Below are positions 1-64,000 of a stretch of DNA of 64,000 bases, piece after piece. Each line of letters starts with the position of its first letter. Position 1 is the stretch's first letter. The stretch spans positions 124,001 to 188,000 of the forward strand of contig CP089281.1 of assembly GCA_023920165.1 (NCBI GenBank), in the 5' to 3' direction. Made by a program: the position numbers and the translations under genes. The notes under the pieces are model-generated. The model ran no database searches, had not been told where the DNA came from, and worked only from the letters and a program-made list of their open reading frames with translations. This DNA is from Curvularia clavata (taxonomy: Eukaryota).

Positions 1-3000
1 GGGACTCAAAGTCAATAAATGTTGACGAGAGTAACCAGTTTCTGTTCCGCAGAATCTGTGATACTATTGGCAGTGCCTAGCCGACCAAGACTATTTTTCT
101 GACTCTGCATAGTCTATTCAGTCTCTTGTGATGGTAGTATGGCGTCGGAATCGTCCAGATATCTCCCTGATCTAGGCGTTGCTCGCAGTGCATATGTATC
201 GCACGACAAACAGGATATATAATATGAGTATAAGCTACTCTCCTCACCTTTCTGCAGTATTCGCTTTTGACACCAATAGAGTCTAAACATCGTGAATGCT
301 CTTGATGGTAATGGGAGAAATCTCAAGGTATGTGGCTGAGCACCTCGTGTGGTCATCTCCTTTAGCATACTTTGCTTACCACACGACCATCAACTTCTAA
401 TCGTTTTCTTCTAGCTTCCACAGACTATGCACGATCCACGAATTAAAAACTCTACCAGATCAAAGAGTTGTACAACACCAAATCTATTGTTATGTAGATA
501 TTTTTCATCAGGGTTGAAGTGAAGAGCCCCACAAGACAAGTCCTGCTTGGAGCGATAAGGTGATCGCGCAACATCAAATCGCGTTAAACCCATCCTCGTC
601 CAATGTACGGTCCGTGCACGAGCAATCCCTCCAAAACAATGGACATGCGTGAACGTTTTGAGCCGAGTTAATAGAAAGAACTCTTAGTCGGATTTAGGTC
701 CAATGCAAGCCATACCAAGGAATTATCCCAACCGCTTGCTTGATTTACTCCTTTCAGGGCCAAGCGGATGAATACGAGGACTCTAGTTTGTGATCCTACT
801 TAAACTACGACCAAAACTTACTAGCAATTAAGGGACTGTATATATCATGTAAACGCTTATTACTTTACTGCTGCAGATATGAGATCAGTTTAACTACCAA
901 GCTCTCTCTCTTCTCCACGTCTAGATATAAAGTCTTCGCTTTTAATTGTCTTCATTCTCGTTTCTAACATTCGTGCTGCGTTTTCTATACTATCGGCACC
1001 AAGAGCATTCAATATCACCATATCGAGCGGGATGCTTTTTGATCATCACCACAATGTTGGATCATTGATACCATCAGTCTTCTGACTAACATAATGCAAG
1101 TCTACTATCAAAGTAAGTTACATGTCGAATGCCACCGCTGTGTATCAGAGGTTAATAACGAAGCGACCAATCGGATTCAGGAGTTCAGCGATGCATTAGC
1201 CACGTTCTAGAAAATTCTATGAACGCTAATCCTTCATAGCCGTAACTAGTAATTTTGGCAGCCTTTGTTACGGTGAATATTTCGCACTTAGTCTTTTCCT
1301 ACGATACTGCAGGGCGACCTAACCTCATCATGAAGGCATTTCATGTTTCTTGCATTGTGACCATCATTTAACGAAGGCATGAATAATAGTAATTATAGGG
1401 CACATACTCTTTTCAAGAAGATGCTGACGGGAAAATTTAAAAATACTTCTACTCTGGCCGTATCATTCTGGATGGACTTCCATAATCTGATGTGGTCACG
1501 TATTTGAATGTTGGCAAAGATCCTGAGTAAAACGCATTTCTTCTCTGCATATTTTAATGCGATCTGTGGGACCTCACCACTTTTCATAGGCAATGAACAG
1601 ATACCGGCGGCAAAGATGACGAGGACGGTTTTTATCCAGAAGATCCATCACCACAAGGCAACAGCACAACACCACTAGGCGGGTGTGACGTTTGGATTTT
1701 CATTATCCTGCTAGCTGCAGTAGTAACGTATCCTCATTTTGGCTTGGCTATCAAGTATGAACTGGGAGATTGGATTGACTTTTTTGAACGTTCATGGCCC
1801 ATTCCTCCATCGAGTTATCAAGCCAGCAAATGGTGACTTTCTTTAATGTTCTTTCGATTTATAAAAGGATGATATGTACAAGATACCATCCTGGTTGTTA
1901 TAAAGATTTCTAGCTCGACCATCTGTACTTTCGAGCTCTGTGATCTCGGCATTGCCTCCAAAGCCGGGAAAGGTGCCGGTTCCAACAACACCCGGCTAAC
2001 TGGAATCCCCAAATTTAGACCTCCGCTATTTATCAATATCCCCATCACAGCTATTGATCACCTGCGCTGAAATAGCACTAGGAAATACTTTAGAGTTATC
2101 TTTGCACAACCAAAGGATATATCTGGGCATTTGGAGGCTAGTTTGCATCTCCAGACGTAATGGTGCTGCTGACTAGATTCATCGCCAGAAACCATCTAAG
2201 ATGCTAGAAAGCTCAAAATCTCTACGTCGAACAGTTCCAAGAGGTGGTTTATTGATGAGTGTGCAGCCAAGGCCCAGAAGTCAACACCAAGCAGTCTTGA
2301 TATCATGTAGGAAGCCCACAATATGCTTGAAACGATGGCGTCTTAGATATTTTGCCCTCACCATCAAGATTGCAAATACAGGCAACCCATGCTCTTTTGG
2401 CAGATGAAGGAGGAGGTTACATTCTGAAAGCTTTCAATCTTGTTGTAGAGGTATTGGACGATAGCGTACCTTTCGACGATAAAGAAGCGAAGGAGCATCG
2501 GAGAGCCATGCTCGAAAGACGAAGCTGACAGCCTGTTCCCAGGTACCCGAACAAATTCCCATTGCATGTCCTTGTGCTACTACCTTTGTCGCACGAGGAC
2601 CACAGAGCACCCGCATAAACTTTTACGTTCAGAACATAACGCCAATAACTAGTGGAAGCGGTCGCGCTGAACCCTGTTAAATCTCACAGGATAGGCAGGA
2701 AACCAGAAGGTCGTACACTATCTACAAGAACATGGAGCGTACAACGATAGATCAGACCTGCATGGTCGTACAACGGCAAGTTACGCGAATAGCGCTTACT
2801 ACTCAGCGATCTTCTCACTTCTCGAACTGACCACGATTTACAAGAAGAAGTCTGATCACAGCAGCTATGTGGCAAAAGAGACCGTTTTGAACGGCAATAG
2901 AGTGATGATTTTAACCGGTTCGAGTGCGTAATTCTAAGATGCAATGTCTGTATGCAAAAGAAGTACCGCGGTAAACGTTACCCCAACAATTTCGCATAAC

Positions 3001-3362
3001 GGAGAAACTATGGTGCTTTGTCCGTTGACCTCACGGAATCTTGATAGAAGCGGCACAGAACTCATCTGGCTAAATACCGTCTAAAATGGTTGATTCCCCG
3101 AGATCCAACGCGCCGCACTAACCCCATCAAAGGCTAGACCATTCCAAGATACCCATATTCTAGGTTAGTCCCAAGCGGGGTTGGGCTATATGTCGTGAGC
3201 CATGACGTCCTTTAAGGGGAAGCGAGGGCTTTTAGTGCCAAAACAAACACTCGCCTAAGTTCCGAGACTTCGGGATGTAAGCCAAAGATATAGGGTGGGG
3301 TAGATTGAGATTTGTATATATTCATTGCAGCCAGGCCTCTACAATTGCTATAGGAGCTCACT

Positions 3363-5069
3363 ATGAGGTTTACTAGTCTCATTTCATCGCTGCTCGCCTT
3401 CTCGGCAGCAGCATGGGCAAAGAACTCAACCTACTATAACCCTGTTCTCCCTGGCTGGCACTCTGACCCATCATGTACGCCCGTTAATGGAACATTCTTC
3501 TGCGTAACATCAACATTTATCTCCTTTCCCGGTCTGCCAATCTACGCGTCAAAAGACCTCGTCAATTATAAACTCATCAGCCATGTCTGGAACCGCGAAT
3601 CCCAGCTCCCAGGCTACAGCTATGCGACCGACGCCCAGCAGCAAGGCATGTACGCTGCTACCATTCGGCATCATCGAGGCACATTCTACGTCATTTGCGA
3701 GTACCTAGGTACTACCACCAACCGTACAAATGGTGTGTTGTTCAAAACTACCGACCCATTCGATGAAGCTAGCTGGAGTGACCCGGTCCTTTTCCGCGCT
3801 CCAAAAATCGACCCTGATCTGTTCTGGGACGACGACGGCAAGGTTTATGTAGCTACGCAAGAAGTCCGGATTCAAGAAATTAACATTGACACTGGGGCAT
3901 TGGGACCCGTCATCAACCTCTGGAACGGTACTGGCGGCGTCTGGCCCGAGGGCCCTCATATCTACAAGAAAGACGGGTGGTATTACCTCCTCATTGCAGA
4001 GGGCGGTACAGCTGAAGACCACGCCGTGACCATGGCCCGCGCGAAGAAGATTACTGGCCCGTACACCCCCAGCCCACATAATCCTCACCTCACGAACCGC
4101 GGTACTGATCAATATTTCCAAACCGTCGGCCACGCAGACCTTTTCCAAGATGATAACGGAAACTGGTGGGGCACCGCTCTAGCCACGCGCTGGGGACCCC
4201 CCAACAGCTCGTTTTTCCCAATGGGCCGAGAAACCGTTCTCTTCCCTGTGACATGGCCCACCGGCGAATGGCCCGTCATGCAGCCCGTCCGGGGCATCAT
4301 GTCCGGCTGGGAACTGCCCGTCCCGTCTCGCGACATCCCCGGTACTGGGCCGTTCAACGGCGACCCGGACGTCTATGACTTCCCTGCTGGGAGCCAAGTC
4401 CCGCGCAACCTGGTATACTGGCGGGTACCGCGACCAGGCATGATCAGCGTAACGAAGAACGGGTTGCAAGTCATTCCCAGTAAGAATAATCTAGGAAACA
4501 AGTTCAATAATACGTCGCCAGCGAGTAAGGCCATCAGCTTTGTGGGGCGCAGGCAAACCGATAGCACATTCAAATTCAGCGTGGATATGAGCTTTAACCC
4601 GACTGAGAACAGCCAGGAAGCTGGTATCACTGCGTTCCTCACTCAGTATGCTAATGTCCAGCTTGGTGTTACTCAAGTGAACGGCTCAACGGTGTTTCGC
4701 TTTAACTCGACCGAGTCCCGGAACAAGTATACGCCTCTTCCTAGGGCATGGAAAGGACAGCCCATTCGCCTCATGATTGAGATGTTCACGCCGGACGAGT
4801 ACTTGTTTTCGGCTACGTTAGCGGCGCGCGGCGGAGAAACACTGAAGTTGGGAAAGGCGGCCACGAGTCAAGTGAGTGGAGGGACAGGAAGTTTTGTGGG
4901 TACCTTGATTGGGGTTTATGCGACGTGTAATGGGGCCGGAGACGATGTTTTGGATTGCCCGGCGAGCACACCAAAGGCCTGGTATAAGAAATGGAGATAT
5001 ACCGGCGTAAAGCAGTGGGTTGATAAAGGTATTAGTGTGGCGAGTGAGAGGTTTAATCAGAGGATTTGA
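3363..5069 (+). CDS. Secreted GH43 beta-xylosidase/alpha-L-arabinofuranosidase
   Basis: Intronless 568-aa ORF. Signal peptide MRFTSLISSLLAFSAAAWA; GH43 motifs NPVLPGWHSDPS, IDPDLFWDDDG, WPEGPHIYKKDGWYYLLIAEGGT, TVGHADL; C-terminal beta-sandwich region (RRQT...EAG). Confidence 0.95.
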   Translation: MRFTSLISSLLAFSAAAWAKNSTYYNPVLPGWHSDPSCTPVNGTFFCVTSTFISFPGLPIYASKDLVNYKLISHVWNRESQLPGYSYATDAQQQGMYAATIRHHRGTFYVICEYLGTTTNRTNGVLFKTTDPFDEASWSDPVLFRAPKIDPDLFWDDDGKVYVATQEVRIQEINIDTGALGPVINLWNGTGGVWPEGPHIYKKDGWYYLLIAEGGTAEDHAVTMARAKKITGPYTPSPHNPHLTNRGTDQYFQTVGHADLFQDDNGNWWGTALATRWGPPNSSFFPMGRETVLFPVTWPTGEWPVMQPVRGIMSGWELPVPSRDIPGTGPFNGDPDVYDFPAGSQVPRNLVYWRVPRPGMISVTKNGLQVIPSKNNLGNKFNNTSPASKAISFVGRRQTDSTFKFSVDMSFNPTENSQEAGITAFLTQYANVQLGVTQVNGSTVFRFNSTESRNKYTPLPRAWKGQPIRLMIEMFTPDEYLFSATLAARGGETLKLGKAATSQVSGGTGSFVGTLIGVYATCNGAGDDVLDCPASTPKAWYKKWRYTGVKQWVDKGISVASERFNQRI

Positions 5070-6234
5070 ACTGGTGGGAATGAGTGAAAGTTTACAGATC
5101 TGTACTTTCTCCAAATCGATGTATCTCAAGCTCTACAGCCAAGGCGCGAACTCATTCTCTTTTATCTGTCGTTAAGGAGAAGACAAATAGAGCTAAGATT
5201 CTCTATAGATGAAAGGCTGCTGTAGAGTGAATAGTAAGAGGTACGGACACTACTGCATTTTGTTTATATTGGAGGATTGTATGGAGTTGGATACATCCTT
5301 CTCCATGTACAAGCAGTAGACAGTACAAGCACAGTAGAGAATGCCTATTTAACTACTTATCCTTGTCTTCTTACACTAAATATTGACGCGGGATAGTAAA
5401 AATGTTACAAGTAACTTGGGGGGATTTCTGGTCGACAAAGACCGTATGGCAAGAGACCATCGAGCGCCCGCGTTAGAAGGTAATGACATCTGCGGGGCCA
5501 ATACGTGACATTCCGATACACAAATGGGTTTCTCTAGTTTCCAGAGTTGCATGGCTGTTCAATCAAAATCTACCATTACGTCGACGACCAGTATTAATAA
5601 GGATTGCATTCTCCCCACAGCAGTTACTGTTGAAATTCAATGGTATCCACGTCGGTTGTCTGATCAGAACTATAGAGCAGTTCAATCACCTTACTCTTCA
5701 TAAACCTGAAAAGACGCAAACTGCAATTGGTAAGCATTAGTAAGCATCGGTCAGCAGCGGTTCAACAACCGCATGTCTTGGCAAACTTGAAGGGCACACG
5801 GTTGGTCTGATAAGACCGAATCTAGGTGGCTTATTTTCCTCGCCTACTAGCACGGCGATCGCATCAATCAATTCATCCGTCGGCCTAATGTTAGTACAAA
5901 CACTGACTACCGTGCCTCTACTGTAGGACCGCTAAACAGCACGATAACCAATTATACATCTGATGTGGACATCAAGAAGTTGCCATTGGATACAGAAGAT
6001 GCTAACAAGAACTGGATATATAGAGTAGTGGTCTTGTGCGATGTTAGAAGATAAAGGCAGATAGTGGCCACTATTTAAGGATACTAGAAGACAGTGACAC
6101 AACCACTTCGTTGCGATATCTCCCTCAAACCCTTAAACAAATTCAACAATCTATCAATTCTCTGATCGCCAAATCCTTCTTGAATACAAAATCCCAGCAA
6201 TATCCTCGACGTGTTCTATATAAACAACGCTAGA

Positions 6235-7059
6235 ATGAAAGTATTACTTATCGGAGCAACGGGTAATCTGGGCTCCCGCCTTGTTCCAGCGCTTCTTACA
6301 CATGGACACACCGTTGTTGTCTTCGTTCGATCTTCAGCAAAACTCGAATCCTTGTTTTCAGAAGCTACTCGCCAACAGCTCACAGTTGTCGAAGGCAATG
6401 CGACTGAGTCAGCTACTATCAAGGAGACTCTCTTGAGCTCGGAATGTGATGCTGTCGTCAGCGCTGCTGGAGTAGCGGCAATGGCGCCTTGGAGCAAGAG
6501 CGACTTGCCAGAGATCTTTGGTGCCATCTTGAAAGCTGTACAGCAGGCAGGAGTAGAACGGAAGAGGCCATTGCGTGTTTGGTTCATGGGCGGAATGTCG
6601 GTTCTCAACTTTCCAGGCACCGAAAGTATGATTTCCAACTAGTAAGTATAACCTAGTCGCTGGGCTTCCACTGAACTATACTGAAATCCAGACAGTATGC
6701 CGGTATACCTCACACATCGTCAAAACCTTGCGCTTCTGAAGTCACTCCCACCAGGGAGCGTCGACTGGTCCTTGTTGTGCCCGACAGACCTCGTACCCGA
6801 GTCTACGGATCTCAGCGTGCCAACCAGGGCTTCAGAAAAAGGGAAGCTCCTCGCAAACAAGATAACTCCCCCATTGTGGAAGAATTCATGGCTTGGCCAT
6901 ATCCCACTGATTGGAAAAACTCTTGTCATAGGAATGAACTTCAGTCGCTACGAGACTACGCTAGAGCAGATCGCTGAGTTCATTGCCAATGATCTTGAAG
7001 ATGGACATCAGAGTCAATTCATTGCGTCCACAGTTGGAGTGATTGACCCTTCGAGGTAA
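6235..7059 (+). CDS. NAD(P)-binding Rossmann-fold protein (NmrA/NAD_binding_10-like)
   Basis: MKVLLIGATGNLG dinucleotide-binding motif. One GT-AG intron at 6642-6695 joins ORFs 6211-6642 and 6697-7059 in frame; DWSLLCP motif in exon 2. Confidence 0.85.
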
Positions 7060-7404
7060 TCCTGTAATCTTGTCGATAATGGGACCCCTGTAATCTTTCT
7101 GCACCGCCAAAATGACATCGAACAATTTCTTGCAACTAGCTATCTTGACTTAACGCACTCATGTACCAAAGCAAATGGCACTGCTCTACGGCATTGAATA
7201 TCATCTGTCTTGTAATCTCTTTCATCCTTCTGCACATGTAAATGATCATATCCAATGTCAAATGATTTCAGATATTGATCTTGGGAATCTACACAAATCT
7301 CAGCGTGGTTCTGAAGTATATTAATGATAACAGCGTCATCACTATTTGCCCGCCTCCTCACCATTAGATCTCTTGCTGCCGCCAGAAGTCTCAGTTACAT
7401 TATA

Positions 7405-7443
7405 CAGTACTAGCTCAAAAGTCTGTTCCCCTGAGCACGGGCC
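7405..7443 (+). repeat. Left terminal inverted repeat of the Tc1-like element
   Basis: CAGTactagctCAAAAGTCTGTtcccctgagcacGGGCC aligns with the reverse complement of the right end, CAGTcacactcCAAAAGTCTGTgccgctaagcgctcGGGCC. Confidence 0.8.
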
Positions 7444-7699
7444 TACCCCACCATCCCAATTCCCATAGAGTAGTCTCTTCTTTAACACTAAACAACTCCA
7501 TCTAAATGAGATCTTTTTGCACTGAGATTTCGCGTAATCGAATACTAGGTGGTGAATTATTAGAAGCGTAACGTATATATATTTTAGCACAAGTAGAGGC
7601 TAGATGCGGAACGATAGAAATCGCGGCGCGTCTGAGCTGCTCGCGACGCGCAGTATCTAACGTTATCTACTGATGGGAAACCGAAGGTATCTATATAAA

Positions 7700-8624
7700 G
7701 CGCGATCGGATAGGCTGTCCACCTAAATTAACTAGTAGAGATTATCGTTAGCTGTTTTGAGTTGTTAAATAAAATTCTAGAATCGAATATAGCGTTCTAT
7801 ATCGCGAGGCTAACCTATAGGATAGTAATACTAGCTGCTCCACTATCTCTCGAGCTATAATTTAACGAGTACTTGCTTAAATAGATTACTATAAGTTTAG
7901 AGCAAAGCGCAGACTATTTATTACTAAAATCGCAGCTAAAAAACGTCTACTTTTTGCACAGCGTTGGCGTAATTTCACGTGGGGTGGGCAGACTATTTTG
8001 AAGTTTTTAGATGAGTGTAGTATCGCCCGCGGATCTGGCCATAACGCTACTTGGGTATGGCGATTACTAGAGCAAAAATGGTCTTATAAGATAATAGAAG
8101 CTGTCCCTACTGGCCGGCAGCCCGCTCGTATAGTATGGGCTGCAATTTGGATAGGTTCTGATGGTGTTGTGGGCCGTAGCCCTCTGGTGATTATGAAAAG
8201 AGATTTATTACGGCGTCGAGCTGGATATACGGCACGGAGCTACTTAAAAGCGTTTAAGGAAGGGCTACTACTAAACTATAGAGCTGGCGAGCTATTTATA
8301 CGGGATAACGCGCGTATCTACACTGCTCGAATCTCGCAACAGTGGTTGAGAATTCATGGGATAGAAACGATCGACTGGCCACTATATTCTCCAGATCTCA
8401 ACCCTATCGAGCACCTCTGGTGGGCACTTAAAAAGAAACTTTATGAGCTTTATCCCGAGTTTGACTATATAAATAACACAAATATTGAGTGGGAGTAGTT
8501 TGAAAATGGGTTGCGCGAGGCGTAGTTAGCCATACCTGATTCTTTGATTACAAAGCTAATTTTGAGTATGCCGCGCCGCCTCGCCGCTGTCCGTAAAGCA
8601 AAAGGATACCAAACAAAATACTGA
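7700..8624 (+). pseudogene. Tc1-family transposase pseudogene with RIP-like mutations (5' limit approximate)
   Basis: GRPPK-like HTH linker remnant near 7710; in-frame TAG stops at 8496 and 8523; TpA-rich 5' half; motif changes consistent with C>T/G>A transitions (FSDE>FLDE, H>Y). Confidence 0.88.
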
Positions 8625-8721
8625 GATCTTTAGCTACAGTTTGATTATTTCAAAATTATTTTTAGACTTAGTTTGGTGGAGTTGCACAGCGTTGAAATTG
8701 TGGGAAAAAAGTGGTGATGGT

Positions 8722-8762
8722 GGCCCGAGCGCTTAGCGGCACAGACTTTTGGAGTGTGACTG
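8722..8762 (-). repeat. Right terminal inverted repeat of the Tc1-like element
   Basis: ggcccgagcgcttagcggcacagacttttggagtgtgactg followed by TA; imperfect inverse of 7405-7443. Confidence 0.8.
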
Positions 8763-8764
8763 TA

Positions 8765-9605
8765 TCAAATGCAAGTTCCATCCAAGTCATTCAGGTCACC
8801 TGTATTCAGGCAAGTACCACTACAGCACCCATCCGGTGAATTCAAGTTACAGTACTGGGCGACAGGGTTGCAGCAGACGGTACCGTCAAATGTGGCTCCA
8901 CATACACCAGAACAGCATTCGATATTGTGAGTACAATTATTACCGAAGCCATTGGGCTTACATACCGCAACACACTGTGTCGAGGTTGCAACCACGTTCG
9001 TTATCTAGGTAAAGTTAGCTTCTTAACTCGCTTAAGTTCATTGACAAGAATGATAGACGCACTGCAGTCGCAGCAGTAAAGGTAGCGGTGGTAGTAGCTT
9101 TGGGTTGTAGGGCGAGACAGCTACACCCCTGGGATATCTTGGCGGCAGAGAAATCTGCAAGGAATTGAAGCACAGCCGTGCATGTGTCAGGATCCATTAC
9201 GGAGTTTTTGGAGTTTTTGGGTTTCAAATCCGGCTCGTTTCGCTTCACCTGGCCACATGACAGGCTTGTCACGGTAACTGTGGTTGTGGAAGTTGTGCTA
9301 GTTCTGCTCACCAACAACTCGTTAGTCTCTTCAGCTCAAAGTCAGGGATAATGCGAAAAGCAAAGTTTAACTTGCACTGTTGCAGTTGTGGCAGTTGTTT
9401 TCAATGTTTTCGTTACAGGAACCCTGAGGTAAGAGCTGCAAAATGTGGTTGCTGGGGGGCCAAGCCTCTCGAGGACGCTGAGCGCACCAGTTACCTTCGA
9501 ACAATCTACAGCGCGTCGATCGAGAGGTAGAGCGACAGTGGGTTCAGGCCAGGCCACTGCGAGTCTGCCAAAGGTAGCTGCGAAGAGAAGGCTGAACACA
9601 ACCAT
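8765..9605 (-). CDS. Secreted Thr-rich protein with C-terminal tandem cystine-knot-like (C-C-CC-C-C) units
   Basis: Three exons (~9605-9376, 9303-9063, 9004-8765) with branch sites; intron 1 probably has a GC donor. Signal peptide MVVFSLLFAATFGRLAVA; FCSSYL and GCSCL motifs; Thr-rich linkers; 13 Cys in the last exon. Confidence 0.8.
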
Positions 9606-11284
9606 GGCTGTTTGGTCCAGATGTCGAAGCGATATAAGAAAAGATATACAGAGGAAACAACTGAAAGCAATGAGCACATCCTTTTTATATAATGCATGAG
9701 ATTCGGGATCTTCCCCACCAACGCCAAGTTCGCGGCCACCTGACGCAGGGTCAACTCCCCTTTCCGTGTCTCAAAGGGATCTTTTTACGTGACCCAGCCA
9801 AGAAGAGACAACATTGAATGAGTTTCCATGGGTTTGTATTCGCCCATTACAGCATCAATTCACTAGAGAGGCAACTCCGGTTACTTCATCAACCCCTGTC
9901 AGGAAAAGGTCTTGATGTGGTCGCGGCAAAAGTAAGCGGCTTGAAAAGATATGTAATAGTATAGTTGCAACCCCAAATAGCCACGTTTATCTTCTCAGAA
10001 TCGAGCCGATCAGAATCAAATACTTTCCGCGTCACGAATGCATTAGATAAGTAAAGTGTGACGCTCTCGCGCAATGATGCCAAACGAGTGCATCTTTGTA
10101 GCTCTAGGAGGACAAAACGCTTAGACATAAAGTTGATCTTGTTACGCACGGCTGCAGATCGATAGGGTAATTTGTGAAATTGAAGGGGCTCGTCCACGGC
10201 GTCTTGACGGACGCGTCTCTAGTCAGTCCGTCTATGACTTTTGACGACAGCTATTGGCCTGTACTGCAGTCAATCATCGATGGTACTCCAGGGAAGAAAT
10301 TCGTAAAGTTTACAGCATGCTTTCTTCTGATCGGAATCACCCAAATCGTCAATGAAGGCCATGACCTTGCTATGATGCCCCAGTAAACGTGTGCGCTACT
10401 GAGTGCTGGTCATCTGTGCGCTTTGAATTATTTGAATGAAAAAGGTACCATCCCCACTTTTCTTTTGTTGTTTTCTATCATGGTGATGGGTATGCATTGA
10501 CTGCGGCTGAGAACGGAGGAAAGATTCAAAAAGGGTGGGCTGGGGTAGAGATCGTCTTAATTGGCTGCTCGGTATTCTTGAATGAATCTTTTCACTTTCT
10601 TTCCAAACACCCTTCTGTCTAAGCTGTTAGATTTTTCTGGTTGCCCTATCCACTTCATAAGCCATCATCTATCGTCCGAGAACATTTGTCGATGACTGCG
10701 AAATGTAGAGAACTGTCGACTGTTATTATCATCCTCTATCTCTTACTCAGGCATAAGCCTTACCTTTTGGGTTGATTTTGGTAGTTCAAATACATTCTGT
10801 AAGAGAATATGAACAATTCGTGCAGTCTCTGCCGCATTGTGTTTTTCTTATCTCTTGTCCAGTTGTCTCTCAAATGTTCATGTTACTAGAAGTGAGTGCC
10901 TTATTCTTATCCAAGCAACCAGAGAGGCCCACCAAGACACTGCAAGCAAACAAGCTCACTGTGAAAGTTACGTGTGTACAAGATCCTTTTTTCGCTTTCC
11001 TGGGCGAATAGAGTCTAGCCATTTCCCGAGCAGACAGGAGACAATGCATCTTGTCGGATATAACCGGGTTTTACCATGCGCAATAATCGCGCTTATAAAT
11101 AAGGCGTACCACAGCCTTCATTCCCCAACTGCATGATGATCACTATAATATAAATGCTTGCTGGGTAGTAGTTTAGAATCAATTCTCTGATCATTAAGTT
11201 CCCCTTCCCAATAGATGTCTTGTGTCTAGGCATTTAGTTATCTCGAAATCGATCCCCGCTTGATAGCTTAAAGTCAACTCGAAC

Positions 11285-12208
11285 ATGGCGACCGTTCAAA
11301 AGAAGACAGTCCTGATCACCGGCTGCGGCCCCAAAGGCATTGGCTCAGCCATGGCGAAGCATTTCTGCGCACAGAATTACTATGTCTTCGCCACAACCCG
11401 AAATTTATCCACATCAACAGACAGCTCCCTTGCCTCCCTCCCGGACATCGAGATGCTAGAGCTTGACGTAACACTCCCGCACACCATCGCGCGATGCAAA
11501 GATATTGTCGCGAAGCGTACAGGTGGGAAGCTCGATGTGCTCGTCAACAACGCAGGTGTTGAGTTCAATAGTCCGCTGCTAGACACAGATATTGCAGAGG
11601 CGAAGAGATTGTTCGATGTTAATGTATGGGGATTGCTGGAGATGGTGCAGGCGTTTGCTCCGCTACTTGTTGAAGCTGGGGGAATGGTGTTCAATCAGAG
11701 CTCAATTGATGCAGAGCTGAGTATGGTGTGGGCGGGTATGTTTTGTTCTCTGTCTCCTTCATTCACAGGGACATGGTAAGGCTAACATGGTCGCGGCGAC
11801 ACACGACTAGGTGTTTTTTCTAGTTCTAAAGCTGCGGTAACGCGTATTTCAGAAATACTACGCATTGAGCTGGAGCCGTTAGGCGTGCGTGTCGTCACGT
11901 CCATCTGTGGATCCGTCAACACGCCCATGTTTACGAAGCCTGGAGGTCCTATGCAGCTGCCTGAGACGTCGTACTATCGCGGCGTACAGGACAAAGCGTG
12001 GCAAGAGCGGATGGATCACCAGCGTCAAGCTACAGACGTCGATGTTCTTGCTGAAAAACTGGTTAGGGATATTGTTCGTGGGGCCAAAGGTGTGGTTTGG
12101 CACGGGGCGTTTGCGCCGTCGGTAAAATGGGCGGGATGGCTGAATATTTTATGGGTGTTGAATATAATGATCAATTCAGCACGAGGACTGGGGCAGATCA
12201 AGCGTTGA
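11285..12208 (+). CDS. Short-chain dehydrogenase/reductase (Ayr1-like)
   Basis: LITGCGPKGIG, LDVT and LDVLVNNAG motifs; intron 11736-11810; exon 2 has SKAA...LRIELEPLGVRV. Confidence 0.9.
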
Positions 12209-12594
12209 TATGCCTTGAAAAGTGGAGACATATCGAAGCGGATGATTCCAAAGATGGTTCGGAATGTTTACATCCCTCGTACGTATCTTTGTAATTTGGT
12301 TTCAAAACTAGAGCAACAGCCATACAGGAAATGGTCATTTTGAGCTGTAATGTATCTCTGATAGTCCGATTCGAGCAATGCAAGCGTAATTCCATGTAGA
12401 AGAAACGATGTTGAGCGAGATGAAGTTAACTCGATTTACAAGAGGCAGAAAGTCTACTCTTTTTACAACTACCAAATAAGAGGCCCATCGCAGCATGATA
12501 AATCTTTTCAGATAGTTATGAAATCCACCTGCTTGTTCAGTACAGGCTCTTACATACTTACAGCAAACTACAATAACGAAGCTGCTTCTTCTCC

Positions 12595-14221
12595 TTACAC
12601 TAGGGAAATCTTAAATCCTCCCGGTAGTAGTTCTTGGTAGACGCCTAACGGATCGTACTTCTTTGCAATCTTCTTCATGAAAATCACCTTGCCAGCACCG
12701 TAAGCCGAAAGTGGGTCCTGATCCTTATCGGCATAGTTGAGATAGATGTATTCCACTGCCGTACCCTTCTTGGTCGCAAACTTCTGGATACCATCGGTTA
12801 ACATCTTACCCAAACCAATGAACAATTCATCATCCTTAGCCTCAGACCAAGACAAATAAGACTGATACATGATGAAGTTCTCACTATAGCGCTCCAAGCC
12901 AAGCACGTTACCACCTTTGGCTGTACTGTTCGCAGTGTAGGCTGTAGCCCAAACTTGATGTAAGCACGAAACGCGCCACTGGCCAGATGCCCTGGCTTTA
13001 AGCTCTGTAATGGCGATGTTGTAGAGACGCGCTGTCTCTTGGAGGGTCGCAAGATCAATCTTGAACGAGAGGGTGCGGAATTGTACTCTGTCGGCTTGCG
13101 TTAGCAAGAGGATCACATGAAAAACGACGGTTTTTCTTACCGCTTAGTTGTATCACTGCCAAATTCGGCAGCAACTGCACTCATCGGTTGTATCTTGGTT
13201 GTATCGCTAATGGTGTTGTTTACGGCAAGGAATTCGCTGTAAGCAGCAGGGCGAACCACAGGCTTGGTGTAGTCAAGAGCGGCTCTTACAACATCTACAG
13301 GATTTGCAGTTGAGTATCCTTGGAATAGAATTAAGGCAGCGTTTGGATCTCTGTTTGGGTTGAGACCGAAATTGACAAGCGACTTGAAATGCTGATTAAC
13401 CGTAGACGCAGGCCAAGAAACGATACCTCCCCAAAGGTCTTCGTTCTCAAAAGTCTCCATGTCGTATCGTGTCACAATGCCGAAGTTGCTGTTACCACCT
13501 TTGAGGGCGGTGAAGAGATCAGCATTGGTTGTCTTATTGGCATTCACAATGCGGCCGTCAGCAAGGACAACTTGGAAATTGATTACGTTATCGCATGATA
13601 GTCCGACGCGAGGTGCGTAATGAGATATTCCACCACCCAGTAGAAAACCACCAACGCCGACAGTGCTTCCTCGGCCTCCGGCTACCATACGTCCCAATGG
13701 CTCCAGAGCTGCGTACACAGAGCCCCACCTTGCAGCTGGGAAGATACTTGCTACCTTGGAATCAGCATTATAGGTGGTCTCATTCATGTGCAGCAAATCA
13801 ATCGTGACTCCGTCATCGACGTTGTTGGCACCAGGAATCGGAGTGTGACCACCAGATCGTATGGCAAACTGGCAAGTCTTCAGCAGACTGGCAGCTGTGA
13901 GAAGCTTCACAACTGTGGAGACGTCCTCAGCGTTTGCTGGTTGCACGATGCAGCTGGGCGTCAATCTGCTCTTCCCATCAAAATAAGAGGCAAGACTAGC
14001 GTTGTATGCATTCTGACCAAGGTAGGTCACGCGCTTAGCCACGGGACTAAGGGTCAGAACAGTGCACTAGCAAAAGTCAGAACAGCGACACAATAGAATG
14101 AGGAGCTTACACAATAGCTAAGGGTGAGAGACTGGGCCGGGGCTTCGATCTCAGTATTATTCTCAGCGTGTGTTGCGCCAAGTAGGGCAGCAGCAAAAAG
14201 GGTATAGCTCAGAAAGAACAT
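12595..14221 (-). CDS. Secreted FAD-linked oxidoreductase (BBE-like/VAO family)
   Basis: Signal peptide MFFLSYTLFAAALLGATHA; FAIRSGGH FAD-attachment motif, VGVGGFLLGGG, LKGGNSNFGIVT, YLNYA...KYDPLG. Two introns (~14110-14068, ~13139-13088). Confidence 0.9.
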
Positions 14222-14639
14222 AATAGGCGGACAGGCGGTGGTTGACCGGCCTTTGACAAGAAGATGGATTCGACTAAGAATTTTTTGAACATCGCGCTTG
14301 GGAACCTTTTGATATCAATCCTGCCGGTGGGCCAGGTCCCTATCGAACACACGAAAACCCGTCAACCGAGTCTGCAGGATTGCGGATGCCACAATCTCTG
14401 CACTCGTTGCGACTAAACGGGTGGAGGTCCCCGTGCTGACAGCATACTTGAGAATGTGGAATCTGGGGTCTGCCGTGAGCTTTCTGGCGAGTCACAGCGT
14501 TGAGATCTGATGAGAGGTGGGGAAGGCAAATGATAGAGGAAATGCAATCGGGAGAAGTTCCTAATCAGGCTTAGCACAGACTAACCAAACTGGGTAGCGC
14601 TCAGAGCTCCAACAGCAAGAGCCGTGGCTCGGTCCTTGG

Positions 14640-15810
14640 CATGGAAGACGAGACACAAGCCAATCCTCAATGTGTACATACTGACAAAAATATCCATATT
14701 CAATCTTTCTGCATTATGCCTGATTATTACCCTCTGCAGCTGGATACCGTGTCTGACAATTTTAACAATCCTTCTACAGCACGTCGACTTGCGCAGTCAG
14801 CATCAAGGGAATGCAGTTTATGTAACAGGCGATGGGTCAGATGCGATTGAGCTCAGCCAGCTTGTCGCGAGCATGTCTCCCATGGATTTCAGTTCCCAGG
14901 TTATGGAGAGATTTTGAGGTGGATTTGTGAACCCGCGAGCAATGGACCGAACCAGCCTTCCTTTCACACGACACTAGCCCATCATGGCCTGGTCCAAACT
15001 ATAGACACATCTCCAGCCTTGCCACTTGGCGGATGTTGTGTCTATACAACTTGCGTGATCTGAGGAAAAATCCAATCCATGGCAAAGTATAGTCTTGTGA
15101 CTAGCCATGGAATCGCTTGGATCAGCATCATCAACATACTCCTTGTCAGCAGCCATTCTAGGGATATTCAGAGGTAATTTCGCTTCTCGCCTCATGGGAA
15201 GCGATGATCAGCGCAACTTATGTTTTCAGATTGCGGGATTCGTTACACACACAGGCGCTCCGCTTTATATCTGAGGACTTGCACGTATTGCCAGGCACCC
15301 TGTCACCCCCGCAACTACTCATTGTGACAGTTGTTGCTAGCGTTCTGCTTCTTTCTTACCTAGAGGTACACTGGCCATCTAGCAACACGTTGCAATTCAC
15401 AGCTACCGGTGATAATACAGATGCTTTCCTCTCCGAAGAGTGGTTTGCTGCTGGCACCTGGCCTACGCTGACTACTTACCAAATGAGCGTCATTCAACCA
15501 CGGAATGGCATGGCGAGAGCCGACGTAAACAGCAGATCAAGGCTCACTCTCCATTCACAACATCTATTGTCATCATGCGCCGCGTGGCCGAAGCAAGAAA
15601 CAATTTGCTATGAGAGATGTAGACTCTATGGCACAGCAGGCCAGTCTTCTTCGCATTCTACGACGAGAACTGCTGGATTTAGAGCAAGCTCACGGGATGG
15701 TCTCGAGAAACACGACCCGCATCAATGCTGGCGATTTTGAGTACATCCTTTCTACTATGCCACGCAGATATACTGCCATCAAGCTTTGTCTGCTATCCTG
15801 CCCAGGTTAG
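14640..15810 (+). pseudogene. Degenerate fungal Zn2Cys6/Fungal_trans_2-type transcription factor remnant (limits approximate)
   Basis: One frame reads VSIQLA*SEEKSNPWQSIVL*LAMES with TGA at 15056 and 15098. After a frameshift it reads QALRFISEDL...VVASVLLLSYLEV, resembling the fungal-specific TF middle domain. Confidence 0.5.
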
Positions 15811-16161
15811 ACTAAAAGCCGGCGTATGTCCCATCAGGATTACGCTTCTCCGCCTGCGGACCCACCTTGTTGATTCGCTGATATCTCTTAACAATACAGA
15901 TTCACTTGCGCAGTCGCAACCCTGATCCCCGTTTATACTAGCGACAGTCAGCGCCCACAGCTCCGTGACTCAACCTGGCTGAAGGAGGGGCGGACAAGAT
16001 CTATTATTTTCAATGCAATTATGAATGTGAGGTAGTCACGTCCTGTGTATGAAGGCCATTGAAGCACTCCCAAGTAAAAACTCAATTAACGGTAAGATGA
16101 CAGCGTGGTCGCTGTTATTTAAGTCTTGTCCAATAAGCTAAACCACCGCTCGTTGGAGCAT

Positions 16162-17817
16162 CTACAGCTTCTCGATGGCAACGATTTGTCCCTCAGCACT
16201 AAAATCAATCTTCTTCTTGATCAAACTCTCCTTGACAGGATTCTTAGCCTCAAAGATCAAATCCAACTCCTCAAGAGTACGCTTCTTAGTCTCGGGAAGC
16301 AAAAAGTAGAACACGACAACTTGAACCGCATCCCAGACGGTGAACACTATGTAGGTTTTCCAACCAATCTTTTGTAGAGAAATTGGCCATGCAAACTGGT
16401 TGAGAAGGCCACCGGCGTTGACGGCGAGGGCGGAGAAGGCCATGCCCTTGGCGCGCATCTCAAAGGACAGGACTTCGACGGGGTAGAGAGCCTGAAGAGG
16501 GGTGGTGCCGAGCGAGTAGACCATACCGAACAAGAAGATCATCGCAACGGTAGCTTTTGCAGCTGAAGCATCAGTGTCGTTGCTGGCGGCGAACTGCGAG
16601 GACGCGACGGTCATGCCAATCCAAACGACGGTACAAGCAGCCATTGAACCCAGGAACATGGGACGTCGACCGACCTTTTCGACAAAAGCGGCACCGATAA
16701 GAGCAAAGACAAACTGGAAACATGCGTAGCCCAGGTTGATATCCGACTGCTCGATTTCTTCTGTGTAGCCTGCTGTCTTGAGCACAGCTGGGAGGAAATA
16801 GGTCAAAACACCATTCCCAGCCCATTGTGCAAAGATAGAAAAGACAACGTTGCAAGCAAGGCGGTAGCGACTGGAGCGTGTCCTGAAAAGTGCGCTGTAA
16901 TCCCACCAGCGCTTGTCGGCGCCGTCGAGCTCGAGAAATTCCTCGTATTCAGATAGCTGCAGCTTGACCCAAGCGGAATCCGGATTTCCGTAACCATGCC
17001 AGTGGGTGAGAACTTCTTTTGCTTGAGTGGTCTTGCCATGGACGTAGAGCCAACGAGGAGACTCTGGGGCAAACCAGATAAAAACGATGATGAGTGAAGG
17101 GAACACGAGTTGCAGCCATATAGGGAGGGCCCAGGTGGTATTACCAGTGAGGTTGAGACCACCGCGGACGGCACCAGCGGCGAGAATGGAGCCAACAAAC
17201 CAGAAGGTATTGCAGTACGCAGTAATAACAGAGCGCATCGCTGGATGGGCAGTTTCGACAACGTAAATGGGACCCGCGGCAGAGACGATAGTGACACCAA
17301 AGCCGAGTACAAAGCGGCCACCTTTAAGCTGCGGATTAGATCCATTGGTCATGGTCAATCCGTTGATGATGGTACCGACGACGATCAAACCAGCGCCAGA
17401 AACCATGCCAAGGCGGCGACCAAACGTATCAATGATGGGGCCGGCAAAGGGAAGCGCAACAACAGCACCGATCTGATACATGGCGGAGGTCAAAGCCGCC
17501 CAGACACCGTCGGACGTGCCATCGAATTTAGCAAGGAAGGTCTTGTTAGCTGTCAGACCGCCAAACAAGCTTCCATCAAAGCCGTTGACCGTCTGACAGA
17601 AGAAACCGAGCAAGAGGCATCCGGCCAAAGCGATGGTTCGGAGATGGAACTTGGGTAGAGGCTCCAGGGTATTTGCCTCATGAAAGGCCTCGCTGCCCTT
17701 GAGCGTCTTGACCTCAACGACCTCAGTCTAGAAGCAAAATTAAAAGATTACTATGTTATCGAGACAAAGTCCACGTACCTTCGGGTCTATCTCCATCTCG
17801 GCCTTTGAGACTGACAT
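16162..17817 (-). CDS. MFS sugar porter, lactose permease/cellodextrin transporter-like
   Basis: NGFDGSL, DTFGRR, PESPRWL, DKRWWDY, QWAGNG, YPVEVLSFEMRAKG, PETKKRTLEEL motifs; short first exon MSVSKAEMEIDPK plus one intron. Confidence 0.93.
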
Positions 17818-20469
17818 GTTGCCCAAGGATATCAGGAAGAAGGTGAAAATCAAAATTCTGTGCAGTAGAGATCGAACAGACTGGATGCGACCCGCTGTAT
17901 ATGTACACACATGCTGAATCGCAGGGCCATGTGGTCTAGGACCGCCTTGTAGCTACTAACAACGGGATGCTGGAATACCAGGCCGATATGCCGCCCAGAC
18001 GAAGCTAGCTACCAAGCCCCATGGGGTTGTCGATAGACATTCTAACCCAAATGAGTGCGGGGATTGTGATCCGCGTTCACATTAGCCTAGCCCTGGTCGC
18101 ATGGCTCGACGACAACTCGAGAGGCGCTTGAGCTGTCTCTTTACCTGGATATTGGGTTTGGTTTAATCCGAAAGTTAACTTTTTCCCCTATCAGTTCTTC
18201 ACAGAGGTCACATCAGCTTGGCGGAGGTACTGTTGTCTCACCGTATCGTGTTTCTCGAGGCTTTGCGCAATGCTTGATGCAGTGTACCCTGGCCGATGGA
18301 TCTCTTGGATGCGTTTGAAATGGCCTAATGGGTACATGCGCATAAGCGCTCGGAAATCCCGCCCCGACCAAATGACCCATGAGAAAGAACAGAAATGTTT
18401 GGTTGAGATGGTTGGGAGGCCCGTCAGCAGCGCTGTGAGTGTGGCTCCAATCCCAGCAGCCTGGAATCATCAATATGGGTAATTCGGCGCTTGTTCCGTA
18501 TAGGGCGCGGAGCTTCTGCTCCGCGCCAGGGAGAGCGCTCCGCGGTGCCGAGAGTGCAAACTGATTGGTCCTCGTCCCAAAGTCTGGCCCTGCTCGCCAA
18601 GTTCTTCCAGAATACCCGTAGAAGGTATTTCTCAACAGCAAACATCCTATCGGTTAGTCAATTACACCACATGGCGTTCGGAGCCAGCACAACGCTGCTA
18701 CAGGAACAAGGGTTGAACGGACTCGTAAAGGTATTCACTTCGCAACGTCGGATCGCGTTCCCGTGGCAGGTTCCGTGTCCTTCTTCTCAGGCATCGAGTA
18801 GGTTGTCTTCTAGCTTGGCTTCCATCAAGTGATACCTCGTAGTCACCGCCACCAACAGGACTTGGTTTCACTGAATCAGCCGCAGGTGATGTTCCGACAT
18901 GTGATGTGGCCTCATGGTCAGGGGTGCATGGATCCAAAGAATCTCACGCCATTTCTGAAATGGAAAATCGGTACAGGAATCAACAGTTTCAAGCGCGAAC
19001 AAACATACTAAAATGAGGAGTATGAGATTCTAGGTTATCGGCAAAGCACAGAGACAGAGATGTTGCAGTTTCTGTAAAAACACGTTGCAGACATGATGAG
19101 CTTTCATGCGGAAGCGGCGAAGAGTAGTGCACAGAGAAGATATGTCACAGTCTGGTTCAGCTCTTGAGCTGTGGTCGTGACAGTAGCGCAGCTGCCAGAC
19201 GTTTGATATGATGCACGCAAACGGCGCAATCAATCAACCCTATATCCCTTCGGCGAAAGCAATGCGGTAATGTTCACTGATACCCGTTATCAAGTTGCGT
19301 TCTTGGAAGAACAACAGATCCGCATTGAACGTGGTGGTTCAACGGGACGATGCTTGGATATGGTTCGCAAAGTTGATCATGAATGACTTGCCGGACAGCC
19401 TAAGAGTGTGAATCTAATAGACGGCTGGAGGACGTAACTTGGTTCGACCAAAGAATAGGAAGCAACGCAGTGCGGAGGTTATGAGCGAGCGGAACAGTAC
19501 CGGCAGGTATTGACTGTGTCTGGACTGGAGAACCAAAGGTATGTCCAAAAGCGTGGGCAAGCTTTCAGTGTTGTCTTCGGCAGAGGCCGAAAACATCGCA
19601 TAATGCCCGTCCGATCGAACTCCCCGTCATTCCGGTATCGCGTCCCCAGAGGCGTATCGTAAGTGCATCGAGACGCTCTTCGAAGAACCTCGGGAGGTTG
19701 AATGTGGTCGCGGGCAAGCAGAATGCAGAGTCAGTGACGAGCGCAGCGTGTTCGGTCATTTCCTCGTATGATGCGATTTGCGAAGGAGCGTGAAGGTGAA
19801 AGACGTGTCAAGGTATTGCATGGTCAGCCATGTACTAGGACCGCGACAGCACCAAGAACCACGCGGAGGGGCATCTGGCAGCGCACCACTGGTTGCGAGT
19901 TGTCACATCACCACGCTGGAATTGCGCCATGAGTGTATGGATCCAGAATGGGTTGTCGCTAGGAGATGACGCTGAGATGGCGGCGTGAGACTGACCACAG
20001 TCGGAATGTGTTGGCGACGCTCGGGGCTTGGCGGGCCGTCCTTCCGTCGCGCTTGGAATAGGCCCTTCTCCAGCTCCTTCACTATTTCGTCTTGCCCCAC
20101 GGGTTCGAATCGCATCCATAAACCATGCCAAGTACGGCTCCCTTTGAACATCTCGCCCTCTTTTAAGGCCCGCCAATTGCGGGTCCCCATGTATAGGAAT
20201 AGCACGGTCAGGTCGGCTCAACAACATCCAATCGTCCGTGTCCGTGTCAGACCTTTTATGCGCTAACCATCTACTACCAACTGTGCGAGCTTACGCAGAA
20301 TGAATCAATCTGCTTTATCTTTTTAAAAGCCATGTGTTATCTCATCAAGACAAACTAACCCGGATGCTACTAAAAATGCACAGTTGTGCGGCGATGACAC
20401 GGAATTCTAACAATTGGGTATCCATCAACTTGCCATCCACGCTCATCATCCACAAACTCCATCCGACAC

Positions 20470-21230
20470 TCAAGCCTCCAAGCTCAATATGTCGGCTAAT
20501 TCGACGACATCAACAAATTTCGGTAGGACTTTGCTCATGAGAAACTCATCAACCTCAGCATCATCATCCATGATTGCCTCACGTGGGCAAATAATATGAA
20601 AGTCAAGATCTGCCCCCGCTCTAGTAGCAACTGGTCAGTGGAGTGCATTCGTCATTTATCCTCTGGCGATTTCACCTACCTCGCACTCCCAAGCACACTG
20701 CCCATGGTCGTCAGGCCGACTAACACTACATGTCGGATGCCTCTAGCACCGAGGTACTTGAGCAGATCACTCGACCCAAAGCAATTCGGCTGCAGTTTGC
20801 CCAGCACAATCTCATCTTGACTGCCTCCCCATCCATCACTGGGCACTAATTCGCTTGGAATTGCGTAGTCTGGGTGATGTGGGTCAGAGCTGCATCTTTC
20901 AAAGTACCCTGCGTTTTCCAGGCTTTTCACCCATTTTGCTAGTTTGTTATAAGGACTGACGAATGCATTCCGGTTGATGTTGAAAGGGAGGGTATGGTGG
21001 ACAATGAGTGGGACGTTGGCGTTGCTGTTGCTGTTGTTGGTGAGGATGTTTGCGCGGTGGTGTGCGATTTGGATCCGGAAGAAATTGACCAGTCGGAGAA
21101 GCGTGGATAGATATTCGGCTTGTATATGCTTGGGAAATCGGCCTAGGATTTGGGTTTGCACGTCCGAGATGATCAAAGCTGTAGCTGAGAGGTCGACGGG
21201 TACGTAAAATGGCGATTGTGTGTTAGACAT
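20470..21230 (-). CDS. Isochorismatase-like hydrolase
   Basis: TALIISDVQ, K...NCFGSSDL..YL.ARGIRHVVLVGLTT motifs; intron ~20679-20621; exon 2 reads AGADLDFHIICPREAIMDDD...VLPKFVDV. Confidence 0.85.
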
Positions 21231-21785
21231 GACTGAATCGAGGAATTCAATTGAGGTATAGTGATCGTATGTCTGGAAGAGCATTCCAAAGTCAAACCAG
21301 GGAGTTAAATATAAGAATATCAATCTTGAATCTTCCACATTCATCTTTGCTATTGTTCTGGCCAATCGGAGATGCACAACGGAGAAAGAAAGCTCAGCCG
21401 ACCACGATGTCCGACATGCGCATCACTCAGATGCCACAGTGTGATTTGCCACATGTGCGAAGTTTTGAACTTAGCCTAACAAGTCCTAAATAGGTGGCAT
21501 GTATAAGCAACCAAAACTTTACTGCTGACTGAGAGCTAATAAAGCAGCCGAGGCTGGCACTGGAGTTAGACGAAGTAATTGGTGTATCTGGTGTATTATC
21601 AAACCCACCATGCTATTTCACCCATTTACATCTGCACTGAAGTCGTCCGACGCTCGTCTCTTGAAGACTCATCTCATCGGGCATATGATGTGCGACCTTT
21701 CTCAGAACTTGGGTTGCCGGTAATTAGTGTGACAAGCCTCATGGTTCATTTTCTCTATTTACTAATACACAACCGTTACTTGCCA

Positions 21786-22811
21786 TCAATTGCCTGTTTC
21801 TTCAAAGAGCAGGCAGACAAAGAACGCAAGAATTTTACTAATACCAGTGACGGCCAGACACAAAGCAACCCAAACTACTAGTTCTATGATAGTTACCGCC
21901 ATGATGCTTGTAAAGATAAGTGTACCAGCAATGTAGTAAATTCCCCAGGCCATCTGGACCGGCCAATCCTCGTCGGCCCCTTGAACAGCAGAAACGGCCG
22001 TACCTCTACATCCACCTTCACATCTCCTTATGGCCAATGCTTTATTCGCAATTTCTGGTAAACTGTCTTGCGATTGGGGTCCAACGAACGGATTGGCCCT
22101 AAGCTGCTCGGTGACGCTAGTGTCGGGTTCCTGCTCCAGTCTCTCGAACCGCGTCTTTCGACGTCCCGCGAAGATTTTGTGGATGGATGCCGGGACAAGT
22201 GCAACAATATACCAAGCAGTGATGAAAAACGGTACTACGCAGCCGAGGGCAGATCTTTTGCTGTATATCTCGTTGAATACTAGTGCCGCGTAGCATGTCA
22301 TGAGGCAAACAGTGAGCGCGGCGACCACGAGACGTATGGTTAGTCTTCTCATCTTCCACGCGTATTTGGCCAAGCCATTGCTTGCCTCGCTGTTCTGGCG
22401 TGTTGACAAAGGGGCTCCTCTGTCTGCTGGCAATGGTACAAGGCCCAAAGCCAAAACCAAGATGTCGCATATCCATGGTAAAGGCTTTGTAACATGTACA
22501 ATGCGGCGCTCTGGCCATGCGACGTCTTTCAAAGTCAACGGTATTAGGCCCATGACTAATGCTGTTGCTGCAAATTGTTGCTTTCGACTTTCACCAGCTG
22601 CTTCGAAGAGGCAGTCTGAGGCGACCCAGCACTTTTGCCTGTCGTGCCCGAACTTGCTGAATTTCCAATATGGCTTGAAAGGCGAGTACACCATGACGGT
22701 TTCGACATTGTCAGGACACTGGCCGCTCCCAATGCGGTCGCTTCCTGTTTCGCCAGCGGCAGCTGCTAATATGGCCCAAAAGAGGAGGATGAGAAGTGTA
22801 AGTCGCAGCAT
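21786..22811 (-). CDS. Hypothetical multi-pass membrane protein
   Basis: Intronless 341-aa ORF with an N-terminal signal-like segment and several hydrophobic helices; no family recognised. Confidence 0.7.
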   Translation of the reverse strand: MLRLTLLILLFWAILAAAAGETGSDRIGSGQCPDNVETVMVYSPFKPYWKFSKFGHDRQKCWVASDCLFEAAGESRKQQFAATALVMGLIPLTLKDVAWPERRIVHVTKPLPWICDILVLALGLVPLPADRGAPLSTRQNSEASNGLAKYAWKMRRLTIRLVVAALTVCLMTCYAALVFNEIYSKRSALGCVVPFFITAWYIVALVPASIHKIFAGRRKTRFERLEQEPDTSVTEQLRANPFVGPQSQDSLPEIANKALAIRRCEGGCRGTAVSAVQGADEDWPVQMAWGIYYIAGTLIFTSIMAVTIIELVVWVALCLAVTGISKILAFFVCLLFEETGN

Positions 22812-24041
22812 CGTGGTGATAATCCGACGTATCGTGATACAATCAATAAACCATTTGTATGCAACTGTGGAATTAGGTACCAGGCAGGGTTTAAGTGGGC
22901 TCTAGCCTGGCAGGCACATGGCTATTTACTTATCTTCATGCCAAGCGTGAACCAATATAAGCTGAGTATCCAAGCCTGCCGTGTTCGAGTCATGTGGCGG
23001 ACCGGCATTGTTTGAACAGAGATGGGAAAGGACAACGTAGCGGACCATCAGCGCACGCACAAGGCTGAACAATGGGTTGGTAACTCGCTGGATTCGGAGC
23101 ACTAATATTAGAAAATGCGCTGTTTGGCTATCCTATAAGAGACATGCAATGACTCGCATTTATGTATACGTTACTGGCACATGAGCGTCAACTGCAGGGT
23201 GTTTCGCAATAATAATAAGGCGTCCATTGTCACACTGTGAATGTTCTACGGCGGTGTTCTGAGTTTAGGCTAGCGCTGGGGCCAAAATCGCGCTCAAGCA
23301 GGTCTTGAAACTCAGCCACTCGGCAACTCGACCAGGCAATACATTGAGGCTGACTCCAAGGCTTACTTATGATACAGAGTATTGGCCTTTGCGCATTTTT
23401 GTTATGATTGAGCAGTTTAGAATGTGTAGCGCACAGGTAACACTCGACGTTGCGGGGTGAGATAGGTAGCACAGCTGAACATGACACAAAGTCAGGGTTT
23501 AAAGGCTCCGAAGCCACGAGGTTTGGAAGAGCCGAGTTGATTTTTGTGTGCTGTACCTATATGAAGTTGTAGTATCAGTTCTCAAGTTGATCTAGTGCGC
23601 AGCGCTATTTCTTTATGATAATATAAGATATACGTACTTGAATTACAGTGTTCATGAGTGTTACCTATATCTGCTTAGTAATAGAACTTATCTACGTATG
23701 GTGTCAACATCCACGCAGAAGCTGAAACTCCCAAATATTCCTTTAGAGGTAAACACAAGGTTCTTGATATCAAGGGATTTATATTTTGACAAGGAACCAG
23801 ATGAAAAGGCAGCTTGGAGTCGAATAAATGGCTGATCTAAGCCGAACTGAATGTGGCCTGAATGTAGAATATGACGCGATCGGCACTGACGTGAGTTGCT
23901 AGCTCAATCACGCTATTGGTGCCACATCACGTATCTATTGACGCGAGATAATTGCTTAATTGCGACACCACCTTATCTACTTCATTGAGATCCATTGTTG
24001 AAGGCTTTTCAGAATGTACCCAACACTGCATTTCGAAGATC

Positions 24042-25414
24042 ATGGCTCAAGTGTTGCGTTCTAGCCCAGCTGGGCAACCTGATATTGATTACGCTCCTAA
24101 TCTCGAAAAGTACATTGCACGCACTGCCCGTCGAAAAGCTACTGAAGACCTCTCGACCCAGCTGCCAAAAGGGTTTCCTCGCGAACTAAAATCTGATCTT
24201 GTATGGGAGGGAAGTACCATTGCTGAAAAGTACGATTTTGTCTACGAACTCAATGCAGAAGACCTTCAGGAGATTGAAGATGCGCTCAGATACTTTAAAT
24301 GTAAATTATTCTGCTATGCAGATATGGGATATGCTGACACAACAACAGCTCTCGGGAAACCACTCGGCTTCATAAACCAAGACACATTTCCTCTTCCGAA
24401 GCTCCATGCTGCTCTGCGCAATATTTCTGGCGAAATCCATAATCGACGTGGTTTCAAGGTTCTCCGAGGTCTGCCTTTCGATAAACATGACAGCTTGGAT
24501 AACATTATCATATATACTGGAGTTTCATCGCACGTTGCTCCAGTCAGAGGACGCCAGGATTATCAATATCAGAACAAGCCAGCGGACGTGGTGTTGAGTC
24601 ATATCAAAGACTTGAGCTTGACTATGGATGCGAACAAGATTGGAGCCCCCGCTTATACAGCTGAAAAGCAGGTATTCCATACAGACAGTGGAGATATTGT
24701 CGCCTTGGCATGCTTGGAGACTGCTGCTGAGGGTGGCGAGAGCAAATTGTCCAGCTCATGGACAGTGTACAATGATCTTGCCAGGACAAGGCCAGATTTG
24801 ATCAGAACCCTAGCTGAACCCTGGCCTAGCGAGAAGTATGTTTGTAGAAGGAGTTTGGAGGAGTTTCTGCTGACTTTACTGATAGCTTTAGCGGTAGGGG
24901 TGAAAAGTATACGCTTCGACCATTACTTCACTATCAGCCTCAAACCGAGTCTTCGCCTGAGAGATTGATTATACAGTACGCGCGGAGGACCTTCACAGGC
25001 TACTGGGGCCTGCCGAGATCCTCTGACGTGCCACCCATAACCGAAGCTCAGGCCGAAGCACTTGATGCCTTGCATTTCCTTGCTGAGAAACATGCTGTGT
25101 CTCTTGGCTTTCGAAAAGGCGATGTGCAATACGTCAATAACTTGAGCATTTTCCACGCGCGTGATGGGTTTAGAGACACTCCAGAACAACAGTAGGTACT
25201 GGCGCATCTAATTTTGCCAAAACTCGGTCTGATACGCTTTAGACGCCACCTTATTCGCCTTTGGCTTCGTGATCCTGAGAATGCATGGCCCACACCCGAA
25301 GCGTTGAAAACGAGGTGGGCACTGTATGATGGCGTGACGCCTGAAAATTCTGTATTTCCACTTCAGCCGACGGTTCGTAGTGCTAGTACAGGTAAAAGTA
25401 CACCAGTCAAGTAA
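24042..25414 (+). CDS. TauD/clavaminate synthase-like Fe(II)/2-oxoglutarate dioxygenase
   Basis: FHTD facial-triad motif, GDVQYVNNLSIFHARDGF, RHLIRLWLRD; three introns (~24301, ~24837, ~25193). Confidence 0.9.
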
Positions 25415-26180
25415 ATAGAAATGCTTGAACATTCTAGACCCCCATGGGATAGAACTCTTAAGTGTGAGGCGGTTCAAGCAATGGAAAGGCAGGTTGTTCA
25501 ACTCTGGCCTCATCTTGGAACCCTTGGTCAGGTATGCTAGAGTTGTTAGTAGCCAATCATTACCAAAGCTATGTTTCGCAGATACATCTTATGGAATGGA
25601 TGCTATATCATTTTTGCTTTGAGCTTTGAATAATCATGATTAGCCTGTCGTGTTGGCTAAGAAGAAGCTATTAATGCCAAAGGAGCCGCCAGGTCATAAA
25701 GGGTTCTGGACGCATCTGTCAACTCCAGGGCATAGTCTTATCTCTCGCTAGCATGTAGCAAACCGGTTTGAGTAGTTCTGTGGCAGCCTGACATACTCGG
25801 CAGAGAGGTATCCGGGAGTGCCATGCAATACCCCGCAAGGTAACGACCCACGCCTCGGCCTTTCTAGGTAACCCCGTGATGTCGCAATTCATTATCTCTT
25901 GCGTGCAATTGCGTGCGTGATGCATTGTAAATATGATAGGCCCACTGTACATCCAATGAAGATATCCCGGAGCTCAACAGCCTTATTCTATCTAGCGTAG
26001 GGTCGTAACATCTGGACTGCAATTTGCCGCTAGCTACCGCTGGAAAAGGCTGGATATGCCCGCAATTATGAATATGTATTAATTATCTCTATCTCTTGAA
26101 TTAGATTCTTTTGATTCCAAGAACTCATCAAGGTGTACTGTGACTCGCCAGTTGCCCAAAGAAATCCGGTATCCCTCGAG

Positions 26181-28068
26181 ATGTCTTCTCTCTTTAAGAA
26201 TCGTTACAAACCCGACAAGAGCACTGGTGGACCGGCTTCTGTAGTTCCATTGGTGACAGCCAATGGAAATTTTCAAGTTACAGATGGAGATCTAAAATAC
26301 GTTGGGGAACAAGGTGGCAACAGCGATTTTCTCGCCTACCAAGAAGCGAGCGGAGCTCCTGTTGAGACGCATTCACCTCTAGGATATAATGTTGGTTCTG
26401 TCACCATTGTGTTCTTGAACTTATCCAAGATGATTGGCACAGGTACTAGTACCCAAACTCCATATTTTGGTCGACGCTAATCAATTCTAGGAATATTTTC
26501 GACGCGTATGTTGAGTGTGTTTTGACCAGAGCGAGAAAAGCTAACAAAAGATCGTAGCCGCGTCGATCCTGAAAGGCACGGGTTCAGTTGGACTAAGTCT
26601 AATTTTCTGGACGATTGGATTCTTCACGTCCATATCTTCGCTATCGGTCTATCTGGAATACGCTTCCTATTTCCCATCTCGATCAGGTTCCGAAGTCGCA
26701 TACCTTGAACAGGCATACCCACGACCAAGATGGTTTTTTCCGACCACCTTCGCGATTCAATCCGTCATCTTGTCTTTCAGTTCCGGCAACGCAGTAGTCA
26801 TGGCCAATTACCTTTACAAGATAGGAGACTATCAAGCCACGTCGTGGGAAACTAAGGGACTTGCTGTCGCTTGCTACTCGGCCGCCGTATTAGTCGTTAT
26901 CTTTCACACTAGAGCATCCTACTGGATCAGCAATGCGATTGGGGTAGTCAAACTTATAACACTAGTGTTCATAAGTATTTTGGGATTAGTGGTATTAGGT
27001 GGACACACCAAGATCGAAAACCCTTCAGCCCATTTTCGGAATGCCTTCGAAGGTAGTTCGTCCGCATATGGTGCTACGAATGCCATGTATAAGATCATAT
27101 TCGCGTGTAAGTCGCGATATCAAATCCGAGAATGATACTTACTGACATACGATACAGATGCCGGGTATGAAAATGCGTTCAATGTGGTCAATGAGGTCAG
27201 GAACCCTGTTAAGAGTATTAGAAACAACGGATTTGGTGCAGTACTACTCGTTGCCATCCTATACATCCTGGCGAATGTCGCGTATTTCGCTGCCATTCCT
27301 AAGGATGAAATTCTTGCAGGGAAAACGATCGCAGCGGGTCTGCTTTTCACCAAAGTGTTCGGCAACCACGGTGCTGTTCGTGGCCTCAACTTCCTTATAG
27401 CACTCAGTTCATTCGGCAATCTTGTTGCCGTCCTTCTGGGGTCTTCGCGATTAATCCGAGAGTGCGGTCGGCAAGGTGTGCTTCCGTGGCCACAGTTCTG
27501 GGCGTCAACCAAACCATTTGGTACTCCAGCGGGACCATACCTTATCAAGTGGGCACTTACTATTCTTGTTATCCTAGCAGTGCCAGCAGGCGATGCGTTC
27601 GCATTCATCACTGATCTCCAGGTATATCCCTCATCCTGTTTTAATCTCCTCATGGCTCTCGGACTCTACGTGTTGCGGTTTCGCCGCAATCGTCTCGGAC
27701 TACCTAGGCCTACATTCCGAGTTTGGAGCCCAGTACTAGTCTTCAATATCTTGGTTCAGCTGTACTTGATAATCATGCCCTGGTATCCGCCAACTGGCGG
27801 AGCGACAGGTGGAGATGTCAGCTTCTGGTACGGTACTTACATTGTTGTTGGAATTGGTATACTGCTTGTATGCGGACTATACTACTACGTCTGGATCATC
27901 TGGCTCCCTAAAATCAAAGGCTATAAGGTGCGTCAGGAGATTTTTGATCTCGGAGATGGCGCACAAACACATGTGCTTGTGAAGGTACCATACGACCAGG
28001 TTGATAAATGGGATGCCCTGCATGACCCATACGGTAGAAAGACCAATCAGAATGGGCTTGTTGAGTAA
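26181..28068 (+). CDS. APC-family amino acid permease, high-affinity methionine permease (MUP1)-like
   Basis: SKMIGTG(IFST), GSVGLSLIFW, YLEYASYFPSRSGSEVAYLEQAYPRP, AGYENAFNVVNEVRNP, ECGRQGVLP motifs; several introns. Confidence 0.9.
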
Positions 28069-28815
28069 GGGTCGTTCGTCAAAAGAGGTGTACCGAAGTC
28101 TTTGCTTGTTTAGGGTGGCAGCGGATTGAGGCTGTTAGAAAATTCATTGGACGATTATGGAAAATTTCTACTTTGTACGTGTTGATACTCGATCGTGACT
28201 GAAGTATTCAACGATTCTAAATGGCTAACTTCCTGGAAGCTGTTGCGTGCCGATGGAGTCGAGCTTAGCTGCGATTGAGCATCAAAATTTCTTCACACTA
28301 AAATCATGTACAAGACTCAGCCTCTTCGGCGTCAATAGCGGTAAGTGCAGTATACATACATCTGCTTTGGTAGTATTGAAGATGGTGGTTGGGCCGGTGG
28401 TGGCGAGGCAGAACAAGCATTGAAACCGTCCCATGCGCATTGGCCAGTAACTCTGTCTAGCACGATACACGCCACGCTAGCATAAAAACGACGTCATTGG
28501 ATAGGTGTATGCCTTGTGGCTGATGATGCACAGGTCGAATCCGCCTTAGGGCTCAGAACAGGGGCTTTACCCAAAAGGGTCGCTACGTTGGCCAAGAATC
28601 TACAATCGGAAGTTTCTTGGGGATCAGGCGTCCAGCATGTACAGCCGCAAGGCAGTGCCAATAGTAATTGAGCACAACCACCCTCACACGATCATATCGG
28701 CGAGCTGTAAGTTCAAGATTTAAAGCATCGAGTTGCTCTCCGTAACTCGCTCAAAAACCCAGATACCATTCACATCATTCAAACTTGCATTGATACATTC
28801 TACAAAAAAATTACA

Positions 28816-29601
28816 ATGACTTACACAAACACCTCAACCGCTTTCGAGCCCTCAGAATCGACACCACACAATTACCAAATGTCGACAATGCCTCCTTCAT
28901 CGACCACTAAGCCCTACGATGACCAGATGCATGACTCAAGTGACGAAGAGCTCACAAAATCGCACCACGACCATATCTCAGAATCACAAGGTCTACACCT
29001 CGTTGTCGACTTTGCCTGGAGCAAATTTCGAAACATCATCAACCAAAAGCTGCCAGATGGCCGTCTTGAGCCCCTCTACGTCCAGCACTTCCGTCCCACA
29101 AAGCCGCAGCTCAGGTTCGGGTATGCCGACCCCACGGATCCGACCAAAGAGCGAAAAGCAGACATTGCAAGTGGCACGATCAACAATGTGGCTATCGATG
29201 GCGAGTGTATGATTCACGGCCGCACAATCCACATTAAGCCGCTCAAGCGCTGGAGAACACAGTACAACTACCTCTCTCATGCAATTCCATCAGTAAACTC
29301 TGATCCTGTGCCAATCAACTGGGTCGCGAAATGCTCGCTGAAATACTGGAACTTTGTATGCATCAATACGCAAACGCAGGAGCCGATTGCAAAATTCAGT
29401 GTGAATTTCTGGGCAATCAAGCAGGTTGGCAACATCTACTTTGAGAAGCCGAGAGAGATGATCAGTCAGGAGGTATTGGATGAGCTGGTCGTAACTGGTA
29501 TGACAATCGTGTATATCATGATGACGAGGACGAATAACCCATTCAATATCGTTGGCGCGGTATTTGCGAAGACGGGAAAGGTAGAGGGTAGTGAGGCATA
29601 G
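28816..29601 (+). CDS. Hypothetical fungal protein
   Basis: Intronless 261-aa ORF with good Kozak-like context (ttacaATG); globular C-terminal part ending in a LDELVVTG helix. Confidence 0.7.
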   Translation: MTYTNTSTAFEPSESTPHNYQMSTMPPSSTTKPYDDQMHDSSDEELTKSHHDHISESQGLHLVVDFAWSKFRNIINQKLPDGRLEPLYVQHFRPTKPQLRFGYADPTDPTKERKADIASGTINNVAIDGECMIHGRTIHIKPLKRWRTQYNYLSHAIPSVNSDPVPINWVAKCSLKYWNFVCINTQTQEPIAKFSVNFWAIKQVGNIYFEKPREMISQEVLDELVVTGMTIVYIMMTRTNNPFNIVGAVFAKTGKVEGSEA

Positions 29602-30242
29602 AGTAACAATATGTTCAAGAGCTCATAGGGATGGGCCATCTGAAGCAAGTTTTGGTGTATCTTCATTCGTAGTTTCTAGATCTCTCTTTTTTGATATTAT
29701 CTCATAGGATAGAAATGCAGGATCACATTTGCTTTTTAAATGACTTGACTGTGGAAGCCACTGAGTGTTAGAACACAGAGAATTTTGATTTGGAAAAACA
29801 GAGAAAGAACGTGGTTTGTTGGGATTGTCGTGTTGCAAGACGTGTAGTCGGTTTCGAAAATGGCAAACGAAGCTTCCAAGACGATGCGATCAGCATGATG
29901 AGCATATTGACCATCGCACCCATTCAACTCATGTAGGTAAACGTGTAGGATTTGAGGGTTAATTTCGCTGACCGCCGCCCTGCGTTGTTTCGCTAACATG
30001 GTTACGTATGCAGCTGCTTACCTAGAAGACTTTTGGTTCGTCCGCAGTCAAGGCCGCAGTAAGTCAGCATCTTGTTATACCGGTCGCTCCAACATCCGAG
30101 GGTTTTACGCCTTTGTTTTCCTTCTCAATAATCGCTATCGCAGACGCATAATCGAGCCTTTCATCCCCACGGATCATAATCTATGCATTAAATCTATCTC
30201 TCAACGAAGTATTCTAATCTTTGAGCAGGCCATCTTCCTAAT

Positions 30243-31934
30243 CTACTTATTATGCCCGGTGGCAACTCCCCAGAAGTAAGCTGCCCAAGCACCCGCGATG
30301 AGAAACAAAAGAGCGATAAATAATGCCATGCTAACTCGCCTATTCCTTTGAGCTTTAGGACCGGTGGCAAACATATCCTTCCTCTCGTTGATGAGGTCGC
30401 CTTTTGTTATTCTTTGTTTCCGAGTCCATTGTAGATGTCCAACATCTGGGGTGACAAAGCCACATGCTACAAGCGTAGCCGCGACAATGACTGAACCAGC
30501 GGCGAGAATTACGTAGACAATCACCACGTTGTCATATGAATTTTTATCGCGATCTTGGATGACGCCAGTGATGATTCGGATGATGATGTTCATGCTGTTG
30601 TTCACAGCAATCTTGACTGCATAGCCCGAACCAAACACCTCTTGGTACCACATGGATGTGCGGATAGAATCGATGATCACAGTCGGCCCAAACATGGATG
30701 CGACGCCAAAGATACCAAATGAAGCTGCTGTCCCGGCAATGGTGGGGCCCCATGCTGCCAGGCACATGGATACGAGCATACCCACACCACAAAAGAGCAT
30801 CAGAGAGAGACGGTTTCCTAGCAGGTCGACGAAAACACCGATTAGGGGAACGAGAAAGAAACCTAGATATTGCGACATGGCTGAGTACCAACCGGCTGTC
30901 ACAGCGTCGATGTTGAAACGCAACTCGGCCATCTCGGTCGCATTCTGAGAGTAGACGACTGCTGCGCTTGTTTGGAAGAGCGAAAAGGCTACGACGCCCC
31001 AGAAAGGCCAGGGTAGCCTTAGCGTTTTACCAAGTTCGAACTTCTTGTTGCTCTCTGTGAGTTTCTCACCCGTTGCTGGGTCAGCAGTACCCGAGTAGAC
31101 CTTCATGCACCATCGGAAGAAGAACCAGTAGCCGAGGGTCATAACGTTGGTGAAGAGGTTCATGAAGACGGCTGTCCAGTATACCCAACTGAAATCTCCG
31201 GTGTTTTTTGCAATGACGTTTGCAGTCGCCTTACCGACAAAGGATCCAATCTTGCCGACGCCAAGCTCAAACCCAAGTGTGGAGGCAAAACCATTGGAAG
31301 GCGCGAACCATGAGCTGAAGATTTTGTACTGGGCGACCTGAGTAGCGATGTCTCCAAACGCTTGTACGACAACTCCAAAGATCATGAACTTGTAGGAGCG
31401 GACGGTGGTGGCAGCAGCAATGAATATAGCGCCAACGCTGTAGATGGCATTTCCCCAGAGCATAGCATCTATTCACAAGGGTAAGTGAGATTGCTTTGAA
31501 GTTGTGGGCAAGAGGGATCACGAACTTGCGCCACCAACCCTGTCGGTGACAAGACCACTGACAAGAATCAATGCAGTCTTCATGAAGTCTTCGCTCGCTT
31601 CCAGGACGGCATACTGAGCGTTGTTGATATGCAATTGCTATTCATCGTCAATGACAGCTCCATGGTCGAGGATACGGACTGAGGGTCATGCCTTCTTGAG
31701 CGTGCTTTTCATTGCGCCAGTCACACCGCTGCTCCAGTGAGACCCAAACCCAATCGCTGTCACCAAAAGGACGGCGAAAAGTTTCATCTTCATGGGCACA
31801 TGATCTGATCTAGAGGTGGAGGCGTCACTGCTTGCAGTTGCGGCATGATGGTTGAGCTCTTGAGCAGCATGAACGTGACCGGATTTTTCGTCAATGTCAC
31901 CCTGCACTTGGGTCACAGCAGTTGCGGTATGCAT
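30243..31934 (-). CDS. MFS transporter (MFSD1-like)
   Basis: GFGSHWSSGVTGAMK, SGLVTDRVGG, QYKIFSSWFAP, GVFVDLLGNR motifs; ~12 hydrophobic segments; two introns near the 5' end. Confidence 0.88.
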
Positions 31935-32736
31935 GATGAGTTGAAGCGAGAGTCAAAGAGGTGAAGGATCAGATAAGATGAGTTATCAGGGCCAGGCGAG
32001 GGGGCGGGTTTTGTATGATTGTCTAGCACAGAATGCGTTACTGTGACCCGAGACTCCACCATCGGAGCAGCGCAGCTTTCGGCCCTTTGTCTCGCGATTC
32101 TGCTCGACCGCACACAGCCCGGAAAGGCTTGGGAACGCCTTCGGCTTGGCAAGCATGATGCTGGATCCACGGTGGTACGATGCAGTGTGCTTTTCCTAGA
32201 ACTGATTCGGCCTATCTTGGGCCAGAATGGAGTTGGTGTAGTTCACGCAGGTGTGTCGATCATGCCAGGGACAAGCTTTGGGTCTCTCGTGGCATCACTA
32301 GCGGGGAGGATTCGGCAGCTTGGGTTCGGCATTAGGTCGTGACAATGGCAATGACAACGGTGTCGCCGGCACGCGCGTGGGTGTGGAGCCTGGCGGGCGA
32401 AAATTTTATCAGATGCTGCGAGATAAGATGCTAGCGTGCTTGGCGCTGGCAGCTCAGGAACGCGAGCCAATCGTGTGCCTGGCTGCGCAGCTCGACATTC
32501 ACCACCTGCACCCGATAATCGCTGCCAAAGCCAACTAGTGATTGCTTAGCTGAAGCTGAAGCTGGCCTTGCCACCGTCCTAGTTTACGTCCAATTCTCAC
32601 ACCCTGCACGTCTACTAGGTATCCCTACGGTGTACGTGAGCGCGTTCTAAGGCCGCCGCGCAGAATTTGCAACACGTGATTGAACATTTGCGATATTATA
32701 ATATACTGCCATTTCAAACACCAAGCCAGAGGAACA

Positions 32737-34329
32737 ATGTCGGATTTCCAAACAGCTAGCGAGCGCTTCCTAGCCTGGTTTACAAGTTCAGGTGGCGTAT
32801 TTTGTGATGATCTATTGGAAATTCAAGACTTGAGATCCAAAGACGCCGGGCGTGGCATTCGTAAGTGCACCAATGCTATCCCAGTGCAGTTGTAATTGTA
32901 CTAATTCTTGTCCAGTCGCAAATAAAGACATCCCTGAAGACACAACTCTGTTCACAATACCAAGGGACCTCATCATCAATCTACACACATCAAAACTTGC
33001 TGAGAAAATTCCCGAAGTCTTTGATGACCCCACAAATGAGGAGGACGAAGAAGAAGACGAAGTTGAACCTCTAGACTCATGGGGCTCACTTATTCTTGTC
33101 ATGTTGTACGAGTACCTACAGGGTGAGAGCTCACGATGGAAGCCATATTTCGACATATTGCCTCAGACCTTCGAAACGCCGATATTCTGGTCAGAGGCGG
33201 AACTTAAAGAACTCGAGGGCACGTCTCTCACAACGGAAAAGATCGGAAAGAAAGAGAGCGACTCAATGCTGCGATCGCGAATCCTGCCCATCATTACAAA
33301 GCACCCCGAAGTTTTCTATTCCGACGACGCTCCTCGACTAGACGAAGAAGAGCTTCTCGCACTGGCCCATCGCATGGGCAGCACCATCATGGCATACGCG
33401 TTTGATCTAGAGAATGAAGGCGACCAGTCAGAGGATGAGGAAGATGGCTGGGTTGAAGATCGAGAAGGCAAGACCCTCATGGGCATGGTACCCATGGCCG
33501 ACATGCTCAACGCGAACGCAGAATTCAACGTAAGATTCTCAATCGCTACGTTATGTATCGCACTAATGATGAGGGTTCCAGGCTCACGTCCATCATGGTG
33601 ACCAACTCCAAGTCACTTCGCTTCCTGAAAGCATCCCTGCCGGGTCCGAGATCCTGAATTACTACGGACCTTTACCTTCCTCAGAGCTGCTTCGACGATA
33701 CGGCTACGTAACACCTGAGCACAGACGGTACGATATCGCCGAACTTCCCTGGAGCCTCGTTCGCTCAGCACTCGCCGAGGAACTCGAACTGTCGCAAGAC
33801 GTTATTGCAGAGATTGAGGTAAGCATCTTTTTTCTTTCATCTTTGCTCACGATAGGAGACATATGAGCTGACATTCGTGGAGGGCGAGATGGAGATGAAG
33901 ATGGATACTGAGCTTGAGGAGTACTTCATAATCGAGCGCGACTCGGGCGAGCCATCATCTCATGGCACTTTTACCCAGCCAGCAGTGCTCCGCGAGATAT
34001 CGCCAGAACTCGAAGAGCAGTTCAAAACATTCCTGAAGGTCTTCAAAAAGCGCGACTCTAAAAGAAAACGCAGCGATGACATGTTCAATACCGTCGTGGA
34101 GAAGGCTTTGAAGGCTAGACTAGCACAGTACCCCACGTCTATCGAGCATGACGAGGAGCTTCTCAACAGGGAAGACTTGGCTAAAAGGCATCGCATGGCT
34201 GTCGAAGTGAGGTTGGGTGAAAAGAGGTTGTTACAAGAGGCGCTGGCTCTGATACATGCTGATGGAAACACTGCGCATGAGGACACGAATGGGGGGCGGG
34301 GCAGCAAAAAGGCGAAGCGCGCCTCTTGA
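32737..34329 (+). CDS. SET-domain lysine methyltransferase, RKM4/SETD6-like
   Basis: GRGI(VA), LFTIPR, SRWKPYFDILP, MVPMADMLNA, EILNYYG..ELLRRYGY, then a Rubisco-LSMT-like C-terminus (RLAQYPTS...AVEVRLGEK); three introns. Confidence 0.9.
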
Positions 34330-34458
34330 ACTCCTCTGTAAACAAAACAGCCCCTCCTTGTACTATATCGTTCTATGAACCCCTACTTGATAGGTTCGGA
34401 AAAAGTCATGTCCATTTCACTATCGTGTGGAATAGAGAAACTATCGTTATGTTATTGC

Positions 34459-36478
<2,020 letters not shown>

Positions 36479-37132
36479 TTTGCTGAAAAGCCTTTCGCTG
36501 CTGCAGATCGGGCGATTTTGACGGCTTCAGTTCAAGCCTTTCTGTTGAAATGAAGAAAAAGAGTAAAATCGACGTAAATTTGGGTGGCGGAAAGCACTTG
36601 AAAAAGGTCCCATGAGTTGCAGGGGAACCTGGGAGACTGCATGGAATTTTGATGCACGTTCTGATGACGAAAGCCTATATGTACTAATTTCCACATCATA
36701 AAATCTCTGAGCGATGTTGTTATGATTTCGACAAGATGAAATAGGCCTTACGAAAAGGGATATGCAGGTTGATGGAAGATTGATTTCAGGGCGAACAAAT
36801 TATGACACGAAATTGATGAAACTTCGTGCCACTCAGTCTTGAATGTTCCAATAGTGACGCCATTCTGATGCAGATCGTGAAAGATAGTTTTCATTGACAC
36901 GTGTTGGAGGATACACAAGCACCCCGAGGTTTGCCTAGCATCGAAAGGTCTTTTGCAACGTATTCATGTTTTTCTCCATTCTCTGCTTTTACGGTTAGAC
37001 TTCATATCATGCCACTATTCCTAACACTGTGCTGGTATAGCGTTATGTATTGTTCAAGTTCAAAAAGCACAGATAGTTCTCCGAAAATATTCTTTTCGAA
37101 CAAACGAAGAATAAAACTAATCAGTAAACTAT

Positions 37133-38699
37133 CTATCCACTATAGTTATAAACGTTAGAGTTGAACCTCAAATTACACAGCCAATCCTCCAAAGCTGCCT
37201 CGTCTATATCCCTCAGCCATTGCTCTGTTTTATGACGCACTGTAGTTGAAAGTCTCTCATACTCCGACTTGTCATTCATGAGCTTATTCACCACTTTTAC
37301 CCATGATCGTACGTCCTGTTCAGGGACAATATATGCTCCATCTTTGTCGCGTTCACCACTAATTGGATTCACCGGGACAATGTGATCCAGTCCGAGCATA
37401 GCTTCAGGAAGTGCGCCTGAATTAGATGAGATGACCGGAATGCCTCGAAGATGGGCTTCGATTAGCACTATCCCCCAGGCCTCGAGTCAGAGAGATGGAA
37501 CAAGAAGCAATTTGATATCACGCCAGGCTTCCACCATATCTGTAAAAGTTGGGCAAATTCTGCATGACACCCACATTAGTTCACAATACCTGATCCGCAT
37601 AATGCTACAAGGTCAGACTCACGTGATGTTAGGCAGTTCTTTCATTTGGTTGCCAATTTTATCATCAAATCCCCAGCTCTTGTAAACCAGGAAATCATAT
37701 TGAGGGCATGACTTGACAAGATCGATAAAAATCGGCGATCCCTTGACGACGCATGGATTGATCATGCAAAGGAAATTCTTGTCCCGGTTAAGTAGATGGG
37801 CCGGTGGACTGTGACTTCTTTCCTCAAGGTACGTCCAGGGATGATGTACGAAAAAGCTAGTCTGTAGCTGTCCATGCTCAAGAGCATACTGTTTGATGGC
37901 ACTGGAGACACTCCAAATACCGTCGAGCATTTGCAGTGATTTTGACTCGCTGGGTGAGCTGGTGTGGCTAGGCAGACCACCAGCAAAAGGTCCAAAAGGC
38001 AGCTGCTCGGCAGTATGCACAACGCCAACACGACACACATTTAAACTCGGCATTTGAAGGGCGCAAGTCGCCTGCATAGACAATCCATCATTACTGATGA
38101 TGTGTGTGGGCGAGAAGAGCGTTATATCTTGCTGCAGAAAGGAGGCAAAATCAGATAGCCTCGCCGATGTCGTCCCGGTCTAGAGAAGAGTTAGAAATGC
38201 CAGGGTTGCACACTGCTACAGTTATAGAGTAGATTCATACCTGAATGTATTCTGCTATTTCCCTCGCTATCGCGTTGAATACTTCCTTCTTGCCGCCAAA
38301 TGCTGCGTCGAATGCCTCGTTATCCAACGCTACAACCTGAACGCCATCGTCCATGACAAACTCATGGACAGCGACATCAGTTCCCGACCCATTTTTTTCA
38401 GCCCTCAAATGTAAAAACCGCTTGCGCGGATTTGTATCACGGCTAATCCCTTTAGCCATGATCTTGGTATATGTCTCTGCCTCGCCACGATGTGAATAGC
38501 AGAGCTGGCGGACTGAATGACCACGCGAGGCTAGATAACGCAATAAACAGATATTTGCTTTGTAACCACCTGAAGAAGAGAAAAGACCCTTGGCAGTCTG
38601 AACGAGGAATACTCGTATAGGGGCCCGACCCGGACCGGAGGCGGAGGCGCCTGAGGAGGTACTGGAAGAGTAAGAGTGGGTAAGGGATCGGTGCAACAT
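37133..38699 (-). pseudogene. GT4-like (GT-B) glycosyltransferase with a premature stop
   Basis: SGGYKAN N-terminal motif, INPCVVKG, and LLVPSL*LEAWGIVLIEAHLRGIPVISSNSGALPEA, with TGA at 37487-37489 where a Trp is expected; two introns. Confidence 0.8.
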
Positions 38700-40136
38700 C
38701 GTGATAGAATGCTAATAATTTGTAGAATGCATGTGTAATTTGGAGAGATGAATGAATTGATAGAGAGTAAAGAGGAGGTGTGATATTTATGTTGCGAAAA
38801 CAGAGAGGTATCATCAAGAAACATCCGCATACTCTCGGAAGCGCAACATGGGGTGGCACGTCTTCAAGAGCTTCTAACGTCAGAAAACTGTCAATGTGTA
38901 GCAATTTTAGTGAGAAGAGCCAGGATGTTGAGACAAATCCCGCGGTTCAGACCTACTGGGATTTATCCCGGCTTTCACTGCACACTGTATCTTGTTACGA
39001 GATTCACCGCCTGCGTATGTGCAGCAAGTAACCAGAATCAATCACCGATTCACTCAGATACCAAGAGTGCTTTATTTTGCAGAATGCTAGCATTTGATAG
39101 TCATATATACCAGCTCTAACAACACCTTTTGTACGCTATTATGTGTCTCCTAACACACATGAAATGTGAAATAGTCATCGCATCAAGATATGACAAAACT
39201 ATTGTTGGACTATTGCGTCTGGTAAACTGAGAAATGCAAAGAGAGTCATAATGATCTATCCTAAGTGTGGATTGCAGCATACCCATGTTCAAAAGCTCCC
39301 ACAGTGCCTTGATATGAGCTGATAACGTCACGTTTATATCAAGTGAACGCAACAACAATAGCGAACACCTCGGATGCCTGTGAGAGCTTCACTAATGAAT
39401 CATCTCTCATTCCACAAATTTACCAGTAGATATGCTCATTTGAGGAGTGTTATCGTTCATTTGAACCAAAGAAGGATATCAAGTCCGCACACAGTATGCA
39501 CATGATCGAGTTAGCGAGGTTTCTGCAGATCTGCCAGGAATAGCAGGAAAACTTTCATAATCAGCTGCAAATGGGTTCAACTATTCTATTCTGTATGCAT
39601 GTTTAGTCAATAGTGTTATATGATCATGTGATAAAATCCTGTAAGACTCTTGCAATAGCCACATTAACATGTTGAACATCAATGACCAGATGAAGACGCA
39701 CTAAAGAGCAAAACTGGTATTGAATTCCTGGATAAGGACAGAGTTTTGGAGCATCCCATACACATTCTATCAGCCTTCCCTATCCTGAGCTGCTCATCCT
39801 ACGTATTTTTGGCATCAATCTGAGCTCATAGATCATTCTGCGATACACTTGTCACCCTAACCTGAAAACGATTGCCAGATAAAACAATAACTGCCACTTA
39901 CGCACGTTACCAAACGCTTTAACAATTTCTTGCAAACATTCAAACGCATAGTGAATTTGGGAAATGAGCTCATTTTCAACCAATTCTCCTTCCTCAGAAT
40001 TATTGGTTCTCAACAATTGCTCGGGCCTGGCAATTCCTCACATAAAGTGAGCCTTGTACGTACACCAAGATCGCAAAGTAGACTGCAACTGGATTTCTCA
40101 GAATGCTAATTGACAATGTGGCCTTTGGAATCAGGC

Positions 40137-41141
40137 TTAGCATGATGGCTCGTCCTCATTCTGTAGTTTGGCTAGTCGTTTTCGTGTGGCAAGGGAGCCA
40201 TAGATGGTGATTAGTGAGGAAAGCACAGGTGCCACAAGGAACAGCCCAATAAGCACAGCGCATAGAATCATGGCGAATATTGCGAACCCGTATGCTGCTT
40301 GTTGAAGATCGGCATCTGGGCGTTGAGAGTGTGCCGACAACGACAGATTGAAAGCCGACAGAACAATGACGATGACACCAAATGCCGACACTGCGTTATT
40401 GTACTGATCCATATAAGGCACATAGCTTTCGGACAGCGCATGTGGGAATCCTTGAAAGATGCTGGAAACAGAGAGCTGTTGAGGCGAATATCGGTAGATA
40501 GTGTCGAGTCGATGCAATCGCAACTCGCCGTAGTGAAACCTTATATCCACGGTGTTTGGATCCTTGGGATTGAGGTTTGGTAGTACCATACGAGCAAATT
40601 CCGACCATGCTCGGTAGTTCAAATTGATGTTGACAAGATGACAGTCTTGTGCCACCTGTAAATCATGACCAAAGCGGATGAGGCCACAATAAGAGTACAG
40701 AAGCCCACATGCGCCTCGGTATAACTCAGGTTTGCAGCATATGTGGGTCTCCCAGAAATCGTAATTGAGTAGAAAGTCTGGAAGCGGCTTGAGGAAGATT
40801 CTTGACTTTGACCAAACAAGATGAAGGTCAAGTTCTTCCGCAATGACTATTTCGCGGCGAAGGAATTTCTGATAATACAAAGACCGTGGTGCTCCAGGGA
40901 CTGCAATCAGCCACAGCATCTTGCGTATGGTCTTGAATCGGGAAAGATCAAAAAAAGCACACAGAAATCTGTGTACCTCATCTTTATCGTCGAATCTCAA
41001 TGGCTGCAGCTCCCTCGCTACTGGAGATATTTCGTTGAAGCCCGCAGGAAGGACTAGGTCGTCCCATGAAATCAATGAAGATCCTGGCGGGAACGGCGGT
41101 TTGAATTCCTGCGATGCAGCCTTCTTCCCAGATTTTTCCAT
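40137..41141 (-). CDS. DUF6601-like fungal membrane-anchored protein
   Basis: 334-aa ORF with LHLVW..RIFLKPLP.FLL, GLLYSY..LIR and RFHYGELRL.RL motifs and two C-terminal hydrophobic helices. Family name recalled from memory. Confidence 0.75.
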   Translation of the reverse strand: MEKSGKKAASQEFKPPFPPGSSLISWDDLVLPAGFNEISPVARELQPLRFDDKDEVHRFLCAFFDLSRFKTIRKMLWLIAVPGAPRSLYYQKFLRREIVIAEELDLHLVWSKSRIFLKPLPDFLLNYDFWETHICCKPELYRGACGLLYSYCGLIRFGHDLQVAQDCHLVNINLNYRAWSEFARMVLPNLNPKDPNTVDIRFHYGELRLHRLDTIYRYSPQQLSVSSIFQGFPHALSESYVPYMDQYNNAVSAFGVIVIVLSAFNLSLSAHSQRPDADLQQAAYGFAIFAMILCAVLIGLFLVAPVLSSLITIYGSLATRKRLAKLQNEDEPSC

Positions 41142-42163
41142 CGAGACGATAGTGCGATAGGGATTTCAGAGCAAAAAACAGAGGAGAAAATGTAGTTGCA
41201 CCAGATTTTTTGGCTGGGAGATCTCTTTGTCGATGTATTCATATAGTCCTCGGAACAATGTCAAGCTCTTGGGAGATGTCGAAATTTCTTTTTCATTGAC
41301 ACGCAGGAGATGACTATCCTTGACGAAATTATGAATCGATAATCCTTAATATATTTTTCCCAAGATCTTGTCATCCTTTTCCATCTGGATGGGCTTCCAG
41401 GATGAGGAAATTCGAAACGAGAGGCTGTATGGCTATGTCGTGACTGTGACGTAGTTTGTGAAGTTGGACGCTAGTTCGTTCTATTGGTATTACTTCATCC
41501 ACAGACGAGCAACATTGGCAACGCGAAGCACTGTTCATCCAAGAATCACATGAAGGACTTAACATGGGGTTCATGCAACCGTCCAGTTTAGGTGTGGGCC
41601 TGTGCGCTACTGTCAGCATGATGCTACAATGAGAGCATTGAGCCGCACGCCAGGTCCGATGCATAGACTTAAACTTTGCAAGAAGAATGGTGCGAATAGA
41701 TGTGTCTTCTACTATGAGATACGTTTGCTCTCCTGACGACACCCTCGCATGTCATCTGAGGATGTAGCCAAACCGTCAGCGTACTGAAATCCGTGAACCA
41801 GTGGCAAGTATAAGGATTGGCCTGCATGTGATATTTACAAAGCGTCAGAATTATTTCATGTTTCCATACTTTGGTTCCCATAAGTAAAAGGCATTTAGAG
41901 GCTGCGCATCATTTGCGTCAGGCAAAGATAATTCTGAACGAAGTCGAACGTAGAAAATGTACTGCGTGAATGCGCAAAGATGACACTGTAGTGATGATGT
42001 GTGTCGTACCATACAACCCCGATAGTGCAACCCAAGCGCTCTATATAATATCCTTGCTTCTCATGGGTTATGGCCCTCAAGTGTGTGGTAAAGATAAGAA
42101 CAATTTCTATCTGACTCCCTTGAAACTTCACAATCAACCAAGAAAGCTCACTAGCAAACCACA

Positions 42164-43667
42164 ATGGCACAGGTGATGAAGTAAGTCTTCTTATTGTCAT
42201 TGCATTCTGCTTAGTATCTGACTCTGCTCAAAGACCAGTCATGACCACGGCATACAACGCCCATCCTACGGAAAAGATGAGAGCGGCTCTTTGGACAGGC
42301 ACGAAATCGATCGAACTGGGCGAAGTATCTAAACCCACCATTACCGCTCCAAAGGATGCCATTGTGCACATCACCAACTGTACCATATGCGGTTCCGATC
42401 TGCATATGTATGCTGGAGATCTCAACAAAGTCATGGAGAAAGGGTTGATTATGGGCCACGAAGCCATTGGCATCGTTGAAGACGTTGGGCCTGAAGTAAA
42501 AAACCTGCGTAAAGGAGACCGAGTGATTATCCTACCGGTCATCGCGTGCGGCACTTGCTTCTATTGCGAGCGAAAAGAATTTTCTCTCTGCGATGGAACT
42601 AACCCATCGAAGGAACTGGAGCAGATGTACGGACATCGCCTATCCGGCATCTTCGGCTACTCCATGATTACGGGCGGATATCCTGGAGACCAGGCCGAGT
42701 ACTGCCGTGTGCCCAACGCAGATCTCACCTGTGTCAAAGCCCCAAAAGATATAGATGCTAAAAAACTGGTTGGTCTTGCAGATGTAACACCTACCGCTTG
42801 GCATGGGTGTGAGCTCGCGGAAGTTGGTGAAGGTGACGTTGTAGGCGTCTGGGGCTGTGGTGCGGTCGGCCTCTCAATCCAGCGCTTAGCCAAGCTTCGT
42901 GGAGCCAGCAAAGTTTATGCCGTTGACAAAGACGCACATCGGCTCGAGATCGCCAAATCTTTCGGTATGATTCCGGTTAATGTAAATGAGCATCCCGACC
43001 CTGCCGACTACATCTTGTCCGTTGAACCGCATGGTTTAGACCGAGGTATTGAAGCGAGTGGCTTTAGAAGCACGAATTCGGTCACCCATTCTACTATGAG
43101 AGCGATGGGCGTGGAAGGAGACAGCTCAGACACCGTCAGCGCGGTGATCAAGGCTACACGAAAGGGCGGAAACGTTGCTTTGATTGGCGACTTTTTCTAC
43201 TCGACGAATAACTTTCCGATCGGAATGCTGATGGAAAAAGCCATCACCCTACGTGGCGGTCAGCTTTACGCCCAGAAGGTAAGATATTATAACACATCGA
43301 GAAGCAACATGCACATCACCTCCCACCAACTTCTATCACCCCAATTTTATTCAATAAAAGACGGCTGTTAACTCTTATTGTGCCTATCTTCTAGTACTTT
43401 CCACTCCTTCTTGATATGGTCGTCGAAGGCAAATACGACCCTTCTTTCATGTTTACCCATCAAGGTACGCAATATTGAGCGTAATGCTCTAATCTGCTTC
43501 CTCGGCTTTGGCTCTGTCTTTCTTTGTTGCTGTTATCCTGGACTGACCATTATTTCTCAGATGACTTTGAAAACATCTCGCAGAACTACGATGCCTTCTT
43601 CAACCACAAAGTGCCTGGAGGATTGAAAGTGTGCCTCACAACCGCCTTTGGCCGGGCCCAGAAATAG
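42164..43667 (+). CDS. Zn-dependent medium-chain dehydrogenase (formaldehyde dehydrogenase-like)
   Basis: ICGSDLH, GHE, CGTCFYC...C structural-zinc loop, GDQAEYCRVP, VWGCGAVG. Short first exon (intron 42181-42233) and two 3' introns (~43279-43394, ~43465-43560). Confidence 0.92.
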
Positions 43668-44232
43668 TGAAGATATGTCTCGCATAGCGGCAAGTTGCGA
43701 ATTCTTGGTGACTGCCACGGTTTACTATGCAATTGTAATCTTTTCGTAGTGAGATTTCATGTGTTTTCACATTATGTGTCGCTCGTTAGCCGACAGTATC
43801 TCTACTATTTTGTCTTGAGTGGGGGCGGAGGCGTGACCATCATGGAGACTGTAGTTGTGCAGCTCGATTCCCAGAAATTTGAAATCGTCAAATATAGAAT
43901 ACTTATTTATTGACTGCTGTCAAAAAAGGGAGTAACTGCCCTAACTATGTACTTCAAGACGATTGCTGTCTCACAACTTTTAGCAGCATGCTACTAGGCC
44001 TAGTAATTCTTGGAGCAACTTGTTGTCGGCGTGCTTGCTGATATAAACGCGGAATAGATAATACTGTTTCGGATTATGTAGTGCTTAGTGTGGCGTCTTA
44101 GCACCAGAATGTTGTTTTAGTGAACTTGAGACAGACCCCAGGGAATTGAGTGTTCATTGTAATCTGATAACCATAGATACAGAATGGAAGAACTACCAGA
44201 ACACGGACCAAGGACTCTGTTTGAGTATTGCC

Positions 44233-45615
44233 TCAAAGGTATCCGGCAAAGAGATTTCCGAAGAATTTGTTTAGGAACATACCCTGAGGGTCGAACTGCT
44301 TGCGCAGCTTCAAATACTCCTTCAATGCCTCCTGATCACACGCCTGTGCATACCACATTTGCGCAGCCTCAACTGTCTTGTTGATGTGCGGGATACCACC
44401 ATGCTTGATAGCCAGCTCGCCAAAAGCCTTACGGAATTCCTTCCATCTGACATCATGAGGATCATGGTGTTCTGGGTCAACTACCACCATATTAGAGTTC
44501 TTACTGCGAGACAGTAGAGAAGCCTCGTCCTTCTTGATGAAGTAAACAATTGTGGGTAGCGTGATCAAAAAGTCTCGTTCCCTTCTGAACCGTTCGAGTA
44601 GTTCTCGATAGGCACGCACCATTTTGGGCCAGTTCGCCTCTGGAAAGGCCCAGTCGTGGAACTCAAAGTTGGGATCGTTCTCTGCATAGATTATGCCTCG
44701 ATCATTTGGATTGATAATGAATTCACTGCCTCGCAAAGCGTCCAGTGGACCCTTCACAAGGAAGTTACTAAGCGCTTTCGCATGATGAGCCGAGAGCTTC
44801 AAGCCCGCTAGGGCCTGAGTGAGAGGCAGTACGAGCTTAGTGAAGAGCTGGATAGCTTTGCTCTCGAGCGAATTGGTGAAAGGATGGGGCGGGCGCTTAT
44901 TGATATCTTGAAATTTGCGATGCTGAATCAGGATTGTGTCGACGTTCTGGAATATTAGAGCAAAGGCTTGATCAGAAGAGGATCGCAGTCTCTGCATTTG
45001 CCGGTCGAAATCGTCGAGGAAGTGCTCGATATTCTGGGTCTCGTAGGTGAAGAGCAAAGATCTGACAGGCCAGATGCGAAGAGTTACTTCGCACACCACG
45101 CCAAACAGACCAAAGTGAGACCTGATGGCTGGGAGATGTTCAGAGTTCTTCTTCTCGGATATTTCAATCAACTCGCCATCGCTTTTGACCAGCTTGACTC
45201 CTACAACATAAGAAGATACCTGGGCGCCATCCGCGAGCGAGGAGTCGTTGGCATGAGTACCGCTGATGGCACCATAGTGGAAGTTGCCCCACTCGAGGAT
45301 AACAGGTGGCTGATAACCTAGTGGTTTAAGGTAGTCACAGAGCTGATGTAATGATACACCAGCTTGAACAGTGACTGTAAGATTCTCCTTGTCGATCGAA
45401 AGAATTTTTTTCATATTCTCATCAGACAAAATGATGTCGCTGCCGACGAAACAAGGCGTAATGGAGTGCATAGCTCCGATGACTTTGATCTTTGAATTTT
45501 TTGCATGAGCTTCTCTGACGATTGTCTGGACCTCTTCGATAGTGTTTGGCTTCTTGAGTTTGATGTCTGCCACGTCGAACCTAATCTCATCGTTCCAGTT
45601 GACAAGTGTAGGCAT
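44233..45615 (-). CDS. FAD-linked aldonolactone oxidase-like protein (GULO/ALO family)
   Basis: Intronless 460-aa ORF; NWN N-terminus, IGAMHS, VTVQAGV, GAISGTHA, FGLFGVVCEVT, GGIPHINK, RKQFDPQGMFLN. Confidence 0.85.
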   Translation of the reverse strand: MPTLVNWNDEIRFDVADIKLKKPNTIEEVQTIVREAHAKNSKIKVIGAMHSITPCFVGSDIILSDENMKKILSIDKENLTVTVQAGVSLHQLCDYLKPLGYQPPVILEWGNFHYGAISGTHANDSSLADGAQVSSYVVGVKLVKSDGELIEISEKKNSEHLPAIRSHFGLFGVVCEVTLRIWPVRSLLFTYETQNIEHFLDDFDRQMQRLRSSSDQAFALIFQNVDTILIQHRKFQDINKRPPHPFTNSLESKAIQLFTKLVLPLTQALAGLKLSAHHAKALSNFLVKGPLDALRGSEFIINPNDRGIIYAENDPNFEFHDWAFPEANWPKMVRAYRELLERFRRERDFLITLPTIVYFIKKDEASLLSRSKNSNMVVVDPEHHDPHDVRWKEFRKAFGELAIKHGGIPHINKTVEAAQMWYAQACDQEALKEYLKLRKQFDPQGMFLNKFFGNLFAGYL

Positions 45616-46806
45616 ATTGGCTATGCTTGGAGTGTTTTCTGCTATCCCGATGACTCTAAATTGCGAGCAGATAACTATGTTTAAATAATGTCACATTCGA
45701 AAACCTTTAAGACAGATTGATGGGGTACAAGGATGCTCTGCATCGTAAGATCAGTGTACAGCCCGTTGAACCTGCCCCACTGAAGCTGAATATATGTTCA
45801 AGCTTTGATGCATGCTGCATGAGATTGAACGAGAAGACGAGGTTTCTTCGAGTGGCCTCAAACTTGTAATGTAAAGTGTTTGGAGCTACAGATCTGCTGT
45901 GGTACAACCCAGCTTTCAGCTGTAGGCAACAGCACTGCAACAAAGCTTACTGGCTATTTAAACCAAGGACCTGTGTAATTGCAGTGGTGGCTTAGTCAAT
46001 GTTTTCGTGAGCTCAGCTCAGCTCAGCTGAATGCTGACAAAACGGGGCACACGTAACTCCAATTTGCAGCTACTAATCGAGACCAATAGTTGTAAACTGT
46101 AGTCCTTAGCAGCTACTTCAGGCAGACCTGACCACTGCATCTCAGCCGTATCGTGCGACATTGCAGGCTGTGAAATCAGCCGTACCCCGCCTCAAGCTGA
46201 ACCTGTTGAGACGCCCTTACATCCTTGTCCTCACGTGGTTGAATTCGACAACCCATAACCTACCACCCTTACATAAGTAGTATCAGGCAAGAGTTATCCC
46301 ACTGTAATCCAATGCGACAGACTGAACGCCCTAGCCTAAACATGCTTTCTTTTGAAGACTCGATGGCTTTACTGTGCCAAGCAAGTAGAAATCTGTCTAT
46401 CTCCCTGAGCTGTTGTCGATTGATGCGAATTTCATGCTTCTCATGTTGTATAGGTGATATTCTTTACTTCAAAATGGGATTTACCCTCTGTGGCACCCGA
46501 CGATACCTTCTTATTTTGTTTAAGATAGTGCTTTTAATGACTTTTCCAAAATGTGAAACAGTCCTTCTTTCGCCCATGTTTCTCATACACTAGCGGAATC
46601 ACAGGCTTTGCATGTCGCTATCCAGGGTAGTGGCGTTAGATGGCGTTCTGTTGGGCATGCATGAACGCTGCCGCGCGTTCGTCGATGACTAAATCAAAAC
46701 ATGTGAATTGAATTGAATTGGTCTTACTATGAACTCAGCCTGTCAAGCGAATATAAATCGCAGGTAGTACCTTTGCGTGAAACAGTAAAGCCCAAGGGTC
46801 ATCAAT

Positions 46807-48625
46807 ATGGATCCAATGACCCACCCTATCAACGATGCAAATAGGGGTATCCATCAGCTGCGGAATGAGGTACAAAACATCCGAGCGCTGCTACCAGGCC
46901 CACCTCCGCAACAGTGCCCTATAGTTCTAGGTAACATGGCAGATCCAGAAGGAGATGAAGGAAATATATCATGACTGACAACGAGATCTAGTTCCTGGGT
47001 TTAGCGGATGGGGCCAACCCTTTCTAGGAACAGTGAACTATTTCGGCGGGTTTGAAAGCTTGCCATTGTTTTTGTGCGGGCTGGGTTACAATGTCATAGT
47101 AGTTCGTATTGGCCCTTTATCAACCAACAGAGATCGAGCATGCGAGATCTTCGAGCAGCTCACCAATGGGTAGAACTGCCGTTGGATTGCTAGGAAATCT
47201 TTAAATTAACTTGAACAGTATGTTCGACCTACCTGGTGTACCTCCAACCCTGATTCCTATTAACCTTGGGAATAATCATCCATCTCCTGACCCAGCTGCG
47301 ATGGCGACCGCTCAAACCTGGAGAGCAGTACTCTACAATTCTCCCGCGAACCCTCTTCCAACACCTTGGCAATGGAGTGCTGCAAATAGGGTCAACTTCA
47401 TCTGCCATTCGCAGGGTGGTACGACTATCAGGTATCTGATCGAACTATTGACTGGAACAAACACTCCCGATTTACCACAATTTCTCGGTGTTAACCGTCA
47501 GCCTTGGATTAAAACCGTCGTCACCTTGGGCACTCCGCATAAAGGGACAACAGTGACGGACGTAGTACGAGTAATTTGGCGATTGCCCAGTACTTGCATG
47601 TCAAAGGATTTGCTAATTTATGAATAGGATATCTTTGCTTCGACTGGCTTGGATCCCCTCATTGACTTCATTACTTCGTGTTCATTCCAATCACGACCGG
47701 AAAGGATTTACGATCTTCACCTGGACCACTGGGGTTTTTGTCGACGGCCAACAGATACGGACTACCAGGTAATGCGTGCACGAATTGCTCCCGTTGTTCG
47801 TGTGTGGTGGATTGGACGCAATAATGGACTTTATGACAACAGTCTACGTGGAGCCATGGATCTTGCATTGTTTGCCCCTTTGCCTTCACCGCATACCTAC
47901 TACTTTACGATGTCTTTCTGCGCGACGAACGAATTCCCTGAAGACGAAACACTTACTGCTGAGGAGGTGAATGATTTCCTCAGATTGTTCCCAGGAGATA
48001 ACATCATCAACTCTGGGGGCGTATTGGGCAGAATTGTAGCTTTTGCAGCTCCACTTGTAGCACGGCCTTTACAACGGGTCGGGATCCTCCCTTCATTACA
48101 AGCATTCTTAGGGTGGGTGACTAACGTAGCGAGCAACCATCTTCAGGGTCTAGGTTACAATTACCGAATTCCTGGACCCGGCACGCAGATACCTCGGCCG
48201 GACATGCTCCCAGCTATAGCATTTCCTTCTTACGTTATGGGAGGACTCAACATACCCACAGGTGTGAATATTAACATTACTTCGCAAAGCTTTAGACGTA
48301 ACGACGGCATTGTGAATACCGCATCCATGGACGGCCCAGATCAGACCTTGATAAACAATGGGAGTTTTGCAGCTCACTTCGCCACACCCGGTGCGCAAGG
48401 TATTCACGGGAGATATTGGCATATGGGTGAGAACACGACAATCGATCATGCAGATCAAATTGGCGTTTTCACGAATGCTACCACGGTAAATCTCCGCCTC
48501 TTCAGAACGTCAATACCTTTCTTAGCGACTTGTAGCGTTGCTGAATTGTGCTGACAGAAACGTAGCTTGCTGAGATTAAGGTTATGTATTTGTTGTTTGC
48601 AGAGCTGGGAGACCGTCTCCCATAA
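46807..48625 (+). CDS. Alpha/beta-hydrolase lipase resembling bacterial family I.5/I.6 lipases
   Basis: PIVLVPGFSGWG..NYFGG, GPLSTNRDRACE, ICHSQGG nucleophile elbow, VTLGTPHKGT, NDGIVNTASM, DHADQIG; four GT-AG introns. Confidence 0.85.
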
Positions 48626-49346
48626 TCGATGGAAAACCTATCCTATCCTCAGTCCTCACGCTACGAGAAGATTGAACCAAGTCTCTTTGTTTGAATCTGC
48701 TTCAAATTGCAGAAGTGCGAACACAAAAGTCGAGTCCATTTGTCTGAAACTTTGGAGACCCTAATCTTAATTACATTCTATCTTTGATTACCATGACTTT
48801 TCCTCAGATAACTGATCCATGTTCCAATTTCGTGGCCAGCGCTCTTCGTTCATAGAGGATTTGTCCTCCAAGGCCCAGAACTAACCTTTTTACTCTATCT
48901 TGAAGTATAGATAGCTGCCATGACTCAATTGCATGTTATAATTAATCTGCGCGCATCCAGTCTACTAACTTTCTTTCCATTGCCATGTATATTGCGTGAG
49001 TTATGAGATTGCGCTTAGTGGAGACTTGATGTTTATGAACATGTTGCATGCTAACTTGGATTTGCGCTTTGTAGTGTTTAATTCCCAGGTAATCCGAGGC
49101 CGTTTAGCATGCGCCCATAGAACTCTTATTTAGTACTTGTGAATGGAGCAGATTGATACTCCGTCTACTATAAGCGAGGTTGGCTATCTGTTATTACTCA
49201 ACGTTTTTTCTACTGAAGCTTACTACCAGAGACTACCATTGTACGAAGAGAAGAGCACCAAAGAACATTAACAGCGCAGTCTTGTGAAGCTAATATATGA
49301 ACGAAATTACGTGCAACATGAGTTTAGCATTTGCATGACCCTGCGT

Positions 49347-52300
49347 CTACGAACCAATCTGGTCTTCTTTCTTTCTATGGATTAATTTGCGTAAGTTCTA
49401 GCATAGTGTAGTTAATACCTGAATGTAAAGCTCATATCATATACATATTGAATTCTTACCTCTAGTGATGATTCATTTGAGAGTAGAGTGGTGACGAGTA
49501 GTTTCTTCCGATCTTGAACGTCCAGGATGTACTAGGAAGAGACATGTTAGTGCATGGTATGTCATTGAATGAACAGCTTGTGGCTACCGATTGAAGAAAT
49601 ACAGTGGAACAATTACCTCTTCAAAGGAGTCGTCCATGACGTAACGAATAGTCCTTACAGGACGAGTCTGCCCCAAGCGATGAACGCGAGCAAGCGCTTG
49701 GTCTTCCAGAGAAGGGTTCCATTGTGGCTCGAGAAGGTGTGCCCTCGAAGCCGCAGTGAGATCCAGGCTTGTATAGTTGTCAGCAAAATGTGATAAATTG
49801 GTGAAGAGTGCTTAGTAAACCCACCCACAAGCACCACAAGCGATTGTGACCAGGATGACACGCATGCTAGGATCGTTATGGAGCTGTTGTATAGCGTAAT
49901 CTCGGTTCTTCAACGGTACATTGCCATCGATTCGGACTGACTGGATTATGCGATTCGGATCACACCGAAATGCCTTTTCTACCATGTCGAGGCTTGATGT
50001 CCAGCATGAGAATACCACACTAGCAGTAAGTCAATTATGAAATATGTTTCGGAGCTTCCACTGAACTGACTGTTTTTCATCCGGGTATAACCTAATTTGC
50101 GAAAGAAGAGCCGATATCTTGCTTGGAAGCGCACTGATGCTGTCGGACTCTATTGAGTAAGGAGAAAGGTCGGCACTGGGAGTGAGCCTTGGGGTAGGTA
50201 AGAATGATGTCAAAGGACGAAGTTGACATGGTGACGACTGGTCCGGACAAGCGCATGAATTCATAGCTCGATATTGAAGTAGTTTAGAGCAATTGGCGCA
50301 GTAGAAATTACTGCAAGCCGAGTAGTAGACCCGAGGTTTTTCGACATGCTGTAACGCACTGAATGGTGCTGAGACCTCGACTGGCTGCAGGCAATATACG
50401 CAAAGCTCCCCGCCCATTGCGAATCGAGCGGTCATCACTGACGTTTTTTCATCGATGCTATCCGGATTTGGGGTGCACCCGGATGGAGAGGGAGCAGTTA
50501 GCCCCAGATTGCAAAAAAGGCGAAGCTTGTTGATTTGTTGTATAACAGACATCCAGGTGCCGTTGGTATGGGTACCATTCTCTGGTATGCAATCTAGCAT
50601 ATCAGCTACGGGTTGTTCAATCCGGCGGTAGTGTTCTTTCTCTTCACGACTGAAAGGCACACGTATCAACTTGTCTTCTCTACTAGGTAGATCCAAGACA
50701 GCCTTCGTTCGCCTAAGCATGACACTCGAAAGAAGTTTCTTGAATACCTCAGCGGCCTGGTCGATAGATTTGACGCGCCAAACATGTGTTATATCGTCAT
50801 CAAACGCCTTCGGGTCGTCGTAAGGCGCGAAATGGAGGAATTTGAAGAGGCTATGCAAGTCTAGTAGACTGTTTTGGATTGGGGTGCCCGAGACTGCCCA
50901 TCTAGAGGTTGCCCGTAGCGCAGTCACTGCTTGTGCAGTCGAGGTGTTGTGATTTCGTATAATGTGTGCTAGGCAAGGTGAAAATCAGGATCGAATCGCA
51001 AACTGCAAAGTATCCCCCACACTTACCTTCATCAAGTATGATACGTCTCCAGTGGTGAAAGAATACGGAATCCTCACTTTCAGCGCGGTTGCGATACTCT
51101 CTCTCAATAGTCGGGTACGTAGTAAACACAACATCTAGTGAGTTTTAATCCGCGTATCTTGTATAATCTTTATACCATCAAGTCATACCAGGTTGGCTTT
51201 GCCTATCCCGCAGTCTAAACTTATTTTTGCCGTGATGCCTGCACCACTTCAACTTGCCCTTGTGTAGATGACTAGTGAAAGTTAGTTCGCGTGAGCTTTA
51301 TTCATAGGGGCGGCATACCGTTCTAGCTGTGATTCCCAGACGTTGAACACTATACAGAACGTCAGCGCGTATTAGGTTGAATTTTGCAGGTACCATTACA
51401 GCTTGGCGGTAGTACTATCAAGGTTGAGTGTATGGAGGTCTCAGAAACAGGGTGGCTCATGAGCAAATCGTTGCGTAAAGTGCGATCCTGATCAGACGCA
51501 ATCAGAGCAATCATGCTCAATGTCTTCCCAAGACCCATCTCATCAGCAAGCAATCCACCGAGCCACAAAGGTCCTGAAGTAGATCTGGCTTCATTGGTCA
51601 CAAGGTTTACAAAGCTAATACCCATCAAGATCAGCATTGATATCTAAAGATGCTCACTTTATACGCACGTTGAGCATTCTCCACTCATCTTTCGCAGCCA
51701 TATACCTAAGCCATCCTGGCTTGGATGTAGTCCCCGTTCTCGTCTTAGAAGGAAAGTCAGTGCTCGTCTCTGATGCCTGCGAAGACTTGTTAGCAGCTTT
51801 ACCTATCTCGCCACAAATTACTCACAGTTTCAACTCGGTGCGCAGTGCTGTTGGGTTACCCGACAACTTGATATCATCAGCAGTCTCGAAACCAGACAGA
51901 AAATCGAGAGAGGGTCGTGAAAAGTCATCCATGTGAGTTCTTTGCGGCTGTGACAACTCTAGGGTCATTGGAGGCTGTTCATGCAAGCTAAAGAGACATT
52001 GAGGGTTCATGTATGGGACGTTGCGGTCACAATCAACGGGATCATCCAAATAGCAACTAGCCTCGGCCATGAATTCGGCTACATCGCCAAGGCGTCGTCT
52101 GGGGCCATATATGATGACTCCAAGGAACTTGGTGCCATCTCTTGGTTGTTTCCGTTCAGTTGTGGGGGTAAGTGCAGTTGGAGAAAGCATGAGTTGTAAG
52201 ACGAGCTCGTCATCGGAAACAAGTGCTTGTAGTAACTTTGCACCATAGTCATCTAACTGTCCGCCTAATGTATCGAAAATACCACAGCAGATTGTGCGAG

Positions 52301-52643
52301 GTTGTTCAAAGCGAATTCGACGTTCGGGCGAGGCAGGAGGAGTGACATGATGAGCAGGATAGCGTACAACCAAATCTGATATCTGCATAGTGTAAGCATG
52401 GACTGCAAAGACGAGCAGAGTGTGACGAACCATGCCGTAACACACTAATGTATCTTCACATATCTCTCCCGCGGTTGCGCAGACAGATAATGGTGGTCCC
52501 GTCTGCTTCGAGGGTTCATGTTCGGACTCATTGCAAATGCTCGTAATCGTGACGCGTGCTACGGGGTGGGCATTCAGTCGTCGTCGTTTTGGGGACGGGG
52601 CCGCAGTATCATGGATCACTATTTTAGGGGGACGTTCCGTCAT
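49347..52643 (-). CDS. SNF2-family ATPase, Rad5/Rad16-like, with Cys-rich insert
   Basis: GGLLADEMGLGKT (motif I), FTTYPT, RIILDEAH (II), WAVSGTPIQN (III), VMLRRTK, Cys-rich RING-like insert, RIDGNV, GLDLTAASR..LLEPQWNP..EDQALARVHRLGQ (V/VI); many short introns. Confidence 0.9.
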
Positions 52644-52962
52644 ACTGTGGACTCATGAAGGGAGTAAGAAGTGTTGCTCTGCGAATCGCCATTATCATGA
52701 TGGAGGACGGCTGAAGGCTGCGAGAGTTGAGTAGACAGCCGCCAAGCCGTTAACAGCAAGCCACTGGGGCTGAGCAGGGCTGTGACACGACGCTAAACAG
52801 CTATGTCTTCAGCCTGGGAGTTGCTGCTGCTCGCCAGCTTTTTTTTTCAGTTCTTCGAGATACTGCGCACTGATTGTGTTTGAGGTGCCAGCAGTGTGTA
52901 TCGTGTCTGGGTCAAGACGTCAGGTTCCACTGCCCCGCGACTCCCGCGCGCGGCCCGATCCG
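52644..52962. promoter_or_regulatory. Putative bidirectional promoter shared by the SNF2 and NACHT genes
   Basis: Only 319 bp between divergent start codons (52643 on -, 52963 on +). Function inferred from geometry only. Confidence 0.5.
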
Positions 52963-55900
52963 ATGGCCGCCCCCGCCCCTTCCGCGCAAGCCCGCCAGAC
53001 GCTTCAACAAGCCTTCGACCGGTTCGCTGCCACCGTCACCCCAGACGACCACCGCCTGTTCCACAACACCCAGCTGAAAGATGTCCGAGATGAGGCACTC
53101 TCAATCGAGCGGCGGCTTCGCGCTCGACGCATGCAAAAGAACATGGCCCGACTTGATCCATTTCTACGGGGAATGGAGCATTATTCAAAGGTAGTCGAGG
53201 TGCTGTGTAATGGAACACCCTACCTGTCATGGATTTGGGCACCGGTAAAACTGATGCTTATGGTGAGTATGATGCAAAATCATGATACAGATTACTTACA
53301 GAGACCAACAGATCACAATGGATTCCATCAGTGCCTTTGAAAAGTTGATAGAGGCGTATGGCAAGATCGCAGATATGCTTCCTCGCCTAGATCGACTCGC
53401 GAAAGCACTTGCTGACGATCACAACTTCCAAAATGTACTAGCTCTGGTGTACTCCGACATCATAGAGTTCCATCAGCGCGCTTATAAGTTTGTTCGAAGA
53501 AAATGTGAGTTTTGCACCAGTGTCACGTTGTACTGTACTCACGACTCATAGCATGGGCCACATTCTTTGGCTCTATGTGGGCTGGGTTTGAATCTCGGTT
53601 CAACGGGATCTTGGAGAGGCTGGCTTATCATAGCAAGCTAGTTGACAAAGAAGCCACCGCAGCCGACATTGCTGAAGCCATCCGGCGCAACAAAGCAGAC
53701 GACAAGAAGTGGGAGCAACAAGAGCGTGAATGGGCTGCTGTGAGTCTATATCGATGCGCGCGCGGTATGAACATCACAAACTAATTCCGCATGCCAATTC
53801 AGACTAAGGTTCAGAGAGTCCTGGTCTGGCTCGGATCGGATGATACCCTTCCAGCCGACATACTCGAGCGGCACATCCGAGGTTACTTGCCAGGCAGCTG
53901 CGACTGGTTCATACAACACAAAGCAACGCAGCTATGGTTTGGGGATGGTGCAAAAAATCACCTTCTGTGGCTTTGCGGAAAACCAGGCGCGGGTATGTTC
54001 CTATATCTGCGTCGCTAGTCACTTGCTTACCTATCTAAAAAGGAAAATCCATGATCTGCTCTGCCCTCGTGCAACATGCAGAAGCAAATGATATCCACGT
54101 GTTCTACTACTTCTGCAGTTGTTTCAGAAGCAGTTCTGATGGTACAAACCGTTTACTACGTTCCATAATCTCGCAGATAATCCAGAAACACCAGGATCTC
54201 GCAGTCTACGTTCATGACGTCTATTTCAAATCATATCCACTGCCAACGAAGAAGGCATTGCTGAGTCTTCTTCCTGAGCTCCTTCGAGGATTGGGCTCTG
54301 TACGGCTTGTTGTAGACGGCGTTGACGAGTGGGTGGCACAAGATCAAAAGGAGCTTCTTCAGGATCTTTCGAAGATGGTTTCAACCGACCAATCCTCTCA
54401 CGTTTGCAAGATCATGGTTGCCAGCCAAGATACCATGGATATCGCGCGGTCGCTGCGTAAGAAGGATAGATCCGCAACGACGATCTCCCTTAACAATCGC
54501 GACGAACGTCTCGCAGTCGATTCTGCAATTGCCAAATTCGTCGATAGCAAGCTGCAAGATGCTCCTGATCATTTCGATGAGGTTGATCCGGATGCCTCAA
54601 TCCTGAATCATATCAAGCAAACCCTGCTCAAAAATTCCCATGGTAATTCTCCTTACCCTGATTAGTATTAACCGATGTTCTAATAGCTACATAGGCATGT
54701 TCTTATGGGTGAGCCTTGTACTTGAATCAATGAACACAGTTTACAGCCCTGAGGAGCTGCGAACTATTGTTGATGATCTTCCTTCTGATCTAGAGGCCCT
54801 TTACGAACGAATTTTGGTTCGTCTCTGCAGTGCTCCAGGTGCTCAGAGTCACGGGGGCGTATCGCGTATCATGAGCTGGGTATGCTTTGCACAAAGACCG
54901 CTGCACAAGTCAGAGCTGCTGCATGCACTGTCGATTCTTCCACACGATACATTGTCTAAAGTCAGGAGTGTACCTGTTGCATCTATCCTCGATCACTGCA
55001 AGCCACTCATTGAAGAACTTCCAGACTCTACAATAGTGCCAGTCCACTTTTCCGTGAAGAGGTGCGTTTTTTCATAAGTTACTGACCACGTGTCTCATTT
55101 TCAAACAGATATTTCCTCACATCTCGAATACCGCAAATTGTTCCAGCGATCGATGCTACTCGGGATCTATCGTCAGTTTGCGCCATTGTGATTACACGAG
55201 CCCTCAATCTCTTACTTCTGGACAAAAATTCTACTGATTATCTTTGCCATCTAGTAAGTGGTAAGTACAGGCTTCTGGCATATGCATTGGAGTTCTGGAT
55301 TGAGCACTGCTTGCAACACGCGTTCGAAAGAGGAAGTCTAGGCACAGACCAACCGCTTCAGCATCATCTCGCTCAAATGCATGAAAAACATATGGAAGTT
55401 TGCAATGCCGTTCAGCGCACCTCGACTCCAGTCAGGACGCAAGATGCAAACGACCTTAATCACAAAGATGACCGGCTTGAGGCATTTTCCAACATGCCAA
55501 TACATGGTTTGATGATAGATGTACTACGCCTCAGGCGATTGACCAGCCAGCTCGATGGAGAAAAGGCATCTGGTACGTCACGACTAGTTGATTTTTACCC
55601 ATGAAGCTGTCCACAGGCTAACTAGGCATTTACTAGACATCGACACTTATGTCATTGCTAATGACCAAACACTCTTCAGTAAACTTGCCCAAAAACACGA
55701 AAGTGCAGTTGTACGCCTTCTAGGAAAAGATGAAGTTGAGGGTATCTCGTCAACCATTCTCCGCGCATTCCAGGATTCCTACGCTTCCACGGCTTTTCGC
55801 TGCCGCTTTCCTCATTGTAACAGGCTATCTTCTGGATTTGCTACTGCAGAGCTACGGCGCAAACATGAAACTACCCATATACAACGTGTGTATTGCCAGA

Positions 55901-56868
55901 CAGTCTCCTGTCAGTACAGCCGCATTGGCTTTGCGAAAAGGAGCTTACTCAATGCACACATGCGTACACATCACGGACAACCGAATTTACTGAATATACC
56001 CAAACAGATACGACAATCCGCAACGCTTAATCAAGTCCAACACAACCAAGGTGTAAAGAGGCCCAACGAGGATACCATAGACTCCAGCGCTAACACTACT
56101 CCACAAGCCCCCGTTATGGCTTTTCCAAAGACTCAGGAGGCTTCCAACAACGGTATGCCTAATGGATTTGCACCTGGTCAGCCCAACGAAGGCCAGCCAT
56201 CGGCTGACGCTGGTCCACAAGGCCCCATAGATCCTCAGCCTGGTCCTATGCCAACTCAGCAGGCCAACCGACAGCCTTTGACTGAACAAGTTCGCATGAG
56301 TATGATGCCACCTGAGCTCGATAATTCTATAAAGCGACAATTACTCAGAGTGCCCGAACACCAGTTCCGTGTCATCCTACAGAGCTACATGACGAACCTC
56401 CGCCGCAACAACGGCATGCCCGATGGATCTGCACCTGGTCATCCCAACGCAAGCCAGCCACCGCCTGGCGCTGGCCCCATAGATCCTCAGCGTGGTCCAT
56501 TGCCAACTCAGCAACAGCGCGTCGCTGCTGCTGCCAATCTGCTTCGGGCCAACCCTGGCATCATCACCACTACGGACCCCAAGCCGTTCCCTCCTAATAT
56601 ACTAAACGCGCGAATTCGACAAGATCTTCCACCAGACGTTAGAACCTGGCAGCAACTCAAGGGATGGGCTGCCCAAAACCCTGCTCTTGTTCCTGGTGTT
56701 GATAGCCAGAAGTTGATCATGCTACAAGTTCTACACTTCCAGGACGCAGTAAGACAGTCGAATGGTGTCAAAAGTGTCCCTGATATTGAGCCAAGACCAT
56801 ACATGAAACAATTCACTGCACAAGACCGACCCAGCAAGACAGCAGACTTAAATCCAACCCGAAGCTAG
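52963..56868 (+). CDS. NACHT (STAND) NTPase / NLR-like protein with two C2H2 zinc fingers and a Q/P-rich, Med15-like C-terminus
   Basis: Eight exons; introns 53263-53311, 53505-53551, 53740-53802, 53993-54042, 54643-54694, 55062-55108, 55573-55636 give an open frame of 1177 aa. Walker A LWLCGKPGAGKS, Walker B RLVVDGVDE, GMFLWVSL, LPSDLEALYERIL, WVCFAQRPL, VHFSVK; C2H2 fingers at ~55795-55975. Confidence 0.9.
56145..56513 (+). repeat. Imperfect in-frame direct duplication (~110 bp units) inside the NACHT gene
   Basis: 56145-56261 (NNGMPNGFAPGQPNEGQPSADAGPQGPIDPQPGPMPTQQ) vs 56406-56513 (NNGMPDGSAPGHPNASQPPPGAGPIDPQRGPLPTQQ), similar at DNA level. Confidence 0.85.
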
Positions 56869-57762
56869 TTCAGTTGGGAAGGAGATCTATAGTTAAGACT
56901 CAAATAAGTTGTATGCTTTTATCTATCACTTAGTAGATTGTTCATATCTTCTATAACTATTGGATTAGTTATTAAACTTGATTCTATCCTACTTTATTAT
57001 TCGGTCATAGCAACTGGTCTGTGATATATGCTATAAACAAAGCAGTAATGATGAAACATTTCACTGTATAACGCCATTTCCATCAAGTACAAATTTCCCG
57101 TTACTGTTGCTAATGAACTGACCACCATCTACTGAGGGTTTCTCAGATTTACGGTTGTCCATCCATTTTTGGTGCTGACAATTTTAGTGACATTGGGCTG
57201 TTTCTCTCGCAAGGCTTGATCTCGGCTCAGAATCACAGTTCTTATCTATCTGTATTGATGGTAAGCTTACTAAAGAACTAACAGTCCTGTGAAAGTAAGG
57301 GTTAGAAATTATTTCCAATTAGATGAAATCCTATTGATATTCACGAGCTACACGACATGTTAAAATCCATCGCGGTGCATTTCGTGTCATACAATTTATT
57401 ACTAAGACCTCCGCATATAGTAGTTAGCCTACAGGTTCCAGGAATGTTTCCCTATTTGCGCACTCTCCCGTACCCCAGCGTGGTCTAATGTGAGCCCAAG
57501 ATTCTCAATTAGGAAGCTCGCCTCACCGCCACGCGCTCCATCAAGCTAGCGCCATGCATTCAAATGCTCTGTAAGCCGAACACATCGTTGTACAAACTTT
57601 TATCTGTTTACTTTTGAAGTTAGAGTAGTGCTAACTTTAGGAAGTCTCGCTAAGTGCTAATATAAAACTTCGTATCACTACCAGGTCGGAATAAGGTATA
57701 AAGGTTCGGCCCGTCGCGCTCAATAGATGCGCATCTCACAACAGCAACAAACAACTTCTAAA

Positions 57763-58166
57763 ATGTATTTCAGCAACATCCTCCTCATCGCAGCTACGAC
57801 CGTCGGCTTCGCTGCCGCTGGCCAAATCAATTTCTACTCGGACCGAAACTGCCAGAACTACATTGGCGAAGCTCACCCCGGCATCGGCCAAATCACAGGG
57901 TAAGCTATCCTACTTGCATTTCTCTCGAGAATTACTCTCTTTCCCCCGATTTGGAACATTTTCTAACAGTTTCATTTTCCAGTGGCCCTGCAGGCGGCTT
58001 CTCTGCCCTCTGGGTCAACGGCGACCAGTGGTCTTGCACACAAACCTGCGGACCGTACTGGATCTGCGGTGACTCGGGTTGCAACAATAGGCAGTCTGTA
58101 GCGACGGGTAGATGTGTTAGCTTCAGCACGGGCGTTTGGGGTGTGAACCAGTGCAAGCAGTGCTAG
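57763..58166 (+). CDS. Small secreted cysteine-rich protein (106 aa, 8 Cys), effector candidate
   Basis: Exon 1 57763-57899 encodes MYFSNILLIAATTVGFAAA-GQINFYSDRNCQNYIG; intron 57900-57982 (GTAAGC...CTAAC...CAG); exon 2 ends QCKQC*. TATAAA ~65 bp upstream. Confidence 0.85.
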
Positions 58167-58526
58167 ACTTGCGGGGCGTGGGGGGCTGGATATGGACGTG
58201 TCAATCTTGTATTTGGGTATATGATTTCTATGCACTGGCAGGTTATTTGGATGAAGCAGTTGCGCTGTAAAATGAACGCCTAAGCATGCCGTTATTCCCA
58301 ATGGCATCTCGTTTCTGCGAAGAGAATAGCGATGCGCATCATTGGGGCATGAATGGAAATAGCTGCATCTGGTGTCCACAGTAAGAATGATATGTTGTTA
58401 AGAAGACACATTCATCTTCCAGAGTTGAACAAATGCGATTGAAGAAAAGACCTTCTAAATGCACAGCCACTTTGAGATCAAGGTATAAACTCATTGGTAG
58501 AAGATGAATAGCACTCGATGGCTATC

Positions 58527-58796
58527 TTACATGCGGTCGTGGTTCCACCCATCTCTCATTGTCCCCCTTCGTTCCACAGCACCAACACACTCCACGCCCT
58601 CTGTTCTTACACTCATGCCATAATGTGCGACTGCTAGTTGCCTGTTTATGTCCCTTTTCAACTCCTTCATTTCTCTTCTCCATTCTTTCATCTTCGTCTC
58701 TAGCATTTCGACCTGCGCGCTGAAGATACGGTACATGACGAAGAAGCATAAAGCGTTGAATGCAGCGCATACAAGGTTTGCCTTGACGCTCGTCAT
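58527..58796 (-). CDS. Possible small membrane/coiled-coil protein
   Basis: 89-aa ORF with aaaaATG context, an N-terminal hydrophobic helix and a charged heptad-like segment; no family recognised. Confidence 0.3.
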   Translation of the reverse strand: MTSVKANLVCAAFNALCFFVMYRIFSAQVEMLETKMKEWRREMKELKRDINRQLAVAHYGMSVRTEGVECVGAVERRGTMRDGWNHDRM

Positions 58797-59727
58797 TTTT
58801 TTGGTGCTTAGGGGAGTTGTGTAGGCCAGCTAGACATATAGCACTTGTCAGGAGTAATGAGGTAATTGCGGAGGCAAAGTTTTGATCGGTAGGATTGAAT
58901 GTCGCGGCGAAATACGAAGCAAAGAACTAGCAATGCAAGTGTACGATGATTGGTTAGTTTGTTATATCCAAGACTTCCAAACATCGTAAACTTTGCTGCG
59001 GTCGCTCTTCGCTTATGTACTCGTCACTTAAGTAAGTTACTGTAGCCACGGCTTCTACCACGTGCACCGCCTTGGAAATACTTAATTACCTCAATGCTGC
59101 TGACTGGATTGCGACCTGCGCTTTTGGGAGGAGATTGCTCACACCGTAAGACGAGTGACGAGATGTACAACCAAGAGGTGTGATTTTGTTTTGACGGGAT
59201 AGTATTCCATTACCTAAGCGATTCCTCCGATGAAGGAATTCCCGCAAAAAGGGGAAAATGCCGCAGTATTACAGGGTTGGCAACGTCGATTGAAAACAGC
59301 TACATGCTGCAAGGTTGAGTAAGGAAAAACAACAAGCATAACATGTGATTGAAAAAGGAATTTTGAGTAGAGCGTGCGCTCCTCGAGCGTCTGCAGTGGT
59401 GGCACGTGATTGTCATAGTGCGGGTGGGAAGTATCGACTGCGCTACTTGAGCACGTACTATGGGTATTTGTAACATTTTCGCGATACAGATACTGGAATT
59501 CACCTGCATGGTTTCCTCGCTAACAGCGAAACGATGAAGATGCTGTGGCAGGTAGGAAACGATACAATTGTTGTGCTCCAAGATAACCGCTACGCAGGGT
59601 TTCGAGAGTCTGAACATTAACCCAAGGACATATCAAGCCTGCTACTACAGTCACACAAAACATGATACAAAGTCATTCATTTTATCCTAGATATTTAAAT
59701 GCACGCCGGCTTTTGTCTCGAATATAT

Positions 59728-60885
<1,158 letters not shown>

Positions 60886-61190
60886 TTTTGAAGCTGTGAC
60901 GCAAAAGTTGAGGCTCCGCGTATGGCAATTTTGGACGTGGCGCCAGACCGAAGTTCGGAGGCCTGAGCTTCCCCGCGGAGCGAACCAATGTCATCACGTG
61001 AGGCAGCAATAGGTACCATGGAATGCTCCACGACCGATCTCTTCCAGACATTGAATTCAAGTTTGAGAAACCGCCCTCAGTAACATGATTATACCCCACC
61101 ACAGCCGTGTGTATTATACAACCTTGTACCCTAACGCCGCGCTGATGCACACGCCCAGACCCGTCCCATGCCTCGTGCGTCACACATGTT

Positions 61191-62334
61191 CTAGTCCAGT
61201 TCGTTGTCTTTGCCCTCTTTTCCTGACTCCTTTCCGTGTACCTCTTCAAATTTCTCCTTTGCATCCTCGACACCCTCTTTCTTTGCTTCCTCTGTCGGCA
61301 CCAATTCGATTATGACAACGAAGAGCTCTTGGTTGGTCTCGCGGTTCTTGAGCACATATCTAAGAGTGTGCGAACTGATTAGTGAATGATCGAGTCAGCT
61401 CCGCATCCCGATCCAAAGAAATGTTCCTCTTCTATGAAAAAGCAGAAAGTAAATAAGCAGAAAGATGTACGTACCGTAGTGGTTGGCCATCCCAATGTCG
61501 GATCATGGAGATGTTGGGCAGTCCATAACCAATCTTGAGCGCAAACTCGTTGAAGTCCAGATAGGGATTGAAAAAGTCGCATTTGTACTCGCGGCCTGCC
61601 TCAAAGGTAAAGTTTTTGCGATTCTGTTCAGTCAGGAAGAATTTTTGCCGCGCGGCCGGCCTGTCAGGCACTCCTTTCTCTTTCCTGACCTCGACACCAT
61701 CCCCATCTGCACCCTCTTCGTATACAATGGCCTCACCATCTGAGCCGCTGACCTCGACATCACCCTCAGTCTGCGCTTCTCCCTTGACGTCGTCTTCGGT
61801 GGACTTGTCTTCGCCCTTCTTGCTGCCAATGCGCAAAACGTTGATGGACGACAGCAGCGGGCCATACAGATAAGGCTCGTCGGCGTACACATCGCCGTCT
61901 AGGCCAGGGTCAATCCACCACTTGACGATTCCAAACGCCTTGTCGAACAAGGGCGGCAGGCGGTCGCGGATGGGATGGTCAAAGTCATTTCCAAACACGA
62001 GTTTGTCGCCCGCAATGTCCTGCTTTGGAGTAAAGGAAAAGGATATCGAGTAGCGATCGTACGGATGCTGGGGCGTGGAGAAGTACGGCGACGTAGCTGG
62101 AGAGCCTTCGGGTAGACCTTGGAATCGTCAGTCGTTGCTGCTAGTGTTTGCGGGGTACAAAGGGTAAAGCGTACCGCGATAGTCTTTGATGCGCATGTGT
62201 AGTCTTGCATCGATGAAGTCAGAGGATATGTCGACTGGCTTCTCACTGTTTACAAGTACAGGCTGCTGCTTGGAGACATCGTAAGTTGCGCCTGCAGTGA
62301 CGCGCAGTATGTATTGCTCGTGGCTCGTCATCAT
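61191..62334 (-). CDS. DUF1769-family protein
   Basis: YILRVTAG, RIKDYRG|LP, FGNDFDHPIRDRLPP, WWIDPGLDGDVYADEPYLYGP, DFFNPYLDFN, WDGQPLR|YVLKNR; two introns. Confidence 0.85.
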
Positions 62335-64000
62335 ACAGTATCACACAGTGTGGATTATCTGCAAATTTACAAAAATAAAACGTTCTGCCGAGAGCAAGGT
62401 GACTGCAAGTAAACAGAAAGGGTGTCTTGGTGTATGTGCTTGTTGCGCCGTCATCAAACTGCGCCGCCGCTTTCGCCGCCGCCCAAATTTTGGCCATGGC
62501 CGCAATGACGTTTTGGCGACGCAGGGACAACCCACTACGACATTGTCTAGTCTAAGCTACACTCGGCGTTTACCCAATATGATGTATGGATCAGAATCCC
62601 ATGCTCTGTCAAAAAGAAGGTAAAGACGGAGACTCTGGTGTTCTTTGTTGTTGTCTTCCTTTATTTCATCTCTTGCTCGATCCGTGCTGAGAAGACATCT
62701 TGTCACGTGGGATACAATCACGTGAGTGTCTTTGCTCTCTATAATGTGTCAGAACGCCAGTCGCAGCTCCTCACAAATCTGATCCCCCGCCATGTCGAGA
62801 TTTGATTACAGATCTTCAATGCAGCTACTACACTAATGCCCTGCATGCTAACACCCTGTAACAGATCAGACTTCGACCCCAGGAATGAGTATCTGCTATA
62901 TTTCGAAGACCGATGGTGCGCCCTATTCCCATGCAAGCCCCATGACCTTTTGCAGCATGTGCGGGCGTGCTAGACTGTAAATACAAGGCGTGTGGATGTG
63001 AATTTGCGGGAAATAGGTTTCTATGCTACCTGAACGAAATCAAAGAAAAGACGCCTCCATGCCGGTATGGGAAAGCCCCATATTTACTGGCTTGGCTTGG
63101 ATATTGGTGGATAGTCGGTCTTTACTAACCCAACGCCCTCTACTAGGGTAATGCTAGCATAGGCCAGTCTAGATGGGTTCATCAAAGGCGCGGAGCGATG
63201 AGGTCAAGAATATTCCAACGAGACGTTTCGGTGCTTCGCAGCAAGTGGCATGAGCATTGTTCTCGCCCGCAAGCTCAGCCAATCTGTCTTCCACAATGGG
63301 TTGGTCCCCGAAAAGGACCATGTGATAGGCAATGTGATACATAGTGTGCGGCTTGATTCAGTACCTGGGCGCTGTATCCTCGTTAACAGTGGAATAGTAC
63401 GGAGCAGTACCGAGAACCCAGCGGTGTGGTCACCAGTCAGTCTCTCCCGTGTCAGGCGTCCAAGCTCGCACGATGGCGCCTCATCACTAGCCCGATTCTC
63501 CACTCGCCCTCAGCGCCCGTTTCTGTTAGCGAAGCCCGACAGGCAGAACTGGGTAATCTGCTAGCTGTATGCAATAATAACCCAAACCTACCCCGTACAA
63601 ATGCGTTGAGGCTGAAATATCGAATGCAAGGCACAAGGTTGATCGGCGCTATCAAATGCTTGGCACGAGTTACTTCGACTTCAACACCCTCCAGCTCTCC
63701 ACGCCAAGAAACTCCGCATCTCTCGAGGCTCATGGGACACGACCCTTTCACTTGGCTGGCCCACGTCTATGGCGCGGCTTCGCTCCCCCGGATGCCCTTG
63801 CGCTTCTTTCTTTACAATTTTGCATTACTAGCCAAGGTACTACTCTCAGCTCAACCCACTGGCCTTGCAGCCATCGTGGCGCACACAGCACCAATTCAGT
63901 CAAACTGAGCGAGCCTCATCATATGTCTCTATACTGGCGCTGAGTAGTCTTCACCGGCTTCGACAGTCTAGACTTGCCTTCGCGACTTGACCAAGCCATG

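Follow-up and report, generated by a model that had tools for sequence, protein, structure and literature searches.

An NLR-like gene of Curvularia clavata, lying in the 64-kb stretch of DNA that was analysed (the window), ends in a tail that is, by sequence comparison, a rearranged in-frame DNA copy of Pleosporales Med15. Taken as a whole, this arrangement is best explained, if tentatively, by the Med15 tail serving as an integrated bait.

Structure of the gene

The gene, which corresponds to C. clavata yc1106_09521, was modelled with bounds that agree with tblastn of homologues. It is an intact NLR-like STAND gene, with Walker A and Walker B motifs and seven canonical introns, all GT..AG and 47-64 nt in length. 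The parts of the encoded protein are ordered DUF7708, NACHT, two atypical C2H2 fingers and tail. The public model, P0002, is 1112 amino acids long and is mis-spliced in the P-loop region. The features upstream of the Med15 pieces are as follows:

52963-56868, forward strand: whole gene, eight exons, 1178 amino acids
52963-53262, 53312-53504, 53552-53739 and 53803-53992, forward strand: exons 1-4, own gene model
54043-54642, 54695-55061, 55109-55572 and 55637-56868, forward strand: exons 5-8, own gene model
52963-53739, forward strand: DUF7708 N-terminal domain (Pfam, 68.3 bits, cut-off 25, residues 65-206 of P0002)
53977-54332, forward strand: NACHT-type NTPase core (Walker motifs and Pfam NPHP3_N)
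53977-54050, forward strand: Walker A motif GKPGAGKS, interrupted by the intron 53993-54042
54306-54332, forward strand: Walker B-like motif LVVDGVDEW
55573-55636, forward strand: last intron, 64 nt, GT..AG, upstream of the fingers
55801-55878 and 55894-55974, forward strand: two atypical C2H2 fingers, by the pattern C-x4-C-x15-H-x3-H
55975-56043, forward strand: native linker after the fingers, upstream of the Med15 pieces

The core belongs to the P-loop NTPases of the NACHT/NPHP3_N clade: exon 5 matched NPHP3_N with 61.5 bits (cut-off 24.8) and NACHT with 21.6 bits, under the cut-off of 26.7, and the family homologues matched NPHP3_N with E = 1e-31 to 1e-36. In the N-terminal position, where a fungal NLR-like STAND protein carries an effector-type domain, DUF7708 was found as a putative effector domain. 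A feature search of Atlas clusters named for DUF7708 found Goodbye in 16-23% and NACHT_N in 10-12% of their members, a lead only, from which the DUF7708 domain may be Goodbye/NACHT_N-like.

Of the 37 family proteins that were examined, 19 had the finger pattern, ankyrin and WD40 members among them. No Pfam zinc-finger match to the fingers was obtained at E <= 1, and the pair is not of the classical C2H2 transcription factor type, which combines a zf-C2H2 match with C-x2-4-C-x12-H spacing. Med15 has a finger of its own with the same odd spacing, and the family finger profile matched it in 33 Med15 proteins, these matches being weak (10-16.5 bits; pairwise comparison E = 0.001). The conservation of the finger pair in the family is as compatible with a nuclear or DNA-linked role as with sensing. 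Likeness to the NACHT homologues stops at ∼56013-56085 (tblastn end points, P0020-P0026).

The gene is flanked upstream by a divergent SNF2-type gene and downstream by an Iso_dh gene, and no helper or paired NLR adjoins it.

The tail is a rearranged copy of Med15

Two peptides had been noted by the initial annotation in an intron-free stretch after the zinc fingers and likened to Med15. Both were found exactly as quoted and in one frame; the stop-free frame at 55588-56865 (426 codons) spans fingers and tail with no intron between, and the 295 codons of the tail are open. The likeness proved to be real and far beyond chance. When the last 191 residues were used as the query, 18 proteins were matched at E <= 0.01, the best of which was P0003 (E = 2e-68); they comprised the window's own protein, 14 carriers of the Med15 KIX domain (PF16987) and three N-terminally truncated Med15 models. 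The last exon, when aligned to P0003 by BLASTP, gave 141 identical residues out of 211 (E = 3e-85). The comparison with the donor was made with Med15 of close relatives, P0003 being the nearest stand-in for the organism's own Med15.

The tail is collinear with P0003 residues ∼485-702, with an identity of 67% overall and 84% with gaps excluded, and extra pieces correspond to Med15 residues ∼859-893 and 536-614. The pieces are arranged as follows:

56044-56148, forward strand: Med15 piece C, P0003 residues 859-893, out of order as the first of the Med15 pieces
56145-56261, forward strand: linker copy 1, Med15 residues 536-614 minus ∼40 amino acids, by protein match
56263-56406, forward strand: Med15 block 1, P0003 residues ∼488-535, two predicted helices
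56407-56514, forward strand: linker copy 2, with the deletion as in copy 1, by protein match and repeat
56515-56778, forward strand: Med15 block 2, P0003 residues 615-702, five-helix fold (AF2)
56779-56868, forward strand: short unique C-terminus and TAG stop

Piece C is 54% identical to P0003 over 35 amino acids (pairwise E = 1e-7), and tblastn agrees with this assignment. The duplication of the linker is visible as in-frame direct repeats, 56145-56216 with 56406-56477 (85%) and 56221-56261 with 56473-56513 (93%). Block 1 was modelled with an AF2 pLDDT of 80-89 across model residues 1-40. Likeness to true Med15 at the DNA level runs out at ∼56799, and a loose end in run X2 continues as Med15 beyond this point.

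Neither a KIX domain (KIX_2, Med15_N), which is carried by the Med15 proteins P0003, P0008 and P0013, nor Med15_fungi, the C-terminal Mediator-association region, was found by Pfam in P0002 or the last exon. Because the KIX domain and the Mediator-anchoring domain have been lost, the Med15 copy would be unable to act as Med15. Matches of P0003 by tblastn in the 64-kb window were limited to residues 485-702, 859-893 and 536-614, and no further Med15 remnants (region A, KIX) were detected by this method within or downstream of the gene. Ankyrin, WD40 and TPR repeats were absent from the last exon by Pfam at E <= 1. Seven metagenome Med15 loci have no intron across Med15 codons 430-1521, and the intron-free state of the tail is therefore uninformative on capture through RNA or DNA.

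Transcript and DNA support for the fusion

Splicing of the last intron was evident from a 151-nt contig of metatranscriptome run X5, which joins 55571/2 to 55636/7 with 0 mismatches. Within the tail there was one identical contig of 161 nt, from a run that is only presumed to be RNA; the absence of contig cover over other tail parts carries no weight. The junction of the fingers with Med15 piece C is bridged by a 349-nt contig of a relative, at 26 mismatches, and a 506-nt contig of another relative, at 51 mismatches and 4 gaps, runs collinearly from linker 1 through block 1 and linker 2 to block 2. The run with the 506-nt contig also holds contigs in true Med15 order. An artefact, whether from a chimeric assembly or from two adjacent genes fused in the gene model, is extremely improbable. 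The public model P0002 is wrong in the P-loop region and its database cluster has one member only, as might be expected of such an artefact, but a single exon, read in one frame, runs through fingers and tail without an intervening stop, the finger-Med15 junction and the internal rearrangement are each bridged by independent contigs of other runs, and no other Med15 part was found anywhere in the 64-kb window.

Age and rate of divergence

In a tree of 40 rows the window block paired with P0003 (98/78) and then with Bipolaris-type Med15 (99/95), and this Bipolaris-type group lay inside a Pleosporaceae clade (95/84). Since the main ordered block of the tail nests inside the Bipolaris-type Med15 clade, the capture is recent. 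The nesting and the collinear match together bear out the earlier proposal of a captured host Med15 fragment, and, as in other integrated domains, the extra domain copies a host protein, its place in the tree being within Med15 of the fungus's own lineage. The 40-row tree was a careful rebuild of a 59-row quick tree that fell short of the optimum, a constrained tree having outscored it. It was built without the partial models P0058, P0019 and P0076, without P0009, P0010 and P0012 (identical to P0011), and without the distant or long rows P0079, P0079b, P0087, P0088, P0089, P0091, P0093, P0094, P0095, P0096, P0100, P0103, P0104, P0109, P0110, P0111, P0112, P0113 and P0114.

The Med15 copy is estimated to evolve about 20 times faster than true Med15, with 20 unique changes in the window vs 1 in P0003 (binomial p = 2e-5). 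Substitutions were found at 15 of the 132 block positions: one lay among the 45 columns of highest conservation, and the remaining 87 columns had 14 (substitution vs conservation, Mann-Whitney p = 0.0017). As judged from the alignment, the tail changes avoid conserved Med15 columns, which is a pattern of fast but constrained evolution. The two linker copies gave a pN/pS of 0.82 from 14 differences and look nearly neutral. Between the tail and the Med15 DNA of the seven metagenome loci synonymous sites were saturated (dS above 1 or undefined); pairs of true Med15 from these loci gave ω of ∼0.009-0.036.

Block 2 and activator-binding domain 1

Block 2 is 88% identical to P0003 and was modelled with a mean AF2 pLDDT of 84. 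It is probably the counterpart of activator-binding domain 1 (ABD1) of yeast Gal11, a correspondence on which three separate searches agree, each of them weakly. Against Pfam, the last exon gave a single match, to Gal11_ABD1, at E = 0.089, under the family cut-off. In a structure comparison, PDB 2LPB, Gal11 ABD1 with Gcn4, ranked top of 48,161 chains (Z 4.6, rmsd 3.2), with 72 of 81 residues aligned at 18% identity and a Z score tied with unrelated helical rows. A profile search over block 2 returned 7jmn MED15 (E = 3.6e-8) and aligned the block with yeast Med15 residues ∼160-240; the construct descriptions in PMC5908246 place yeast ABD1 at residues 158-238. Foldseek gave no match for either model at E <= 0.001, and a single-sequence search of solved structures yielded none for the Med15 P0003 at E <= 1 and one chance match for the tail (E = 1.2). 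Like ABD1, block 2 is conserved in Med15 of many fungi. However, the Pfam, 2LPB and alignment links all fall under the usual significance, and binding of activation domains is putative both for the Pleosporales Med15 block and for its copy in the tail.

Tails in the family

The initial annotation had suggested that homologues be compared at their C-termini, and differing host-derived tails were found there, including Med15-matching tails in 4 of 19 finger-bearing homologues, each from a different Med15 region. Other homologue tails carried Myb, ankyrin or WD40, and in the nearest homologues the fingers were kept and the tails differed. The gene in the window falls in a clade of seven rows (support 99) with five tail types, outside which the ankyrin and WD40 members lie; repeats of the ankyrin, WD40 or TPR type were found in the more distant members P0032, P0033, P0037 and P0041. 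Sixty database proteins were examined (59 of 61 search matches plus P0043), and the finger region and Med15 block 2 occurred together in 10 of them; in other proteins block 2 stood beside ARID or PHD domains. In a Bipolaris maydis homologue the Med15 piece was very diverged (43% identity, branch length 1.47).

A single clade for all nine tail copies was rejected (p-AU = 3e-5). A common origin was not rejected for the P0043 and P0067 tails and the window block 2 (p-AU 0.11; 0.69 with the quick tree). For the region A tail copies three label changes were needed, each copy lying near Med15 of its own lineage. The family would repeatedly re-sample Med15 and other nuclear co-regulator modules at the tail slot.

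Possible functions of the tail

The C-terminal slot, which holds ankyrin or WD40 in distant members, is here filled by the activator-binding part of Med15, and in the bait model a binder of the true Med15 surface would bind the tail instead. Such a binder could be an effector or transactivator of an invader, or a host activation domain under monitoring. Ligand binding would release the NACHT switch, leading to oligomerization and signalling by the N-terminal domain. We know of no natural antagonist of fungal Med15. A precedent from the animal side is the bacterial effector NleG5-1, described as targeting MED15 (PMC7279228).

It is less likely that the tail is a co-opted working module of a nucleotide-switched nuclear regulator, placed on DNA or chromatin by the fingers, in which the activator-binding domain of Med15 would hold activation domains and either recruit them or titrate them from Mediator. 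The initial annotation, too, had named a transcriptional module as its alternative to a decoy. The finger pair is kept in 19/19 finger-bearing family members, the captured modules are transcription-linked (Med15 pieces and Myb here, block 2 by ARID or PHD elsewhere), conserved Med15 positions are largely spared by the substitutions, as retained binding would predict, and bacterial STAND ATPases with DNA-binding domains, such as MalT and AfsR, are regulators. Yet a conserved regulator should keep its tail, and one tight clade holds five tail types. The roughly 20-fold faster rate of the Med15 copy and the sensor repeats, ankyrin or WD40, that related members have at this position also argue against a regulator, and DNA binding by fingers lacking a Pfam C2H2 match at E <= 1 is putative.

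Still less probable is a neutral by-product, in which a recent ectopic duplication or template switch pasted Med15 onto the 3' end of the gene, where it is tolerated and slowly decaying without a function. The scrambled order of the pieces, the internal duplication and the deletion would suit this origin, as would the linker pN/pS of 0.82, the strongly raised protein rate and the diverged Bipolaris maydis piece. Against decay stand the 295 codons that are still open, the rearranged form kept in relatives 7-10% apart in DNA, the depletion of substitutions in conserved columns (1/45 vs 14/87, p = 0.0017) and the same block after the fingers in at least 10 other proteins. The integrated bait is the reading that we favour, with the reserve stated at the outset. 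A wider proposal, which we regard as doubtful, is that a Pleosporales NLR-like clade guards the interface of Mediator and activators, each member having behind the fixed finger pair a bait derived from Med15 or from some other nuclear co-regulator. Such baits would be renewed repeatedly from the resident Med15, through new capture or through gene conversion at the shared block, and would follow their target through an arms race against whichever mycoviruses, mycoparasites or bacteria hijack fungal transcription.

Comparison with known systems

The integrated bait is a key concept of plant immunity, where NLRs with integrated domains include RGA5 and Pik-1 (HMA) and RRS1 (WRKY). As in these, a host domain copy is fused to an NLR-type switch outside the canonical domains, at a variable and re-used integration site, and diverges faster than its donor. 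The present gene differs in having a fungal NACHT/NPHP3_N NTPase rather than NB-ARC, no LRRs and no paired helper NLR nearby (a head-to-head helper is frequent in plants without being obligatory). Its donor is a Mediator co-activator surface, and the bait role of the copy is putative. MalT and AfsR, bacterial STAND transcription regulators, share an NTP-switched STAND core to which a C-terminal sensor and a module that may bind nucleic acid are joined, a likeness drawn at the level of P-loop class only; here DNA binding by the fingers is putative.

To our knowledge, integrated baits in fungi are so far proposals, drawn from Pfam domain surveys. The Pfam-based survey of Sordariales NLRs in PMC12258605, which cites the plant integrated domains as a concept, proposes a CHK2/PRD-4-like PKinase as an integrated decoy and lists C-terminal C2H2 fingers in 34 NLRs and Myb in one NLR. 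These fungal NLRs are similar to the present gene in their non-canonical C-terminal domains, including C2H2 fingers, and in a host gene copy as proposed decoy, whereas in the present family a single donor is represented repeatedly, by several different pieces, across a clade. The word Mediator does not occur in the main text of that survey, and Med15, KIX and Gal11 are absent from the 12 of its 17 supplementary files searched (PMC12258605). No publication that connects Med15 with fungal NLRs turned up in literature searches.

Pfam-based surveys cannot see the Med15 blocks because no Pfam model matches them above cut-off, and domain-library surveys would miss such captures. The gene offers a datable, sequence-level case in which part of a host gene has been joined to an NLR-like gene of a fungus, and with it comes a whole family whose shared slot has taken up various parts of one donor. 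What fungal NLRs sense could be asked with the tail, its natural variants and the true Med15 domain as reagents, and the activator-binding surface of Mediator may be something that fungi need to watch.

Structure of the gene and its product

The gene was modelled here with eight exons and seven GT..AG introns of 47–64 nt, encoding 1178 amino acids, and its exon boundaries coincide with the end and start points of homologue matches (tblastn). The window DNA is fungal, and the public model of the gene (C. clavata yc1106_09521, P0002, 1112 aa) is 100% identical to the protein of the last exon. In P0002 two introns near the P-loop (window 53740–54050) are read through or mis-spliced and the P-loop is lost; in the corrected model Walker A (GKPGAGKS) is split by an intron and Walker B (LVVDGVDEW) lies downstream of it. 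The features are as follows.

Features of the gene and its surroundings
50031–52652, minus strand: SNF2-related gene, helicase-like, transcribed divergently from the NLR-like gene
52963–56868, plus strand: NLR-like gene
53993–54042, plus strand: intron splitting Walker A
55588–56865, plus strand: stop-free frame of 426 codons
55801–55878 and 55894–55974, plus strand: C2H2 finger pair with the spacing C-x4-C-x15-H-x3-H, found by pattern
59728–60786, minus strand: isocitrate/isopropylmalate dehydrogenase

Neither adjoining gene is an NLR. Pfam placed DUF7708 at the N-terminus (68.3 bits) and NPHP3_N in exon 5 (61.5 bits), where NACHT scored 21.6 bits, under its cut-off; a feature search put DUF7708 near two domains known from fungal STAND proteins, Goodbye and NACHT_N, which is taken as a lead only. 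The last exon matched no Pfam family at E ≤ 1, and its sole Pfam match, to Gal11_ABD1 (E = 0.089), was obtained with the final 122 residues alone as query. Downstream of the fingers the same exon continues into the tail, which is rich in Q, P and N and contains the two ordered blocks; both peptides quoted in the initial annotation fall inside the open frame.

The tail is rearranged Med15

A search with the C-terminal 191 residues matched 18 proteins (717–2045 aa) at E ≤ 0.01: the window's own protein, 14 proteins with a Med15 KIX domain, from sources including Bipolaris, Alternaria, Pyrenophora and Karstenula, and three Med15 models truncated at the N-terminus. Seventeen of the 18 are Med15 proteins, in line with the initial annotation, the best match being P0003 (1520 aa).

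BLASTP matches of the last-exon reading (P0001) to P0003
P0001 230–397 to P0003 492–702: 141/211 identical, E = 3e-85; gaps are deletions of ∼39 aa and 3 aa, both in the Q-rich linker
P0001 153–187 to P0003 859–893: 54% identity, E = 1e-7
P0001 187–225 to P0003 536–614: carries a deletion also found in the 230–397 match

In the DNA the linker occurs as an in-frame duplication (56145–56216 and 56406–56477, 85%; 56221–56261 and 56473–56513, 93%). From these repeats and the three matches the tail is read as piece C, linker, block 1, linker, block 2; Med15, by contrast, has block 1, linker, block 2, piece C. Nowhere does the 64-kb window contain further parts of Med15, neither the KIX domain nor the Mediator-association region. 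The deposited Bipolaris sorokiniana Med15 model (P0013) lacks the block 1–block 2 stretch present in all other Med15 rows, a gap that probably reflects erroneous intron calling in a Q-rich region.

Bridging contigs were recovered from independent sequencing runs. The last intron is spliced out exactly in a 151-nt contig without mismatch from a metatranscriptome (X5), and a run whose RNA status is a guess (X1) gave identical contigs at 55698–55860 and 56570–56730. A 349-nt contig from a relative (X2, 26 mismatches) bridges the fingers into piece C (55840–56188), and a 506-nt contig from another (X7, 51 mismatches and 4 gaps) is collinear over 56161–56662, covering the rearranged order plus the linker deletion. 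These runs also yielded contigs in the true Med15 order, with a linker longer by 129 letters, piece C 461 letters after block 2, and loose ends interpreted as Med15 sequence. As the contigs of the relatives carry the junction and the rearranged order, an assembly artefact was ruled out as the source of the chimera, which must be older than the 7–10% DNA divergence of these relatives.

Block 2 resembles an activator-binding domain

Block 2 is conserved in the Med15 of many fungi. When 1.84 billion representative proteins were searched for likeness to the tail, 61 matched at E ≤ 0.001, most of them Med15 or fragments of it. Two bacterial matches (P0090 and P0108, with Listeria-Bacteroides and Cry1Aa domain IV repeats) bear no likeness to Med15 and were rejected as false positives. 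A region profile matched the MED15 chain of 7jmn over block 2 (E = 3.6e-8) and aligned yeast Med15 ∼160–240 with a score that was not significant; yeast ABD1 comprises residues 158–238 according to construct descriptions in PMC5908246. AlphaFold models were confident, with pLDDT 80–98 over the blocks in a 191-residue model; block 2 modelled by itself reached a mean pLDDT of 84 and a pTM of 0.68. When this second model was compared with 48,161 chains, the highest-ranking structure was 2LPB chain A, Gal11 ABD1 bound to Gcn4 (Z 4.6, rmsd 3.2 Å, 72/81 residues, 18% identity), with which unrelated helical proteins tie within one Z unit; with the longer model 2LPB ranked sixth, and Foldseek returned no match at E ≤ 0.001 for either model. 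Block 2 is probably an activator-binding domain of the ABD1 type, as predicted from profile and fold.

Age and rate of change

The tail is a recent derivative of Med15 that has changed at a raised rate around a retained core. A carefully built block 2 tree (40 rows, 88 columns) places the window as sister to P0003 (98/78), and the two join Bipolaris sorokiniana-type Med15 (99/95) inside the Pleosporaceae Med15 clade (95/84). The window's branch length is 0.20, against 0–0.016 for true Med15 rows, and with two outgroups it has 20 unique changes against one in P0003 (p = 2e-5). The changes in blocks 1 and 2 are not random: the 132 positions have 15 substitutions, only one of them in the 45 columns best conserved in Med15 and 14 in the remaining 87 (Mann-Whitney p = 0.0017 for substitutions against column conservation). 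Divergence between the two linker copies seems close to neutral (pN/pS 0.82 from 14 differences). In a dN/dS comparison with Med15 DNA from seven metagenome loci, synonymous sites are saturated, and as these loci have no intron across Med15 codons 430–1521, the intron-free state of the tail is uninformative.

Tails of homologues and number of origins

The NACHT-to-finger part as query found 37 proteins, 19 of which have the finger pair by pattern; ankyrin repeats (P0032, P0033) or WD40 (P0037, P0041) follow the fingers in some. The window forms a polytomy with six close homologues in a seven-row clade (support 99).

Tails of close homologues
P0021, Bipolaris maydis: Med15 210–267, 43% identity
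P0022, Parastagonospora nodorum: Med15 203–269, 73% identity, E = 7e-32
P0023, Alternaria: Myb (Myb/SANT-like)
P0026, Alternaria alternata: Myb (Myb/SANT-like) and Med15 1072–1158, E = 1e-23
P0020 and P0024, Alternaria: coiled tail, no donor assigned

The position after the fingers is a variable slot, and the check for other host-derived tails there, proposed with the Med15 capture, was answered by two further Med15 pieces (203–269/210–267 and 1072–1158) and Myb. The lysine- and glutamate-rich coiled segment of P0020 and P0024 matched neither Med15 nor Pfam. The Med15 1072–1158 piece of P0026 includes a KKRAK-type basic stretch.

Of 60 database proteins inspected (P0043 and 59 of the 61 matches to the tail), ten have both the family finger region and block 2, and several of these ten also have another Med15 stretch, region A. 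A single clade for all nine block 2 tail copies was rejected (p-AU = 3e-5; 1.7e-5 on a larger quick tree), and a clade of the window, P0043 and P0067 was not (p = 0.11). The region A tail copies need three label changes; that of P. nodorum adjoins Phaeosphaeriaceae-type Med15, and those of P0043, P0067 and P0084 lie inside the Pleosporaceae clade. These trees suggest either several captures of Med15 or repeated conversion of the tails by the Med15 gene resident in the genome.

Block 2 also turns up outside the NACHT family. In P0060 it groups with Med15 P0015 (100/95) and is accompanied by WW, EVH1_PP4R3, Myb, PHD and a C2H2 finger, and the Myb of this protein resembles that of the NACHT tails; in P0094 and P0109 a block 2-like segment adjoins an ARID domain. 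Pezizomycotina Med15 has a finger of its own (P0003 ∼1188–1216) with the C-x4-C-x15-H-x3-H spacing and central GF of the NACHT-family fingers, and those fingers might in turn have been captured from Med15 long ago; the finger profile scored only 10–16.5 bits against the Med15 finger.

Bait or regulator

Literature searches turned up no earlier report of a link between Med15 and fungal NLRs. Passages of a survey of Sordariales NLRs describe 34 with C-terminal C2H2 fingers and name a CHK2-like kinase as a candidate decoy; the terms Mediator, Med15, KIX and Gal11 are absent from these passages and from 12 of its 17 supplementary files (PMC12258605). Pfam-type surveys would miss such tails because the Med15 blocks have no usable Pfam model. 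A precedent for Med15 as an effector target is given in a review, EHEC NleG5-1 acting on MED15 (PMC7279228).

The main alternative to a bait is a nucleotide-switched nuclear regulator with a borrowed activator-binding domain, a reading favoured by the fixed finger pair and by captured modules that are all nuclear. The rapid turnover of the tails, and the relatives with ankyrin and WD40, favour a sensor instead. We infer that the tail may serve as bait within an NLR-type switch.
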